Virus record (IMG/VR): IMGVR_UViG_3300025875_000003
Span: 32,001-96,000 of that record
Length of the DNA: 64,000 nucleotides
Source: a virus
Reading direction: 5' to 3' (one strand)
Positions 1 to 64,000 of the stretch are shown piece after piece. Positions within the stretch are counted from its first letter, which is position 1; each line of letters begins with the position of its first letter. The translations under genes were made by a program, and so were the position numbers. Under the pieces are notes generated by a model, which did no database searches, was not told the DNA's origin, and was given only the letters and a program-made list of their open reading frames with translations.

Positions 1-84
1 GATCGACACCGGAGACGCTGACCCGTATCACGTGGAACTGGACGATAGCGGCTGGTTAGAGTGGGCGCAGGAGGTGGAGCCGGT

Positions 85-393
85 ATGACCGATCCTGCAT
101 CCCTGAGAGCCGCTAGGGCGGGCGAACCGGCCGAGGTGGTCTATCTACTCATGCTTAGAGAGATCTACGCTCTGAGGGCCGCTGGTGAGTCTGAGCAGGT
201 ACTTGCAGAGATCAAGCGCTCTGCGGATACCCTAGTCCCCATGTTCGGGCAGTATCGACGCAAATTTGAGGCTCTGCCGTGGTGGAAGCGCTGGTACAGG
301 GAACCGGTCATGCCCGACTACCTCGCCATTGCAGACACTTACCGAGAGACCCCTGACTTCGCCATCAATCTGCAGGAGAAGAATCATGACTGA
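85..393 (+). CDS. hypothetical protein
   Basis: ORF with GGAGG upstream; ATG overlaps the upstream TGA (ATGA). Confidence 0.7.
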   Translation: MTDPASLRAARAGEPAEVVYLLMLREIYALRAAGESEQVLAEIKRSADTLVPMFGQYRRKFEALPWWKRWYREPVMPDYLAIADTYRETPDFAINLQEKNHD

Positions 394-550
394 GGACGAG
401 GCAATAGAAGCACTCGCGGCCATAGACACCTCTGACGGGGAAGTTGCGCACGCGCAGGTAGACGGCATCCTGCGAGGCCTGTTGTCAGACCGGGTGAACG
501 ACGCTGTGGATGCTGTCATTGAGGCAGCGCCATTCTGGGCGTGCGCCTAG
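386..550 (+). CDS. hypothetical protein
   Basis: AGGAG RBS; overlaps the previous stop. Confidence 0.65.
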   Translation: MTEDEAIEALAAIDTSDGEVAHAQVDGILRGLLSDRVNDAVDAVIEAAPFWACA

Positions 551-552
551 GT

Positions 553-582
553 GTTGCACATGTTGCTTGACTGCGCTACAGT
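553..582 (+). promoter_or_regulatory. repeated early promoter, copy 1
   Basis: G-TTGCAC-ATGTTGCTTGACTGCGC(17)-TACAGT. Confidence 0.8.
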
Positions 583-616
583 GGTCTTAGATGAGCCGAC
601 CACCTAGGAGGACACC

Positions 617-790
617 ATGTGCGAGAACCCCGAGACGACAGCAAGCATCAAGCGAGGCCTGGAGCAGAGCGCTCGCGGCGAGACCGTGGACCTGGGTGAC
701 TTCACGCAGTATGCCGACGAAGGCGCTGATATCGAAGGCCCCGACGACGAGGACGAGCCGGGGTTTCTCGGTGACGCCTACAACCTCTGA
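617..790 (+). CDS. small acidic hypothetical protein
   Basis: GGAGGACACC-ATG; not in the ORF track (57 aa). Confidence 0.7.
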   Translation: MCENPETTASIKRGLEQSARGETVDLGDFTQYADEGADIEGPDDEDEPGFLGDAYNL

Positions 791-801
791 GGAGGACTGA
801 C

Positions 802-996
802 ATGGACAAGATTCCGTACCCCTACATGGTCGCTGTGGAGTACCCGCACTCGTACCGCCAGGATTGGTCAGTCACGTTCGACACCGAGGACGAGCAGCGC
901 AAGTACGCGCAGGTCATCGTTGCCAAAAGCAGCCCCTGGGGCACTGAGGGCTACGCCAAGGTCACGCTGGCCACGATCACGGAGGAGTTGAACTGA
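802..996 (+). CDS. hypothetical protein
   Basis: GAGGAGG RBS. Confidence 0.7.
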   Translation: MDKIPYPYMVAVEYPHSYRQDWSVTFDTEDEQRKYAQVIVAKSSPWGTEGYAKVTLATITEELN

Positions 997-1271
997 TGAA
1001 GATTCTGAAGCGCATACTGCGTGAGCCTACAAAGGCGCTGCTGTGGCACACGGCCCGTCTGGACAACGTAGAGACGTACTGGTGGAACTGGCTCAATCAC
1101 CGAGTTCTGGGAGGCCCCGCGCCTGACCGCGCCACTGTCACCCTGGACGAGGTGTGGGAGGCCGAAGCCATTGCAGACGCCCGCGCCCGAGGTAACTTGG
1201 AAGAGGGGCCATCCTCCTGGACCGTGGAATTCTTGAAGGCACTAAGAATCGGGGTAAGTGACAATGGCTGA
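996..1271 (+). CDS. hypothetical protein
   Basis: TGATG coupling. Confidence 0.65.
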   Translation: MKILKRILREPTKALLWHTARLDNVETYWWNWLNHRVLGGPAPDRATVTLDEVWEAEAIADARARGNLEEGPSSWTVEFLKALRIGVSDNG

Positions 1272-1557
1272 CACGATAGTCGAAGGCGCACGTGCTCTGT
1301 GGGAGCATGATCAAGGCTACGATGCTCCAACGTTTCCGACAGGGGACTACTACGTGGACGATCCTTACCTGTGCCGGGCCGATGACGTTCTGTCTGCGGT
1401 GTCTGTGGCGCCCAACAGGGTGCTGGCTACGGCTCTGACGGGCCTAGCGCGCCGACAGGGGCAGTTTTCCCATGGTCTAGTAGCCCTGGCCGAGATCATC
1501 CGTTCTGGAGCCGCTACGGACCAGCAGTACCGCACAGCGGCTGCCATCTTGCGATAG
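1264..1557 (+). CDS. hypothetical protein
   Basis: overlapping start/stop. Confidence 0.65.
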   Translation: MADTIVEGARALWEHDQGYDAPTFPTGDYYVDDPYLCRADDVLSAVSVAPNRVLATALTGLARRQGQFSHGLVALAEIIRSGAATDQQYRTAAAILR

Positions 1558-1574
1558 GAGAAGAATTATGGATC

Positions 1575-1901
1575 GTGAGCACCAAGGACAAGCGCTCTTT
1601 GATGATCCTGCTGATGGAAGACCTTCGCGGGGCATTCTTTCCTGTGAGCCCGCGTACAGAAGTAGTGCGTGACCTGGCAGGAAATCTGGATTATACGCAG
1701 GTGGCCCTTCGTGCACAGATGCACCTGGAAGACGACTACCAGGACGGCCTCTTCTTCCGTACAAGTTTCGAAAATGGGGGCTATGAAGACCCACCTTTTC
1801 ACGTCATTCGTGACCGCGACGAGGCAAGTCCGGCACTGGTTGCAGCCGTAGAAGCGCTGTGCGAATACCCGGAATATCGTCTGACCTTCGGAGAAGAATA
1901 A
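1575..1901 (+). CDS. hypothetical protein
   Basis: AGGAG RBS, GTG start. Confidence 0.65.
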   Translation: MSTKDKRSLMILLMEDLRGAFFPVSPRTEVVRDLAGNLDYTQVALRAQMHLEDDYQDGLFFRTSFENGGYEDPPFHVIRDRDEASPALVAAVEALCEYPEYRLTFGEE

Positions 1902-1953
1902 TGAATGATCTGACTACTCAACTTCGTGCGTGGACCGCTGGGAGTGATGACTG

Positions 1954-2385
1954 ATGGGCTGGTCAGTAGGCTTTGACAGCAAATGGGGCAGGGACATCGG
2001 TTACGGCGTTCCTGCTACGTGCGACCATCCCGTATGTGAGACAAAGATCGACCGTGGTCTTGCTTACGTGTGTGGGGGTCAGCCGTTTGGAGGCGAGGAA
2101 GGTTGTGGCCTTTATTTCTGTGGTGCTCATCAGTGGTTCAAGGACGTGGGGAACGGAGAACGTGTGTTCGTCTGCGAGCGGTGCCTGGAGGACAAGCCAC
2201 CGTTCGACCCGACCCCTGACGTAGCCGAGTGGATCAACCACAAGGCCACCGATCCTTCGTGGGCTCAGTGGCGGGCTGAGCGGTGTCAGCACAGATCTGT
2301 CACGTGGTTTGGCATACCCGCGCAGGGCAAGTGCGATGAGTGCGGCACTGTGGGCAAGGATGGGCTACGTCCCGCAGTCGTGTAG
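1954..2385 (+). CDS. Cys/His-rich conserved phage hypothetical protein (probable Zn-binding)
   Basis: GRDIGYGVPATCDHPxC...CGLYFC plus CxxC motifs. Confidence 0.75.
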   Translation: MGWSVGFDSKWGRDIGYGVPATCDHPVCETKIDRGLAYVCGGQPFGGEEGCGLYFCGAHQWFKDVGNGERVFVCERCLEDKPPFDPTPDVAEWINHKATDPSWAQWRAERCQHRSVTWFGIPAQGKCDECGTVGKDGLRPAVV

Positions 2386-2500
2386 TAGAAATCTTCCGGG
2401 CGGGTTGATCGCCCCCGGCGTCTGGTCCCACGAAACGGGCCACCCGATGGCCCGCATGTCTTCCGGAATCCGGTGGAGCGGGCCATTGGCATATCTGGGT

Positions 2501-2530
2501 GTTGCATCCGTCGCATGGTTGCGCTACTGT
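2501..2530 (+). promoter_or_regulatory. repeated early promoter, copy 2
   Basis: G-TTGCAT-CCGTCGCATGGTTGCGC-TACTGT. Confidence 0.75.
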
Positions 2531-2561
2531 GGAGTCAACGACGAACCACACGGAGGACACC

Positions 2562-2738
2562 ATGGACAAGTTTGCAACTCGCCTGGGCTGGACGATTATC
2601 GTAATTGGCGCATCCTTGGCCATGGTCTTTGTTCTCTTTTCCATCTTCCACGGAATTAACGTTCTGGCTGACTGCGGTCCTGGCTTCTTTTTCAGCGGCA
2701 GCGCCGAAATCCAGACGTGCACTATTGACCAAAACTGA
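2562..2738 (+). CDS. small membrane protein
   Basis: GGAGGACACC-ATG; one hydrophobic helix. Confidence 0.7.
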   Translation: MDKFATRLGWTIIVIGASLAMVFVLFSIFHGINVLADCGPGFFFSGSAEIQTCTIDQN

Positions 2739-2751
2739 AGGAGGAGAAATC

Positions 2752-3045
2752 ATGACTGAGAAGATCGACCCCATCTCCCTGTGGGAGGACACCGTTGGCG
2801 ACAGCGGGAAGGCCCCCACAGACGATGAACTGACCGCTTACGCCACGGCGGTGCAGAGCGCCGTTCTGAAGGCCGTGGCGAGCGTCCTGGACAGCCACGT
2901 ACGCATTGCGCGCTCCGTGTCCCTAATGAACTTTGCGTTTATGCGCTTTGGAGACGGCATGGAGCGCTCTGCCGATGTGGTTCGTGAACTGGAGCACATC
3001 TGGACCGATGACGAGGGACAGCCCGCATTCCTGACGGCTGAGTGA
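2752..3045 (+). CDS. hypothetical protein
   Basis: GGAGGAG RBS. Confidence 0.7.
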   Translation: MTEKIDPISLWEDTVGDSGKAPTDDELTAYATAVQSAVLKAVASVLDSHVRIARSVSLMNFAFMRFGDGMERSADVVRELEHIWTDDEGQPAFLTAE

Positions 3046-3056
3046 GGAGAAGAACC

Positions 3057-3278
3057 ATGCCATTTTCATACGAAGAGCCTCCGCGATACCATGTTGAGAT
3101 CGAGGGGCAACATGGACAACGCGAAACGGTACTGCGTACAGATAACCACATGAAGGCCATTGACATGGCAGATTTCTGGGATCTCCGGGTGAACACCTAC
3201 CTGGCCGAAGAGCCGCAAGACTGGCGCTCAGTGATGGATCGCAAGTGGCGCGCATTGGAGCGCTACGTCCGTGCTTGA
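3057..3278 (+). CDS. hypothetical protein
   Basis: GAGGAG RBS. Confidence 0.65.
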   Translation: MPFSYEEPPRYHVEIEGQHGQRETVLRTDNHMKAIDMADFWDLRVNTYLAEEPQDWRSVMDRKWRALERYVRA

Positions 3279-3362
3279 CATGATGATGCCTGTCGGAATC
3301 TTCGGGGGCCTTCTTGTCGCTGGCTCCATCTGGGCCATCTCAGAACTGTAGGAGGAGCGATT

Positions 3363-3698
3363 ATGGGTGTAGGCCAGGTCGGGCGTGTGGTGTGTGTTCC
3401 CTGTCGGCTGGTCTCAGTGACAGGCCGTCTCGATTCTGAGGGCTTCAGTCACTGTCTAATCTGCGATGGTCCGGTGATTCGTGTTGGTCCGCGCTGGCGT
3501 GCACCCAGGAAGCACAACAAGGGGGCGTGGAAGCGTGTAGAGGCGGGGGAACTACTCTGGGACCACAAGGCTGTTGAGAGGCCGCTACGGAGGCGTATCA
3601 CTGCTGAGCAGTGGCAGCGGGACAGAGAGCGCCGACAGAAGATGAAGGCCAAGCAAAAGGAACTTCAAGCACGGCGACGAGAAACGGAGAAGTCATGA
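3363..3698 (+). CDS. hypothetical protein with two CxxC motifs and a basic C-terminus
   Basis: CVPC...CLIC; GGAGGAG RBS. Confidence 0.65.
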   Translation: MGVGQVGRVVCVPCRLVSVTGRLDSEGFSHCLICDGPVIRVGPRWRAPRKHNKGAWKRVEAGELLWDHKAVERPLRRRITAEQWQRDRERRQKMKAKQKELQARRRETEKS

Positions 3699-4060
3699 GC
3701 GCTGACAACGGATATATCATCCGGCAGAACAAGGACGGTAAGTTCGTCCTCCAGATGTACTTCATGAGCGACGACGAGTACCCTCCCATCGAAAATGCGC
3801 ACCCCTCGCGTGTGTTCGACTTACTCGAAGAGGCTGAGGACGAATACGACCGCATGGAGGACGAGGTTGGCTACTTGTGTGAGTATGGCCTGACCATCGC
3901 AGTGCCGTTGGAGGACTCCCTGGCACTGTCCGAGAACAAGATTTCGATCACCAGAGACACCGCTGAGGCGTGCTTGCGGCTGGTCGAGCAGTATCCACTG
4001 CTGCGTGGTCTGAGCGTTCACACTGAACTGCGCAAGGCTCTAGGGCTGGAGGAAGCATGA
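3695..4060 (+). CDS. hypothetical protein
   Basis: ATGA coupling. Confidence 0.7.
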   Translation: MSADNGYIIRQNKDGKFVLQMYFMSDDEYPPIENAHPSRVFDLLEEAEDEYDRMEDEVGYLCEYGLTIAVPLEDSLALSENKISITRDTAEACLRLVEQYPLLRGLSVHTELRKALGLEEA

Positions 4061-4120
4061 GCGAGAGCAGCATGCCCCCATGGCTGGCAGCAGTCATTGC
4101 TGCCAGCCAGGAGGTGAGTC

Positions 4121-4459
4121 ATGAGCAATCGAAGGATTGATCGGAACACCACAGTTCACACCGAACTGCCCGATCTCTGTATCTGGCTGCCTGCCTCAAA
4201 TGCACCCTCAGGTTTGGTGTTCGAGCCCACGTCAGTCTCCGAATACCTGAGCCAAGGGTGGCCTAGGTGGGGATACCGCGTAGTGTTCACAGGCAGTCTA
4301 GAGGATTCCTACACGGACACTGTGGGCTCTGCTATCTACGGGGACCGTGGCTGGCCACTAGACCGGATTCCCGAGGCTCTGAGGCCCTTCCTGGCAGGCG
4401 AGGATCGTCTTGCAGGACCATACGAGGATATCGGTACACTGGGTACACCAGCCCGATAG
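4121..4459 (+). CDS. hypothetical protein
   Basis: GGAGG RBS. Confidence 0.65.
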   Translation: MSNRRIDRNTTVHTELPDLCIWLPASNAPSGLVFEPTSVSEYLSQGWPRWGYRVVFTGSLEDSYTDTVGSAIYGDRGWPLDRIPEALRPFLAGEDRLAGPYEDIGTLGTPAR

Positions 4460-4503
4460 ACCCTATGTCAACACCATACTGAGTCCCGTAGGGACGAAGA
4501 GGA
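4457..4503. repeat. 47-bp duplicated hairpin element, copy 1
   Basis: TAGACCCTATGTCAACACCATACTGAGTCCCGTAGGGACGAAGAGGA; 44/47 identical to 35451-35497. Confidence 0.9.
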
Positions 4504-4513
4504 GGAGCACGGG

Positions 4514-4648
4514 ATGAGCAAGGAATCAGATAGGCTGGAGCGTATGCTGGCCGAGATTCAGAACATTCGTGAGAAGATCACCTACTACGACGGCGAAATC
4601 GGAAAGTACAAGATTCTTCGTTGGCTAGATGACGTGGAGGGAGCGTGA
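4514..4648 (+). CDS. small hypothetical protein
   Basis: GGAGGAG RBS; stop coupled to the next GTG. Confidence 0.6.
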   Translation: MSKESDRLERMLAEIQNIREKITYYDGEIGKYKILRWLDDVEGA

Positions 4649-4860
4649 TCGTGGCTACTCCTGGCCAGCGGCGTGCCTTGTCGCTCATGGCTGAACGTGA
4701 AGATGGAACTGTGCCAACCATGACCATGGTTGAGCACTACGGCTATGAGTGGTCTATTTTGAATTCTCTCATTCAGGCAGGCTGGGTAAAGTATGACGGC
4801 TGGCACGGACAATGGAAGATCACAGACGAAGGACGACGAGAGATGAGTAAGGAAGCGTGA
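4645..4860 (+). CDS. hypothetical protein (possible winged-helix fragment)
   Basis: LIQAGWV...WKITDEG pattern. Confidence 0.55.
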   Translation: MIVATPGQRRALSLMAEREDGTVPTMTMVEHYGYEWSILNSLIQAGWVKYDGWHGQWKITDEGRREMSKEA

Positions 4861-5060
4861 ACGTTGGAAACGTAGAAGAGGAACTCTGGGATGCCCTCTA
4901 CGTGGCAGAGATGGCCCATAGAAGAGCCTTGGAGACGCTGGCGGTAGTCCGCAGCGATCCACGGCTTCACACGCCCGCGTACACGCGCAGGACAGAGCGC
5001 AAGGCGAGCAGCACCAGAGCCAAGAGGAACGTGGCTAGGTATGAAGTGTTGCATCCGTAG
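4857..5060 (+). CDS. hypothetical protein
   Basis: GTGA coupling. Confidence 0.6.
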   Translation: MNVGNVEEELWDALYVAEMAHRRALETLAVVRSDPRLHTPAYTRRTERKASSTRAKRNVARYEVLHP

Positions 5061-5077
5061 CCTGACTGCACTACTGT
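5048..5077 (+). promoter_or_regulatory. repeated early promoter, copy 3
   Basis: G-TTGCAT-CCGTAGCCTGACTGCAC-TACTGT. Confidence 0.8.
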
Positions 5078-5104
5078 CCTGGTAAGAACCTACTAAGGAG
5101 GTCC

Positions 5105-5341
5105 ATCACGGCTAGTACTTGGTGGGAGATCAAGAATGAGATCCGTCCCACACGCAGGGACATGCCCTGCGACTGTATACTCAACGAGGGCTATCCCTAC
5201 GGGGATGCTCATCTTCGAAGAGAGCATGACGAAGAGCCTTGTAGCGGTTCGTGGGGCTGGGAACCTCCCTGCGGAGGTTGTATCAACTGCCTTGCTGCAC
5301 AGGCTTACTATTATCTCGGACTGGAGAACAAGAATGTCTGA
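5105..5341 (+). CDS. Cys-rich hypothetical protein with an apparent ATC start
   Basis: AAGGAGGTCC-ATC opens a 78-codon frame (CDC...CGGCINC) whose stop overlaps the next ATG. Confidence 0.55.
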   Translation: MTASTWWEIKNEIRPTRRDMPCDCILNEGYPYGDAHLRREHDEEPCSGSWGWEPPCGGCINCLAAQAYYYLGLENKNV

Positions 5342-5573
5342 AGTTCCAACTGTCATTGCCAATCGAGCACATCTACCTGGACTCAACCTGCCTGGTGAGT
5401 ATGATGTGGAGTTTGACACCGAGACCGAAGAGGTTACAGTGTTGAGCGGTCCCCAGAGGGGTAAGATCTTCAAGCCCCATGCTGAGGTAATTGACGCCAT
5501 GAGACGCGCAGCCCGCAGCGGTCAGACCATCAACGAATCCGTAGAATCGTACACCGAGATCGAGGAGAAGTAA
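5334..5573 (+). CDS. hypothetical protein
   Basis: GGAG RBS; MSEVPTVIANR... Confidence 0.65.
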   Translation: MSEVPTVIANRAHLPGLNLPGEYDVEFDTETEEVTVLSGPQRGKIFKPHAEVIDAMRRAARSGQTINESVESYTEIEEK

Positions 5574-5574
5574 C

Positions 5575-5838
5575 ATGAAGAGGAAGATCATGGGCACTAT
5601 GGCTGTACTAGTGCTTGCGGTGCCTGTGGGAGTAGCCGCAGATGTGTCTATTAGTGATCAAGTGGCCCCCGCTCAGGCAAGTACGTACTACTGGTATCCA
5701 GCACCGAACAATGATCCCTGGGTATGCTACTGGCGTGGACAGCGATCCCGCTGGGTGCAGGTTTTCAGTTACGTCGGTCACATTTGGCAGGCACAGTGTC
5801 GCAAGGTTATTACCTATACCCCGCCGCGTTTGGTTTGA
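5575..5838 (+). CDS. small secreted protein
   Basis: basic N-terminus, hydrophobic core, AQA-like cleavage site; two Cys in the mature part. Confidence 0.65.
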   Translation: MKRKIMGTMAVLVLAVPVGVAADVSISDQVAPAQASTYYWYPAPNNDPWVCYWRGQRSRWVQVFSYVGHIWQAQCRKVITYTPPRLV

Positions 5839-5848
5839 GGAGAAGAAC

Positions 5849-5977
5849 ATGTGGAGATATACGTGGTGGACCCGCAATAAGAACTCTTGCGTATTCCATC
5901 CTGGAGGAATGTGGACCAAGATCTACTACAGTTCTCCGGTGTCGGGCATCCTCTACCTGTGCGGGGTGAAGCACTGA
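5849..5977 (+). CDS. small hypothetical protein
   Basis: GAGGAG RBS. Confidence 0.5.
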   Translation: MWRYTWWTRNKNSCVFHPGGMWTKIYYSSPVSGILYLCGVKH

Positions 5978-6168
5978 TGTCCCACTATGCGCAGGTAGAT
6001 AGAGTTGAGATCGACACGGACAGCGAATCAGACCTGAAGGCTACTATTACGATTAGTCATCATTCTCATTTTTACTTCAACAATACATCTCCTAGTGTCA
6101 CTGACGTACCTGAAGACATTCGCAAGGCACTGCTGAGTTGGCTGACTAAGGGAGAGGAACCCTCATGA
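5977..6168 (+). CDS. hypothetical protein
   Basis: TGATG coupling. Confidence 0.6.
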   Translation: MSHYAQVDRVEIDTDSESDLKATITISHHSHFYFNNTSPSVTDVPEDIRKALLSWLTKGEEPS

Positions 6169-6455
6169 ATCTCGCTGACTGGCTGGACCAGCAGACGAAC
6201 GTGAACACGAATGACCCTCGTGTAATTCGTGTCATTCGAGCCATCGAAGAGGCTGGTTGGTCTCCGCCTGGTGCAGACGCTCTCGCAGTACGCGAGGCTC
6301 TGGCTGATGCATGGGACGAAGGATTCGAGCAGGGAACCACATGGCCTGAGCAGGTCAAGGGAATTCTTATCGATCCTCCGACGAATCCCTACCGCAAGCC
6401 TGCGCGACCCACCGCAACTGAAATGATCTACCGTCGTCCCAACGAGAAGGACTGA
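6165..6455 (+). CDS. hypothetical protein
   Basis: ATGA coupling. Confidence 0.65.
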   Translation: MNLADWLDQQTNVNTNDPRVIRVIRAIEEAGWSPPGADALAVREALADAWDEGFEQGTTWPEQVKGILIDPPTNPYRKPARPTATEMIYRRPNEKD

Positions 6456-6460
6456 ATACC

Positions 6461-6661
6461 ATGGCAAATACGCGCACTGACGTTGACGAGTCCGTTGTTG
6501 TCCGCTTCGACCAGAAGATTCAGTATCACCTGGATGAACTGTTCGAGACGCTGGACGATTTTGCTCACCGCAATCGTCTGAGCACCGAGCAGGTCGTGGC
6601 TCTCCTCAGTGAGCGCTACGCCGAAGTGCCGGATGCCTACCAGGAGTGGATTGATGGCTGA
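6461..6661 (+). CDS. hypothetical protein
   Basis: AAGGA RBS. Confidence 0.65.
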   Translation: MANTRTDVDESVVVRFDQKIQYHLDELFETLDDFAHRNRLSTEQVVALLSERYAEVPDAYQEWIDG

Positions 6662-7277
6662 CATCGATCCCGATCTGGTGGAATTTCATGAAGTGGACGA
6701 GCCGGTCGTCTTGAAGCAAGGTGGTCCGGTTTTCCACGGCAAGCCGCGCTACGGCATTCTTTGGTCTGAGCCTCCGCAGTCAGTTGACGCCATTCCGTTC
6801 CCCACTCCGGTGCAGAACGCTATGCGTAAGTTCATGGACGCAGAGCCTGCTGTCAAGCGTCCGTCTTGGGATGAGTGGGCGCTGAATCTTGCTGCGGCTG
6901 TGGGTACTCGCGCCGACTGTACACGTCGTCAGGTTGGTGCGGTGATTCTAGATCCTGAGCACCGCGTAGTGGCCACGGGCTACAACGGCTACCCCGCAGG
7001 TAGGCCAGGATGCGCTTCTGCGGGGGCATGTCCGCGCGGTCAGAAGTCCAAGGCAGAGATTCCGCCCATGGCCTCTTACACAGCCCCTGAAAGCCGTTGT
7101 GATGCTCTCCACGCTGAAGAGAATGCGATCCTTTATGCGCGCCGGGATCTGCGCGGCTGCACGATCTACGTCAACCACGAGCCGTGTCCGAACTGCCGCC
7201 GTGTGATTGCAGGCACTGGCATAGCGCGCATGGTGTGGACGCTGCCCGGCGGCGGCTACTCGGGAGAGATGGTCTAA
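6654..7277 (+). CDS. dCMP deaminase
   Basis: CTRRQVGAV, ATGYNG, HAEENA, PCPNC Zn-deaminase motifs. Confidence 0.92.
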   Translation: MADIDPDLVEFHEVDEPVVLKQGGPVFHGKPRYGILWSEPPQSVDAIPFPTPVQNAMRKFMDAEPAVKRPSWDEWALNLAAAVGTRADCTRRQVGAVILDPEHRVVATGYNGYPAGRPGCASAGACPRGQKSKAEIPPMASYTAPESRCDALHAEENAILYARRDLRGCTIYVNHEPCPNCRRVIAGTGIARMVWTLPGGGYSGEMV

Positions 7278-7441
7278 TGAAAAATACAGAACTAGAAATC
7301 TCTAGACTCTGGCACGAGTCTGAGTGGACCACATTCATGGCCGAAGACGGATGCATGAGTATTGCCATGAACACGGAGGAGGATCGAGTTCTAGACTTCG
7401 CTAGAGCGTTAGGCGTTGAGGTAGTTGCACCTGTAGCCTGA
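7277..7441 (+). CDS. hypothetical protein
   Basis: TAATG coupling. Confidence 0.55.
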   Translation: MKNTELEISRLWHESEWTTFMAEDGCMSIAMNTEEDRVLDFARALGVEVVAPVA

Positions 7442-7453
7442 TTGCGCTATGCT
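7424..7453 (+). promoter_or_regulatory. repeated early promoter, copy 4 (overlaps the end of a CDS)
   Basis: G-TTGCAC-CTGTAGCCTGATTGCGC-TATGCT. Confidence 0.75.
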
Positions 7454-7485
7454 GAAGGCATTAGAAACGCAGAGTAGGAGAAATC

Positions 7486-7737
7486 GTGGGAACTAGGGTG
7501 GTTCGCATTCGGGTGGAGCACCTGAACTTCCCTCAGAATGTCGTCGCCGGGTGTAACTATCTGGTCATCGCCTCTCTGACGTACCTGATGCGCGGTAGCA
7601 ACGAAGATCCTCCACCCGTACCTGTGCGCGACGAGGGAGGTGGAAGGTACAGCATCTCGGATGGCAGACACCGAGTCATTGCCGCCATCATCGCAGGACG
7701 CCCTGACGTGCTTTGTGAAATCGAGGAGACGCCATGA
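7486..7737 (+). CDS. stand-alone ParB/Sulfiredoxin-like domain protein
   Basis: PPVPV...YSISDGRHRVIAA motif. Confidence 0.75.
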   Translation: MGTRVVRIRVEHLNFPQNVVAGCNYLVIASLTYLMRGSNEDPPPVPVRDEGGGRYSISDGRHRVIAAIIAGRPDVLCEIEETP

Positions 7738-7985
7738 CACACAAGATCGAAGTTAGAGGTCCCATTCGCTACCCCGGAGGTAGGGATGGGTGGTATGTCT
7801 TCGAGTGCTCTGAGGGAGACTATGTTTCGTATGGACCTCGCCCGGACTCCAAGAACGCACGTATGGCGTCCAAGGCACACGCTGAGGCCAAGAACGCCAA
7901 CGAGACTCGTTACGCGGCTGAGCGTGCTACTCTGAGCGAGAACGCTATTGATGACCCTCCCAACACCGCTATCGAAGGAAACTGA
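7734..7985 (+). CDS. hypothetical protein
   Basis: ATGA coupling. Confidence 0.6.
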   Translation: MTHKIEVRGPIRYPGGRDGWYVFECSEGDYVSYGPRPDSKNARMASKAHAEAKNANETRYAAERATLSENAIDDPPNTAIEGN

Positions 7986-7986
7986 C

Positions 7987-8211
7987 ATGAAGAGAGCATG
8001 CCCCGAGTCCTGGCCTACGGGCATCACGTCTCTGCTGCACCAAGACATCCCATGCGACAAGGACGCCAAGCACCGTGGATGGCACGTCAGCGCCTCGGGA
8101 GATGTCAAGTGGACAGGTAAGTTGACGGACGAAGAGCGCGCCGAGCGCGACAGGATGCGTGCCCACCACGACGCCGTGATTCTGTCCGCAACGATGTACG
8201 GAGGCAACTGA
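7987..8211 (+). CDS. hypothetical protein
   Basis: AAGGA RBS. Confidence 0.6.
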   Translation: MKRACPESWPTGITSLLHQDIPCDKDAKHRGWHVSASGDVKWTGKLTDEERAERDRMRAHHDAVILSATMYGGN

Positions 8212-8212
8212 C

Positions 8213-8371
8213 ATGCAGGTAGAAGTTCGAGTCATCATGGACGATGGTCGATATGTTCTTGACTACAAGGAAGTCCAGACGCTCACCAGCGACTCTCTGA
8301 GCATTGCAGCGGCGCAACTCGGATTCGGTCTGGCTGAGGCTGCCTATGGTCTACTTCCTGAGGAGGACTGA
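8213..8371 (+). CDS. hypothetical protein
   Basis: GGAGG RBS; not in the ORF track. Confidence 0.6.
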   Translation: MQVEVRVIMDDGRYVLDYKEVQTLTSDSLSIAAAQLGFGLAEAAYGLLPEED

Positions 8372-8517
8372 TGCGGCGAAACGGAGACCCCAAGCACCCC
8401 CTTCACGTGTGGGAAAAGGTTTCTCAGAAGGGCCATCTGGTGCGCTGGAAGTGTGCAGCCGGAACGCTGTGCAACGCGACGAAGATGACGTTCGATGGCA
8501 AGTCCAGAGAAGCCTGA
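8371..8517 (+). CDS. small basic hypothetical protein
   Basis: GAGGAGG RBS, TGATG coupling. Confidence 0.55.
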   Translation: MRRNGDPKHPLHVWEKVSQKGHLVRWKCAAGTLCNATKMTFDGKSREA

Positions 8518-8550
8518 CTTCGCCACCCGGCTAGGAATCTTCTTCACGTA

Positions 8551-8586
8551 CGCCGCTGCCGCTTGGTCGGTAGCGGCGACTTTTTT
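8551..8586 (+). terminator. intrinsic terminator
   Basis: CGCCGCTGCCG/CGGTAGCGGCG stem followed by T6. Confidence 0.8.
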
Positions 8587-8595
8587 CCTCATCTG

Positions 8596-8625
8596 GTTGC
8601 ATATGTAGCCTGACTGCACTAGGAT
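8596..8625 (+). promoter_or_regulatory. repeated early promoter, copy 5
   Basis: G-TTGCAT-ATGTAGCCTGACTGCAC-TAGGAT. Confidence 0.8.
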
Positions 8626-8653
8626 GTGAGCAACAGAGCCTGAGGAGGCAGAT

Positions 8654-8968
8654 ATGGGTAGACACATCATCAAGGTAGCGCCCGACCTGGATTTGTACGT
8701 GGAGTGGTCTTCTATTGTCGATAGTCCAGTTTGTTGGGGTACCCGCGCGGAAATGCTTGAAGAGGGCACCGACGCTGTGAGGCTGGACCGGGCCGACAAG
8801 TTCGGAACCTCCTCTCTTCCGGGGTTCGATAACTGGGAAACCGATAGTCTCATTTATGAGCAGCAGGGCCTTCTCCCGCGCACAAAAATTCCAGAGGCGC
8901 TGCGTAGATTTGAGAACGACGAAGATGCCGACATCACCGATTTGCTTATCCCATTCGAAGAGGACTAG
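8654..8968 (+). CDS. hypothetical protein
   Basis: GAGGAGG RBS. Confidence 0.75.
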   Translation: MGRHIIKVAPDLDLYVEWSSIVDSPVCWGTRAEMLEEGTDAVRLDRADKFGTSSLPGFDNWETDSLIYEQQGLLPRTKIPEALRRFENDEDADITDLLIPFEED

Positions 8969-8970
8969 AA

Positions 8971-9327
8971 ATGACTACGCTGTTTCGAGTTGAGAACCCA
9001 CTGACCAATCTTGGTTTGTGGTACGCAGGTACGGGTGAATTTACCGAGTTCATAAAGACCATCGACAACGCTCAGTGCCGAGACTTGCCTATGGACTACG
9101 ATCCGACCATGAAGGACGGGGGGAACTGGATCAGCGCCTGCGATAATCTGGACGACATGCAGAACTGGTTCTCTCCATCTGACTTGCATCAGTTGCAGCA
9201 GGTGGGATATGGTCTCTACACCTTTGAGGTGCCTAACTACCGCCAGGCCAACGGCCACGCAATTTTCTTGCGCGAATCTGTGATTGAAAGCCGTCTGGTT
9301 TCGATCTCTCTTCTTGAAAGGATGTAA
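8971..9327 (+). CDS. hypothetical protein
   Basis: GAGGA RBS; begins LFRVE. Confidence 0.7.
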   Translation: MTTLFRVENPLTNLGLWYAGTGEFTEFIKTIDNAQCRDLPMDYDPTMKDGGNWISACDNLDDMQNWFSPSDLHQLQQVGYGLYTFEVPNYRQANGHAIFLRESVIESRLVSISLLERM

Positions 9328-9328
9328 G

Positions 9329-9598
9329 GTGACTAAGGAAATTCCGGCTGAGGCTGACCCGACCGGCGAGAACGCACGCTGGAACGCTCTGCTTGACGCA
9401 CTAAGGGCCATCGCTGATGACCCCACAGAGACGCCTGCGCGGCGCGCTAAGGCTCGCGGGGCGTGGGAGAAGGCTGTATCGGGCAGCGGCCCTGCTGCGG
9501 CTATCCTGGTGACACCCCCGGTATCCGCCAGACACACGCGCGGTGGAGGCCAGTTCCTTCGTACACGGTCAGAGGAGGAAGGAGGGGGTAAGCCCTGA
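9329..9598 (+). CDS. hypothetical protein
   Basis: AAGGA RBS, GTG start. Confidence 0.55.
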   Translation: MTKEIPAEADPTGENARWNALLDALRAIADDPTETPARRAKARGAWEKAVSGSGPAAAILVTPPVSARHTRGGGQFLRTRSEEEGGGKP

Positions 9599-10143
9599 TG
9601 TCTACGAATCCATATTCTATTAACTTCGAGGAAATATACGAGAACAAAGTTGCTGGAAAGACCTCTTACTTCGCTCTGATGTATGGGGCAACACCTGTGG
9701 TTCTCGGCACTTCTAACCACTCCAAGTTTCCGAGTGGTGACGTCCTTTGGATTAATGACGTGCCTACAAAGAAGAAGCCCCTTTCTCGCGGCGACCAGTA
9801 TAAGGAAACCTCTGTCACAACTGTCAGAGTTCCTAAGAAGGGCCAGGGCAAGTGTGTGAAGTGTTTTGGAATCATGGACATTTCCACAGATGCCATCAAT
9901 GAGGACGAAAGTACTCTAGAGTACGTAGCCGATCCCTACCTGAAGGCCACAGAAGATAAGATTGTCATGGGTTACTGGTGTCCGAATTGCTACAGCAAAA
10001 GAAAGAAGGAAATTCCGGCTCCGCCCCAGACCGATTCAGGACCATGGCCCGTCAAGTCTTTTATTGTCTCGGAGAATAACGACCAACTGTGGTTTAACTC
10101 CAACAACACGTGGCACACCTCTTACAACGCCAAGCCCTTTTAA
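9598..10143 (+). CDS. hypothetical protein with CxxC...CxxC
   Basis: CVKC and CPNC. Confidence 0.65.
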   Translation: MSTNPYSINFEEIYENKVAGKTSYFALMYGATPVVLGTSNHSKFPSGDVLWINDVPTKKKPLSRGDQYKETSVTTVRVPKKGQGKCVKCFGIMDISTDAINEDESTLEYVADPYLKATEDKIVMGYWCPNCYSKRKKEIPAPPQTDSGPWPVKSFIVSENNDQLWFNSNNTWHTSYNAKPF

Positions 10144-10152
10144 GGAGCACCC

Positions 10153-10734
10153 ATGGCTGTTTATTTCACGTCTGATCCGCATTGGGGCCATCGTTTCGTC
10201 TCTACGCTGCGTGGGTTCGAGTCCACGGCAGAGCACGATAGCGCTCTGTTGGACAACTTTCACGACACTCTGACTGAGGCAGATCAGACGTGGTGGCTCG
10301 GTGACCTTGCGATGCACAAGCCGGATTATGCGTTGGCTCAGATTGGCACAATTCCCGGTAAGCACCACCTGATTCTCGGCAACCACGACCGCGCACACCC
10401 CATGCACCGCGACTCTCACAAGCATCAGCGCATGTACTTTGAGGTCTTCGAGTCGGTTCAGGCTTTCGCGCGTCGTCGCATCAATGGCACCGAGGTTCTG
10501 CTTTCTCACTTCCCGTACGTGGGACTGGGAGACGACCACACGCCAGAAGCACGCAACGTTCAGTACCGTTTTCCTGATCTAGGAACATGGCTTCTTCACG
10601 GACACACGCACAACAGCGAGCAGCGCGTTCACGGTCACCAGATTCATGTTGGTCTGGACGCCTGGCACATGAAGCCCGTACCACTTTCCTACCTAGAGAG
10701 CATCATTCCTACTACCCTGAAGGCGGATCGATGA
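10153..10734 (+). CDS. calcineurin-like metallophosphoesterase
   Basis: TSDPHWGH, LGDLA, GNHD, HGHTH motifs. Confidence 0.9.
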   Translation: MAVYFTSDPHWGHRFVSTLRGFESTAEHDSALLDNFHDTLTEADQTWWLGDLAMHKPDYALAQIGTIPGKHHLILGNHDRAHPMHRDSHKHQRMYFEVFESVQAFARRRINGTEVLLSHFPYVGLGDDHTPEARNVQYRFPDLGTWLLHGHTHNSEQRVHGHQIHVGLDAWHMKPVPLSYLESIIPTTLKADR

Positions 10735-10979
10735 CCGCACTAAATAAGGTTCAACTTCGACATGTCGTCACGTCAGACAGTCTGAAGAATTCTACATTTC
10801 CTCCTGACCGCGTAAGGTTGGAGATTGACAACGCCCTACGTGAATTCTTTACCTCTCCCGATGTGGAGGGTGCAGACATTGATTACGACACATTCAAGGT
10901 CACCTTTTCCAAGGCTCCAGACGACTTTGTTTTTCATGACTACCACGTGGTACATGTCGAGGCTGAAGTCAGTCTGTGA
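10731..10979 (+). CDS. hypothetical protein
   Basis: ATGA coupling. Confidence 0.6.
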   Translation: MTALNKVQLRHVVTSDSLKNSTFPPDRVRLEIDNALREFFTSPDVEGADIDYDTFKVTFSKAPDDFVFHDYHVVHVEAEVSL

Positions 10980-11040
10980 CTTTCCCACCAACACAAACAG
11001 AGCGTACTACTAGTAGTGGCTATTTCTAAGGAGAACATCT

Positions 11041-11361
11041 ATGCCAATGCCCGGAAGTGTAGTTAATGACGATTTTCTAGAAGATGTGGAGACAACGCCA
11101 GAGCAGAAGCGCCTTGCTGCCCTCTTTGCGGCGCGCCATGTGCCCCGTGACAGCCTTGTTGGGGTGCTGGGCATGCTAGGAGTGCTGGAGGCTCTTCGAC
11201 CCGCTCCTGAGCCAGTTTCTGTGGCTGTAGAAAGCATCGCTGTCCCCGAGCCTGTGGATAGTGCGCCAGAGCCTGCCGTTGCACGGTTTCCATGGGCGGT
11301 GGCTCCGTCGTGGAATCGTAAGTTCCCGTGGGCTCGGCGCAGGGGATCGACTGATGATTGA
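11041..11361 (+). CDS. hypothetical protein
   Basis: AAGGAG RBS. Confidence 0.65.
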   Translation: MPMPGSVVNDDFLEDVETTPEQKRLAALFAARHVPRDSLVGVLGMLGVLEALRPAPEPVSVAVESIAVPEPVDSAPEPAVARFPWAVAPSWNRKFPWARRRGSTDD

Positions 11362-11524
11362 AGTATTTTCAATTGCTCTTGCCCTTCCTTCGATCCCCAC
11401 GATTATTGCTTTTGTTTTATGTCTTTATCGCATTGTGCGCCTGGAGCATAAGACACAAGAACTAGCACGCCGCATCGACAGACATCACCCAACTCCGAAG
11501 AGGGAGAATAATGCCTCGGGGTAA
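11354..11524 (+). CDS. small membrane protein
   Basis: N-terminal hydrophobic helix. Confidence 0.6.
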   Translation: MIEVFSIALALPSIPTIIAFVLCLYRIVRLEHKTQELARRIDRHHPTPKRENNASG

Positions 11525-11906
11525 TAACTACCGACAAAATCCTCATCAGTTGACTGACAGGCAGATTGAGATTTTTCGTTTGGCGAGTCAGGGCCTTTCC
11601 AACAGAGAGATTGGTGAAAAGATCTATGTGGTGGAAAATACCGTAGACACCCATCTTCGCTTGGGATATAAGAAACTGGGTACCAGCAGTAGGGCAGGAG
11701 CCATTGCACTAGGTATTCGAGAGGGTTGGATTCCTCTACATACGGGTGACGATCTGCTAGAAGATGCTGCTATCCGTCTTTACTGCCACATCTACTTCAA
11801 TGGCAGTGACGCAGGAGCCGATGACTTCGGCATGGAACCCGAAGATTTGAAGGAACAGATGCGTGGATTGGCTCGTGCGGCCCTAAACATCAAGGAAAAC
11901 TCATGA
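11511..11906 (+). CDS. LuxR/GerE-type HTH DNA-binding protein
   Basis: LTDRQIEIFRLASQGLSNREIGEKIYVVENTVDTHL...KLG. Confidence 0.88.
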   Translation: MPRGNNYRQNPHQLTDRQIEIFRLASQGLSNREIGEKIYVVENTVDTHLRLGYKKLGTSSRAGAIALGIREGWIPLHTGDDLLEDAAIRLYCHIYFNGSDAGADDFGMEPEDLKEQMRGLARAALNIKENS

Positions 11907-12334
11907 TTCAGGCACCACAACCCAAGCCGACCCCCAAGTTCTGTACGCAGATTGCCGGACGCCATCCGTTCGAGAAGTTCCACCAGAACATTGGCCAGGC
12001 CAAGAATGCCGTAGGGTACGGTGGCGGTCGGTGGCGCGGTGTTCGTGGAGGTAAGATCTTCGAGTGGAAGGATTCCTCAGGCACGTGGGAACTCATTCAT
12101 GACATTGCTCCAGGCACTTTGGGTAGAGACCTTCCCTGGCACGTAGACGCAGCCAAGCGTGAGGAAGAACGCCAGTGGGCTGCCGAGAAGGCGCGGGAAG
12201 CCAAGCGCATTAAGTCACTCTCTTACTTTTTGGTGGATTCTGGTATCTCTCTGACCGGACCACGCATCGGAGAGGATGCACGCAAGATCTGGGAATACCT
12301 AGAAGAGCGCTATGACATCCGGGAGAAGAATTGA
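11903..12334 (+). CDS. hypothetical protein
   Basis: ATGA coupling. Confidence 0.7.
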   Translation: MIQAPQPKPTPKFCTQIAGRHPFEKFHQNIGQAKNAVGYGGGRWRGVRGGKIFEWKDSSGTWELIHDIAPGTLGRDLPWHVDAAKREEERQWAAEKAREAKRIKSLSYFLVDSGISLTGPRIGEDARKIWEYLEERYDIREKN

Positions 12335-13350
12335 CAAAGGTTATGATCTGTGGGGATATTCACGTCAGAGACCGCGCACCCTCAAATTGCCACGATTCCT
12401 ATACCGATGACATCATTGACATCTTGAAGTGGACTGCGGATTATTGCGCTTCTGAAGGAATCAAGCACGCCATATGGGCAGGGGATGTGTTTGACTTTAA
12501 GAGTCCCAGCAAGAATTCTCATGCTCTTGTCTTGAAGATGATCGGTGTGGTGCGACACTACATCGAGCAGGGTGTCGAACTGTCCATCGTGCCCGGCAAC
12601 CACGACCTCAGCAACGATGTGCTGGACACGATCCACACGAAGCAGCCGCTGGGCGTGCTGTACGCCGCAGGAGCGCACGAACTCAAAGGCTGGCACCCCG
12701 ATCTTCCGGTGTACGGCGTTCCCTGGCAGCAGACGTGGACTACCGATCCAGAATTGGCTCTGCTCTCTTTCGAAGACTATCGCTTGGCTTTTGAAAGCCT
12801 AAATGACACTGCTAGGGTTCCGCAGTGGTCCTATGACCAGCCATGCCTTGTCGTCACACACGCACCTATTTATCCACCTGCTCAGGTTGAACGCGGCGTA
12901 CCTTTTGATCTGGTGGACACTAAGAGGCTTGCCGACGCCATGCACGGCCACGGCTATCTGTACTACGGCCACATTCACGAAGACCACGGAATCTTCACGG
13001 ACGGCGGAGTGACCTTCGCCAACATGGGTGCCATCTCTCGTGGGTCTCTGCATGAGTACAATCTGGAGCGCACGGTCAAGGTTTCTGTGTGGACAGACGA
13101 ACCGGGAGAAGAGGGCTTCACGGAGGTCATTGTGCCGCAGAAGCCAGCCTCTGAGGTCTTCAAGATCGAGTCAGCATCCTTGGCTAAGGCCGAGAAGATG
13201 AATCTGAACCAGTTTCTCACCAGCGTCGGCTCTGCTTCCCTAGATATCTCGACTACGGCATCCGTCGTCGCCCACCTTCGGGAACTCAACGATGTGCCCG
13301 AAGAAGTCATTACACGCGCAGTTGATTTCTTGGAGGCTGTCGATGCCTGA
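12331..13350 (+). CDS. SbcD/Mre11-like metallophosphoesterase nuclease
   Basis: GDIH, GDVFD, GNHD, THAP, GHIH motifs; 339 aa. Confidence 0.85.
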   Translation: MTKVMICGDIHVRDRAPSNCHDSYTDDIIDILKWTADYCASEGIKHAIWAGDVFDFKSPSKNSHALVLKMIGVVRHYIEQGVELSIVPGNHDLSNDVLDTIHTKQPLGVLYAAGAHELKGWHPDLPVYGVPWQQTWTTDPELALLSFEDYRLAFESLNDTARVPQWSYDQPCLVVTHAPIYPPAQVERGVPFDLVDTKRLADAMHGHGYLYYGHIHEDHGIFTDGGVTFANMGAISRGSLHEYNLERTVKVSVWTDEPGEEGFTEVIVPQKPASEVFKIESASLAKAEKMNLNQFLTSVGSASLDISTTASVVAHLRELNDVPEEVITRAVDFLEAVDA

Positions 13351-13433
13351 CAATGGGTGCTGGTGCGGGATGGACCACTCCAAAATGGATTGGGACGAAG
13401 AACTTGGTTGGTACGAAGTCTGGGAGGACGAAG

Positions 13434-14003
13434 ATGACTGAAAACGAAGAGTGGGTTCGCGGAAGTTGGATGCAGACCTACACCGGAAAGCAGTTCTGGC
13501 CTATGTCCCCGCGCGTAGAGGACGTGGACCCTGTGGACATTGCGCATGCCCTGTCTCTGCTGTGCCGCTACAACGGCCACGTGCAACGCTTCTACAGCGT
13601 GGCTGAGCACTGCGTGCTCATGTCCTACGCTGTACCCGAGGAGTATGCTCTGTGGGCTCTTCTGCACGACGCCACTGAGGCCTATGTAGGGGACATGATT
13701 CGTCCCCTGAAGCAGTTCATGCCTGAGTATGTAGCAGCAGAAGCGCTAGTGGCTCTCGCCATTGCTCAGAGGTTTGATCTTCGTACTGCCGATGGCCTCT
13801 TTACCCACAAACTGCCCGCTCCGGTGAAGGAGGCGGACAACCGTATTCTTCTCACCGAGCGTGCTGCTCTCATGCCCAACACCACGCACGCTTGGGCTGT
13901 GGAAGATCTAGAGCCGCTTCCTGTGTCAATTTCTGGGTGGCTTCCGGAGACCGCTGAGCGTGCATATCTTGTTCGCTTGCACGAACTTTGGACGGACTCC
14001 TAA
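13434..14003 (+). CDS. HD-domain 5'-deoxynucleotidase-like protein (YfbR-like)
   Basis: DIAHALS, YSVAEHC, ALLHDATEAYVGD. Confidence 0.88.
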   Translation: MTENEEWVRGSWMQTYTGKQFWPMSPRVEDVDPVDIAHALSLLCRYNGHVQRFYSVAEHCVLMSYAVPEEYALWALLHDATEAYVGDMIRPLKQFMPEYVAAEALVALAIAQRFDLRTADGLFTHKLPAPVKEADNRILLTERAALMPNTTHAWAVEDLEPLPVSISGWLPETAERAYLVRLHELWTDS

Positions 14004-14341
14004 TGTCTCACGACCATGAAGCAGAGTATTGGGAGTGGTTTAACCGCTTCTTCTACCAACCAACTCCTGAGATCAACCAAATTCTGTCTGACGCTCTCGA
14101 CATCCACAACTCGGGTCTCGGTGCTTCCCTGTCTACTCCTACGAAGTCTATTATTGAGGTGATCCGTTCCCACATCAGTTGGGATGAGGCCACGTCCGAA
14201 CAAATACTTGCGGATCTCAGATACTATGCCCGCTGGCGTCCGTCTGTGCGGTATGATGGACCCGTGCGTTCATTCGAAGATCAACAGATCATCGATAGGT
14301 TGAACGAAAGTCTGAGGAGCGGACAGTGGATGAAGCGGTAG
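14003..14341 (+). CDS. hypothetical protein
   Basis: TAATG coupling. Confidence 0.6.
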   Translation: MSHDHEAEYWEWFNRFFYQPTPEINQILSDALDIHNSGLGASLSTPTKSIIEVIRSHISWDEATSEQILADLRYYARWRPSVRYDGPVRSFEDQQIIDRLNESLRSGQWMKR

Positions 14342-14592
14342 CAACTACCTACCGGTGCCAGCACATTGGCGGGCCGTACGACGGGCTCACCGAGGACCGG
14401 GAATTCAAGCCCGAGCAACAACAGTTCATGTGGGCACAGGCTGTGCAAGTCAAGCAGGGCACCGACGCCAAGCCTTGGCTCATGCACCGGTACGAGATCG
14501 AGATCGATGGCATCCGCGCTCGCCTGAACTACAGAGGTTATCGCGCACTTAGCAATAATCCACTCGCTAAGTTGGGTGACACATCTTCCTAA
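14326..14592 (+). CDS. hypothetical protein
   Basis: GAGGAG RBS; IGGPYDG motif. Confidence 0.6.
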   Translation: MDEAVATTYRCQHIGGPYDGLTEDREFKPEQQQFMWAQAVQVKQGTDAKPWLMHRYEIEIDGIRARLNYRGYRALSNNPLAKLGDTSS

Positions 14593-14655
14593 CATCAGCA
14601 CCTGACTAGCCGATGAGATAGGTGTACCGCTCAACAACCACAGTTAGGAATCACC

Positions 14656-14901
14656 ATGAAGAACATCTCTCGTCGTTTTACCTCTATTGTCCTGGGTCTT
14701 GGTCTCGTCGTCGCTGGCGCGGGCGCTGCTGAGGCCGCTACGTGGACTTACAAGTATGCAGGTCCGGGATATACCGAGGCAACCTGCGAGGCGCTGTACT
14801 ACTCCCCCTGGGGCAAGAACGGCGTGAACCTTGTTTATGTGGGCAACCCGTACTATGTGGGGTCTGGCTCTACGCTGAAGTGTGCGGTGCGCGTCGGCTG
14901 A
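14656..14901 (+). CDS. small secreted protein
   Basis: Sec signal ending AEA; about 54-aa mature part with two Cys. Confidence 0.75.
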   Translation: MKNISRRFTSIVLGLGLVVAGAGAAEAATWTYKYAGPGYTEATCEALYYSPWGKNGVNLVYVGNPYYVGSGSTLKCAVRVG

Positions 14902-14916
14902 GTTAAGCCGAGTGCT

Positions 14917-14950
14917 CAGGCCCTTCATCCTTCGGGGTGGAGGGCCTGTT
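14917..14950 (+). terminator. terminator-like hairpin abutting promoter copy 6
   Basis: CAGGCCCTTCATCC-TTCG-GGGTGGAGGGCCTG. Confidence 0.7.
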
Positions 14951-14977
14951 GCATATGTAGCATGACTACGCTACTGT
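14948..14977 (+). promoter_or_regulatory. repeated early promoter, copy 6
   Basis: G-TTGCAT-ATGTAGCATGACTACGC-TACTGT. Confidence 0.8.
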
Positions 14978-15005
14978 GTACTTAAGAGATCCTGAGGAGG
15001 ACACC

Positions 15006-15452
15006 ATGGACATCAAGAGCATCAAGCCTGTGCGCAAGGTTCGTACCGAGGTCGGCATTGAACTTCCGTACCGCATCGAGCACGGCAAGTGGAACTTCAA
15101 GGTGGACCCTGCCGTACGGGAGGTCACCAAGGTGGACGAGGGCACGGTCTTCATCTCTTGGAGCCTCATCGAGGAACTGTCCGGTGTCACCACAGACAGT
15201 CTCGGCATGGGTGGATCTCTCATCATTGGGCACCGCGAAGGATACGCACTGGAGCAAGCCGGGTTTGCAGTACAGGAGACACGGGGCGGATATCACGGAA
15301 CTGAGGCTACTAAGGAACTGGAGGCTCACTTGGCTAAGACATACACCGAGGCTGTCGATCCTCTGCGGGCAGAAGCAGTGGAAGAGTTGATTTCCAAGCA
15401 CTCCTACTCAGCGCAGGCTATTCGGTCCTGGTTTGACAGGCTGCTTCGATGA
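15006..15452 (+). CDS. hypothetical protein
   Basis: GGAGGACACC-ATG. Confidence 0.75.
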   Translation: MDIKSIKPVRKVRTEVGIELPYRIEHGKWNFKVDPAVREVTKVDEGTVFISWSLIEELSGVTTDSLGMGGSLIIGHREGYALEQAGFAVQETRGGYHGTEATKELEAHLAKTYTEAVDPLRAEAVEELISKHSYSAQAIRSWFDRLLR

Positions 15453-15545
15453 GACGACACGCACAGCGAGGCTTCCAGCCCGCCGAACTGCCGCCTGAGA
15501 CGCAGGCCAAAATCGACGCCATGTGGGCTAAGATCAGAGCCTCTG

Positions 15546-15752
15546 ATGAGGAGGATGAAGATGGAGCGAACGAGTAACCCGCTAGTTCAGATGGACGCCA
15601 TCTCAGCCGTTCAATCTGTGCTTCTGGAAGAGATGAGCAATCAGGCACGTCTTGCCTACATCGGCACCGAGGGTGTCTATGGGATCGCAGTACACCGAGA
15701 GCAGTATCGACTTCTCAGCCTCGCGCTAGAGGCCATCACGAACGGAGACTGA
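15546..15752 (+). CDS. hypothetical protein
   Basis: ORF in operon context; start uncertain. Confidence 0.55.
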   Translation: MRRMKMERTSNPLVQMDAISAVQSVLLEEMSNQARLAYIGTEGVYGIAVHREQYRLLSLALEAITNGD

Positions 15753-15753
15753 C

Positions 15754-16044
15754 ATGAGCACATACTTCAACATGGGCGACTACATTCAGGTAACCACGAA
15801 GGACGGCGAGATCGTCAACGGGTGGGCGCTCAGTACGCTGGGGACCATAGGTTACGCGACCTACACCGTTCGCACTCGTACCGGAGACCGTGACTTCAAC
15901 CACAACTTCGACAAGACCACTGTACTGGTCCCCAAGGGTCTGACTGAGCAGGAGGCTCAGGAGCAGATCCATCGTCTGCGTCAGGCTCTCCGCGCCACTG
16001 GTCTTCCCGAGCACTTCATCGACTCGGTTCAGGCCGGGGCATGA
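15754..16044 (+). CDS. hypothetical protein
   Basis: GGAG RBS. Confidence 0.7.
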   Translation: MSTYFNMGDYIQVTTKDGEIVNGWALSTLGTIGYATYTVRTRTGDRDFNHNFDKTTVLVPKGLTEQEAQEQIHRLRQALRATGLPEHFIDSVQAGA

Positions 16045-16160
16045 CGTGTCTGCGACTCGGTGCACTTGCGTGCGAGATGTTCGCCTGGTCGTAATTCTTC
16101 CTGACCCTCTGTGTCCTGCCTGGACACTTCACGTCATTCACCCAGAGAGGGAGCGAGAAG

Positions 16161-16316
16161 ATGCCTGACCGTTTCAAGAATGCCCCTGGTGTGAAGTGGG
16201 CCAGCGATTACTACTACACCACACGCAAGAAGCACAAGAACCGGCGAGAGGCACGTCTGCGCATGAAGCGCGCTACCCGCCGAGAAGCCCTGGATTGGAG
16301 TAACGACAATGACTGA
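16161..16316 (+). CDS. small basic hypothetical protein
   Basis: GAGGGAG RBS; overlaps the next start. Confidence 0.55.
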   Translation: MPDRFKNAPGVKWASDYYYTTRKKHKNRREARLRMKRATRREALDWSNDND

Positions 16317-16854
16317 TGAATCGGTTGCCAAGTACCTTCATAGTCTCGCCACGCACTTTGACCGCAAGGACTGGGAGTGGACCCGCAAGCACGACATCAA
16401 GCACATCCGGCGTGAGGGTGACTACTCGGGATACGACCATCCCGTTCGTCGTGTTCAGCGCCTGATTAAGCGTCATCTGCCTGGCAATGCCTGGAGGCGG
16501 GATCGAGGGATTTGGGGCATGCTCTCAGGAACCGAGGAAAAGACTTCTTTCTGGAAGAAAATCCAGTTGAAGGTTTGGGGCTTGAAGGCCGAGGTCTACG
16601 TGACGCTGCGTACTGACAAGCACCTGCCCGATGGAGTGCTGGAGAATGCGGCTATTATTGCTTATTGGGAAGAGGATGGCGAGTACTTGCAGATGGTTCA
16701 GCCGTCTGTGGGTGAACTGCTGGCCAACTTCCTGCTAGAAGACCCCGAGCACCCTCACGCACAGAAGATTTTGGCCGAACTGACCCGCCTTTCCGAGCGC
16801 TACAGCGCCCGCATCAAGGCCGGAGAAGTGGACGGCGAGGTACACGAGGACTGA
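16309..16854 (+). CDS. hypothetical protein
   Basis: GGAG RBS, 181 aa. Confidence 0.75.
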   Translation: MTDESVAKYLHSLATHFDRKDWEWTRKHDIKHIRREGDYSGYDHPVRRVQRLIKRHLPGNAWRRDRGIWGMLSGTEEKTSFWKKIQLKVWGLKAEVYVTLRTDKHLPDGVLENAAIIAYWEEDGEYLQMVQPSVGELLANFLLEDPEHPHAQKILAELTRLSERYSARIKAGEVDGEVHED

Positions 16855-16855
16855 G

Positions 16856-16885
16856 GTTGCGTATGACGCTTGACTGCACTAGGCT
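16856..16885 (+). promoter_or_regulatory. repeated early promoter, copy 7
   Basis: G-TTGCGT-ATGACGCTTGACTGCAC-TAGGCT. Confidence 0.75.
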
Positions 16886-16907
16886 GTAGCCAACATCAAG
16901 AAACGAG

Positions 16908-17345
16908 GTGGTCTCCATGTCCGTGATGAGTAGCCCGCGCAACCGCTGCCGCTTGGGAGTGGACAACCCGATTGACGACGACGGGTTCTGGGAGTTCCGC
17001 AAGTTCAAGGCCAACCGCAAGGGTGGCGGTCCGACCGGAGGCCGTCTGTGGCGGCGCACGATCCGTACCCGTGAGCAGCGGCTGGTTCGGGCCGAGATCG
17101 ATCAGTACTACGCCGATCTGGAAGAGGAGCGCCACGAAGCCCTGCTGGAGGAAATCTGGGAGGTCAACGAACCCTTGGCTTACATGGGTGAGGCATACTG
17201 GCCTGCCAACCAGGAGGAGTCTATCTTCACTTCGTGGCCGGACGAGGATGACTTCGTGGGCTGCAACGACGACTGCCCTTCCTGCCTCGCTGCTGACGAT
17301 GAACTTACTGACCTGGACCGCATGCTATTTGGATGGGACGGCTGA
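16908..17345 (+). CDS. hypothetical protein (basic N-terminus, acidic C-terminus)
   Basis: first gene after a promoter; start uncertain. Confidence 0.65.
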   Translation: MVSMSVMSSPRNRCRLGVDNPIDDDGFWEFRKFKANRKGGGPTGGRLWRRTIRTREQRLVRAEIDQYYADLEEERHEALLEEIWEVNEPLAYMGEAYWPANQEESIFTSWPDEDDFVGCNDDCPSCLAADDELTDLDRMLFGWDG

Positions 17346-17530
17346 TGACCACACAGACGCACGAGAAGGCCGCTCTGAGCGCACGGGAGGCCGAGGTAGT
17401 CAATATGTACCGACAGGCTCTTTCCAAGCCCTCTCGTGGGCAACGTCCGCGCACCCATCTCAACGCTCCGGCAGGTACTCTGGTCGAACTTCTGGACATC
17501 ATTGACCGACTTACTGAGGAGAAGCCATGA
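17345..17530 (+). CDS. hypothetical protein
   Basis: TGATG coupling. Confidence 0.6.
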   Translation: MTTQTHEKAALSAREAEVVNMYRQALSKPSRGQRPRTHLNAPAGTLVELLDIIDRLTEEKP

Positions 17531-17587
17531 CGGCTATTGGAAACTTCGCACTTCTCACCCACGATGACCTTCAGGTAGAGGAGATCA

Positions 17588-17785
17588 ATGATGACCGAGC
17601 CAGTTCCTGATCCCGCCTATGACAATTTTCTAAGCGTTGGTGGCAATGTCATTCGCTGCGATAACCACCGTCTAGTGCAGCACCGCGATGGGCGTGTTCC
17701 TTGGTGTAATCGGTGCAGGAAGACCGCACATGGTCTGCACAAGGACGACATACAGCCCTTCTGGGACAAGAAGAGACTTAACTAA
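17588..17785 (+). CDS. small Zn-ribbon-like hypothetical protein
   Basis: C..H...WCNRC. Confidence 0.6.
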   Translation: MMTEPVPDPAYDNFLSVGGNVIRCDNHRLVQHRDGRVPWCNRCRKTAHGLHKDDIQPFWDKKRLN

Positions 17786-17855
17786 GTTGCACTACTTGCG
17801 CTAGGGCATGCTCATACGGAATGATAGTGAGCAACTTGTCCGGAAAGGACGTATA

Positions 17856-18083
17856 ATGCCCAAGCCGTGGATAAATCTTGTCGTGGCGTGTGTTGTGGTC
17901 CTAGTTGCCAGTCAGGTAGTTGACCACAGTGGGTGGCCCGGCTGGATTGAGTTCCCTCTGGTGGCTCTCATAGGGGCCGTTGCCTACATGATCTCAGCGC
18001 GCGTCCTTATTTATTTTTCCTCTCGTAGAAATAATCCAGCGTTTTTGCGAGAGCCTAGCCGCATCCCTCGCCACAGAAACTAG
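17856..18083 (+). CDS. two-TM membrane protein
   Basis: AAAGGA RBS; two hydrophobic helices. Confidence 0.65.
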   Translation: MPKPWINLVVACVVVLVASQVVDHSGWPGWIEFPLVALIGAVAYMISARVLIYFSSRRNNPAFLREPSRIPRHRN

Positions 18084-18091
18084 TTGATAGT
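18081..18091 (+). promoter_or_regulatory. GATAGT-type (late-like) promoter variant, leaderless
   Basis: TAGTTGATAGT + 6 nt + ATG. Confidence 0.5.
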
Positions 18092-18097
18092 AAACTG

Positions 18098-18901
18098 ATG
18101 AGTATGGTTAACAAGTATGCAGTAGCAGTAGGTATCAACAACTACCCAGGCACTGGTTCTGACCTTCGAGGTTGCGTTAACGACGCCATCGATTGGACAG
18201 ACCATCTCTCGTCTTTGGGATACAAGGTGCTGACCCTTACAGATGAGCAGGCTACCAAGACAGCAGTCACTAGCGCTCTGCGTGAAATGATGGCCATGGC
18301 CCGGTATCGAGATAAGGTCGTGTTCACCTACTCTGGCCACGGCTCCTGGGTTCCTGACAGGGGAGGCGATGAGGCTGACAGCCGAGATGAGGTCTTGGTT
18401 CTTCATGATTTCGACCGTGGAGGGCTACTTTCGGACGACGAGATGAATACGATTTTTTCCAATCGTCGTTTTGGTGTTAAGCCCACTGTTATCTCGGATT
18501 CTTGTCATTCGGGTACCCTGACAGATGTTCGTGGACTAGAGGCTGTGCGAACTTTGAAGCATTCTGTGGTGGACGCTGCTCCTCGCTTTCTCTCTCCGTC
18601 TCACTTCCTTGCGTCAGAGGACGTTCCTGCGGCACTAGAAGTCGAATCTAAGGCTCCCAGGGGGGCATCTAGACCTACCACCGCTCTTTTGTCGGGCTGT
18701 GACGACCCTGAATTTTCTTACGATGCATACATCGATGGCCGTTATCGAGGAGCATTCACAGCAGCCGCTTTGAAGACGTGGGTTCCTGGCATTACTTTGA
18801 GAAAGTGGCATGAAGCGATTAGGCTTTACCTACCTTCTAACCAGTACCCACAAAGCCCCCAGATTGGTGCAACGTACCCCCAGCGGTTCTGGACTCTCTA
18901 A
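18098..18901 (+). CDS. metacaspase / caspase-family protease (peptidase C14)
   Basis: GINNY..LRGCVND, YSGHG (His81), SDSCHSG (Cys136), GAFT, QSPQ. Confidence 0.92.
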   Translation: MSMVNKYAVAVGINNYPGTGSDLRGCVNDAIDWTDHLSSLGYKVLTLTDEQATKTAVTSALREMMAMARYRDKVVFTYSGHGSWVPDRGGDEADSRDEVLVLHDFDRGGLLSDDEMNTIFSNRRFGVKPTVISDSCHSGTLTDVRGLEAVRTLKHSVVDAAPRFLSPSHFLASEDVPAALEVESKAPRGASRPTTALLSGCDDPEFSYDAYIDGRYRGAFTAAALKTWVPGITLRKWHEAIRLYLPSNQYPQSPQIGATYPQRFWTL

Positions 18902-18931
18902 GTTGCACATGTAGCATGGTTGCGCTATCCT
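18902..18931 (+). promoter_or_regulatory. repeated early promoter, copy 8
   Basis: G-TTGCAC-ATGTAGCATGGTTGCGC-TATCCT. Confidence 0.8.
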
Positions 18932-18963
18932 GAAAGTCAAAGACGATCTTCAGGAGGACAACC

Positions 18964-19602
18964 ATGAGCACTGTCAAGGCACGCCGCTGGATGTGGATTG
19001 ATTTTGAAGCAACGGGACTGTCCGAGGGCAACGACTTCTCTAGGGTTCACCCGATGGAGGTCGGAATCATTCTGACGGACTTCAACCTCAATCGACTCGC
19101 GGGGTACACCGAGGTAGTCAAGATGCACCCGGCCATGGCTGAGCAGATCAGGGCAAACAAGTTCGTGCGAGAGATGCACACCAAGAGTGGCCTGATTCGA
19201 GATTCAGTGAAGAACGCCACTCTAAGCCTGCCTGAGATCGAAAACGAGATCATTGACATGCTTCAAGAGTTTGGGGAGCCCGGAGAGTTTCAAATCGCAG
19301 GCTCTGGCGTGGCTGCCTATGACTTCCCTCTGATCAAGCAGTGGATGCCCAATCTCGCTGTCTGGCTGGACTACTCACCTGCTGACATCGGCATCATGCG
19401 GCGCATGGCGTCTCGCCTGGTGGGTAAGGAAATCGTCACCCATACGCCTGCGTCCTACGGTGCGGAGAAGTTGCATCGGGCTATGCAGGATGTTGAGGGA
19501 CATCTGGAAGAGACGCAGAAGTATCAGGAAGTGCTGCGGGCCGCGTTCCTAACCGAGTCGCAGGTGGATGACCGGATTCAAGACGTGGAGGAGATCTTGT
19601 GA
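18964..19602 (+). CDS. oligoribonuclease-like DEDDh exonuclease
   Basis: WIDFEATGL, EMHTKSGL, WMPNL, HRAMQDV. Confidence 0.85.
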   Translation: MSTVKARRWMWIDFEATGLSEGNDFSRVHPMEVGIILTDFNLNRLAGYTEVVKMHPAMAEQIRANKFVREMHTKSGLIRDSVKNATLSLPEIENEIIDMLQEFGEPGEFQIAGSGVAAYDFPLIKQWMPNLAVWLDYSPADIGIMRRMASRLVGKEIVTHTPASYGAEKLHRAMQDVEGHLEETQKYQEVLRAAFLTESQVDDRIQDVEEIL

Positions 19603-19871
19603 GCAGAGAAGATTTTGTCAGTACGCGGGCCAAGGTGACGGTCATCTTTGATCTGCCTACCGGAGAGAAGTACACGCTGACGGTTCCCGATGTGGTGGAC
19701 GTGAAGGTGACACAGCAGTGGCGTTACGGCAATCCCTTCACGTCACTAGGCGTCGAGAGTCTGGCGTTCGTGGCCGAGACTCTGGAAGGCATGGCTATCC
19801 AGTTTCTGCCCCTTCCTGATGCTAGGGGAGGTGGGTACTTCAGCCTGGTCAAGGATCTGCGCCCTCGCTGA
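19599..19871 (+). CDS. hypothetical protein
   Basis: GTGA coupling. Confidence 0.6.
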   Translation: MSREDFVSTRAKVTVIFDLPTGEKYTLTVPDVVDVKVTQQWRYGNPFTSLGVESLAFVAETLEGMAIQFLPLPDARGGGYFSLVKDLRPR

Positions 19872-19872
19872 G

Positions 19873-19902
19873 GTTGCACATGTCGCTTGACTACGCTACT
19901 GT
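19873..19902 (+). promoter_or_regulatory. repeated early promoter, copy 9
   Basis: G-TTGCAC-ATGTCGCTTGACTACGC-TACTGT. Confidence 0.8.
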
Positions 19903-19925
19903 TGACTTAGACGCACGAACCGACG

Positions 19926-20873
19926 ATGAAAGACAAGGTGATTGATATGTGGATCTTCATGCCGGGCGGACTCCTGATGCCCGCCGCTGTGCCTATGGAC
20001 AAGGTTGACGCCAAGTGGACGAACGGCGGTGAGTGGAACCTTCAGGTCCGGGCGCGCACTCTCAGTCACCTCACAAACTTCATCCGGGACTACATGACCG
20101 AGGGTGACTACTCTGAGATCCAGAGCACTCCGGAGATGGACTACAACTACCGCTTCTACACCTCCAAGAAGGCGTTCGCCACGGGCATGGCCATGGCTAT
20201 GCTGGAGATCGATTACTATAAGTTCAAGCCCACGGCTGAGGACACGTACGAAGATGGCACGCTGAAGTACATGGATGGCAAGGAGTACCACAGCGTGCTG
20301 AACAGCATCTGGGGCACGGTCTGCCGTCTGGGTCTTCCCGGAGGCAAGTGGGCCAAGGGTGGGTCTGCTTGGGACGATGCAATTTCCAAGTACTCAGGCA
20401 AGCGCTATGGTGAAGCGCGTTCCAACCGCGACTGGCTGGATGCCTACAACGACATGCTGGACAGCCGGGGTCGTTGGGAAGACTCCACCGAGGAGGGCAC
20501 GTCCCAGGTTCCTCTCGGGGACGACTCTGTGTGGCAGGAGGAGACCGAGCATCACGGCATGACGGAGTTCGCGGCTCGCTGGCTGGAGGATGACGACTAT
20601 GAGCCGGACAGCCACACTCGCAAGGAAATGATTCTGGCCAAGGTAGAGGATCTTCCTGCCTCTCAGTGGGATGACTGGCTGTACCCCGATGAGATGGAGA
20701 TCGTCTCTTACGAGTACCAGAAGGCTCTGGTAAACGAGCGTGAGCGTGCTCGTCGGTTCCGTGAGAGCGTGCAGGAGTCGGTCAAGACGGTCGGCAAGGA
20801 TCGCAAGAAGAACCGCAAGCCGAGTAAGGCTAGCCGCCAGACGGTACGCCGGACCAGGCACGCGGCACGCTGA
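19926..20873 (+). CDS. hypothetical protein (315 aa)
   Basis: long ORF with phage-type codon use; LQVRAR...DYNYRF...IDYYKFK N-domain, acidic middle, basic tail. Confidence 0.8.
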   Translation: MKDKVIDMWIFMPGGLLMPAAVPMDKVDAKWTNGGEWNLQVRARTLSHLTNFIRDYMTEGDYSEIQSTPEMDYNYRFYTSKKAFATGMAMAMLEIDYYKFKPTAEDTYEDGTLKYMDGKEYHSVLNSIWGTVCRLGLPGGKWAKGGSAWDDAISKYSGKRYGEARSNRDWLDAYNDMLDSRGRWEDSTEEGTSQVPLGDDSVWQEETEHHGMTEFAARWLEDDDYEPDSHTRKEMILAKVEDLPASQWDDWLYPDEMEIVSYEYQKALVNERERARRFRESVQESVKTVGKDRKKNRKPSKASRQTVRRTRHAAR

Positions 20874-20895
20874 GTGAAGTTGCCTAGCGCAGTTG

Positions 20896-20925
20896 GTTGC
20901 ACATGTTGCCTGACTGCGCTAGGCT
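20896..20925 (+). promoter_or_regulatory. repeated early promoter, copy 10
   Basis: G-TTGCAC-ATGTTGCCTGACTGCGC-TAGGCT. Confidence 0.8.
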
Positions 20926-20960
20926 CTTCCTGACAGGTCAACAGCACTGAGGAGGACACC

Positions 20961-21545
20961 ATGGGAAACAAGCGAGCAATCATCGTTGTGGACTGCCAAA
21001 ATGATTTCACTGAGGGCGGCGCTCTCGCTGTCGAAGGCGGGGACCGGGTGGCCCGCAACATCTCGAATCACTTGACCACATACGGCACTGACTACGATCT
21101 GGTCATCGCCACGCGGGACTGGCACAATCCCCTGCCCGACACCAACTCGGGCCACTTCGACCGCTGGCCGGTCCACTGCGTGGCAGGCACTAAGGGTGCA
21201 GAGTACGACACAAATCTTCTACTGCCTTTTCGCACGATCCATGTCATCAAGGGCATGGGCCGTGAGGACTACTCGGGCTTCGATGGTGTGGTCTCAGATC
21301 TCAGGGGCACTCGTTGGAACGATGAGACGCTGCTTCAGGTACTGCTCTCCAACGGGGTTCAGTATGTCGATGTCGTCGGACTGGCTTTCGACCACTGTGT
21401 AAAGGCTACGGCTCTCGATGCCGTTGCCAAGGGAGATTTCGTCGTACAGGTGCTGACCGACCTCACGGCAGGCGTGGCTGTCGATACCACCATCGAGGCG
21501 GCTAGGCTTCTGACAGTCAATGATGTCGTTCTGGAACTGTCCTGA
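20961..21545 (+). CDS. pncA: nicotinamidase/pyrazinamidase (isochorismatase family)
   Basis: IVVDCQNDF, ATRDWH, WPVHCV, KG, GLAFDHCVKATA. Confidence 0.9.
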   Translation: MGNKRAIIVVDCQNDFTEGGALAVEGGDRVARNISNHLTTYGTDYDLVIATRDWHNPLPDTNSGHFDRWPVHCVAGTKGAEYDTNLLLPFRTIHVIKGMGREDYSGFDGVVSDLRGTRWNDETLLQVLLSNGVQYVDVVGLAFDHCVKATALDAVAKGDFVVQVLTDLTAGVAVDTTIEAARLLTVNDVVLELS

Positions 21546-21582
21546 CCCCCAAATTTCAACCACCAACCGAAAGGCAACACCC

Positions 21583-21999
21583 ATGAAGAAGAAGATTTTT
21601 GCTGCAACGGCTGCGGCCATGCTCCTGCTCGCTGGCTGTGAGTCCGCAGCCGACACCGCTGACCGCAACCTTTCCAAGGCTGCCGAGAACTTCGAAGTGC
21701 CTCGTCGCATCGTCGGCATCAATGGAATCACTGATGAGGTGCTGTTCTCGGTCGAAGGGTTTTGCTCCTACGAGATCGCTTCAGGCACCTATGAGGTCAT
21801 TTGTCTCGTTGATCGTGCGAGTGGGGAGGTCACCCGCACCACGCTCGCTCGCTCGGACAACGTGACGATGCTGGTCACACAGACAGGCGGCACCGAGGTG
21901 GACCTGTTCCAGCCTCGCGTGATCTTCCGGCCGGAGACCATCGTGCCCGACTTCGATCTCTCAACCTCTGCTCGCCTTCAGGGCAACGGTAACGGCTGA
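21583..21999 (+). CDS. phage lipoprotein
   Basis: signal peptide with LAGC lipobox. Confidence 0.8.
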   Translation: MKKKIFAATAAAMLLLAGCESAADTADRNLSKAAENFEVPRRIVGINGITDEVLFSVEGFCSYEIASGTYEVICLVDRASGEVTRTTLARSDNVTMLVTQTGGTEVDLFQPRVIFRPETIVPDFDLSTSARLQGNGNG

Positions 22000-22016
22000 T
22001 CTAGGCAGTTACCTTG

Positions 22017-22045
22017 GGGCGGTGTCGGGCCCGACACCGCCCTTC
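22017..22045 (+). terminator. terminator-like hairpin
   Basis: GGGCGGTGTCGG/CCGACACCGCCC perfect 12-bp stem. Confidence 0.7.
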
Positions 22046-22070
22046 GGTCTAATAGAAAGAAGAATTTAGC

Positions 22071-22301
22071 GTGTTCTTTGTGATTAGCGATACCTATCAA
22101 GTAGGCGCTTATTGGTGCAGACAGAATGGCCTCAACCCGCACTCGCGTAATGTGCGAATCTGTACGTGGGCTTCCGATCTTCAGGGAACGCGCTTTCAAG
22201 AGGGAGACCACCTGAAGGTGGTTGACTCACTAGATTACCGAGCACAGCGAAGTTTTTGTGATCTGCTAGAGGTACTTGACATGAACAAGGCCTTGTACTG
22301 A
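22071..22301 (+). CDS. hypothetical protein
   Basis: ORF with GTG start. Confidence 0.5.
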   Translation: MFFVISDTYQVGAYWCRQNGLNPHSRNVRICTWASDLQGTRFQEGDHLKVVDSLDYRAQRSFCDLLEVLDMNKALY

Positions 22302-22331
22302 GTAGCATTCTTGGCCTAATTGCTCTATGAT
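22302..22331 (+). promoter_or_regulatory. diverged copy of the repeated promoter
   Basis: G-TAGCAT-TCTTGGCCTAATTGCTC-TATGAT. Confidence 0.5.
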
Positions 22332-22366
22332 AGAGAGTAAGTTCTATAGACTCTTTAAGGAGCATC

Positions 22367-22942
22367 ATGCGTTTGGTCATGTTGACCGACCCGGTACAGT
22401 GGACTGTGCAGCATCAAGGCAAGTCTGTCGCCATCGGAGGCACCACATTCTTCTCTCATCGAGAAGATGCAGTTCAAGAGATCTCTAAGCGCGGACTAAC
22501 TGTGCGCGAGACTGGTGAGATCGTGCGTACCCCGGAGCCTGTGATCACAGAATCGGTCCCTGAAGCGCCTGTAGAGACCGAGGTGGTCCAGGAGGCCCCG
22601 GTAGAGTCTGGAGACGTTCCTGACGCTCCTGTGGAATCTGCGGAGGCCACAGAGAGCAAGCGCCGGGGACGCCCGCGTACCTTCTCTGAGGAGGAGGCTG
22701 CTGAGCGCCGCAGGCAGCAGAATCGTGAGTACTACCGACAGAGACCGCCTGAGCGCAAGAATGCGGTCAGAGAGCGCTCCAAGGACTGGCGAGAGAGCAA
22801 CCCTGACAAGGTGAAGGAATACCGACAGCGGGCCAACGAAAAGCGCCGTGAGCGGTATCGCACTGACCCGGAGTATCGTGCTAAGGTAGATGCCTCAAAC
22901 AAGGCATATCAGGAACGCAAGAAGACAAACAAGGAGAACTGA
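22367..22942 (+). CDS. putative DNA-binding protein (AT-hook-like RGRP plus basic helical tail)
   Basis: AAGGAG RBS; KRRGRPR; R/K/Y-rich C-terminus. Confidence 0.7.
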   Translation: MRLVMLTDPVQWTVQHQGKSVAIGGTTFFSHREDAVQEISKRGLTVRETGEIVRTPEPVITESVPEAPVETEVVQEAPVESGDVPDAPVESAEATESKRRGRPRTFSEEEAAERRRQQNREYYRQRPPERKNAVRERSKDWRESNPDKVKEYRQRANEKRRERYRTDPEYRAKVDASNKAYQERKKTNKEN

Positions 22943-22943
22943 G

Positions 22944-23177
22944 ATGGCCAGAGCCAAGATCGTCCTCAATGAGCCTACGCTAAAGTGGATTCTTGGGCTG
23001 ACTAGTGATGTAGACATTCGAGCACTCGATATCATGCAAGACCCTATACACCTCGAAATAGTCATCTCACACAACTCTATTAAGGATGACTGGCATTACC
23101 CCGAAGGGGTTGGTGCTGAATCTAGAATTTATGACCTAAACACTATTCCTGCATCGATCAAGGAACACAACCTGTGA
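22944..23177 (+). CDS. hypothetical protein
   Basis: AAGGAG RBS. Confidence 0.6.
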   Translation: MARAKIVLNEPTLKWILGLTSDVDIRALDIMQDPIHLEIVISHNSIKDDWHYPEGVGAESRIYDLNTIPASIKEHNL

Positions 23178-23325
23178 ACGTCAATCATTTCATGTTCCCA
23201 AAGGGCGTTCCGATCTGCGGGGAGCCAGTGTTCGCAGAAGAGACTCCCTTGTCTCAGACACAAAATCCAAATCTTGTTTCCTGTCGCAGTTGCTGGAAGC
23301 ACATGCCGTGATCTAGCGGCAGTTA

Positions 23326-23398
23326 GCCCCCTTAGCCCAACGGCAGAGGCGTCCGACTCAAAATCGGTACAGTGTGGGTTCGAATCCCACAGGGGGTA
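23326..23398 (+). tRNA. tRNA-Leu(CAA), short variable loop
   Basis: cloverleaf; TCCGA-CTCAAAA-TCGGT; GGTTCGAATCC T-arm. Confidence 0.85.
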
Positions 23399-23406
23399 CC
23401 TCACCC

Positions 23407-23468
23407 AGCACCTTCTGGTCGATAGTGTGTAAAGAGAGCCACACATCGACTAGGAAGGTGCTTTTTTT
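23407..23468 (+). terminator. long hairpin plus T7 that embeds a late promoter and the downstream RBS
   Basis: AGCACCTTC/GAAGGTGCT, GGTCGAT/ATCGACT and GTGT/ACAC stems. Confidence 0.75.
23416..23426 (+). promoter_or_regulatory. TGGTCGATAGT late promoter motif
   Basis: identical 11-mer at 41403, 48284 and 57381. Confidence 0.7.
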
Positions 23469-23867
23469 ATGGCTAACGCCACCCTTCCGCAAAACTTCAC
23501 GCTTGATCTCTATCGCGGCGATGACTATGTTGTTGCTTTTGTTTACGGAGTCCGTGAAGCAGATACTAATGTATCTATGATTACCTCTACCGAGGGGTGG
23601 ACAGCGCGGGCTCAGATTAGGTCTGACTACGGCAGAGATCTTTGGATTGATTTGACCGAAGAAAATGGTCTCCGTCTTGAAGTCATTGATGGAAATCTAG
23701 TTGTTTACATGCATATTTCTGCCTCGGCCACATCCGGCGTGGAGTGGAATCGCAGAGACTGGGGTGTGTGGGATCTTGAAATAGTTGATCCCACTGGTAT
23801 GAGAACAACAATCTTTGCTGGAGAAGTGAATATTAATGCTGATGTGACTCAGGAGGTCTTCTCGTGA
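23469..23867 (+). CDS. virion structural protein, BppU-N-like beta-sandwich
   Basis: LDLYRGDD...ARAQIR...GVWDLEIVDP...FAGEV pattern. Confidence 0.65.
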   Translation: MANATLPQNFTLDLYRGDDYVVAFVYGVREADTNVSMITSTEGWTARAQIRSDYGRDLWIDLTEENGLRLEVIDGNLVVYMHISASATSGVEWNRRDWGVWDLEIVDPTGMRTTIFAGEVNINADVTQEVFS

Positions 23868-24118
23868 ATATCGAGCATGCTTCCGTAAGCACTCCTCTAG
23901 TACGTGTGGTCGGAGTTACTAAGGTTGTGGGGCCAACCGGTCCTGCTGGTCCACAAGGTGATGCAGGAGATCCCGAGCATGTGGGGGCTGCTGTTACCGC
24001 GTATATGCAGGAACATTCTGATGCTGTTCTTGCTCCTCATGTGAATGATCCGGAACCCCACCCTGCGTATGACGACATTCCGTCGTTGACCCTACTTTTC
24101 GAGAACGGACTGACCTGA
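23864..24118 (+). CDS. small collagen-like fibre protein
   Basis: GPTGPAGPQGDAGDP. Confidence 0.65.
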   Translation: MNIEHASVSTPLVRVVGVTKVVGPTGPAGPQGDAGDPEHVGAAVTAYMQEHSDAVLAPHVNDPEPHPAYDDIPSLTLLFENGLT

Positions 24119-24119
24119 C

Positions 24120-24926
24120 ATGTCTCTGGCAACTAACGTTCAGAACCTCGCTACTCGTATTGCCACCGAGATCAAGGCAATCCGTACGGCCGAGGGTGAC
24201 CTGACTGCTCTTACCACTACCGCTAAGGCGAACCTTGTAGCGGCCATCAATGAACTGCAGACTGAGGTCAGTGCTGCCGTAGCAGGCAGCGGCAACGCCT
24301 CCATCGATGATGCCAGCACGACAGGTGCCGCTACGTGGTCTTCACAGAAGATTTCAGACACCGTTGCTGCTGCTGTTCAGAGCATCTTGGGAGGCACACC
24401 CCAGGCTGCTTATGACACACTGACTGAGATTGCCGCAGCGATGGCGGCGGACGACACGCAGGCTGCTGATCTGTTGACTCAGATTGGTAACCGCGTTAGG
24501 TTCGACGCCGTGCAGACCCTCACAGCCCCGCAGCAGGCCCAGGCACGCACGAACATTGGTGCAGCGGCACTTGCGGACGTAGCAGCCGCAACAGAGGGCG
24601 CACGAGGCACTGTTGAGTTGGCCACGACGACTGAAGCAACTACCGGTACGGACACTGCTCGTGCAGTTACCCCGGCTGGGTTGAAGGCTGTCGCGGACAC
24701 TAAGGCAGCGACGAGCCACACGCACACCGAACTGGCTCAGGCCACCGAGGCTGCACGCGGAACCTTGGAACTGGCTACGGCTGTTGAAGTAACCGCAGGT
24801 ACAGACGCCGTTCGAGCAATCACGCCTGTCCGCTTGAAGGAACGCACTGATATTCTTGCTACCAAGGCAGACGTAGGCGACACCAACACCAATTTCGTTA
24901 CTACCTTTGAGGCCGGTCTGGCATGA
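24120..24926 (+). CDS. head/neck fibre-like protein with tail-fibre repeats
   Basis: two ATE.ARGT.ELAT..E...GTD..RA.TP..LK repeats. Confidence 0.75.
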   Translation: MSLATNVQNLATRIATEIKAIRTAEGDLTALTTTAKANLVAAINELQTEVSAAVAGSGNASIDDASTTGAATWSSQKISDTVAAAVQSILGGTPQAAYDTLTEIAAAMAADDTQAADLLTQIGNRVRFDAVQTLTAPQQAQARTNIGAAALADVAAATEGARGTVELATTTEATTGTDTARAVTPAGLKAVADTKAATSHTHTELAQATEAARGTLELATAVEVTAGTDAVRAITPVRLKERTDILATKADVGDTNTNFVTTFEAGLA

Positions 24927-27298
24927 GCCTAGCAGAGCAGACAAATAATCTTGCTGCTCGCATCGGGCAGGAAATCAAGGCACTGAGATCGTCCAAGGAT
25001 ACTGTTCTTGGAATCACCCGAGTAAATCTCATTACTCATCCGATCATCACGACTACTCCCGATCAAACGGCGGGCTGGCGTGCGCAGATCCCGGACGCGC
25101 TTACTTTTGTAACTGACGAGGATGGGTTGCCCTCCCTTCAGGCTGCTGAATCTATCGTCAACAACGGTGTTTACCTCGACCCGAATCAAAGTTTTCCGGT
25201 TAAGGTAGGCGACCGTGTGCGGTTTACTGTCATGGTGCGCGCAAGCACGGAATCTCTTGCTTCTTCCATGAGACTGAGAATTGCGGGTTACGGTGGTGCA
25301 GTCGTTACAGGAGGCACTACTGCGCAGGCAGTGACTACCACAGGCTATACGAGATTGTTTGTCAGCGCTGTCGTTACCGAAGCCCCTGTAGGTGCCTACG
25401 TACGTACTCTTGTTTGGCCGTCGTCCACAGTTACCGCAGTAGGAGACTGGGTTCGTATTCGAAAGGCTCTCACTGAAGTGGGGACAGATGTCCCCACTGA
25501 CAACTCTTACTGGGATGTCACCTCACCTGAGACCACCGGATTGTTCTACTTCTGGAACGGTCTACCGGGCGCTTCCTCGTCTACGCGAATTGAACGCACG
25601 CTGGCTTATGATTCTCTAGATAAGTTTACCGGAAGTGGAGTCGCGGCTACTGCATTCGGCGTAACGGCAGACAACTCTACCATGGATGATGCCGCACTAA
25701 TGGTAGCGGCTAACTTGGCTGTTCGTCGCAACGTGCCTTTAATTCTACCCGCCAATCGATCTATTAGACTCAATAGCAGATTCAACTTTCCTGCGAATCT
25801 TCAGATCATCGCTAACAATGCCGAACTTGTCGGGGCATACCAGACCGGAGACTTTGTAGCGTCTATTCAATCGAATACAAGAATTATCGGCCGTCTGAGG
25901 ATTACACCAGCAAACCAGACTAATGTCAGGGGCTTTCTGCTTCTAGACGGATCAGACAGCGTTGCCATCGATGAAATTAGAGTGACCGCGCCGTCCGCAG
26001 GTACGGGTATTGGCGACCCCAACGACGTGGGCTTGTCTATTCGTACGTGCACTAACGTAAACATCGGCCGTGCGGTTGTTCGAAACTTCGATTATGCAAT
26101 GGATATTCGAGGCTCGGACAACGTTTATGCTGATGTTCGAATTAGAGGCTATGTACGTGGTCTCTACGTATCTGACTCTAAGAATGTAGATGTCTCTGGA
26201 ATGATGTACGAGGCATCTCCCAATGCTTCTATTACGGCTGGTCACAATGGAGTCTTGATCGATGCTACGGTTGATGACGGCACGATAAACGTCAACCTCC
26301 ACCGCTTGAAGGTTGCTGACGCGGGAGAACATGGTTTTCGAGTAGGAGGAACTAAGCGAGTTCGAGCGATCCGTTTCATTGCCTGCTCATCCATCAACGT
26401 CGGCGGGTGCGGATTCAAGGTTTTGGGAGGGACTACCGCTGCCCCCTACTATCATGAAGACATCTTTATCACTGATCCCTTTGTGGAGGATGCAGGGCAA
26501 ACACTGCAGAATGCGGCTGGCGTCATGGTGCAGTTCGCCCGACGTGTGCAGATCACTAACCCCGTCATTCGCAAGCGCCTGAAGACCTACTCCGCCGGGT
26601 TTGGCGTGGAATTGCAGGCATGCGAGGATGCCGTAACGGTGAATCCCACAATCAGAGACACCTTGGTTGCTGGATATGCTGTGCAAGGCACCCTGGGAGA
26701 CTCAACCAATGTTTCCCTGAACGGTGGGCACATTACTTCAGCCACCGGCCATGGTGTGGTTCTAGATTACACGGGAAGAACTTTCCGCCGTGTATCGGTA
26801 GAGGGGCACCCTCAGATCGAAATCAGCGGCTCTGGAACCAGCGTATCGATCCAGAACACCAGTGGACAGGGGTCTGTAATTGGTGGTTCCTGGATCACGT
26901 GGCAATCAGTAAGCGCTGCTGATCGACAGGTCAGCGGACTGCTTGCGGGCTGGTTCTGTGATGTCCGTGCGCCGTTCACAGGCACGCCCAACTTCAAGGC
27001 TGGTTCTACATGGCGAGATAACACCACTGGAGAACTTCGTGTCCGGCAGGGTGCAGAAGGTGTCTGGGTCTTGGATGTGCCCGGCGCTGGGGGCGGCAGC
27101 GCTCCAACTTACGACAACATTCCTGCGGGTTCGACCATTACGGTACACAAGAATTCAGACGGCACGTGGCCTGCTAGACCAACTTCGCGGACCGACGTAA
27201 CAGTATTCTGGGCAGGCCCTGCACCCAGTCCGGTGGTTGTCGCATCTGGCACTGGAGGAATGCTAGATAACGTCGATAAGCGTTTGGTGACTCCGTGA
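24923..27298 (+). CDS. fibre/spike with pectate-lyase-like beta-helix (putative depolymerase)
   Basis: repetitive V/I-x-I-x-x-N/G beta-helix pattern; GEHGF and GGCGF turns; N-terminus paralogous to the 24120 gene. Confidence 0.75.
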   Translation: MSLAEQTNNLAARIGQEIKALRSSKDTVLGITRVNLITHPIITTTPDQTAGWRAQIPDALTFVTDEDGLPSLQAAESIVNNGVYLDPNQSFPVKVGDRVRFTVMVRASTESLASSMRLRIAGYGGAVVTGGTTAQAVTTTGYTRLFVSAVVTEAPVGAYVRTLVWPSSTVTAVGDWVRIRKALTEVGTDVPTDNSYWDVTSPETTGLFYFWNGLPGASSSTRIERTLAYDSLDKFTGSGVAATAFGVTADNSTMDDAALMVAANLAVRRNVPLILPANRSIRLNSRFNFPANLQIIANNAELVGAYQTGDFVASIQSNTRIIGRLRITPANQTNVRGFLLLDGSDSVAIDEIRVTAPSAGTGIGDPNDVGLSIRTCTNVNIGRAVVRNFDYAMDIRGSDNVYADVRIRGYVRGLYVSDSKNVDVSGMMYEASPNASITAGHNGVLIDATVDDGTINVNLHRLKVADAGEHGFRVGGTKRVRAIRFIACSSINVGGCGFKVLGGTTAAPYYHEDIFITDPFVEDAGQTLQNAAGVMVQFARRVQITNPVIRKRLKTYSAGFGVELQACEDAVTVNPTIRDTLVAGYAVQGTLGDSTNVSLNGGHITSATGHGVVLDYTGRTFRRVSVEGHPQIEISGSGTSVSIQNTSGQGSVIGGSWITWQSVSAADRQVSGLLAGWFCDVRAPFTGTPNFKAGSTWRDNTTGELRVRQGAEGVWVLDVPGAGGGSAPTYDNIPAGSTITVHKNSDGTWPARPTSRTDVTVFWAGPAPSPVVVASGTGGMLDNVDKRLVTP

Positions 27299-28329
27299 CT
27301 ATCGAAGTCTTTCACGCCATAAATGGCGAACTAAGCAGATATGTAGGTACACCTTCTTCTGAGCCCACGAGCCCAAATCCAACCCCTGCCGCGTTTACTC
27401 TACGCTATACAGAACCTGACTTCAGCAACTCAGGGGTAGGGTTCGACACAGATGCTTTTGGTTTCTTGGTACCTGCTCCTACTGAGGTTCTGGCTGCACC
27501 GTCTAACGGAATCTTGAATGTCGTATCTGGTCAAACTGTACGCGATAAAATCATCAACTGCTACGTTGATATAGAAATCGGCGCATTTTTGATCAACTGC
27601 GAGGTGAGGGGACCTGCCAACCCGACAGTTGCGCGTCCTTTGGTTCGTGTGACAGGCGCAGCCCCCACGGCTGGAGGCCCCCGCGCCAATATTCGATTCT
27701 GCACGGTGAAGCCGCAGACACCATCGGCCTACAACGACGGTATTGGCTACAAGGGCTACCACGCTTTCCGCTGTCTAGTGCAAGACTGTACAGATTCTTT
27801 TGCTGCGTTCTCGACATCAGCAGATGGAATTTGCAATATCCTCATTCAGGGGTGTTTCTCCCCCAACATGGTGCAGTGGCGTCCTGACTATGCTTATCCA
27901 GGGGGTAGACCACATACACACAACGACACTATTCAACTTCAGGGCAACAAGGGCGGTCCAGGCGATATCCTCGTAGAGGGTTCTTCTTTCAACGCCAGAT
28001 TCGTCACCTACGCCGGTACACAGCCCCTAGAAACCCCACCGGTGCAGGTTGCGGCTATTATGATTACACCAAATACTGGAAGCCCTGAACACGGAGCAAG
28101 CGCAACTTTCATATACAATTGGCTCAGAGGCGGCCAACACTGTGTAAATCATGGTGCGACTAACGAACCAGGAAGCATGGTTATTTTCCGGTACAATAGA
28201 TTTGAACGACCAGGCACAGATCCCCGTGCGCCCATTGTGGCTCTTAATCTCTCGGGGGCTGTGGGGTACGAATCTATTGGAAATACGTATATTGACAATG
28301 GCGCAACAGTTTCTGAGTGGGGTGTGTAA
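27295..28329 (+). CDS. beta-helix-like structural or glycan-modifying protein
   Basis: HNDTIQ, NIRFCTV, FIYNWL, FRYNRF beta-helix-like motifs. Confidence 0.6.
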   Translation: MTIEVFHAINGELSRYVGTPSSEPTSPNPTPAAFTLRYTEPDFSNSGVGFDTDAFGFLVPAPTEVLAAPSNGILNVVSGQTVRDKIINCYVDIEIGAFLINCEVRGPANPTVARPLVRVTGAAPTAGGPRANIRFCTVKPQTPSAYNDGIGYKGYHAFRCLVQDCTDSFAAFSTSADGICNILIQGCFSPNMVQWRPDYAYPGGRPHTHNDTIQLQGNKGGPGDILVEGSSFNARFVTYAGTQPLETPPVQVAAIMITPNTGSPEHGASATFIYNWLRGGQHCVNHGATNEPGSMVIFRYNRFERPGTDPRAPIVALNLSGAVGYESIGNTYIDNGATVSEWGV

Positions 28330-28331
28330 CT

Positions 28332-31300
28332 ATGACTGAGGTCATCAATAGGTTTGCGGGCGCCCCGGGTACTAACATTACGGCGGCGAATTCAGACGAT
28401 GCTGCTGAAGCAGGTAACGCACTGAGTGTGGTCAACCCTTCAGGTACTGCTGCCATCACTTACTCGGATGCCGTGATTAATCCGCTCACGGGCGGAACTG
28501 TCATGAAGATCTCAGCCGATGCTGCGGGAAGCACCCTTGGCGAGGTGCGATTTACGCGCCCAAGCAACACCAAGGGAGCAAGTCAATACTGTTTGAGACT
28601 GACAGGATTTCCTGATGCACTGTCGGTATTTTCGCAAACACGTGGCACTATGCAAAACGCTGACCTTCGTCTTGGGACGGACGGCAGTGCGTCTGGCGTT
28701 ACGGCAGGTGCTACGGGAGCGGGAGGCCCCTCTGGTGCCCTCACTGCAGGCAAGTGGTGGCTCTTCGATGAGTGGATAGAAGAAGGCACTACTACGTCAA
28801 ACGGTAAGAGATCTTGGCGTGTTCGAGAAGTTATCGAAAACAACGGTTCTTTCTCTATCGGGAATGTGCTCTATGAATACACCTCTTCTGCTAGAAATAC
28901 GGGTGTGGTTGGCACTCACGTAATCACAGACTTTCGTATTGGTGACTTCACCACCACGGGAAGTGTCCTACCCACTACGTATTGGGCCTTTTTCCGCGCT
29001 GATGATGGTGCATCTGGTTACCTGTCTGACCCCACATTGTTCACCAGCACGGCCAACACCGCTCCCGTAGCCAATGCTGGCGTAGATCAGTTGAACCTAA
29101 ATCCGTGGGCTAAGAATCCTGTTGTTCTGACGGGTTCTTACACAGATGCAGAAGGCGGCACAGTAAACCATAACTGGACTCAACTAACTGGACCCGCAGT
29201 TACTCTCTCCGGTGTGGGATCAACAGTCACCTTCTCTAGACCCATGATGCTTGATGGTTCGTCCATGACTTTTCAGTACGCGGTCACTGATTCCAACGGA
29301 GCAACAGGCACAGATACGGTCACAGTCTCTGTACAGGCTATTGCAGAGCGTGCTGTGGTCAACGGCATTGAAGTTCCCATGAAACTCATGGATGTCAAGA
29401 AGACACTTCTGGTGCCTGGGTCTGAAATTTTTGCTGACGACTTCAACCGAGCCGACACGGCTGCCGGGATCTTGGGTACTACGTCCACGGGTGGACTTCC
29501 CTGGAGTGGTACAGGTGAGTTGAGTATTAGAAACAATACGGCGAGCGCCGCACTCGCTACCGCAGCGAAGCCTAACTTTATCGATATCGGGCTGTCGGTA
29601 GACTATCGGGTTGAAACGACCCTCGCTACTGTAGGTGCCTCGGTAGCAGAAATGTGGGGCGGCATTGCTGTACACATTTCTGGTGACGACATGATTTGTC
29701 TAGTTACTCGGAGATCTTCGTCCTCGGGCGGGTTGCGCTTTTGGAAGAGAGAGGGCGGCAACGAAAGTGCACTTACGGCAGGTACTGATACAGCACCAGT
29801 TGCTGGTGACAAGATTGCTGTTGAAGTCTTTCGAGATGTAGTTTTTGAAACTGGAGAAGAGATTGAAACAATTGTCGGCTACCACAAGCCCGTAGGGAGC
29901 GACACGTGGCTAGAAGTGGGTCGAGTCATAAATGAGCAGTTCAATCAAAACTCTACCCTCGTAGGGCTTCTTGGTTCCAGTTCTGGTACTGGAATGTCCT
30001 ACGACAACTTCATTGGTCACGAACTGGTAGTCCTGGAGCCTCCTGAGCCAGTTATTGAAGTGCAACAACTTGCAAGCATGGTGCTCGATTCACTTGCTGA
30101 GTCGGCCCCCGTGAGTTCTGTGCCTTTTGGTGTGTCTAGTCTCACACTAAACCAATCGACAGTAACTAGGCAGCCACTTTTCGAAACAATCGAAGGGCGC
30201 AGAGGCCTAACTTTTTCGGGTGGTCAGTGGTTGATCGCTGGAAACAACTCTTTCATGTCCAACCGCATTGGACTAACAGCCTATATCGTAACGAATGTGG
30301 CCGTGGATAATACGGGTACGAGACAACTTCTATCGCTGTCTAACGCAGACTCTCCCGGTAATATCTGGCTGGGCATTCGTTTGATTGACGGCCTTGTATC
30401 TGTAACGGGTCGTCGTGCAAATAACGATAGTCTCCAGACTGTCTCTGGCACAATTGATGTACGCGGCGGCTACCATCACATTGTTGTTGTAATGGATTAT
30501 GCTGCGGGCCGCTGCCGCAGTTTCGTTGACGGCACAGCAGATCTAGATGTCGCTTTTCAGACACCTGGAGTCACTTCTACGGCCACGAGTCGCGCTGTGG
30601 CTATTGGTGCACACAGTTCAGATAGCGGTGGTGGTGCGTTCACAGGACGCATTCTGGCCTGTGACCTCTACAACGGAGCGCACACAAACATTCAGCGTAA
30701 CTACGTAGTTGAGCAACTGATGTCTACGGCCCCGCCGCCCCCAGTAGAACCCGAACCTGATCCCGAGCCTGATCCAGAGCCTGATCCCGAGCCTGATCCA
30801 GAGCCTGATCCCGAGCCTGATCCGGGAACTACTCCCATTTTCACTATCCCGGTGGGTCTGTCAAACGGGCAAGAAGACATTGACACCTACGTACGCTATG
30901 CTCGGGAACACTTCTATCCGGACGGTACTGGCGAGTATTCGCACTTGCCGCCATGGTGGGAATGGAAGACGGGCTGGTGGCTGCCTTCTGGTGCAGGTAC
31001 ACCTGCTTACATCCCCTCTGGGGACCTAATCATTAGAGGTTCGCGTGCTCGCGGTGACACGTCTGCCGTAGATTCCTATACTAGCGGTACTCGTTGCATT
31101 AGACTCCGTTGTCCCATTCCTTTCAAGAATGCGGAGTCTGGACGTTGGAATGAACTTGACCTGTGGCGTGGTGCCATTCTCCAGGGAATGCAGATGGAAA
31201 ATGACTCACTTCTAGGAGACCGCACACAGTATGTCTCTTATAGGTCTCTGGCAGACCTACAAGCAGGAACTGCTGCAAATAACTACCAAGACGGACGAAA

Positions 31301-32057
31301 CCCAATTTCTTGGCCGCATCGCGTGGGTAAGATGTACTACTGGCCGTGGGGTCAAGGTCTTACGGGCGACCAAGACACCATTGACTACCGGGGAACTTCT
31401 ATTACTAGTATTCCTCGCACTGGTCGATTGCATGAGCGATCTATGCTTATTCGTACTACTACTAGCACTACGGGTAAGACCTTCTATGCCGCCGAAGGTA
31501 TGTACTTGAAGGGCGACAACATTGTCGAAGGTCTTAATGTCACAGGATATGAGAACAGCCGTCTAGTCGTCGTTGGATATCGACACGACCGCGCTTCAGT
31601 GTTCTTTCGTCCGACTGAATCAAATATCAACAACTGGGGAAATAAGTGGCCCGGAGGTGATTCAATTCATCTCTTCAACTACTTGAAGGACATTATCCTA
31701 ATCGGCGGATCGTCCGGTACACACTATCAAGGCATCTTCAAGCAGCACGGTGGAGAGTTCTTCTTCGCCCACAACTGGAACATCTTCGATCCTAAGAGTA
31801 CCGATCCAAACAATCCGGATGATCTATCTTACAACGGTGGATCAACCGGACAACAAATTACGATTGGGTCTCGTACCAATTATTACAGCAAGGGCGTTTA
31901 TCTGAAGAACGTAAACACTCGACGCCACGGAGGAGCATCTGTTAACGATCATGGATCATATCCTGAAATCACTGGTCTCGATCTAGGATTCGATTACGTA
32001 CCCTCGACAGCCAAGATCGGTACGACATACGCGCTTAACCCCACTCCCATCAACTGA
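28332..32057 (+). CDS. large multidomain adhesin/fibre (PKD/Ig-like, LamG-like, PEPD linker, unknown C-terminal domain)
   Basis: NTAPVANAGVDQ, DDFNRAD, HHIVVVMD..FVDG, (PEPD)6. Confidence 0.75.
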   Translation: MTEVINRFAGAPGTNITAANSDDAAEAGNALSVVNPSGTAAITYSDAVINPLTGGTVMKISADAAGSTLGEVRFTRPSNTKGASQYCLRLTGFPDALSVFSQTRGTMQNADLRLGTDGSASGVTAGATGAGGPSGALTAGKWWLFDEWIEEGTTTSNGKRSWRVREVIENNGSFSIGNVLYEYTSSARNTGVVGTHVITDFRIGDFTTTGSVLPTTYWAFFRADDGASGYLSDPTLFTSTANTAPVANAGVDQLNLNPWAKNPVVLTGSYTDAEGGTVNHNWTQLTGPAVTLSGVGSTVTFSRPMMLDGSSMTFQYAVTDSNGATGTDTVTVSVQAIAERAVVNGIEVPMKLMDVKKTLLVPGSEIFADDFNRADTAAGILGTTSTGGLPWSGTGELSIRNNTASAALATAAKPNFIDIGLSVDYRVETTLATVGASVAEMWGGIAVHISGDDMICLVTRRSSSSGGLRFWKREGGNESALTAGTDTAPVAGDKIAVEVFRDVVFETGEEIETIVGYHKPVGSDTWLEVGRVINEQFNQNSTLVGLLGSSSGTGMSYDNFIGHELVVLEPPEPVIEVQQLASMVLDSLAESAPVSSVPFGVSSLTLNQSTVTRQPLFETIEGRRGLTFSGGQWLIAGNNSFMSNRIGLTAYIVTNVAVDNTGTRQLLSLSNADSPGNIWLGIRLIDGLVSVTGRRANNDSLQTVSGTIDVRGGYHHIVVVMDYAAGRCRSFVDGTADLDVAFQTPGVTSTATSRAVAIGAHSSDSGGGAFTGRILACDLYNGAHTNIQRNYVVEQLMSTAPPPPVEPEPDPEPDPEPDPEPDPEPDPEPDPGTTPIFTIPVGLSNGQEDIDTYVRYAREHFYPDGTGEYSHLPPWWEWKTGWWLPSGAGTPAYIPSGDLIIRGSRARGDTSAVDSYTSGTRCIRLRCPIPFKNAESGRWNELDLWRGAILQGMQMENDSLLGDRTQYVSYRSLADLQAGTAANNYQDGRNPISWPHRVGKMYYWPWGQGLTGDQDTIDYRGTSITSIPRTGRLHERSMLIRTTTSTTGKTFYAAEGMYLKGDNIVEGLNVTGYENSRLVVVGYRHDRASVFFRPTESNINNWGNKWPGGDSIHLFNYLKDIILIGGSSGTHYQGIFKQHGGEFFFAHNWNIFDPKSTDPNNPDDLSYNGGSTGQQITIGSRTNYYSKGVYLKNVNTRRHGGASVNDHGSYPEITGLDLGFDYVPSTAKIGTTYALNPTPIN
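30750..30821 (+). repeat. 12-bp tandem repeat x6 encoding (PEPD)6
   Basis: CC(C/A)GA(A/G)CCTGAT units. Confidence 0.95.
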
Positions 32058-32062
32058 GAGAA

Positions 32063-33307
32063 TCAGGTGAGGTAGCCAGTCCTCACCTGATTCACCAGTC
32101 CGGTGAACCCGGTGACCTTGTTCTCCACGAACAGGCCTCTCTTGTCCGTCTTGGTGTCGTCTCCGATCCGTAGCACAATATCGTCATCAGAGACGACACC
32201 AAGTAGATCCATCAAATTCTTGTGATTGGTGGTAAGAGCCTTATTGCCCTTAGGGCCGGACCAAGCCACGGGCAATGTCTCCCTGGCGGAATTACCTATG
32301 CGGTCTCGGGCACTCACTGTCAGATTCCACGACGTACCGTCAGAGGTTGTCTTACCAGGCATCAAAGTCAAGAACAGAGTCTGATATTCGGGATCAGCAT
32401 TGATCCGAATTCTCTTGACAGACTCCAAGAGATCTTGGCGATTAACCGCGAGAGTGTGCTGGTTGGTCAGAGAGGGACCAAGAATGTAATTGGTGATGTC
32501 CGGAAATGGTGTAGTTGTTCTCTGAGCAATCAACTCATCCTCATCCACCTTGAAGTACAGGTGAGAAGAATTGCCGCCCAGGGTTACGGTTTCCGTCACC
32601 GAGAGTCGCAGCAGTCGGATCACTTCATCGGCTACCCGCAGCGGGATCGTCAGATCCAGGTCGTAAGGCAAATTCTCTACAGTCTGACGGTGCATGCGTT
32701 GTCCGTCCATGGCAGCGACAGCCCCATGGCGCAAAAGCAACTGACTCAGGGCAGCCCGTCCAGCAGAGACTGGAGCAGCCTTTCTAGCGATGCTCAGAGC
32801 CGCCAGGAGCGGCGTAACTAGCAGGGTGTGGGTCTTGATACCACTTACGTCTGCACAGGGCGGCAGAGAGTCACCTACGGGTGTTGCTACGGACCACTGT
32901 GCACGACCAGAGCGCACAGTCGCTGTGTTTCCCAAGACCTCTAGGGCAGCAGTTCCGGTGGGAGCCAATTTTAGGATGCCCACGATCTTCTTGGGCGGGA
33001 CCAGAGCAGCGCCTGGCATCTGAACCGTAATGCCATCAGCCACAGCAGAGACAGTCAGGTCTCCGTCTGTAGCGGTCACTTTGATGTACGCGGCAGACGA
33101 AGTGCTCGCTGCAAAGGCTTCGATCAGTGCATGCCCCGTACCGGCGATGATTTCCTTGTCCGGCGTTACGGAAGCGGCCCGCTCGAAAAGGCTCAGAATA
33201 GATGCTACGGGACCACGCAAGGCTAGGCGCGCATCTACAAGCAAAATCTCTGGAACGAGTTCTTCATCCTCGTTGGTTGACTCAGCCAAGTCAAGAATTG
33301 TGGTCAA
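32063..33307 (-). CDS. dnaN: DNA polymerase III beta sliding clamp-like protein
   Basis: three-domain size; AAMDGQRM, FPDI and VNRQDLLESVKRI segments. Confidence 0.8.
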   Translation of the reverse strand: MTTILDLAESTNEDEELVPEILLVDARLALRGPVASILSLFERAASVTPDKEIIAGTGHALIEAFAASTSSAAYIKVTATDGDLTVSAVADGITVQMPGAALVPPKKIVGILKLAPTGTAALEVLGNTATVRSGRAQWSVATPVGDSLPPCADVSGIKTHTLLVTPLLAALSIARKAAPVSAGRAALSQLLLRHGAVAAMDGQRMHRQTVENLPYDLDLTIPLRVADEVIRLLRLSVTETVTLGGNSSHLYFKVDEDELIAQRTTTPFPDITNYILGPSLTNQHTLAVNRQDLLESVKRIRINADPEYQTLFLTLMPGKTTSDGTSWNLTVSARDRIGNSARETLPVAWSGPKGNKALTTNHKNLMDLLGVVSDDDIVLRIGDDTKTDKRGLFVENKVTGFTGLVNQVRTGYLT

Positions 33308-33546
33308 GACGACTCCTCCAGTGCGGTCTCGACAGCCGCAAGTTCCTGAGCCAGTTCTTCTTCGAGTTCCTTCAACTTGGCGGCAGCCTCTTCAGGCGTG
33401 CTCACGCCAAATTCCTTCAGGGCGCTAAGTGCCGCATCACGCTCACGTACTGCGTTATCATGTTCTACCTCTGCGCGGGCGCGTGCAGAGGTAGCAGCAG
33501 TGATTCGAGTTCGCAGAGATGTCAGGGTTTCTTCAGTGGAGGTCAT
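33304..33546 (-). CDS. short coiled-coil protein
   Basis: heptad A/E/L-rich helix. Confidence 0.7.
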   Translation of the reverse strand: MTSTEETLTSLRTRITAATSARARAEVEHDNAVRERDAALSALKEFGVSTPEEAAAKLKELEEELAQELAAVETALEESS

Positions 33547-34424
33547 AGTAGTGGTACGCCTGTCTCTCCTCCGAAGGAAACCCTTCTGCGGCCCTTAGAA
33601 TCGAGCACGGGCTGGAACTTAGAACAAGCGTGCTTAACCTCGCAAAAGTGACATTCCTTGAAATCTCTGCGAGGAGGATGTTCATCATTCCAGATATCGC
33701 GCGCCATGCCAGAAACTCGCTGCATCATCTCAGCGCTCTTCTGCTCAGTGATGATGAAGGGCTTGACCTGCTGTTGACACAGAGGCTGAAGAAGACCGGT
33801 ACGAACAGTGCCCTCGCCAAAAAGCAGCCGAACCGCAAGATCATAGAAAGTTAACTGACCTTCCGTCTTTCGCCAGTAATCATTGTCTCGGGTATGCTTT
33901 ACGTCCCACACCCACCAACGTTCCTTGTCATCTCGCACAAGAATGTCCATGAAGCCTCTAAGAATGACCGTCTCGGTCCCTCCTGCGGGATGAGGAACTT
34001 CGACGGGAGCCTTGAAAGAGAAATCGGGCTGATACTCATAGGGAATGACGTACTTCCAAAGAGCAGGCTCAATCTTCGTAACAGCCTCAATGCAGTCGCG
34101 AATTACCTGTTCGCGGTCGCCCGGATTCTTCCACGCAATGGAACCACCCTCTTCCTGAATGGTGGCCCACTCTCGATCTATGACAGATTCCACCATCTGT
34201 GCCATCACGCCGCGCCGAGGATCTCCCGAATCTAATAGGTCACGGACCACTCTGTCCGTGACAGTCCCAGGGAAGAAGCCACGAGAATCCTGAATGGCAG
34301 CCTTGCGGCCCTCTCTAACGTGAAAACTTCTTTCCTTGCAGGTGTCGTGGGTCCGCAACGCTGACCAACTCAGATACAACGTCACATTACCGCACTCTCT
34401 GCAAGGCTTGGAAATAAGGGACAT
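33543..34424 (-). CDS. Cas4/RecB-like PD-(D/E)XK exonuclease
   Basis: GFMDILV...WDVKHT, QLTFY, CHFC...C. Confidence 0.88.
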   Translation of the reverse strand: MSLISKPCRECGNVTLYLSWSALRTHDTCKERSFHVREGRKAAIQDSRGFFPGTVTDRVVRDLLDSGDPRRGVMAQMVESVIDREWATIQEEGGSIAWKNPGDREQVIRDCIEAVTKIEPALWKYVIPYEYQPDFSFKAPVEVPHPAGGTETVILRGFMDILVRDDKERWWVWDVKHTRDNDYWRKTEGQLTFYDLAVRLLFGEGTVRTGLLQPLCQQQVKPFIITEQKSAEMMQRVSGMARDIWNDEHPPRRDFKECHFCEVKHACSKFQPVLDSKGRRRVSFGGETGVPLL

Positions 34425-34440
34425 CAGACCATTCTACAGG

Positions 34441-34803
34441 TCAGAGGATCTCGTACTGAGAAGCCAGTTCATGAATCTGTGCTTGCACAGACAGCGGAAG
34501 CGCGTAATTCTTCTGCACGAACTGCATCTGCCCGTCCTTGATCACGTCGTCGTGGACAGCGATGACAACAGCAGCCAGGTCTTCCTCTTCCTTAGCCGGA
34601 ACAGCGGCCACAGGCTCGACGTAGTACTCCACTCCCGTATCGAAACTCGTGAACACGCTGAAGTTACCAAGAGTGCCAGTAGGGATCAGGCTGGAGTCGT
34701 CTGCCGCAAACACTGCGGCTTCATGCGCGTTCACTGCGGTAACGTAGGCGTCATCTCGACCATTAGTCACTACGCACCACTCGGGCAGATTCGGGTCAGT
34801 CAT
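34441..34803 (-). CDS. hypothetical protein
   Basis: GGAGGACACC-ATG on the minus strand. Confidence 0.7.
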   Translation of the reverse strand: MTDPNLPEWCVVTNGRDDAYVTAVNAHEAAVFAADDSSLIPTGTLGNFSVFTSFDTGVEYYVEPVAAVPAKEEEDLAAVVIAVHDDVIKDGQMQFVQKNYALPLSVQAQIHELASQYEIL

Positions 34804-35414
34804 GGTGTCCTCCAATACTCGCTGTACGGATTGTCGAAGTCGAGCATAGCGTCGAGGGGTGACATTTGCAATCCTGCCAGTTCGTAGATTCCCCACGGGA
34901 TGTGAGGCTCTACCGGCTTAGCCTGCCTCAGCATCTCAGTGAGACGGCCGATGGCCGAGGCTTTTATCATCCGGCGCAGACGCGAGACAGTCGATGGGGA
35001 GCAGCCGATGGCTTCAGCAGCCTTCTTGATACTCAGGTGAGCATGCTTGGCCAGGTCAGCGACGTGGAAGCGACGAGACTTCAAACCTCGCGTACGCTGG
35101 ATCTGTGAGAACTCAGCCGGATCATAGTTGTTGAGCACGAACTGGACTACACTCTCGATGATGTTGGTCGCCTGAGACTCCGTAACACGAGAGCCAAGAC
35201 CCTTGTTAATGCCGCCACCAGTGAAGTGGTCGTAGTCACTGACCACATAGCGTGCTACCTTGTTCCAGCAATACTCCTCCAGCACATCGTGCGTCAGAGG
35301 CAACCCAGAACGCAGAGCACGGTAGGACCACTTGATGAGCCATACGTTGACTTGCTGGGCAAAGGTACGCTTAGCGTACGGAACTGCCTTGGGAGTGGGG
35401 ATACTTCGAGCCAT
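34800..35414 (-). CDS. ColE2/pAL5000-type Rep C-terminal fragment (PriCT-like plus HTH), no primase domain
   Basis: WLIKWSYRALR, ESQATNIIESV, FSQIQRTRGLKS, then an HTH GCSPSTVSRLRR. Confidence 0.6.
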   Translation of the reverse strand: MARSIPTPKAVPYAKRTFAQQVNVWLIKWSYRALRSGLPLTHDVLEEYCWNKVARYVVSDYDHFTGGGINKGLGSRVTESQATNIIESVVQFVLNNYDPAEFSQIQRTRGLKSRRFHVADLAKHAHLSIKKAAEAIGCSPSTVSRLRRMIKASAIGRLTEMLRQAKPVEPHIPWGIYELAGLQMSPLDAMLDFDNPYSEYWRTP

Positions 35415-35450
35415 GCTAGTGATACGCCGATGTGCTTTGAGAGAGAAAGT

Positions 35451-35497
35451 TAGACCCTATGTCAAAGCCATACTGAGTCCCGAAGGGACGAAGAGGA
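35451..35497. repeat. 47-bp duplicated hairpin element, copy 2
   Basis: TAGACCCTATGTCAAAGCCATACTGAGTCCCGAAGGGACGAAGAGGA. Confidence 0.9.
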
Positions 35498-35523
35498 CGC
35501 CATAGTGTGCTATTATCAAAGGC

Positions 35524-36078
35524 ATGAAAAGAGTTACGTTGATAGACCTCATTAGAGTAGGTGTAGTGGGGCAGAAGAGCGCTGATGCCTTGTGGGATAG
35601 GTTTTACAGCAATGTTGATGTTCGTGAAGAGCAGGAGTGTTGGGAGTGGAAGGGACCGCGCACGAAGGACGGCTACGGTTACACCACTCTAGGTTCCGGT
35701 TGGAAACTAGGTACACATCGAGTCTCGTTTCTTCTAACGCAGGGTTGGTTGCCTACTGTAGACGATGATGAACAGATATTGGTAGTCCGCCACATTTGTG
35801 ATAATCCTCCTTGTGTTAATCCCCACCACCTTACCTATGGTACACATTTTGATAACTATGAGGACGCAGTGGCTAGAGGCAGACACAGAGGTTTCGGTGT
35901 TCTCACTCCAGAAGACAGATCTAGAAATGGTAAAGAATACGGGGTGCTTGGTCGGAAGTACACTGTGGAAGACTTAAATCGCTGCGAGGGGCTGAGTCTA
36001 CGGCAGAGTGCGAAACTTTTGGGATGTGGCACCGCTACTGTGTCAAGGCTTAGAAGAGAAGCCCGTGCGGCAACTTAG
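35524..36078 (+). CDS. HNH endonuclease with a C-terminal HTH
   Basis: CWEWKG..DGYG, HRVSF, VRHICDNPPCVNPHHL..GTHFDN; leaderless after TATTAT. Confidence 0.9.
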   Translation: MKRVTLIDLIRVGVVGQKSADALWDRFYSNVDVREEQECWEWKGPRTKDGYGYTTLGSGWKLGTHRVSFLLTQGWLPTVDDDEQILVVRHICDNPPCVNPHHLTYGTHFDNYEDAVARGRHRGFGVLTPEDRSRNGKEYGVLGRKYTVEDLNRCEGLSLRQSAKLLGCGTATVSRLRREARAAT

Positions 36079-36098
36079 AACGACCTTCGATCTCAGGG

Positions 36099-36128
36099 CT
36101 TGCACATCGAGCAGCACTGCACTATGAT
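36099..36128 (+). promoter_or_regulatory. variant of the repeated promoter driving the tRNA array
   Basis: TTGCAC-ATCGAGCAGCACTGCAC(17)-TATGAT. Confidence 0.75.
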
Positions 36129-36206
36129 GGAACCATCCACTTCACGAGAGTGGACAGAGATCTTGCTACCGCCGCACACCACGGAGCATGGCGCGGGGTT
36201 CTCTGA

Positions 36207-36279
36207 TCGGTGGTGGCGCAATTGGTAGCGCAACGGTCTCCAAAACCGTCGGTTACAGGTTCGAGTCCTGTCCACCGGG
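36207..36279 (+). tRNA. tRNA-Trp(CCA)
   Basis: ACGGT-CTCCAAA-ACCGT. Confidence 0.9.
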
Positions 36280-36377
36280 CGTCTGAAGGTCTAAGACTAG
36301 TGCACGAGTCTGGGCCACCTTGTTGGGCAGGTTCACAGACCCAACCCCGTGTACCCGACACTGGTCTAAAAATGGGT

Positions 36378-36449
36378 AGGCTGGTGCGGCTAAGGGTATG
36401 CCGTCACATCATACGATGTGAGATGCGGGTTCGACTCCCGTCCAGCCGC
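36378..36449 (+). tRNA. atypical tRNA-like element with a non-7-nt anticodon loop
   Basis: intact D- and T-arms; CACAT-CATACG-ATGTG. Confidence 0.55.
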
Positions 36450-36512
36450 TGGTCCGGCCTCTGGCCTGAGGTTCACAGCCTCATGCTAAGGTCATGCCGG
36501 ACTACTGTTCGA

Positions 36513-36585
36513 TGCCCGCTAGTTTAACTGGCAAAACGCCTGCCTCTGGAGTAGGATAGTCGAGGTTCGAATCCTCGGTGGGCAG
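36513..36585 (+). tRNA. tRNA-Gln(CTG)
   Basis: CCTGC-CTCTGGA-GTAGG. Confidence 0.9.
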
Positions 36586-36603
36586 CGTGTGGTATGGTTT
36601 TGA

Positions 36604-36674
36604 TCCCCGGTAGTTTAACGGCAAAACGGCGGTTTTTGGGGCCGCTTTTCGGAGTTCGAATCTTCGCTGGGGAG
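36604..36674 (+). tRNA. tRNA-Gln(TTG)
   Basis: GCGGT-TTTTGGG-GCCGC. Confidence 0.85.
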
Positions 36675-36788
36675 CGCTAGACGACAACACGTAGGAGAAG
36701 AAATAGAAGCGGTGTCCGTCCCGGTTCTTGCTTGACTCCTTCCTACGGGAACTGCATGAGCAGTACGTCCACTGTCCAGACGGACCAA

Positions 36789-36863
36789 AGCGGTGTAGAG
36801 CAGTTCGGAGTGCTCGCCTGGCTCATATCCAGGAGGCCGTGGGTTCAAATCCCACCACCGCCA
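36789..36863 (+). tRNA. tRNA-Met(CAT), initiator-like
   Basis: CCTGG-CTCATAT-CCAGG; 1x72 mismatch, A11-U24. Confidence 0.88.
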
Positions 36864-36943
36864 CGTGGAGTGCTGGCTTAGGTAGCCCTGAGCCTCGTGC
36901 AGACCGGCTAGCAACCGAGAAGTCGAAACGACACTCCGCACAA

Positions 36944-37015
36944 GGGCTGCTGGTGTAACGGTAACATGCCTCTTTTGCACGGAGGTGATCAGGGTTCGAT
37001 TCCCTGGCTGGTCCA
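36944..37015 (+). tRNA. tRNA-Ala(TGC)
   Basis: CCTCT-TTTGCAC-GGAGG; G3-U70; one extra base in the acceptor 3' strand. Confidence 0.8.
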
Positions 37016-37026
37016 CGTACTATCAA

Positions 37027-37107
37027 GCGTCGAACGTGCCGGGTGGCACAGCGGGACTGTAAATTCCGCCTCTTCAGGGATGCCTAGTTCGAGTCTAGGT
37101 CGGCGCA
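37027..37107 (+). tRNA. tRNA-Tyr(GTA), atypical D-arm
   Basis: GCGGGA-CTGTAAA-TTCCGC; long variable arm. Confidence 0.8.
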
Positions 37108-37108
37108 C

Positions 37109-37181
37109 GCGCTTCTGGCTCAATGGATAGAGCAACGGTCTTCTAAGCCGAGGGTTCCGAGTTCGAGTCTCGGGAAGCGCA
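37109..37181 (+). tRNA. tRNA-Arg(TCT)
   Basis: ACGGT-CTTCTAA-GCCGA. Confidence 0.88.
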
Positions 37182-37205
37182 CGCATGGTGTATGATGTAG
37201 GTCTA

Positions 37206-37277
37206 GCGCCTCTGGCTCAATGGTAGAGCAGCGGACTCTTACTCCGCGGGTTGCAGGTTCGAATCCTGCGGGGCGTA
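37206..37277 (+). tRNA. tRNA-Lys(CTT)
   Basis: GCGGA-CTCTTAC-TCCGC. Confidence 0.9.
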
Positions 37278-37278
37278 C

Positions 37279-37355
37279 GGCGGGTGTAGTTCAATTGGCA
37301 GAGCGTCGGATTGTGTCTCCGAATGTTGCGGGTTCGAGTCCCGTCGCCCACCCCA
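37279..37355 (+). tRNA. tRNA-His(GTG) with G-1 and an encoded CCA
   Basis: TCGGA-TTGTGTC-TCCGA; G-1:C73. Confidence 0.88.
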
Positions 37356-37356
37356 A

Positions 37357-37429
37357 GCCCCCTTAGCCCAACGGCAGAGGCATCGGGTTTAGGTCCCGAC
37401 CAGTGCGAGTTCGAATCTCGTGGGGGGCA
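37357..37429 (+). tRNA. tRNA-Leu(TAG), short variable loop
   Basis: TCGGG-TTTAGGT-CCCGA. Confidence 0.85.
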
Positions 37430-37469
37430 CCCTGTTGTGGTTGGTACTAACACGTGCGATAATCAAAGT

Positions 37470-37949
37470 GTGGCTACCAAGTACACCAGAGAAGTCTTGC
37501 AAGAGGCTGTAGACAATAGTACATCTGTGATGGGTGTAATTCGGTATCTCGGTCTTCAGCAGGCTGGGGGTACGCATACCCACATAAAGTCCAAATTACG
37601 AAGTCTAGGGGTAGATACCTCCCATTTTACGGGAGGCTCGCACAACAGAGGTAAGACTTCTCCACGCAGAAAGACTGCCAGCGCCATTTTGGTGGTGCGT
37701 CCTCCAGGTTCCGCACGTCTACCTGCTGCTCAACTTAGAAGGGCGCTGGAGGAGTCTGGTGTTGTCCCTGTTTGCTCCTGCGGAGTTGGAAGAGTTTGGA
37801 ATGGTATTCCTATTCAGTTGGAGGTTGATCACATTGATGGTGATTGGCTAAACAACTTAAAGGAAAATCTAAGATTTATGTGTCCAAACTGTCATTCTCA
37901 GCAGTCTACTAACAAGAGTTGGAAGACTAAACGAAGTGGTGTAGAATAG
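37470..37949 (+). CDS. HNH endonuclease within the tRNA array
   Basis: CSCG...LEVDHIDGDWLNN..ENLRFMCPNCHSQ; leaderless GTG 6 nt after GATAAT. Confidence 0.9.
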   Translation: MATKYTREVLQEAVDNSTSVMGVIRYLGLQQAGGTHTHIKSKLRSLGVDTSHFTGGSHNRGKTSPRRKTASAILVVRPPGSARLPAAQLRRALEESGVVPVCSCGVGRVWNGIPIQLEVDHIDGDWLNNLKENLRFMCPNCHSQQSTNKSWKTKRSGVE

Positions 37950-37959
37950 CCACTTTCTA

Positions 37960-38033
37960 GCCCTCATCGTCTAGCGGTCTAAGACCCCGCCCTTTCAAGG
38001 CGGTAATCACCGGTTCGAATCCGGTTGGGGGTA
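37960..38033 (+). tRNA. tRNA-Glu(TTC)
   Basis: CCGCC-CTTTCAA-GGCGG. Confidence 0.9.
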
Positions 38034-38044
38034 CGCAGTACAAT

Positions 38045-38132
38045 GGAGAGGCCAACCGATAGGTGGCGGCGGTAACTGTCTTGAAAACAGTTTGCTCGAA
38101 AGGGCGTATGGGTTCGACCCCCATCCTCTCCG
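38045..38132 (+). tRNA. tRNA-Ser(TGA)
   Basis: ACTGT-CTTGAAA-ACAGT; long variable arm. Confidence 0.88.
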
Positions 38133-38144
38133 CGTAGTAATCTC

Positions 38145-38220
38145 GGCCTCATCGTCTAGTTTGGTCTAAGACATCAGATTCTCAATCTGAAGATCGCGGG
38201 TTCAAATCCCGCTGAGGCTA
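38145..38220 (+). tRNA. tRNA-Glu(CTC)
   Basis: TCAGA-TTCTCAA-TCTGA. Confidence 0.9.
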
Positions 38221-38316
38221 CTCTCGTGGGTGCGGTGGACACCGTTCAAGTCGAGATGCAGACCGCAGGCTGTTGATAGTTGAGTCGGCCACCAGGATGA
38301 GACTCCTGCGGATCAA

Positions 38317-38389
38317 TGGGGTATAACTCAGTTGGCAGAGTGGGAGATTGTTAATCTCTAAGTCGCAGGTTCGAGCCCTGCTACCCCAG
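38317..38389 (+). tRNA. tRNA-Asn(GTT)
   Basis: GGAGA-TTGTTAA-TCTCT. Confidence 0.9.
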
Positions 38390-38391
38390 CG

Positions 38392-38477
38392 CGGTGGTTG
38401 TCGTTTAATCGGCAGGACGTGTGCCGTTTCTAGAACGGGTAGTCGCATATGCGGGTTCGAATCCCGTCAACTACTGG
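38392..38477 (+). tRNA. atypical tRNA with a CTA (amber-reading) anticodon
   Basis: 9-bp acceptor CGGTGGTTG/CAACTACTG; CCGT-TTCTAGA-ACGG; canonical T-arm. Confidence 0.6.
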
Positions 38478-38483
38478 CTTTAA

Positions 38484-38556
38484 GCGCCGCTAACTCAATT
38501 GGCAGAGTTCTTGGTCTACACCCAAGCGGTTCGGGGTTCGAGTCCCCGGTGGCGCA
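38484..38556 (+). tRNA. tRNA-Val(TAC), C33
   Basis: CTTGG-TCTACAC-CCAAG. Confidence 0.85.
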
Positions 38557-38565
38557 CGTTTTCTT

Positions 38566-38649
38566 GGAGAGTTCGACACGTGGTATGTCAACCCGGTTGC
38601 TATCCGGCTAAGCCGAAAGGCAGTCTCGGTTCGACTCCGAGGCTCTCCG
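38566..38649 (+). tRNA. tRNA-Ser(GCT)
   Basis: CCGG-TTGCTAT-CCGG; long variable arm. Confidence 0.85.
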
Positions 38650-38657
38650 CTTTTTGA

Positions 38658-38730
38658 GCGCCTCTAGTTTAATGGCAAAACCCCTGACTTTTAATCAGTG
38701 AGATTCTGGGTTCGAATCCCAGGGGGCGCA
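38658..38730 (+). tRNA. tRNA-Lys(TTT)
   Basis: CTGA-CTTTTAA-TCAG. Confidence 0.88.
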
Positions 38731-38765
38731 CTTTCTTTTCATGGGTACAACGACGTATCACTAGT

Positions 38766-39410
38766 ATGACCATTGAGACACTTTCCCAGCGTGTGGCTGC
38801 CAATCGCCGTGTTCTGGACGCACAGGCTGGCGAGGCCCGAGCAATCCTAGCCAGAGCCAAGGAATTAGAAACAGAAGTAGATTTCCTTGCCTCTGAGATG
38901 GACACCCTTAATCGAGTGGCAGTGTTGCTGAATTCGCTAGGGGAAGAGCGACAGGCTCAGGCTCAGGGCACCATTGAGTCTTTGGTGACTGAGGGCCTTC
39001 AGACTATCTTCGATGAGACTCTGACCTTCCACATCGTGGCTACTCAGCGTGCCAAGACTTCCGGCATCGAGTTCGTCGTGCGTACCAATCTTGGTGGTGA
39101 GTCCGTAGAGACTTCAGTCATGGACGCGCGCGGGGGAGGGCTGGCTGCGACTGTGGGCTTCCTTCTCCGTGTGGTGGTCATGCTTCTTTCGGCCTCAAAG
39201 AACCAAGAGAATCTTCTAGTGCTTGACGAGACGTTTGCCCATGTCTCTGACGAGTATTTGGAGCCCTTGGGTCAGTTTTTGCGGCAGATCGTTGACCGCT
39301 CAGGTATTCAGATTTTGATGGTTACTCACCAGCCAGAATTTTTAGATTTTGCTGACACTGCGTACCGTTTTTCGCAGAAGGACGGAAGGACGGTAGTTCA
39401 CAGTGTCTGA
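38766..39410 (+). CDS. SbcC/Rad50-like ATPase, C-terminal half
   Basis: coiled coil, then a GGGLAAT signature, LLVLDETFAH Walker B/D-loop and VTH H-loop; no Walker A. Confidence 0.82.
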   Translation: MTIETLSQRVAANRRVLDAQAGEARAILARAKELETEVDFLASEMDTLNRVAVLLNSLGEERQAQAQGTIESLVTEGLQTIFDETLTFHIVATQRAKTSGIEFVVRTNLGGESVETSVMDARGGGLAATVGFLLRVVVMLLSASKNQENLLVLDETFAHVSDEYLEPLGQFLRQIVDRSGIQILMVTHQPEFLDFADTAYRFSQKDGRTVVHSV

Positions 39411-39597
39411 GGATCTTGCTAGGCGTGTTTATATGGAGGCCATGAAGATTGGTGCCCACAATGATTGCCTGGTGAATTCCAAGGGAGCCTGCGAGGGGTG
39501 CAAGGCTATTGTGTTCGTCATTCTGGATAAGATTGTTTCTCAGATCATTAGAGACAACGCACTGCTTCGCGCAGTGGGGATTCCGGAGCAGTCATGA
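39403..39597 (+). CDS. hypothetical protein
   Basis: overlap coupling; CEGC. Confidence 0.55.
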   Translation: MSEDLARRVYMEAMKIGAHNDCLVNSKGACEGCKAIVFVILDKIVSQIIRDNALLRAVGIPEQS

Positions 39598-40721
39598 CTG
39601 AATCCCTGGCAGTTAAGTACCGCCCCACTGATTTTTCCGAGATGGTAGGCCAGCGTCTTACGGAGGTAGTTCTGTCTCAGATGGTTGAGCAGCAGAAGGT
39701 TCCCCCCGCCATGCTCTTCTCTGGCCCCTCGGGGACAGGCAAGACTACTGCTGCTCGTCTCTTGGCCTACGCGCTTGACCCTGACATCGACCCGGCACTG
39801 TCTGTGATCGAGATCGACGCAGCGTCCAACAATGGTGTGGCGGACGTGCGCAGTCTCACCGAAGCGCTTCGCTACTCAACGGGAAGCAAGTGGAGAGTAG
39901 TCATCCTTGACGAAGCGCACTCCCTCACGCGGGACGCCTTCAACGCTCTTTTGAAGGCTCTGGAGGAACCTCCTCCGGGGACTGTTTTCGTGCTGGTGAC
40001 GACTGAGCCACACAAGATTCCAGAGACGGTGCTGACCCGACTTACTGAGTTCGAATTTCGCAGTGTCTCTCCGTCTGATATTTTTGACCGCTTGGTGGCC
40101 ATCTCTGCTGCGGAGAAGTTCTCTGTGGCTTCTGACTTGCTTCAGCGCCTGGCGGCCGATGCGGGAGGCTCGGTGCGCCGTGCCGTCATGAATCTGGAGA
40201 AGGCGGTCCTGGCTGGTCTGCACGATGCTGAGGCGTGGACCAGGGCAGTCTCCGTCAAGGACTACTCGGTTCCCGTGCTGACCGCGCTGGCGCTGGGTCA
40301 TACGGCTGATGCCTTCGCACAGGTTGACGATGCACTATCTCAGGTAGGACATCCGCACGTACTGGTGGAGCAAATCACCCGAACCCTTCGTGATCTCATG
40401 GTGTTGAGTGTAGGCGGCTCAGTGCCATACGTGGCCGATGCTCTGGACTCTCGCAAGACTTTGATCGCCCGGTTGGGCACAGAACGCGTGATTGCTGCCG
40501 CCAAGGTGCTGTGGGACATGAAGACGCGCATTCGTCCCACCGATGATCCTCGCGGTTCTCTGGACCTGGCCTTGGTGCTACTTGTCGAGATGTTTGCCAG
40601 AGGACGCACAGCGCCTTCTGCGGCACCGGCAGTGCCTGCTGCTCCGGTTGTACCCCCCACTCCCCCAGAGGCCGCTCCTGCTCCGCGTAGGTTGTCTCTG
40701 GCTGACATGACGAAGGGCTGA
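39594..40721 (+). CDS. dnaX: DNA polymerase III gamma/tau-like clamp loader subunit
   Basis: LAVKYRP..F..MVGQ, GPSGTGKTT, EIDAASNNGV, ILDEAH, ALLKALEEPP. Confidence 0.92.
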   Translation: MTESLAVKYRPTDFSEMVGQRLTEVVLSQMVEQQKVPPAMLFSGPSGTGKTTAARLLAYALDPDIDPALSVIEIDAASNNGVADVRSLTEALRYSTGSKWRVVILDEAHSLTRDAFNALLKALEEPPPGTVFVLVTTEPHKIPETVLTRLTEFEFRSVSPSDIFDRLVAISAAEKFSVASDLLQRLAADAGGSVRRAVMNLEKAVLAGLHDAEAWTRAVSVKDYSVPVLTALALGHTADAFAQVDDALSQVGHPHVLVEQITRTLRDLMVLSVGGSVPYVADALDSRKTLIARLGTERVIAAAKVLWDMKTRIRPTDDPRGSLDLALVLLVEMFARGRTAPSAAPAVPAAPVVPPTPPEAAPAPRRLSLADMTKG

Positions 40722-40726
40722 CTCAC

Positions 40727-41353
40727 ATGGAGTCCGACTTGTATCCAGCGTCCTATTACCTAGGTGGCGGCGCGTCCAATTACGCAAACTACGGAGACGA
40801 TCCCGGCTGGTCTGTTACGGCCAGAACGCTGCAAGAACTTCTGCGCCTCGGTCCGGCTCAGCGCATCCTAGAAGTGGGGTGCGCGACCGGTTGGTTCGTC
40901 CTGCACGCGCTCTCTCACGGACTCAACGTAGAGGGCATTGATATTTCACAGTGGGCCATCGACCATCCTGCTCCTGGAGTTAGACAATTTATTCGCCAAG
41001 GGTCCGTAGTCGACTTGGAGTTGTATTACCCCCATGCCGACTTCGATGTGGTGTGTTCCTGGGAGATGTTAGAGCACGTGCCCGAGGATCAGGTAGACGC
41101 TGCTCTTGATTCTATGCTGATGGTTACGGCCCCCGATGGGCTATGGATTCATCGAATTGCTTTGGATGATGCACACCATGATCACAATGCTCACGATGAT
41201 GAGACTCACTTCACGATCAAGTCACGCGAATGGTGGGATTCTAAGATAAGAGAAGATATTGGTGGGGTTAGAGTTCCTTACATAGAGGAAGCACTTGACT
41301 CAGCATTTGAGGGACGTGATTGGGCAGGTAGGTTCTTCGCTTATCGTGTGTGA
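40727..41353 (+). CDS. class I SAM-dependent methyltransferase
   Basis: ILEVGCATG, GIDIS, FDVV..WEMLEHV. Confidence 0.88.
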   Translation: MESDLYPASYYLGGGASNYANYGDDPGWSVTARTLQELLRLGPAQRILEVGCATGWFVLHALSHGLNVEGIDISQWAIDHPAPGVRQFIRQGSVVDLELYYPHADFDVVCSWEMLEHVPEDQVDAALDSMLMVTAPDGLWIHRIALDDAHHDHNAHDDETHFTIKSREWWDSKIREDIGGVRVPYIEEALDSAFEGRDWAGRFFAYRV

Positions 41354-41402
41354 AATCTTGTTCGGACAATGAGGTCCAACAAGAGTTTCGGCTAGTCTGC
41401 GC

Positions 41403-41413
41403 TGGTCGATAGT
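41403..41413 (+). promoter_or_regulatory. TGGTCGATAGT late promoter motif (leaderless)
   Basis: motif + ACGAGT + ATG; no SD. Confidence 0.7.
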
Positions 41414-41419
41414 ACGAGT

Positions 41420-41866
41420 ATGACCAGCCCTCTTGATGAAGCGCCCCCGGACGATCTTGCGCGCGCTTTTCGCTTGCCTGAGTGGGTGCTAGAAGATCCA
41501 GAATTGGAAGCCCTTCACGGAGCCATCGTGAATCGCCTGCGCACTGAGGCGCGGGGTATGCCGATGAATACTGTTCAGCAGTTGTTGCTGGAGCGGATTG
41601 CGTACAACTACATCGTCTTGAAGTACAAGGAAGAGACGAATGGGTTTAGTACGCCTACTCAGCAGAAGGATTTCAATACTTGGTGGCTAGCCATGACGCA
41701 GGAGTTCAACAAGTTGCTGCTGGCTAATCAGGACCGTATGCGGGACGCAATGCTTGCACAGGTTCAGGACATCGTTAAGGGTGTCATTGGCACGGTAGCA
41801 GATGTAGAAGAGCGCAAGCGTCTTCGTCGTGAACTTTCCGAGCAGTTCGCACAAGCAGACCTCTGA
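41420..41866 (+). CDS. putative terminase small subunit
   Basis: helical 148-aa protein at the head of the terminase operon (positional). Confidence 0.5.
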   Translation: MTSPLDEAPPDDLARAFRLPEWVLEDPELEALHGAIVNRLRTEARGMPMNTVQQLLLERIAYNYIVLKYKEETNGFSTPTQQKDFNTWWLAMTQEFNKLLLANQDRMRDAMLAQVQDIVKGVIGTVADVEERKRLRRELSEQFAQADL

Positions 41867-41882
41867 TCTAGGAGTTACAGCA

Positions 41883-42665
41883 ATGAATCCCACCGCAGAA
41901 GAGTTCCTGGATCAGGACGACTACAGCCTCACCATCATGCTGGCGTCTAGTTCGGCCAGTCTTGACCGCTCGCCTAAGAAGAACTGGGTTGAAAACACAG
42001 GCTCGGGCCTTCCCCCGTACGTGCGAAAGATCGCGCGCGGGGTAGAGAAGTCTGGGCGTCCCCTTTCTCAGGCTATCGCTATTGCTATCGGCCGCATCAA
42101 GAAGTGGGCTGCGGGCGGTGATGGTGTTGACGCCGATACTCAGGCTAAGGCAGCCAAGGCTCTGGCGCAGTGGAATGCCCTGAAGGCCAAGAACAAGTCC
42201 AAGAAGGTAGTCAAGGCTTCCCATGTTGATGGGGGCTTCTATCTTGCCTTGGCCGCATCGGATTTCAATGGTTCTTTTGAGGTAGACCGTGTGAGTCGCG
42301 CATGGAGTTCTCTTCAGTCAGCCGCTCGGGAGGCGTATTATGATGCCCGCCGAGCCAAGTCCGAGAGCGATGGTAGTTTGTATGAGGTAGAGAAGCCTCC
42401 GTACTTGTATATCCGGTCTTTGTGGACGGATTTTATTATTGTGGAACACGAGCAGCCGGGTGGTCCTCTGCTGTTGAAGATTCCCTACACGGTCACGGAT
42501 ACTGCCGTGGACTTTGGACAGCCTGTCGCTGTCAAGCAGTCTTTCGAAGAGGTTGCCCTAAGTAATGTCGATGATGAGTGGTCTGAGACTGTGCGCTTTT
42601 CGGCAGAGGGTGCTAACGAAGCACTGACCGATAATGAGATTCGTCTTTTGAAGGTCGAGGACTGA
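41883..42665 (+). CDS. hypothetical protein (head-module associated)
   Basis: AGGAG RBS; GLPPYVRKIA..AIAIAIGRIKKWA segment. Confidence 0.75.
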   Translation: MNPTAEEFLDQDDYSLTIMLASSSASLDRSPKKNWVENTGSGLPPYVRKIARGVEKSGRPLSQAIAIAIGRIKKWAAGGDGVDADTQAKAAKALAQWNALKAKNKSKKVVKASHVDGGFYLALAASDFNGSFEVDRVSRAWSSLQSAAREAYYDARRAKSESDGSLYEVEKPPYLYIRSLWTDFIIVEHEQPGGPLLLKIPYTVTDTAVDFGQPVAVKQSFEEVALSNVDDEWSETVRFSAEGANEALTDNEIRLLKVED

Positions 42666-42669
42666 TCTA

Positions 42670-45600
42670 GTGCTGCGGCTGGCTGATGCGTTCGCTGAGG
42701 AGGAGGTGGAGACCTCTTCCCTGAGCGACATTTTTGAAGAAGAGCCCGTCCCTCTGAACGTGTTCGTTGAGGACGGCAAGTTTTTGCGCAACCCTCCACT
42801 GTCACCTGTTCAGTTCGAGGCAGTTAAGCACATCGAGCGGGTCTATCTGCCTGAGATCTATCCACTCATGGCGGAAGAATTTGGCGGCTACTGGTCCGAT
42901 CCGGTTCGGATGACCAATCTCATCACCCTCCAGTGGGGCAAGGGGTGTATTTCTAAAAACGAAGATATCTATGATGCGCGTACGGGGCGTTGGAGCAAGA
43001 TTTCTTCGGTTAATGCGCCCCCGACTGTTGAGGGCACTTACGAGGTTAATTCGGACGGAGATACCACCCACCTTCCCGGACAGGCCGTGTTCACCAAGGG
43101 CACGAATCGCGTCCTTTCTGAGGGTTCTGTTCCTTTTTTTAGAGGCCGAGGCCAGATGGTAAAGGTCACCACGGCTCTAGGGGCCTCTATTGAGGTGTAC
43201 GCTGGGCACTTGTTTGCTTCGTGGGCGGATCACAATCTGCCCTACAAGAATAGGTATCTTCGGGCCGAACCCGTCTGGCAGCAGGCTGCTTCGCTTCAGG
43301 CGGGTGACCGCATTGCCACTTTGAGCAAGATTGACTGCTTGGAGCCTGTGTCTCAGGACGAGCGGGAAGTTGCGCTCGTAGGGTATTGGATTGGAGACGG
43401 GTCCATGCCTGTGGACGGTTCTACGTCGTGGGGTTTCTATATTGATGCTCAGGCAACCGAACTTCTGGAAACCTACATCGACTTGGTAGAATCTTATCCC
43501 GGCATCACCGCTAAGACCTCAATCATGGACTCGGGTGCTTTGCGCGTGCGAGCGACTACGACGGGTTCGGGGCGTAAGTTCTCTACTCCCCTGATCGACG
43601 TGATCCGCAAGTGGGGACTCTACGGCTCTCGGGCGTGGGATAAGCGGGTTCCAGATGAGTTTTTCTCGTTGCCTGACGATCAGTTGGCTATCTTTCTCTC
43701 TGCGCTATGGGATACGGACGGTTCCATTTATTTGAAGAAGGCAGGCACTAAGTCTCTGTCTCCGTGTTTTGAGTATGTCTCTGTCTCTGAGGGTCTTGCC
43801 AGGGACATCCAACGCCTTTTGTTGCGGTTCGGTGTAATTTCTCGCCTTTCGTCTAAGACACCGACCTACACATACAGGGGAGAGAAGAAGACGGGGCGTA
43901 CTGCGTGGCGTGTGACTGTTACGTCGGGTAAGTTTGCTGTTCGGCTCGCTTCAGTGCTTCGTCTTCACGGGCCTAAGGAAGCCCTGCGTCTCGTCTCCCT
44001 GGATTGGAATTACGCTAATGAGCAGCAGAAGACGGACGGGGACGTGTATTGGGATACAGTCAAAAGTGTGGAGTTTTTGGGCGAGGACGAGTATTGGGAC
44101 ATTAATGTTCCTGAAGGCGGTTCTTACGTAGCAGGGTCCACAGCGCTTATTTCAAGTAACTCGGGGAAGGACCATGTGTGCCGCGTGGCTTCTCTGCGCG
44201 TGGCTTATATGTTGCTGTGCTTGAAGTCTCCGCAGAAGTACTATTCTATGCCCGAGCAGGACTCGATTCATCTACTTAACATTGCGTCCAACTCTCAGCA
44301 GGCGATGCGTGCTTTCTTCAAGCCAATGTCCCAAGCGGTTAAGAGGGGCTGGTTTTCAGACAAAGCAGATCCGACTCAGAACGCGATTCAGTACGCCAAG
44401 AACATTGAAGCCGTGTCTGGGCACTCCGAGGCAGAGGGCCAGGAGGGGCTGAACATCATGCTCGGGGTTGCTGACGAAATCGACGCCTTCAAGTCCAAGG
44501 GCGAGATGGTGGGCCAGGGCAAGAAGATGCGCGAGGCATCTACTTCTGCAGAGTCTATTCTTGACATGCTGAAAACTTCTGCTTCCACTCGTTTTCCGAT
44601 GTGTTATAAGCGCGTGGCTATTTCCTTCCCTCGTTACCTAGGCTCTACCATTCAGAATCTGACTGAAGAGGCCAAGGAAGACTATCGCTCGCAGGGTCCA
44701 TCTTCGATCTATTATGTGTCTGGTCCTCTCGCTACGTGGGACGTGAATCCTCGTGTTGAGGGCAAGCATCAGTTTGCTACCGATTATCGCAAGGCTCCGG
44801 ATGAGGCGGCTGCAAAGTACGAATGCAAGCCTACTCGTGCTACCGATGCCTATTTCCGTAACCCTGAAATCTTCCGTATCGCTGTGGATAGTCCGACTCA
44901 GCCTATCTCGGTTGACTATCGTCTAGAGGAGCATCTGTCGGAGCAGACCGGCTCTCTGGTCAAGTCGTGGGAGCCGGTGTTTACCTTCGCTCCGGACTTT
45001 GTACCTAAGGATGGTGCGCTGTATGCCATTCACGGTGACCTAGCCATTCGCGGGGACCGTGCTGGGGTGGCCATGTCTCACGTTGTGCGAACCGAGGAGC
45101 GCACTGAGAAGGTCATTGAAGAGGATGGAGAAGTTACTGAGCGCTCGCAGATGGTAGAAGTTCTGCGCAACGATTTCACCATCTCTCTGGAAGCAGACTT
45201 GGGTGAGTCTCCCCCGCGCGAGATTCAGATTCGCTGGCTGCGTCGTCTAGTGTTTGATCTCATCAAGCGAGGATTTTCTGTACGTCTGGTGACTTTGGAC
45301 GGGTTTCAGTCTGTAGATACTATGCAAACGCTGACCAACCACGGCATTGAGACTGCGTTGGTTTCTACTGACCGCGACTCCAACATCTGGAAGACCGTCA
45401 AGGACGTAGCCTCTGAGGGTCGCCTTTCTATGCCTCATTCTGCTCTTCTCCAAAAGGAACTAGAAGCCCTTTCCCGAGTGGGTAATGGGAAGATCGATCA
45501 CCCAGTAGGTGGTTCAAAAGATTTGGCAGATGCCTTCGCCTGTTCTCTTGTGGACGCCATTCAAATTGGTGGTTCGGAAGGCGGCGGCGTTGAAATTCTC

Positions 45601-45708
45601 TTGGGTGAGAATATCTTTGAGACTGGCGGCGAAGTGAGTCTTTATGGCATGGACGATGAATTGCTCGATCTGTCGGGCCTAATGACCGGAGGATGGATCG
45701 ATGGCTAA
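42670..45708 (+). CDS. terL: terminase large subunit with intein
   Basis: Walker A GKG|SGKD split by the intein; Walker B VADEIDAF; nuclease IHGDLA, LDGFQS, IDHP..SKDLADA. Confidence 0.9.
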   Translation: MLRLADAFAEEEVETSSLSDIFEEEPVPLNVFVEDGKFLRNPPLSPVQFEAVKHIERVYLPEIYPLMAEEFGGYWSDPVRMTNLITLQWGKGCISKNEDIYDARTGRWSKISSVNAPPTVEGTYEVNSDGDTTHLPGQAVFTKGTNRVLSEGSVPFFRGRGQMVKVTTALGASIEVYAGHLFASWADHNLPYKNRYLRAEPVWQQAASLQAGDRIATLSKIDCLEPVSQDEREVALVGYWIGDGSMPVDGSTSWGFYIDAQATELLETYIDLVESYPGITAKTSIMDSGALRVRATTTGSGRKFSTPLIDVIRKWGLYGSRAWDKRVPDEFFSLPDDQLAIFLSALWDTDGSIYLKKAGTKSLSPCFEYVSVSEGLARDIQRLLLRFGVISRLSSKTPTYTYRGEKKTGRTAWRVTVTSGKFAVRLASVLRLHGPKEALRLVSLDWNYANEQQKTDGDVYWDTVKSVEFLGEDEYWDINVPEGGSYVAGSTALISSNSGKDHVCRVASLRVAYMLLCLKSPQKYYSMPEQDSIHLLNIASNSQQAMRAFFKPMSQAVKRGWFSDKADPTQNAIQYAKNIEAVSGHSEAEGQEGLNIMLGVADEIDAFKSKGEMVGQGKKMREASTSAESILDMLKTSASTRFPMCYKRVAISFPRYLGSTIQNLTEEAKEDYRSQGPSSIYYVSGPLATWDVNPRVEGKHQFATDYRKAPDEAAAKYECKPTRATDAYFRNPEIFRIAVDSPTQPISVDYRLEEHLSEQTGSLVKSWEPVFTFAPDFVPKDGALYAIHGDLAIRGDRAGVAMSHVVRTEERTEKVIEEDGEVTERSQMVEVLRNDFTISLEADLGESPPREIQIRWLRRLVFDLIKRGFSVRLVTLDGFQSVDTMQTLTNHGIETALVSTDRDSNIWKTVKDVASEGRLSMPHSALLQKELEALSRVGNGKIDHPVGGSKDLADAFACSLVDAIQIGGSEGGGVEILLGENIFETGGEVSLYGMDDELLDLSGLMTGGWIDG
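42946..44160 (+). mobile_element. 405-aa intein with a LAGLIDADG homing endonuclease
   Basis: N-terminal C-ISKNEDI; VGYWIGDG and LSALWDTDG; C-terminal WDINVPEGGSYVA..ISSN/S. Confidence 0.9.
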
Positions 45709-47275
45709 TGAATTGGTTGAAGAGGGTACGACGACCACCAAGGCACAGACAGAGGACGGCACGCCGCTGGCTTTGGAGTTTGAGGTCGGGGTAGATCAGA
45801 ATCTTCCCTTCTCGATGCCGTACCAGCCCTCTAAGGATGGCACTAAGCGCTCGGCGGATGAAGACCTACAAGAAATTGGCCGTGAGGGTTTCGAAGACTA
45901 TGGTCCCTCTGTGCGTCAGTTGGTCACCATGCGCAAGATGGATGGTCAGGCGCGCGCTCTGTACCGGCTGCTGACGCTGCCCATTCGTTCTGCTCTCAAC
46001 ACGGCTACCTTTGTCCCGGCTGAGGGCGGGGAGGCCGAGGCTGAGTATATCGATGCGGTTTTTAATACCCCTGTAGAGGCTGGGGGTATGTCAGTCACCT
46101 TTCAGCGCACCATGGGTCAGTTGCTTCAGGGCATCTTTGACGGATTTGCTGCGTTCGAGAAGGTATTCTATATTCCAGAGGACGGCCCGCTGAAGGGTAA
46201 GATCACTCTGAAGAAGTTGGCGTACCGACCCGCAGAGACGGTCACCTTCTTGACAGACAAGACTGGTGGCTTCAAGGGTATTCGCCAGCAGGCAACTGTC
46301 TCTGGTAAGACCGTGGATGCTTACATTCCACGAGACTACTGCTTTTATTGGGCAGCACAGGAGGAAGAGCGTAAGTTCTACGGTATCTCATTTTTCCAGA
46401 GCGCCTTCTATCATTATGACAAGAAGGTGAAGTTGTACTACACGGCTCACCTTGCAGCGCAGCGCGCAGCCGTGGGTACTCGTGTAGGTACTGTGCCTCA
46501 ACAGGCTTCTAAGCCTGATCGACTTGCTTTTTCCAAGGCTCTGTCTAATATGTCCGTGGCTCAGTGGATGACCATGCCAGACGGGTTCAAGGTTGAAACA
46601 CTGAAAGAGGGCGGTGGTTTCGATTTCTTGAACCTGATCAACCACCACAACAGTCAGATGTCCAAGTCTGTGCTGGCGTCCTTCTTCGATCAGGCCCAGG
46701 GCGGAGGCTCTAACGACACCTCTTTGGTGAACTTCGCTCAGCCTGGCGATGATATGTTCGTGCTCATGCTGCGCGCTATCATGGACGACATCGCTAACCA
46801 GATCAACAACTATGTCATCCCTCAGTTGGTGGACTTCAACTTCAAGGGCGGTAAGTACCCTAAGTTTGTTTGGGGCAAGTTGACTGATGAGCAGCGTGCT
46901 GCCATTTCTGCTGTGTTCAACCAGTTGGTTTCTTCGGCGGCGCACGGTGTTCTTCCCAAGGAACTGGTCCGTGCCATTGAGATGCAGCAGGCTGACGACA
47001 TGGGCTTGGAGATTGATTGGGATGCCGTGGAAGCCCGCGAGGAGGAAGAGGCTGCTGCGCTGGCCGCTCAGGAAGCCGCAGCAGGCGCTCTGCCGGGCCA
47101 GGAGGGTCCAGTAGACCCCGAGTCCGCACCTACCTCTGAGAGTTCCCCAGAGGATGCTTTGGCTGCCTTCGAGGAGCAGGCTTCTCGGGTGGGGCTGACG
47201 GCAGACGATCTGTCTACGGCGAATCTTCTTTCTCTGGCACGCGAGATGCTGGGCGAGTCGTCTGAGCGGGCCTGA
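45701..47275 (+). CDS. portal protein (Mu gp29/DUF935-like)
   Basis: position after TerL; GFAAFEKV, YGISFFQSAFYHY, HHNSQMSKSVL. Confidence 0.85.
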   Translation: MANELVEEGTTTTKAQTEDGTPLALEFEVGVDQNLPFSMPYQPSKDGTKRSADEDLQEIGREGFEDYGPSVRQLVTMRKMDGQARALYRLLTLPIRSALNTATFVPAEGGEAEAEYIDAVFNTPVEAGGMSVTFQRTMGQLLQGIFDGFAAFEKVFYIPEDGPLKGKITLKKLAYRPAETVTFLTDKTGGFKGIRQQATVSGKTVDAYIPRDYCFYWAAQEEERKFYGISFFQSAFYHYDKKVKLYYTAHLAAQRAAVGTRVGTVPQQASKPDRLAFSKALSNMSVAQWMTMPDGFKVETLKEGGGFDFLNLINHHNSQMSKSVLASFFDQAQGGGSNDTSLVNFAQPGDDMFVLMLRAIMDDIANQINNYVIPQLVDFNFKGGKYPKFVWGKLTDEQRAAISAVFNQLVSSAAHGVLPKELVRAIEMQQADDMGLEIDWDAVEAREEEEAAALAAQEAAAGALPGQEGPVDPESAPTSESSPEDALAAFEEQASRVGLTADDLSTANLLSLAREMLGESSERA

Positions 47276-47277
47276 CC

Positions 47278-48078
47278 GTGGCACGGTTCGCTGAGCAAGT
47301 TCGACGTGCGCGGACGGCTCATCTGACTGTCAACGCTCTGGAGGACACAGCGCGCGCTCAGATCAACCAGGCCTTTGATGTTTGGGACGCAGGCGAACTG
47401 GACGCACAGACGGTCAGGCATCGTCTGGAACGCATCATCAGGGACGCTTACAGAGGCTCTGTAGCGCTTGCTGTGGCTCAGGTGGCGCAGGCAGCCGAGA
47501 TCCCCGATTGGAAGCCTCGTGAGCGCGTTTTCTTGACTCCGTATCTGAAGTCTTTGCTGGAGGACGTACGCCGGAATCTTCGTGAGTACAAGTCAGCGGG
47601 CAAGACTGACGAAGCGCGTCGTCGTGCGCTCTTGCGCATGCGCCACAGCGCTGGGGTAGCAGCACAGCGGGGATGCACGGACGCCTTGGTTGCTGCGTAC
47701 TCTGAGATGGAAGAGTTCGGTCTTTCCGTGCGCAAGGTGTGGATGGCCAACCTCACCGCTGGGACTCCTCCGTGTGATCAGTGCCGAGCCCTTCACGGGT
47801 CTGAGGTGGGCATCTCGGAGGAATTCCCTCACGTAGGCTCTTACGTCCCCTACATCGACCTTGTGGGGCCTCCAGCGCATCCTCAGTGCCGTTGCTGGCT
47901 GGCCTTCCTGATCGTGTCGCTGGAGAACGCCTTCGACTCTCTGGACTTGGATACTCCTGCCGAATCTGTCGAGTCTTCCATGACTTCGGCTCAGGTCCGC
48001 TCTATGCCTGCCAAGTTGTTTTCTAGTTTCGTGACTTTCGTGTCCAGGGTGGTCAAGAAGTTAAGGAGTACGAAATGA
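47278..48078 (+). CDS. MuF-like head morphogenesis protein
   Basis: KVW...CDQCRALHG...PPAHPQCRC. Confidence 0.85.
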   Translation: MARFAEQVRRARTAHLTVNALEDTARAQINQAFDVWDAGELDAQTVRHRLERIIRDAYRGSVALAVAQVAQAAEIPDWKPRERVFLTPYLKSLLEDVRRNLREYKSAGKTDEARRRALLRMRHSAGVAAQRGCTDALVAAYSEMEEFGLSVRKVWMANLTAGTPPCDQCRALHGSEVGISEEFPHVGSYVPYIDLVGPPAHPQCRCWLAFLIVSLENAFDSLDLDTPAESVESSMTSAQVRSMPAKLFSSFVTFVSRVVKKLRSTK

Positions 48079-48293
48079 TTCGCTATCTCTTTGATTCAAC
48101 TGAATCCGCAGCAGCCGCGCTGGGAGTTGTTCTAGTTCACGCACGAGGCTCTAAGGACGATTACACCTTTGGCAGTCTTTCCTTGTCTCAATTGACTGAC
48201 TCAGGTATGTGGCTTACAGGTAACACGGAGTCAGTAGCAAAGTTGTTGGACGCAGTACCTGGGGCGGTACGTCAGGAGAGTTTTGGTCGATAG
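48075..48293 (+). CDS. hypothetical protein
   Basis: AAGGAG RBS, ATGA coupling. Confidence 0.55.
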   Translation: MIRYLFDSTESAAAALGVVLVHARGSKDDYTFGSLSLSQLTDSGMWLTGNTESVAKLLDAVPGAVRQESFGR

Positions 48294-48294
48294 T
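48284..48294 (+). promoter_or_regulatory. TGGTCGATAGT late promoter motif
   Basis: upstream of the giant protein. Confidence 0.65.
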
Positions 48295-48354
48295 GATGGG
48301 TAGAAAGAATCTTGTTCGTGACAAGATTTGTGAATCCCGGAGGATCGGCTGTAG

Positions 48355-51300
48355 ATGTTTGAGTTGGAGCAGTTTGAGGAAGTAGTCGCGCTTGCTGGCG
48401 TTCGTAAGGTTCGCACACAAGAAGGCGTTAAGTTCTATGGATTGCCGCTTGGTTCCCCAATCACGGCTGACCTCATTGCTCTGAAGGATAAGCAAGCCGC
48501 AGCCAAGGGCGTCAAGGCTCCCAAGGACGCCCTTACTTCCTCGTCTTCACGGGTAACTCCTAAGGCCCCCGGCTCGTCTTCTGTTGAGTCCGATTCCGGA
48601 TCTGTTTCTGACGCTATCAAGGTCAAGAAGTCTACGATCTCTGGACCTGCCAAGTTCTCTGTGGGCGCTAAGGAATACGGGGCTCCCTCAGGATCTAAGT
48701 TTATTACTCCCCAGAATAACCCGAAGATTGCTTACGTTCGTACACCAGACGGCAAGATCCGAGCCTTCAATGAGCAGGGTGAGATTGAAGTCCCGGCGAC
48801 TCTTTCCAACCTGTTGGCCAAGAAGTTCACGGCTGAGTACGCAGGCGACGATGCCTACGAAGTTGTCGATCTAGTTTCTGCTGCCGACGACCCGGACTCC
48901 CCCGTCCTTGGTTCTGCTGCCGACGCTCCCGCAGAGACTGTCGCTGTCTCTACTGAGGGAGATCCGGTATTCACCAAGAACGACCAGGGCGGCTGGACTC
49001 ACGACGCGCTTGGCGTGGAGTTCTCGGACGAGGATGTTCAGACTCTAGTAGACAACGGCGAGATTCTTCTGTCTCCTCCGGTAGAGGGAGACACTGCCGC
49101 TCTGGAAGAGCAGACCACGGCAGGTATGCCGAACTTCTCGGACATGACCAAGGCCGAGGCTATTTCTGCTTTCGATGCCATGCCTGCTGGATCTATTTTG
49201 GGCATCGCTGGATCTGACGCAACCATTTCTAAGCAATCAGATGGAACGTGGATTTCAAAGAGCGGCATGCAGCCTTCGGGTAATCCTGTTACTACTGAAG
49301 ATCTGGCTCTGGTTAAGAGCATTTTGGTTTCTGCGGATAAGGAGTATGCTCCGGATGTCGAAGGGCCGTCCTCAGAAGTTTCGGAAGTCAAGGAAGCCGA
49401 ATCGCCTTCCGCCCCGGACAATAAGGGGAAGGTAAACGAGCCCAAGGGTCTTGACGCCGCACGTTCTGCTATTTCGTCTTATACGAACAAGGCAGCTTTT
49501 CCGTCTTCGGAAGTCTCTAATGTAGCCAAGATGCTTTCTATGGACGAGGCTATTGGAGTATTCGACGGAACCTATCCTCTCAATGTCAGTAAGATGATCG
49601 CCGGTATTGACATTGACGGCCATGATCTGAAGTCTGCAATTAAGGCTGCACGTAAGACTAATGCGCAGAAGACCGTTGAATTGGGTCAAAATAAGTGGCA
49701 TAACGAAGACGCAGTTCTTCGTGAGGTTGCTATTCAAGCAATCGGGGATAACTCCACAGATGTAGAAGACTTCAAGGCGAACTTGAAGAAGATCTCTACA
49801 GTGGACCCCCTGAGCAAGACCAAGGAAGACTCAGTAACCAAGGAGAACAAGGCTCCTAAGGCTAAGAGCGCGGGCGGGTCTGCTCCGGTCACTAAGCCGA
49901 CCCCTGCCTCTGAGAAGGCTATTGGTTCTGAAAGCCTGAAGGTTGTTAGGGAGAACGAGAAGCAGTCGAAGCAGACTGTCTCCGAGGCGGTCGTTGACAC
50001 TAAGAAGCCTGCCGGTCCTCCTCGCCTGCCTGAGTCCGGCAAGCCGCTTGCGAACCTTAATGAGGTGAGCGAGGTCAAGGCCGCTTTGGACCTGCTGCCC
50101 GAAGGCGCAATTCTGCGGCATGAAAGCCTGTTTTTCAAGTACACCAAGGATGCTTCTGGCTGGTGGGTGGCACCTTCTGGTTCTAAGAGGACTGCGGCGA
50201 GTTTCTTTACGGCAAAGGATCAAATGGTCCTTGAACTGCCGCGCAAGGAAGCAGACAAGCCCAAGGCTGCGCTGACTCCTGAGAAGACTGGCCCGGACTT
50301 CAAGGTAGGCGAGCAGTTCACCTTTACCTCGTACGAGGACTTGGATGCTCTACCCGCTGGAGCGGTTCTGGGTAAGTGGAACGTTTCGTGGACAAAGGTC
50401 TCTGACAACGCTTACCTGACCGAGAATGGTACTACCGTTCCGAATTCTAACTTGCTTATTCGGGGCAATAGTATGCAGTATAAGATCGTTTCTCTTCCTG
50501 AGCCTGCCGCAACCAAGTTTTCCACGGAGTATGCCAAGGGTGACAAGATCAAGAAGTACGGTCACCTTCGTGAGATGCCCGTAGGCACTAAGATCAAGTC
50601 TTCTGCCCTGGGAGCCTCTTATCTGTTGACAAAGGGTGAAGATGGTAAGTGGCACGAAAACGAGAATGGCGTTCCATGGAGTCCCGATACCCTTGCGGAT
50701 GACATCATTGATGGCAATCTCACCATGGAAGCATCGGGTTCTGTAGGTGAGCAGTCGGACGATCTTGACGTGCAGTTGCTGCCCAACGGCATTGTCTACT
50801 CCAAGAAGCAGATCGCTGACGCGGTAGACGCTCTGGAGGGACACAGCGGCTTCCAGATCGCCTATGGGTTCAAGACGATCCCGGATCACCCGCTTGCTCA
50901 AAAGGATGCTCAGAATGCCGTCAAGGAAGCCGCTATGGCAGCCTTCCCGGACCTGAAGCCCAAGCAGGCTTTCGTCGCCTTCCTGAAGGACAAGGGAGGC
51001 ATCTCTGATGTGCCTGCATCTGTGGATGCAGCCGTTGGTGCGCCTGGACTCGCAGGCAACAAGATTCATCTCGGTGCGGACAACCCCCAGGCCAAGACTA
51101 TTCAGGGCTATGACGGCGGCGACTTTACGCCTGCCGATGTCGAGTCTGCTATTTCGATTCTTGAAGCGTTCGGCGGCAAGGCGTTCAAGGCTGAGTTGAA
51201 CAAGAAGGGCAATCCGCTTGGTATTCTGAACCCCAATGACCTTGTGGGCTTCAACAAGGACAAGACTGTCACCAAGCAGAAGTTCATCGACCTTCTGAAG

Positions 51301-54300
51301 TCGAGCCTTGCTGACTACCAGGAGAATGCTCCCGAGCCTGAGCCGGTGGAGTTGGAGCAGTCTGATCCGGTTGAGGCCAGCAAGACTCTTTCTGAAAGTG
51401 ACCTTCAGAACCTCCCAAGCGGGTCAATTATAGTTTCAGACGAGGGCTGGACCTTTACTAAGCATGGTCCAGATTACTGGATCGACTCAGAGGGTGAAGA
51501 CTTCTTCATCGGTGATCTTGTTAGCATTTCTTCTGGGTACACGCTGAATTCCAAGCCTGCCGAGCCTGAGCCTAATGTTCCGGATTACGCCAAGGCACCC
51601 GAGGCTGTTGCAGCCAAGACGCCTCAGCCCAACAACGGCAAGGTTTATTGGGACGGCAAGAAGGCGTCTGAGGCTCCAGAGGGTGCCCAGGTTCAGTTTG
51701 CCGATAAGAGCGTGCTTTACAAGACTGCAAATGGAAAGTGGTCTCCTTATAACAATGGCTCATCAGGCGCAATTTCAGATTCTGTCATTCAGAGTAGCCT
51801 AGACGATGGGGGCCTGACGCCTTCTAACAACGAAGAACCTCTTGCCGAGTGGGAGAAGGAACTTCTTGCGGGTGTAACTGACCTCGACGCGCCCATTGGT
51901 GGAGACCCCTGGGATGGCAAGAATGCTGCTGACGCTCCTGTTGGTGCGAAGGTGCACTCCGCTTCCCCCATGGGGTCATATTGGCAGAAGAGGGAAGATG
52001 GCGAGTGGCAGGCGTACTGGAAGGATTCTGGTGAGCCTAAGTCGTATTCTTGGTCGGAGGCCCATGTCCAGGGCTATCTAGAGAGCGGTATGCTGCTTCC
52101 CTACACCGAAAACAAGGAGAACGAACAGAAGGAAGACTTTGATTCTCCGGAAGACGCTGAGACGGGCCCGCAGACCAATCCTTCTGGCCTGACTCCCGGT
52201 AAGTACTCCACCGGCAAGGGCAAAGCCTACATGGTAGTTGCTGCGGACGGTACTGCCATCTACGTGCAGGGCAACGGTGTAGCCAAGTACATCGACACCG
52301 ATAAGGTGAAGAAGAATTACGACGCGGGCATGAGCACCTATGGTGGTCTGGTAGACGCGCCTGAGCCTTCCGACCCCGCAGACAAGAAGCCGGTAGCCAA
52401 GGCCGTCAAGAAGGGTCCGGTGGAACTTCCTTCGGGCACCTACTACTTGGGTGATTCGACCAAGAGCAAGACGACCGTCTACGTCGTTGACGGCGATAAG
52501 GTCAAGATCTACAAGGGCAAGGAAACGTGGTCCTTTAACGAGGTCGTGCAGCCGGACGACAGTGTTTCTGTTGAGGCTGTGCCTCTAGACAAGATCAAGA
52601 CCGCGTACCACCAGGGCAAGATTGTTGACGCTGATGGCAACTCGGTAGTGCCCAAGGGTTACTCTGGTCCCATCACCATGTTCAACGTGCCTACGTCTAC
52701 GCAGGCTCTGGTCATGGCTCGCAAGTCGATTCAGGATGATCCTGAGTTCAAGGCTATTGGTACTAATTTTGTTCAGGCTAAGTTGAAGGCCCTGGGGTTC
52801 ACCACCAACCTGAGCAAGGTTGTAGACAAGATCAAGACAGAGCAGCCCGATTGGGGTGAGACCCTGGGCTCTACATATGGTCTTACTTACAGTGCGGATA
52901 ACTCCTGGCACGAGCCCATTCGTGAGAAGATTCTTGCGCAGATGGATGCTCTGCTGGAGGGTGCAGAGACGACTATTCCTGAGTCAAACGCTTCTGGTCT
53001 GTTCGAGTGGGGCCAGGACGGTTCTGCCCAGATGCCTCTGGAACTTGCTTCTATGAGTTCTTCCTCTGGAAGCACGACGGCCAACAATGCCAAGGCCAAG
53101 GCCATTGCGCAAGCATTTGGTGGCGGGAAGATCCTGTACCCACCTACGGGCAAGTATGAGAAGTACTACTGGCTACAGGCTTTTGAGCAGGGCAACTTCG
53201 CTGTGATGTATCAGTATGAGGTTAACTCGTTTGCCGGGAAGGACAAGTCTCACCCCGCTGGTTATCTGCATCCTGGCTATGAGGGCAACGAAGAGACCAA
53301 CCACGTTAAGTGGGGCGCGGTTGTGTCCGGCGAGGTTGCTGCGGGCGTTGAGGTAGAAGGTGACTGGTCGAAGATCTCGGTTAACAACTGGTCGCCCGCT
53401 GAGATTGATAACTATCTCATTGCTGCCAAGATGCAGAATCCTCAGTATCTTACTCTGGCCCAAAAGCGCAAGTGGGTTCAGTACCATAAGAACGGTGGTA
53501 AGGGAGTAGTAGACGCCATTTCGGCTTCGGCTGCGCAGGCAAAGAATGAGGGCAAGCCCGCTCTATCTCCTGCACCAGCGTGGACGGACGACATTGTTCC
53601 GGCTACTGAGTATGACCACATGTTCGATGAAGGTCCGTATCCCAGTGGGGATAAGTGGCAGAATGTTAGTTACGCCGTTGTTCGTGCTTGGGCTAAGGAT
53701 AACCTGAAGAACGAAGAATTTTTGGAGATATTGAAGGCTGCCCATGACGAGCAGGGCTACCACCTATACACCGATGGTAACGGCCTTCCAGATATGGACA
53801 ATCTTTCGTCTTATCCTGTACGTGCCGCAGTTTCCAAGTATTGGAACGGTAAGTACGAGGCCTACCAGGAAGAGTTGAACAAGCCGGTCTACACCAAGAT
53901 CAAGTTGATCGAGGGCGAAGACGCGGGTACTCACGATGTCTGGATCACTAAGGACCAGTTCGACCGCAAGTACGTCTTCAAGCCGGTAGATTCTCCAGAT
54001 AAGCGCTGGCGCGCCGAGATTGAGACTATTGCTAGTCAGATGAGCGTGGCGTGGGGGTTCCGTACTCCTAATGCACAGATCATGGAGTTGGACGGCGAAG
54101 AAGGCATATTGATGTCTTTCGCTGACCATGTTTCTTCTTTCAAGGGCAAGAACGGTAACTCGATTCAGATGTCTTCTCTGACGGAGAAGCAGGTTGGTCA
54201 GGTTGCCGCCGAGCACGTCCTTGACTGGATTCTAGACAATGATGACACGCATTCATCCAACCTGCTCATGGGTACGGATGGAAATGTTATCGGCATCGAC

Positions 54301-56775
54301 AAGGGTCGCGCGTTCTTCGTCTACGGCAACTGGAACGGATTGAGTGCGGATACTCAGGCGCATTCCAACGCCAACTTGGTATACACCAAGTTGTACGATG
54401 ACATTCGTTCAGGAAAGGTCACTCAGGAACAGGCACAGGCTGCGTACTTCGCTGCCATGAAGGCCGCCAAGCGCATCCAGAACTCTGATGACGCCGCTGC
54501 TGAGGCTCGCATTCGTGAGGCTACTGCCAATCGTCCGAAGTGGTCCCCGCCTGGCTACATGACACACTTCAGCCATGCGCAGGCTCCGCAGAACCAGGAC
54601 CAGTTGGTTGCGGCATTCCTAGAGCGTAAGCAAAATATGGTCGAAGAGATCGGAGAGATGTGGGATCGCATTTTCGCTGCGTCTCCGTATGACAAGCCTG
54701 AGGCTCCCGATAAGGCCTTGGGCGAGGACCACTTCTCGGGTTGGGAAGAGCCGGGCTTGGCTGAGGCTGCTGTGGCCTCCAAGGTCTGGGGTACGTCTGC
54801 GCTGCACGCATCTCCTGGCATCCAGAGTGGTGCGTCCTTGTTGTGGCATGAGAAGACGAAGGATGACAAGGATTTGTTGAAGGGCACGTTGAAGGTAGGC
54901 AACCTGACCCAGAAGAAGATTCTGGGCTTCATGAAGGGCAAGGCAGGTTCGCCTGCAAATAGCGAGTACCAGTCTTCCCAGATCGACGGGTTCCCCCACA
55001 CCACCGAGTGGAAGTCAATTACATCTGCTGCGGGCAAGGATGCGTCCAAGCATGTAGAGGACAAGGAGTACACGGCTGAGGTTTGGGACAACTTGGCAAC
55101 CCTGGACGATACGCTTGATAAGGACCTAGAGTTCTGGGCTCCCGACTTGGAGCCGGATGAGTACAGCGAATATGTCTTCTTCCCTTCAGGTAAGCAGGTT
55201 CCTGTCAAGGGTCTTTTCCAGTATCGACAGGCCCTGGATCACTACAAGAATCTCATTTCCAAGGCTCGCACTGCTCGTGATGAAGGAAAGACCACAGATA
55301 AGTACGAGTTCACTGTGTTCTCTCCCACTCCGATCAAGAAGAACGGGCAAACTCTCACAGGGCCAGATGGCGAGTCCTACACGGAGATGTACGGCAGCGG
55401 GTGGTTCCACACCACCAAGACTGGCGTAGAGGTCGTTCCTGCGCCCCCTGAGGGCGTTCTGAAGGGCACTGCGCCAGGTTGGGAGAACCCCGCTGCGGCC
55501 GAGGCTCCCATGTCTGATCCGGTAATCTACAAGCAGGTCAACGCACACGAGTACGGCGGCGAGTTGCTTACGGACGGAACCAAGAAGAATTCTGGTTCTA
55601 GCAGCAGTTCGGGGCATGATGGGCAGCAGTACGAGGCCACTCTGCCTACCGGAGAGGTGATTACCTTCCGCAATGGTGATGACACACTTACCTCGTTGAG
55701 TCAGCAAGGTCGCATTACCTACACTCTGTCACAGGATGACCCGGAGGCTTCTCTGCTACGTGTTCAGGCTCAGTTCGACAAGATGGGCCTAGATATGTCG
55801 GGCGCTCAGCCCGAAGACGCCGAAAACGTCTACTGGCGGTCTATGTTCTCTCGCGTTCTTCTCAGCAAGGGCGGTGGGGCCAAGATTGAGGCCGCTCGTA
55901 ATAAGATCAATGAGAATAAGCAAGACATTTCAGCCAAGACGGGCGTTTCTTTCTATGACCTCAATGAGTTCTCTGTCGTAGAGGGCATTGGCCTGTCCAT
56001 GACTTCGGAGCAAGAACACGAATTTTGGCACAACCTGGCTGTCGAGACGTGGGGCTCAGAAAAGGTAAATGATTGGATTGCAGCAGACAAGCACCTTCCC
56101 CAGTACCAGCATTTGAATCTGGCTGACCCGGAGATGAATACCGGAATGCCCTATTTCAATCGTCTTGATGTTGATGTGGACGAACTGAAGAAGACCAAGA
56201 CCCTTGTTGCCATCGGCAACAACGGTAAGGATGATTCTCTGTTGAAGTACATCACCTCTGGTGGTATGGCTTCTACTGAAGAGCGTCTGCGTCTTCTAGG
56301 ACACTACAAGACGGGTGCTTCTTCTAGTGAGGATCAAGATACTGGTGGGGCCACGGGTGTATTTACACGTCTTGCCATTCCGGGCGGCAATGCAGAATAC
56401 TCGGGCTCGATGTTCGGGTCTTACGTGGCTTATTGGAGCCCTGAGGTGTTGACCCAGACCGGGACGTATTCGTACACCGACGACAGTTACGGACGATGGT
56501 CTTCCCTGTCGAGCAATAATAAGTATGACCCGGTGGAATCTGCCAGGAAGAACACAGATTCGAGCAACGAGACGCTTGTCCAGAATACGATGAGTATCTT
56601 CGACTATCTGGAAGTGTTCTCCTTCGAGAACGCGACCAAGCGGAACGAGGCTATTCAACGTATGAAGGCCCTGGGGTTTTCTACCCTCCGGGGTATGCCT
56701 ATTGAGGATCGATTCGTTATGCGTGAGAACATTAAGGAAGCAGTGGCTAAGGTGCGTGCATCGTGGAACGTGTGA
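48355..56775 (+). CDS. 2806-aa multidomain protein with a HipA/PI3K-like kinase domain and a possible C-terminal ART-like domain
   Basis: GTHDVW..YVFKP..EIE..DNDDTHSSN..IGIDKG; repeated L..LP.G modules. Confidence 0.8.
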   Translation: MFELEQFEEVVALAGVRKVRTQEGVKFYGLPLGSPITADLIALKDKQAAAKGVKAPKDALTSSSSRVTPKAPGSSSVESDSGSVSDAIKVKKSTISGPAKFSVGAKEYGAPSGSKFITPQNNPKIAYVRTPDGKIRAFNEQGEIEVPATLSNLLAKKFTAEYAGDDAYEVVDLVSAADDPDSPVLGSAADAPAETVAVSTEGDPVFTKNDQGGWTHDALGVEFSDEDVQTLVDNGEILLSPPVEGDTAALEEQTTAGMPNFSDMTKAEAISAFDAMPAGSILGIAGSDATISKQSDGTWISKSGMQPSGNPVTTEDLALVKSILVSADKEYAPDVEGPSSEVSEVKEAESPSAPDNKGKVNEPKGLDAARSAISSYTNKAAFPSSEVSNVAKMLSMDEAIGVFDGTYPLNVSKMIAGIDIDGHDLKSAIKAARKTNAQKTVELGQNKWHNEDAVLREVAIQAIGDNSTDVEDFKANLKKISTVDPLSKTKEDSVTKENKAPKAKSAGGSAPVTKPTPASEKAIGSESLKVVRENEKQSKQTVSEAVVDTKKPAGPPRLPESGKPLANLNEVSEVKAALDLLPEGAILRHESLFFKYTKDASGWWVAPSGSKRTAASFFTAKDQMVLELPRKEADKPKAALTPEKTGPDFKVGEQFTFTSYEDLDALPAGAVLGKWNVSWTKVSDNAYLTENGTTVPNSNLLIRGNSMQYKIVSLPEPAATKFSTEYAKGDKIKKYGHLREMPVGTKIKSSALGASYLLTKGEDGKWHENENGVPWSPDTLADDIIDGNLTMEASGSVGEQSDDLDVQLLPNGIVYSKKQIADAVDALEGHSGFQIAYGFKTIPDHPLAQKDAQNAVKEAAMAAFPDLKPKQAFVAFLKDKGGISDVPASVDAAVGAPGLAGNKIHLGADNPQAKTIQGYDGGDFTPADVESAISILEAFGGKAFKAELNKKGNPLGILNPNDLVGFNKDKTVTKQKFIDLLKSSLADYQENAPEPEPVELEQSDPVEASKTLSESDLQNLPSGSIIVSDEGWTFTKHGPDYWIDSEGEDFFIGDLVSISSGYTLNSKPAEPEPNVPDYAKAPEAVAAKTPQPNNGKVYWDGKKASEAPEGAQVQFADKSVLYKTANGKWSPYNNGSSGAISDSVIQSSLDDGGLTPSNNEEPLAEWEKELLAGVTDLDAPIGGDPWDGKNAADAPVGAKVHSASPMGSYWQKREDGEWQAYWKDSGEPKSYSWSEAHVQGYLESGMLLPYTENKENEQKEDFDSPEDAETGPQTNPSGLTPGKYSTGKGKAYMVVAADGTAIYVQGNGVAKYIDTDKVKKNYDAGMSTYGGLVDAPEPSDPADKKPVAKAVKKGPVELPSGTYYLGDSTKSKTTVYVVDGDKVKIYKGKETWSFNEVVQPDDSVSVEAVPLDKIKTAYHQGKIVDADGNSVVPKGYSGPITMFNVPTSTQALVMARKSIQDDPEFKAIGTNFVQAKLKALGFTTNLSKVVDKIKTEQPDWGETLGSTYGLTYSADNSWHEPIREKILAQMDALLEGAETTIPESNASGLFEWGQDGSAQMPLELASMSSSSGSTTANNAKAKAIAQAFGGGKILYPPTGKYEKYYWLQAFEQGNFAVMYQYEVNSFAGKDKSHPAGYLHPGYEGNEETNHVKWGAVVSGEVAAGVEVEGDWSKISVNNWSPAEIDNYLIAAKMQNPQYLTLAQKRKWVQYHKNGGKGVVDAISASAAQAKNEGKPALSPAPAWTDDIVPATEYDHMFDEGPYPSGDKWQNVSYAVVRAWAKDNLKNEEFLEILKAAHDEQGYHLYTDGNGLPDMDNLSSYPVRAAVSKYWNGKYEAYQEELNKPVYTKIKLIEGEDAGTHDVWITKDQFDRKYVFKPVDSPDKRWRAEIETIASQMSVAWGFRTPNAQIMELDGEEGILMSFADHVSSFKGKNGNSIQMSSLTEKQVGQVAAEHVLDWILDNDDTHSSNLLMGTDGNVIGIDKGRAFFVYGNWNGLSADTQAHSNANLVYTKLYDDIRSGKVTQEQAQAAYFAAMKAAKRIQNSDDAAAEARIREATANRPKWSPPGYMTHFSHAQAPQNQDQLVAAFLERKQNMVEEIGEMWDRIFAASPYDKPEAPDKALGEDHFSGWEEPGLAEAAVASKVWGTSALHASPGIQSGASLLWHEKTKDDKDLLKGTLKVGNLTQKKILGFMKGKAGSPANSEYQSSQIDGFPHTTEWKSITSAAGKDASKHVEDKEYTAEVWDNLATLDDTLDKDLEFWAPDLEPDEYSEYVFFPSGKQVPVKGLFQYRQALDHYKNLISKARTARDEGKTTDKYEFTVFSPTPIKKNGQTLTGPDGESYTEMYGSGWFHTTKTGVEVVPAPPEGVLKGTAPGWENPAAAEAPMSDPVIYKQVNAHEYGGELLTDGTKKNSGSSSSSGHDGQQYEATLPTGEVITFRNGDDTLTSLSQQGRITYTLSQDDPEASLLRVQAQFDKMGLDMSGAQPEDAENVYWRSMFSRVLLSKGGGAKIEAARNKINENKQDISAKTGVSFYDLNEFSVVEGIGLSMTSEQEHEFWHNLAVETWGSEKVNDWIAADKHLPQYQHLNLADPEMNTGMPYFNRLDVDVDELKKTKTLVAIGNNGKDDSLLKYITSGGMASTEERLRLLGHYKTGASSSEDQDTGGATGVFTRLAIPGGNAEYSGSMFGSYVAYWSPEVLTQTGTYSYTDDSYGRWSSLSSNNKYDPVESARKNTDSSNETLVQNTMSIFDYLEVFSFENATKRNEAIQRMKALGFSTLRGMPIEDRFVMRENIKEAVAKVRASWNV

Positions 56776-57062
56776 CTAAGAAGTTTGTAAGAGAAACCTT
56801 TCCCAGCGGAGCAGCAGCCTTTTTTTCGGCAGACCGGCCGGTGTTTGATTTGGTTGATCTAAGTGTTAAGGACGTAGAAGGAAAGACTTATCTACAGGGA
56901 TGGACTTCTCCCAACAAGGATTTTGTTTTTGACGTCACTCAGCCCATCGAAACGGATAACGGCTGGCGGGTCAAGACCCTGGAAGGCAAGAAGGTTTTTC
57001 TCTCGCCTCTGTCGAAGGACAGAGGAGACCGTATGACGGCACGAGTAAAGGACAGTATCTGA
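56772..57062 (+). CDS. hypothetical protein
   Basis: GTGA coupling. Confidence 0.65.
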   Translation: MTKKFVRETFPSGAAAFFSADRPVFDLVDLSVKDVEGKTYLQGWTSPNKDFVFDVTQPIETDNGWRVKTLEGKKVFLSPLSKDRGDRMTARVKDSI

Positions 57063-57361
57063 TGGCTACTTACTTGATTCACAAGAACCTTGATGGCGAA
57101 CCCATTGGCTCCTGGAATGATGCGGGTGAATCCGCATATGCGGCCGGGTTTGACGATCAGAGGGGCAGTGGTCGTCTTACTGTTCAGGACAAGGGCTGGG
57201 GCGTTCCCTGGTCTGTCTTTGCACGTCGATTGGCTGCCACCACTAATTTTCATGAGTGGTGGGGTGTACTAGAACATAATGGCACCCCAGAGGCTGCGTT
57301 GGATGATGTCCGGAACACATTTTTTTCTCGTGCCGCTTCTCGTACTCCCCGAGATCGTTAA
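57062..57361 (+). CDS. hypothetical protein
   Basis: TGATG coupling. Confidence 0.65.
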   Translation: MATYLIHKNLDGEPIGSWNDAGESAYAAGFDDQRGSGRLTVQDKGWGVPWSVFARRLAATTNFHEWWGVLEHNGTPEAALDDVRNTFFSRAASRTPRDR

Positions 57362-57380
57362 TGTCAACTACAAGCCTGAT

Positions 57381-57391
57381 TGGTCGATAGT
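57381..57391 (+). promoter_or_regulatory. TGGTCGATAGT late promoter motif (leaderless)
   Basis: motif + ATGAGT + ATG. Confidence 0.7.
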
Positions 57392-57397
57392 ATGAGT

Positions 57398-58489
57398 ATG
57401 GCCGGTTTTGCGATTGTTCCTCAGCCTCACGGCAGTGAAGGCTTTGTGAAGTTGTCGCGTACCCCCCAAGGCAAGATTTACGAGAAGCACATTCTTAATT
57501 ACGGCCCGCTGTTCTACCCCGGTGTACGCGGCGGCGCGGTAGACATTAATGACGCTTGGGCGGACAGGCTTATTGCCAACTTCAAGGCTCAGGTTTGCGA
57601 TATTGTTCAGGTGCCGCTGGCCGGTGCTAATAATGAGCATTCGGAAGATCCTTCCAGAAATATCGGTGAAGTCGTAGGCCTCGTAAAGCGCAACAAGAAG
57701 ATCTATGCGCAGATAGATGCACGAGACGAGGTAGCCGCCTCTCGTCTAGGTAAGACGCTGCTAGGGGCTTCTGCGCTGTTGCACCTTAACTACACGGATA
57801 CTCGTACAAATCAAAAGGTTGGTCCTACGCTGCTGCATGTGGCGGTTACGAATCGTCCTTATGTTGTAGGTCTTGAAGATTACAAGGAAGTTATTGCCGC
57901 AAGCGCTATTGGTGCAAATGCGGTCGATGGTATGAGGGAAGCGGTAGTGCTTTCCGCCCCGAACTCGCAGGAGGACAAGATGGAACTCGATGACCTGAAG
58001 GCTGAACTGAAGGCCGATTACGGCATCGACGTTGACGCGCTTGTGCTCAGCGCGGGCGTCGTGGACAACGCTGTTGCGCTCAGCAATTCCGTACAGGAGG
58101 CCCTCACCGAGCAGGGGTTTCTTGCCCTTTCCAACGACGGCGAGCCCTCTACAGAGGACTTGGTCGGTGCCATCAACAAGGCTGGCGAGCAGATTGTGTC
58201 TCTGACCGCTGAGGTTGAGGCTGTTCGTACTGAGAAGGCCAAGACTGATGCTGAGTCACATGTTGACTCTCTGGTTCGTTCGGGTCACATTCTCCCCAAG
58301 AATCGAGACGCACAGGTAACTCTTCTGCTCTCTAATGCAGAACTGTTCGACCAGTTGCTGCCGGAGCAGCCTCTAGTTCGTCTCTCAAATGAGGGGGGCG
58401 AGATCGGTACCCATCCCGCCGACGAGAAGCCTGCTGGCGATGTTGCCGCTGAGGTCAATCGCCTCGCAGAACTTGCCAAGAACGCCTGA
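57398..58489 (+). CDS. capsid maturation protease/scaffold fusion (Mu I-like)
   Basis: GPTLLHVAVTNRPY motif; helical acidic C-terminal half. Confidence 0.8.
   Translation: MAGFAIVPQPHGSEGFVKLSRTPQGKIYEKHILNYGPLFYPGVRGGAVDINDAWADRLIANFKAQVCDIVQVPLAGANNEHSEDPSRNIGEVVGLVKRNKKIYAQIDARDEVAASRLGKTLLGASALLHLNYTDTRTNQKVGPTLLHVAVTNRPYVVGLEDYKEVIAASAIGANAVDGMREAVVLSAPNSQEDKMELDDLKAELKADYGIDVDALVLSAGVVDNAVALSNSVQEALTEQGFLALSNDGEPSTEDLVGAINKAGEQIVSLTAEVEAVRTEKAKTDAESHVDSLVRSGHILPKNRDAQVTLLLSNAELFDQLLPEQPLVRLSNEGGEIGTHPADEKPAGDVAAEVNRLAELAKNA
57980..58489 (+). CDS. nested in-frame scaffolding protein
   Basis: internal CAGGAGGACAAG-ATG RBS and an upstream CGGTCGATGGT promoter-like motif. Confidence 0.6.
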   Translation: MELDDLKAELKADYGIDVDALVLSAGVVDNAVALSNSVQEALTEQGFLALSNDGEPSTEDLVGAINKAGEQIVSLTAEVEAVRTEKAKTDAESHVDSLVRSGHILPKNRDAQVTLLLSNAELFDQLLPEQPLVRLSNEGGEIGTHPADEKPAGDVAAEVNRLAELAKNA

Positions 58490-58537
58490 TCTTTTTTCAA
58501 CGTCCCAAAGTACTAACTCCTTGAAGGGGAGAAACCG

Positions 58538-58927
58538 ATGGCTACTGAGTACCCCGGCAATGCGATTCCGGCTCCCGGCTTTAAGTCTGGGAACAACACC
58601 GAGGATCTTGAACTTCTCTACTCGACTGTTGGGTACGTCCAGAAGGGCGTAACTCTGGAGCCGGGTCAGGGCGTTCTTCCTCTGGGCACCTTTATTAAGC
58701 AGAATCCGGCAACTAAGCGCTATGTCCGAGCCACTTCTGGTGTAGAGGGTGTCCTGCGCAAGACCGTGGACACCGGAACGGACACGGATGCTCAGGTCTG
58801 GCTAGGCAACATTCTCTTCGGAGGCACACTGAAGTTGCCTCTGGTCTCTTCGGCCAACTCTGGTGTGACCTTGACCTCTGTGCTCAACGCTCAGGTCAAC
58901 ACCGTGGCGGGCTTCTTCCGCTTCTGA
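58538..58927 (+). CDS. capsid decoration protein (lambda gpD-like position)
   Basis: KGVTLEPGQGVLPLGT; lies between scaffold and capsid. Confidence 0.75.
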   Translation: MATEYPGNAIPAPGFKSGNNTEDLELLYSTVGYVQKGVTLEPGQGVLPLGTFIKQNPATKRYVRATSGVEGVLRKTVDTGTDTDAQVWLGNILFGGTLKLPLVSSANSGVTLTSVLNAQVNTVAGFFRF

Positions 58928-59121
58928 TCGGCTCTACCCTTCGGGACGTTGAGGGTGCGGCTCAGGACAAGATTCTGAGCCAATCCCTGAGTGGTCCGCA
59001 GGATTACTCTAAACAGACCAGCCAAGTGACTCCCTTAGATGGGAGGGCGCAGGTCGGCGGCTTTCTCGGTCGCGCTGCTTCGGATTAAGAGACATACCGA
59101 CCCCTGAAAGGAAGCCCTGCG
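58928..59121 (+). ncRNA. highly structured leader upstream of the major capsid gene
   Basis: at least five hairpins and a possible pseudoknot. Confidence 0.45.
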
Positions 59122-60168
59122 ATGACCGAGATCTCGCTGCTTCAGCCGCTCGTCCTCCGTCAGGTGGTCGAGAAGTTCACCGCTCCGGAGACCCTGACCC
59201 TCCTTAACCGCGTTCCGCAGACGCCGTGGCCGTTCCCGACCGCGCAGTGGGAGGTCATTCGTGGCTCCCGTGCCGTGGCCCGACCGAACGTGCCCAACTC
59301 TGAGGCACACATCGTGCCCCGTCTGGGCCGTAGCACTGAGTCTGCTGCGTTCGTCTACCTTCGTGAGAAGAAGGTCTTTGAGCCGACGACTCTGCATTGG
59401 CTCCGTCAGGCCGCGAATAACCTGACCGACCTCAACAAGACCAACGCTGAGGCTGCGGTTCTGCGCGAGGTCCGCGACCTCAACCAGCGCTTCGACAACT
59501 TCGCTGAGTACATGCTCTGGCAGTCGCTAACCGGCGTTCTGTCCTTCGACTATCCGGACGTTGTTGCGAACGTGGACTACAAGTTCCTCGACTCGCACAA
59601 GCCCGTTGTTGGCACCTCCTGGGAGACGGCGACCCCGGCGCAGATTGTTGCTGACATCCGTGCCTGGAAGCGCCTTATCACCCGTGATGGCCGCGTTTCG
59701 GGCAACGAGGCCTACGCCACTGAGGCCACCATTGAGCGCATCTTCCAGGCGTTCGCTGCGAATGGTTCTACCCCGGCTGTTCTTCTCTCTGACCGGATGA
59801 AGGACCAGTACTACACCACGGGTACGCTGCCCGGCTTCATGGGTCTGGACTGGCGTCCGCAGGAGTCAGTCTATGACGCCACCGGGGCAGGCTACACGGC
59901 GGCAGGTTCGACTCGGGAGACCGAGCAGCAGTTCCTGAAGGACGACGCTATCGTTCTCGGTAACTTCACGGAGAACCGGCCCATCGAGTTGATGATTGGC
60001 CCGACCGCTGACGATGAGGCCCCTGAGGGCTTCACCGGCAAGTTTGCCAAGACGTGGAAGGACAAGGACCCGAGCGCCCGGCAGTACTTGCTGGAGTGGA
60101 ACCTGCTTCCCATCATCACCCGCCCGGAGCAGTTCGTCTACGTGGACAGCGTTACCACGGCAGGCTGA
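59122..60168 (+). CDS. major capsid protein (lambda gpE-like)
   Basis: 348 aa, strong codon bias, EYMLWQSLTG, VDYKF; followed by a terminator. Confidence 0.88.
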   Translation: MTEISLLQPLVLRQVVEKFTAPETLTLLNRVPQTPWPFPTAQWEVIRGSRAVARPNVPNSEAHIVPRLGRSTESAAFVYLREKKVFEPTTLHWLRQAANNLTDLNKTNAEAAVLREVRDLNQRFDNFAEYMLWQSLTGVLSFDYPDVVANVDYKFLDSHKPVVGTSWETATPAQIVADIRAWKRLITRDGRVSGNEAYATEATIERIFQAFAANGSTPAVLLSDRMKDQYYTTGTLPGFMGLDWRPQESVYDATGAGYTAAGSTRETEQQFLKDDAIVLGNFTENRPIELMIGPTADDEAPEGFTGKFAKTWKDKDPSARQYLLEWNLLPIITRPEQFVYVDSVTTAG

Positions 60169-60185
60169 TCTTCGGACCTTTTCTG

Positions 60186-60217
60186 AGAAGGCCCCTCACT
60201 TCGGTGGGGGGCCTTCT
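60186..60217 (+). terminator. terminator after the capsid gene
   Basis: AGAAGGCCCCTCAC-TTCG-GTGGGGGGCCTTCT. Confidence 0.75.
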
Positions 60218-60317
60218 TGGTAAGTACCTGTGGAGCGTGTAATACTAAGAGTTTTGCGCTATCATAGATATGTCCTAAACACGGTCAACGGCGTAAAGCC
60301 GAAGGAGAGTATGACTC

Positions 60318-60959
60318 ATGGCCAATAGCCCCCGCACTAAGTCCACTCCCTCTCCTGCCCCCGCAGCCGGGGGTGAGGTCGCGGATTTTGATGCTCTGCT
60401 GGAAACCACTCCAGACACGCCCGTAGAGGAAAGTGAAGAGCAGCGTAAGATCCGAGAGTTGGAAGCAGAACTGGCTCAACCTCTTCCTGAGCCTGAGGAA
60501 GATTTCATTCCTACGGAGAAGTTGAGTCCCGAGCAGCAGAGAATCAGGGAACTAGAAGACCTTATCGCTCGCAGAAACGCGGAGATCGAGCAGCGCAAGG
60601 CGGCTTCTTTCCAACAGGTAGATGCAGAGGGCAGAGATACCATCCTCTTCCATGTCCTGAAGGATGGCTTTACTGTCAATGGGACCGTGTTTTATCGAGG
60701 CCAAGAAGTGGAGTTCGTGGTCGGCTCCAAGGCTTACGAGGACACCAAGGACCGTAATGGAAGCACGTTTCTAGATCTAGTCAATGATGTTCGGGGCCAA
60801 TATCAGCGCTGGGGAGCGCAGTACGTGGCTCCCGGCCCCTGGCCTTTTGAGCAGTGGGGGTCCACTGCTGGTCTGACAGATGCTGATGAGATCGAGGCGG
60901 CACAGAAGGCCGCTGAGGCAGAACGTCGTCGGGGTCGCGCGGCTCCGGTTATTCGCTGA
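60318..60959 (+). CDS. hypothetical protein (acidic coiled-coil N-terminal half)
   Basis: AAGGAG RBS; two QRKIRELE-like repeats. Confidence 0.75.
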   Translation: MANSPRTKSTPSPAPAAGGEVADFDALLETTPDTPVEESEEQRKIRELEAELAQPLPEPEEDFIPTEKLSPEQQRIRELEDLIARRNAEIEQRKAASFQQVDAEGRDTILFHVLKDGFTVNGTVFYRGQEVEFVVGSKAYEDTKDRNGSTFLDLVNDVRGQYQRWGAQYVAPGPWPFEQWGSTAGLTDADEIEAAQKAAEAERRRGRAAPVIR

Positions 60960-60977
60960 GCGTTTTAGGAGAGCAGC

Positions 60978-61505
60978 GTGGCTGAGTATCCCGCATTGAA
61001 TAAGGGTGACCTGAGTAGGTTTTCGGGGCGTCCTACTGCTGCGTACGGTAATGCAGGCGCTTTGCGCACTGCTATTACTCAGGCCACGCTGCTCTTCAAG
61101 ATTGCTACGTGCCGTTCTGACTTTCCTGATAACGAGCAGGATGCAGAATTGGCTACCATGGCCATTGCCGCATACGCGGACCACATCTATCTGAGGTTGC
61201 CCTTTGCCAAGGCAGAGGCCAGCCCATTCTCGTCCGAGTCTCTTGGTTCTTACTCTTACTCCAAGTCCGCGTCCGCTGCGGCCAAGGGAGACAAGACCGG
61301 AATCATGTGGTTCGATCTGGCTGTGGATAGGCTTAGTCAGTGTGACATTTCAGATGGAGTTCCCACGCACGGCGGCGTTGAGATCTTCGAACACGACGCT
61401 CCTATGGTCCGCTCTGGTGAAAGTGGGCTGAGAATGTTGTCTCCGCAGGATCTTTCGTACCATGAGGCGCACGTGCACGATCCTCTACCCAACGGGGTGT
61501 ACTGA
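60978..61505 (+). CDS. head-to-tail adaptor
   Basis: SESLGSYSYS motif; position. Confidence 0.75.
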   Translation: MAEYPALNKGDLSRFSGRPTAAYGNAGALRTAITQATLLFKIATCRSDFPDNEQDAELATMAIAAYADHIYLRLPFAKAEASPFSSESLGSYSYSKSASAAAKGDKTGIMWFDLAVDRLSQCDISDGVPTHGGVEIFEHDAPMVRSGESGLRMLSPQDLSYHEAHVHDPLPNGVY

Positions 61506-61927
61506 TGCAGCACTTGTACGCCTCGGTGGTGCGCCTAGAGCGCATGAACATGACTCAGGCTAACGGTGTGGCCACCATGTCCTGGAACGTCGTCCCTGGG
61601 GGCGAATACGTGCCTTGTCGGCTGGACCTGAACTTCTTGCGTCCGGGAAAGGACATTGCTCCTGCTCCAGTAGCGGGTAAGGCCCCTGATCGCATCGGGC
61701 TTCTCATCTGTGATGAGGATGTTCCTGTGAAGGCAGGAGACAGGATCGTATCCATTCCGGGAGATGACGGAGAGGTTGCTGTCCCGGGCACGTTCGAGAT
61801 TCGTGTCATTCCGGACAGGGTGGTGGGGTATGCGTCGGCCCATCACTTGGAGATCCAGATTCTAGAAACCAATCAGGCTCTGGAAGATGTCTGGCCCGGC
61901 GACGAAGACTTGGACGGATTGCTGTGA
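61505..61927 (+). CDS. head-to-tail stopper
   Basis: position; beta-rich; GDRI..HHLEIQ. Confidence 0.65.
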   Translation: MQHLYASVVRLERMNMTQANGVATMSWNVVPGGEYVPCRLDLNFLRPGKDIAPAPVAGKAPDRIGLLICDEDVPVKAGDRIVSIPGDDGEVAVPGTFEIRVIPDRVVGYASAHHLEIQILETNQALEDVWPGDEDLDGLL

Positions 61928-62292
61928 TCAAAATTATCAGTGATTACAGTGAGATAGAGGCTGAGTTGGACAGGCTGGAAGTTCAGCCGTCTTCCAAGGT
62001 TATTGCTTTGCTGGAATCAGTTCTATCCACGGGCTTTGCTGCAACTCTTGCTGCCGTTCACGTAGACACGGGCTCTTTGAAGTCTTCGGCCAAGCGGGAC
62101 TCCACCGTAGATTTTTCTCGCAACCGCTGGGAGGGCACCATTAGGTTTGGTGGTCCTTCTGCTGGAGTGAACAACCCAGTAGATTACGCCATTTATGAGA
62201 AGGCGCGTGACGGCGCACACGACTTTATGTCTCCTCTACCCGCACTTGATCCCATGTACGTGGCAAGCATCAAGGAGGGGCTAGGTAGATGA
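61924..62292 (+). CDS. HK97 gp10-like neck/tail completion protein
   Basis: VHVDTGSLKSS, YAIYE. Confidence 0.7.
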   Translation: MIKIISDYSEIEAELDRLEVQPSSKVIALLESVLSTGFAATLAAVHVDTGSLKSSAKRDSTVDFSRNRWEGTIRFGGPSAGVNNPVDYAIYEKARDGAHDFMSPLPALDPMYVASIKEGLGR

Positions 62293-62849
62293 CGAGATTG
62301 ACGCTGGCCGCACGTAATCTTCTCGTTCAGGTGCCTGAGGTGCAGGCTCTGAGAGAGATGGGCCGCATTGGTCGAGGAGCCACGTGGCCCGATGGCTGGA
62401 TTTTTGATTCTCGGCCATATGCCACCATCGAGCAATATTCCCGCAAGGCACTCGTAGTCATCTCGTACGCAGGGACGTGGATGGCTCCTAACGAGCACAA
62501 TAGTGCACACTTCCACCGGCTGTACGTGGACATCTGGGCATCTCCGACAAGATTGCCTGACGGCACGCCAGAGCGTGAAGACGCAGACATGCTCATTGAG
62601 ACGGTATGGGAAGCCCTGTCTACGCACTTGCACACCGTCAATCGAGACGTGCCCTCTGATGGCTCTGTGAGCCCTCTCCTGGGGCTTCCGGGCCATCCCC
62701 GGGTGTGGGGTACTGCTGAGGAGATCGAAGCCCGTACAGGCGTTGTGGTGTTGGGCTCTCAGCAGTTGGGAGAGCCTGATCTATCCGATGTTCGTGATGG
62801 TAACGGTGCTCGCATGGGTCGATACGTCATTGGTGTCCAAACTATCTAA
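62289..62849 (+). CDS. tail terminator-like protein
   Basis: position; LYVDIWA. Confidence 0.6.
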   Translation: MTRLTLAARNLLVQVPEVQALREMGRIGRGATWPDGWIFDSRPYATIEQYSRKALVVISYAGTWMAPNEHNSAHFHRLYVDIWASPTRLPDGTPEREDADMLIETVWEALSTHLHTVNRDVPSDGSVSPLLGLPGHPRVWGTAEEIEARTGVVVLGSQQLGEPDLSDVRDGNGARMGRYVIGVQTI

Positions 62850-62885
62850 TTTCTAAATCAATCGCTAGAGACCCTGGAGGTCCGT

Positions 62886-63989
62886 ATGCGTGTTCTGGTC
62901 CAGATTCCTCTTAGTACATTTTCGGGTTACGGCCAAGATGGGTTGGGTCTTACACGTGCCCTGATGCGTAGAGGTGTAGATGTTTACCTACTGCCTACGG
63001 CGGTGCAAGCCCCGTTGCCGCCTGATGTGGCAATGTTGCTCACCAAGGAGACCAAGGGGCCTTTCGATCTTGGAATTGTTCATGTGGACCCCATTAGTAT
63101 GAAGGTGACCCAGGAGTTTAAGGATTCCTGTGACATGCTCATCGGGTGGTCTATGTGGGAGTATTCAAATCTTCGTAATGCTCCGGGGCGCTCTACGCTT
63201 CGCAAGCGTTTGAAGTATCTGGATGCCATGGTGGGATATGACCGGGTGTCATCTGAAGGATTTCGTGAGTTCTTCAAGGGGCCAGTACTTACTCAGCAGG
63301 GTGGCTATGAGCCCTCTGATTGGAAGTTCATGGAACGTGACTGGCATTCAGATGAATTTTACTTTTGCCAGATTGGCGTACTCTCTGACCGCAAGAATCC
63401 ATTCGCTTCCGTGCAAGCCTTCGGTGCAGCCAAGAACGAGGACGCTGAGTTCGACAAGCACGCACGTCTGATGATGAAGACTTCAGTACCGGGTCTGCAC
63501 TCCAAGATGGAGGATTTGTATCCTGGGTTGCGTATTTTTTATGATGCGTGGCCCGTAGAGACCGTCCGGGAGTTCTACCGATCCAGCCATGTTCTTCTAG
63601 CCCCATCGCGCGGGGAAGGCAAGAACATGCCTGCCCTTGAAATGATGAGTACGGGAGGGACGGTCATCGCAACGAATTGGGGGGGCCACCAGGAATGGCT
63701 TCATCCAGACTATGCTTACCCTCTGGATTATACATTGACTCCAGTGGCAGGGTTTCCAGAGACTTACAATGCTAGTGCCGATGTGGATCATTTGAAGAAT
63801 CTCATGCTCCATGCGTTCCACAATCGTGGCGAGGTTCAGCGCAAGGGTGAGGTGGCGTCCCAGATTATCCCGGCTATTTCTTCTTGGGACACTGTGGTCT
63901 CTAGGTTGTTTGAGAAGTTGCAGGACGTTCCAGGTGGCACTGAACTGAAGATCAAGGCCGATATGGCTCTCAGAGGAGCACAGCAATGA
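62886..63989 (+). CDS. GT-B (family 4-like) glycosyltransferase
   Basis: SGYGQDG, DRKN, PSRGEGKNMPALEMM, IATNWGG. Confidence 0.88.
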   Translation: MRVLVQIPLSTFSGYGQDGLGLTRALMRRGVDVYLLPTAVQAPLPPDVAMLLTKETKGPFDLGIVHVDPISMKVTQEFKDSCDMLIGWSMWEYSNLRNAPGRSTLRKRLKYLDAMVGYDRVSSEGFREFFKGPVLTQQGGYEPSDWKFMERDWHSDEFYFCQIGVLSDRKNPFASVQAFGAAKNEDAEFDKHARLMMKTSVPGLHSKMEDLYPGLRIFYDAWPVETVREFYRSSHVLLAPSRGEGKNMPALEMMSTGGTVIATNWGGHQEWLHPDYAYPLDYTLTPVAGFPETYNASADVDHLKNLMLHAFHNRGEVQRKGEVASQIIPAISSWDTVVSRLFEKLQDVPGGTELKIKADMALRGAQQ

Positions 63990-64000
63990 AGACCATAGAA

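Follow-up and report, generated by a model that had tools for sequence, protein, structure and literature searches.

Two genes in a large phage genome stand head to head, carry similar helix-turn-helix (HTH) segments and enclose a short repeated element. Do they form one system that acts at a common site, or are they two genes with separate histories that share a divergent promoter region? The window that we analysed is a stretch of 64,000 nucleotides, bases 32001-96000 of a complete IMG/VR virus record (IMGVR_UViG_3300025875_000003; 124,313 bp). The leftward gene, ORF204 (34800-35414, minus strand; 204 aa), and the rightward gene, HNH184 (35524-36078, plus strand; 184 aa), were confirmed as open reading frames, and 109 bp separate them. 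An initial annotation of the locus had read them as a Rep fragment without a primase and an HNH nuclease with the same recognition helix, and had proposed that both target the same sequence, whether as an origin binder with a nickase, as a guard/nuclease pair or as a self-regulating homing element.

The HTH match itself is as it was described. The ungapped 35-aa alignment joins residues 114-148 of ORF204 (34971-35075, minus strand) to residues 144-178 of HNH184 (35953-36057, plus strand), with 16/35 identities and an identical final heptad, TVSRLRR; BLASTP lengthens it, still ungapped, to 20/56 (43.9 bits, pairwise E 2e-10). When each 56-aa segment was compared with 50,697 phage records nothing scored above 35 bits, and when the profile of the ORF204 family was run over all 124 kb in six frames it scored in two places only, at ORF204 (251 bits) and at the HTH of HNH184 (54.6 bits), so the match exceeds generic HTH likeness. 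The statement that both genes end in this HTH does not hold for ORF204, where the segment is internal. The best weak phage matches of both segments (33-35 bits) are genes annotated as DnaQ-like DNA polymerase III subunits in the Microbacterium phages A3Wally, Cece, Big4, Zooman and Pumpernickel (186-195 kb genomes), which hints that a related HTH is fused to an exonuclease in those phages.

Judged by profiles and a predicted fold, ORF204 (34800-35414, minus strand) is a stand-alone protein, homologous to the DNA-binding domain of ColE2 Rep and lacking the primase; it consists of a PriCT-1-like helical bundle (residues ~13-115), an HTH (115-165) and a poorly modelled tail (166-204). The suggestion that the leftward protein corresponds to the C-terminal PriCT/HTH half of a ColE2-type Rep is thus borne out, with profile, profile-profile, fold and tblastn comparisons in agreement. 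The family profile, built on an alignment of 22 members with 23-63% identity, has its best sequence match in the PDB to 3vw4, the ColE2-P9 Rep DNA-binding domain with its origin (E 6e-4), and the AF2 model of ORF204 (pLDDT 82.9) has the same entry as its top Foldseek match (probability 0.99). VIA-align places residues 13-115 on Rep residues 170-259 of 3vw4 with a Z of 8.3, two units above the next row, and finds that residues 115-165 resemble sigma region 4 and related HTHs (Z 4-5). With hhalign, ORF204 matched a plasmid Rep carrying Replicase, PriCT_1 and HTH_23 domains (95.6% probability, E 1.3e-8). The alignment runs from residues 27-146 of ORF204 to 185-299 of the Rep and overlaps the latter's Pfam PriCT_1 (175-238) and HTH_23 (269-301) domains, so that the HTH that follows the PriCT-1-like region of ORF204 is aligned with the Rep HTH. 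In a tblastn search of 72,556 plasmids, all 28 weak matches (28/28) fell within or adjoining rep genes of small enterobacterial plasmids; the Rep aligned by hhalign is one of these. The weak sigma region 4 matches led us to consider ORF204 as a sigma factor; this was rejected on the grounds that its N-terminal domain matches the DNA-binding domain of Rep rather than sigma region 2, and that a separate phage sigma factor exists.

The module order of ORF204, a PriCT-1-like bundle then an HTH, is that of the ColE2-P9 Rep domain (PDB 3VW4), but the two proteins also differ. ORF204 has no AEP primase and an extra 56-residue tail, the Pfam PriCT_1 model does not match it (Pfam scores the HTH only, as HTH_23 with E 9e-7), and it belongs to a large phage, in which it heads a nuclease/clamp operon and in which no ColE2-like origin sequence was found. 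No match to the AEP primase domain (Pfam Replicase, PF03090) was found in ORF204, among the 22 family members or in any part of the phage genome. The family is also rare, with three close relatives of ORF204 among 5.8 billion proteins and 54 profile matches among 1.84 billion representatives. Descriptions of PriCT-1/HTH modules treat them as appendages to primases. A primase-less PriCT-HTH architecture is already in the databases, in stand-alone Bacillota proteins with PriCT_1 and HTH_23 (an ESM Atlas cluster of ~260 aa), whose likeness to ORF204 is a feature score of 0.89 only and thus a lead. In ColE2 Rep, the PriCT-1 and HTH part is reported to bind the origin and to be able to unwind it independently of an NTPase (PMC5862659, citing Itou 2015; PMC5304414).

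The leftward operon runs from ORF204 through ORF120 (34441-34803, minus strand), a Cas4-like PD-(D/E)XK nuclease (33543-34424, minus strand) and an 80-aa ORF to a sliding-clamp-like processivity factor (32063-33307, minus strand), its last gene. ORF120 is translationally coupled to ORF204 by an ATGA overlap, with GGAGGA upstream; the idea that it might be a hidden primase found no support. Read from the sequence, a phage-specific bipartite promoter, ACTTTCT ... CGTATCACTAG, lies at 35415-35450 (minus strand) and abuts the ORF204 ATG, so the ORF204 mRNA is predicted to be leaderless. The promoter occurs in four copies, at window positions 35415-35450 (minus strand) and 38730-38765 (plus strand) and at genome positions 113716-113751 and 111253-111285; these copies head DNA-metabolism operons, and in 3/4 of them, including that of ORF204, the start codon is abutted. 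With its native composition (GC3 0.65), ORF204 is thus by prediction a leaderless, co-regulated gene of the replication module. Among cultured phages the nearest relative is Magritte, a Microbacterium phage with a clamp-like protein 43% identical to the one here. Its genome retains the nuclease-clamp operon and lacks both ORF204 and HNH184, and the gene at the head of its operon and a nearby HNH are unrelated to ours. ORF204 is therefore an exchangeable accessory of the lineage and not a core gene.

The remainder of the replication gene set comprises a PolA-type polymerase, a UvsX-like recombinase, and clamp and clamp-loader genes, and the phage also encodes an SNF2 helicase and its own sigma factor. 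A DnaB-like helicase is split by a LAGLIDADG-type intein or homing endonuclease (genome 114684-117248; 82684-85248 in window numbering). Across the whole genome there were no matches to the Replicase, Prim-Pol, Toprim_4, Toprim_2 and DnaG_N models, and the sole primase-like signal is a sub-threshold DnaG zinc-ribbon match at genome positions 122380-122562, far from ORF204. As far as sequence models can tell, this is a phage without a recognisable primase. The cumulative GC skew rises monotonically across the genome, is uninformative, and gives no origin signal near ORF204 and HNH184.

On the other side of the gap, domain, PHROG and fold matches identify HNH184 (35524-36078, plus strand) as a His-Me-finger/HNH homing endonuclease, with a nuclease domain at residues ~20-125, a disordered linker (126-145) and a three-helix HTH (148-183). 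It matches zf-His_Me_endon and HNH_3, together with PHROG endonuclease families at E values down to 1.8e-23; residues C39, H90, C92, C97, H102 and N111 of the catalytic beta-beta-alpha-metal core are invariant among its relatives, and the nuclease core has alignable relatives in 1,512 phage records and among genomic and metagenomic HNH_3 proteins. The nearest folds to its AF2 model (pLDDT 82.3, low confidence in linker 126-145) are I-PpoI and I-HmuI. At 0.43-0.45, its GC3 falls short of the genome mean (0.61 +/- 0.08) by two standard deviations and equals that of a second HNH endonuclease gene (37311-37949, plus strand), unrelated to HNH184, that sits inside a neighbouring tRNA array. HNH184 is sporadic in distribution, being found in one relative and missing from the syntenic place in Magritte. 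That homing endonucleases reside in the tRNA regions of phages is well established (PMC2330249, PMC2988022, PMC10448857). Sequence and fold model together thus make HNH184 a free-standing homing endonuclease, foreign in composition, that borders the array.

The array itself comprises 18 of the 19 tRNA genes of the phage (36207-38731) and includes a CUA-anticodon tRNA (38393-38476) that ARAGORN assigns to Pyl. The listed start of the second HNH gene overlaps tRNA-His and tRNA-Leu, so that translation probably begins further in. A variant of a repeated early host-type promoter (36098-36138, plus strand) stands after the HNH184 stop, ahead of the array. HNH184 probably has a host-type, leaderless promoter of its own: a putative extended -10, TGCTATTAT (35508-35516, plus strand), stands 7 nt before its ATG. 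The combination of TGCTATTAT, 7 nt and ATG occurs twice, at window positions 35508-35526 and genome positions 110858-110876, the second copy standing behind a terminator and starting a 53-aa ORF, which suggests a minor promoter class in the phage, leaderless and with an extended -10. The HNH184 homologue of the relative begins five residues later and its N-terminus is conserved, which supports the long reading frame. A 16-codon GTG-initiated ORF (35505-35555, plus strand) overlaps the HNH184 start out of frame, beginning 7 nt past the Shine-Dalgarno-like end of the repeat in the gap, and could be an upstream ORF or meaningless.

The HTH of HNH184 does belong to the ORF204 subfamily, matching the family profile with 97% probability (E 4.8e-11). 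It takes the place of the C-terminal module usual in the nuclease's own family: relatives of the nuclease domain either have another module at the C-terminus or align over no more than 45-61% of HNH184, and among 5.8 billion proteins an ORF204-type HTH on an HNH nuclease was seen only in HNH184 and in protein P0005 of the relative. The further step, that the same helix means the same target, does not follow. TVSRLR is invariant in all 22 family members, and the family motif GCSxxTVSRLR is kept even at 23-30% identity to ORF204; as a family-wide signature, the helix cannot by its identity show a common target in this phage. The HTH of HNH184 also aligns better with five distant family members (scores of 102-114) than with ORF204 (95), and the residues before the invariant helix are SPS or STA in the binders and GTA in both endonucleases. 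At the DNA level the two HTHs agree in 47/105 nt, and codons differ at 6/7 positions of the TVSRLRR heptad, and on this codon evidence a recent duplication or gene conversion between them was rejected. Given an HTH closer to the family than to its neighbour, differing codons, and an HTH-coding part as low in GC3 as the nuclease part, the fusion is old, and it probably arose in another genome.

The gap holds, as was claimed, a 47-bp element that is repeated near the left end of the window. The two copies, at 4457-4503 and 35451-35497 (both plus strand), are 44/47 identical, sharply bounded and set in unrelated flanks, and they are the only two in the genome. Copy 2 lies between the core promoters of ORF204 and HNH184, adjoins the -35 element of the former, and ends in an SD-like GAGGA. 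Copy 1 is 31 kb distant, in an unrelated spacer where two early genes run in the same direction: it begins with the stop codon of the first (112 aa), and 11 nt separate its end from the ATG of the second (44 aa), for which its 3' end is the ribosome-binding site. The "duplicated hairpin site" of the initial annotation is therefore half right: the duplication is real, while the hairpin is a mere 5-bp stem with a 3-nt loop (35477-35489 in copy 2) of unremarkable folding energy (z of -0.8 and -1.8 for the 47-mer segments and -3.0 for the whole gap, plus strand). No match to the 47-mer was found in viral contigs, metagenomes or GenBank phages, and no Rfam family matched within the 109-bp gap. The ColE2 origin 35-mer, a query validated in 544 plasmids, matched neither the 47-mer nor the phage genome significantly, and the element was rejected as a ColE2-like origin. 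Other short leader/promoter duplications occur in the genome (families D1, D2 and D11). Conservation over 47 bp and a place at the ORF204 -35 element would suit a binding site, and the length and asymmetry of the element would suit a monomeric binding mode like that of ColE2; it may be a putative protein-binding site or a duplicated leader cassette.

What, then, explains the adjacency? Only two HTHs of this type exist among ~176 genes, and the chance that they would adjoin is roughly 1%. Homologues of both ORF204 and HNH184 (63% and 73% identity) lie on contigs of 38,255 bp each, which suggests that the one close relative found also has the pair. In Magritte neither gene is present. The juxtaposition suggests that something has kept or caused it. 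As the simplest causal account we infer that an endonuclease inserts near the site that it recognises, so that an HTH of Rep type would lead it to a gene of Rep type. A functional link between the genes, for instance HNH184 homing to a site of the binder, would be plausible.

We favour, with a probability of about 60%, the ordinary reading that ORF204 and HNH184 are two separately explicable genes with a common divergent promoter region. ORF204 would be made as the leaderless first product of the nuclease/clamp operon, alongside the other DNA-metabolism operons, and by analogy with the ColE2 Rep domain would most likely bind, and perhaps locally open, a specific site, either in replication or in control of its own operon. 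In HNH184 the usual C-terminal DNA-binding module of its family would have been swapped for an ORF204-family HTH, and the shared helix would be a family signature dating from an old domain acquisition, neither a recent copy of its neighbour nor proof of a common target. That the pair is a dedicated two-gene system is not demonstrated. The two genes may instead be linked by their target, a tentative and less probable alternative: the Rep-type HTH of HNH184 would read an ORF204-type site, an origin or operator in the gap and perhaps the 47-mer, and HNH184 would home beside the binder's gene, with ORF204 occupancy or sequence differences protecting the resident copy. Homing endonucleases of the free-standing kind cut close to where they are inserted (PMC2330249, PMC2988022), a helix that does not vary in the family could recognise a conserved core site, the ORF204 promoter has the 47-mer at its border, and both the adjacency and its recurrence in one relative would be accounted for. 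On this account, however, the second 47-mer would be a target within the phage's own genome, the residues preceding the invariant helix differ between binders and endonucleases, and by alignment score the HTH of HNH184 is no nearer to ORF204 than to distant family members. The stricter claim that both proteins read the same site, whether the endonuclease homes to the initiator's origin or operator with the binder protecting it or supplies a replication-starting nick, we consider doubtful.

The nicking variant in full would have ORF204 open an origin that it binds in the gap, and HNH184, drawn there by its HTH of like type, nick that origin for a 3'-OH in place of the primase half of Rep; it seems to us very unlikely. 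It would make sense of a genome whose one primase-like signal is sub-threshold, and many phage HNH enzymes do nick (PMC3428280), but in its foreign composition HNH184 equals the HNH within the tRNA array, an evidently selfish gene; it probably uses its own host-type promoter and not the DNA-metabolism promoter, and, like ORF204, is missing from Magritte; nor does the skew indicate an origin here. It would strain belief slightly further if the adjacency had no cause at all and the 47-mer were one more duplicated leader cassette of a kind common in the genome; families D1, D2 and D11 and the ribosome-binding site at the end of copy 1 would be in keeping with this, against which stand the ~1% chance and the recurrence in the relative. 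Least probable of all is a guard/nuclease pair, in which ORF204 would shield the phage's own sites and HNH184 would destroy rival phages or plasmids whose sites are unprotected. Adjacency and the common HTH type are all that speak for it, whereas ORF204 is embedded in and co-regulated with the replication operon, the promoters are divergent and separate with no coupling of the toxin-antitoxin kind, and no known defence or anti-defence system was matched: PADLOC recognised no system component in either protein and returned only a generic 'homing endonuclease' model (E 0.008) and an HTH fragment.

Under the ordinary reading each gene has its own interest. ORF204 would represent a small undescribed family of primase-less PriCT-1/HTH proteins, here within a phage replication operon, and by analogy this suggests that the origin-binding and unwinding half of such initiators may work alone or with other partners. 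HNH184 resembles T4 SegB and the HNH_3/I-HmuI-like and I-PpoI-like enzymes in joining a His-Me-finger nuclease by a flexible linker to a small DNA-binding domain, and it resembles free-standing phage homing endonucleases in its foreign composition and its intergenic place beside a tRNA cluster (PMC2330249). Unlike those enzymes it carries as its DNA-binding module an HTH of the Rep-DBD subfamily. It would be a natural case of modular retargeting, a homing nuclease with an initiator-type HTH beside a gene of that very type. Should one site prove common to both proteins, the locus would give a concrete example of a replication control site being the target of a selfish nuclease, and a compact, asymmetric protein-DNA recognition pair to study; were the nick reading true, the pair would amount to a split counterpart of the ColE2 initiator, primed by a nick, in a phage where no primase is recognisable. 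Elsewhere in the window, at 18098-18901, the phage encodes a caspase-family protein (Peptidase_C14, E 1.3e-23).
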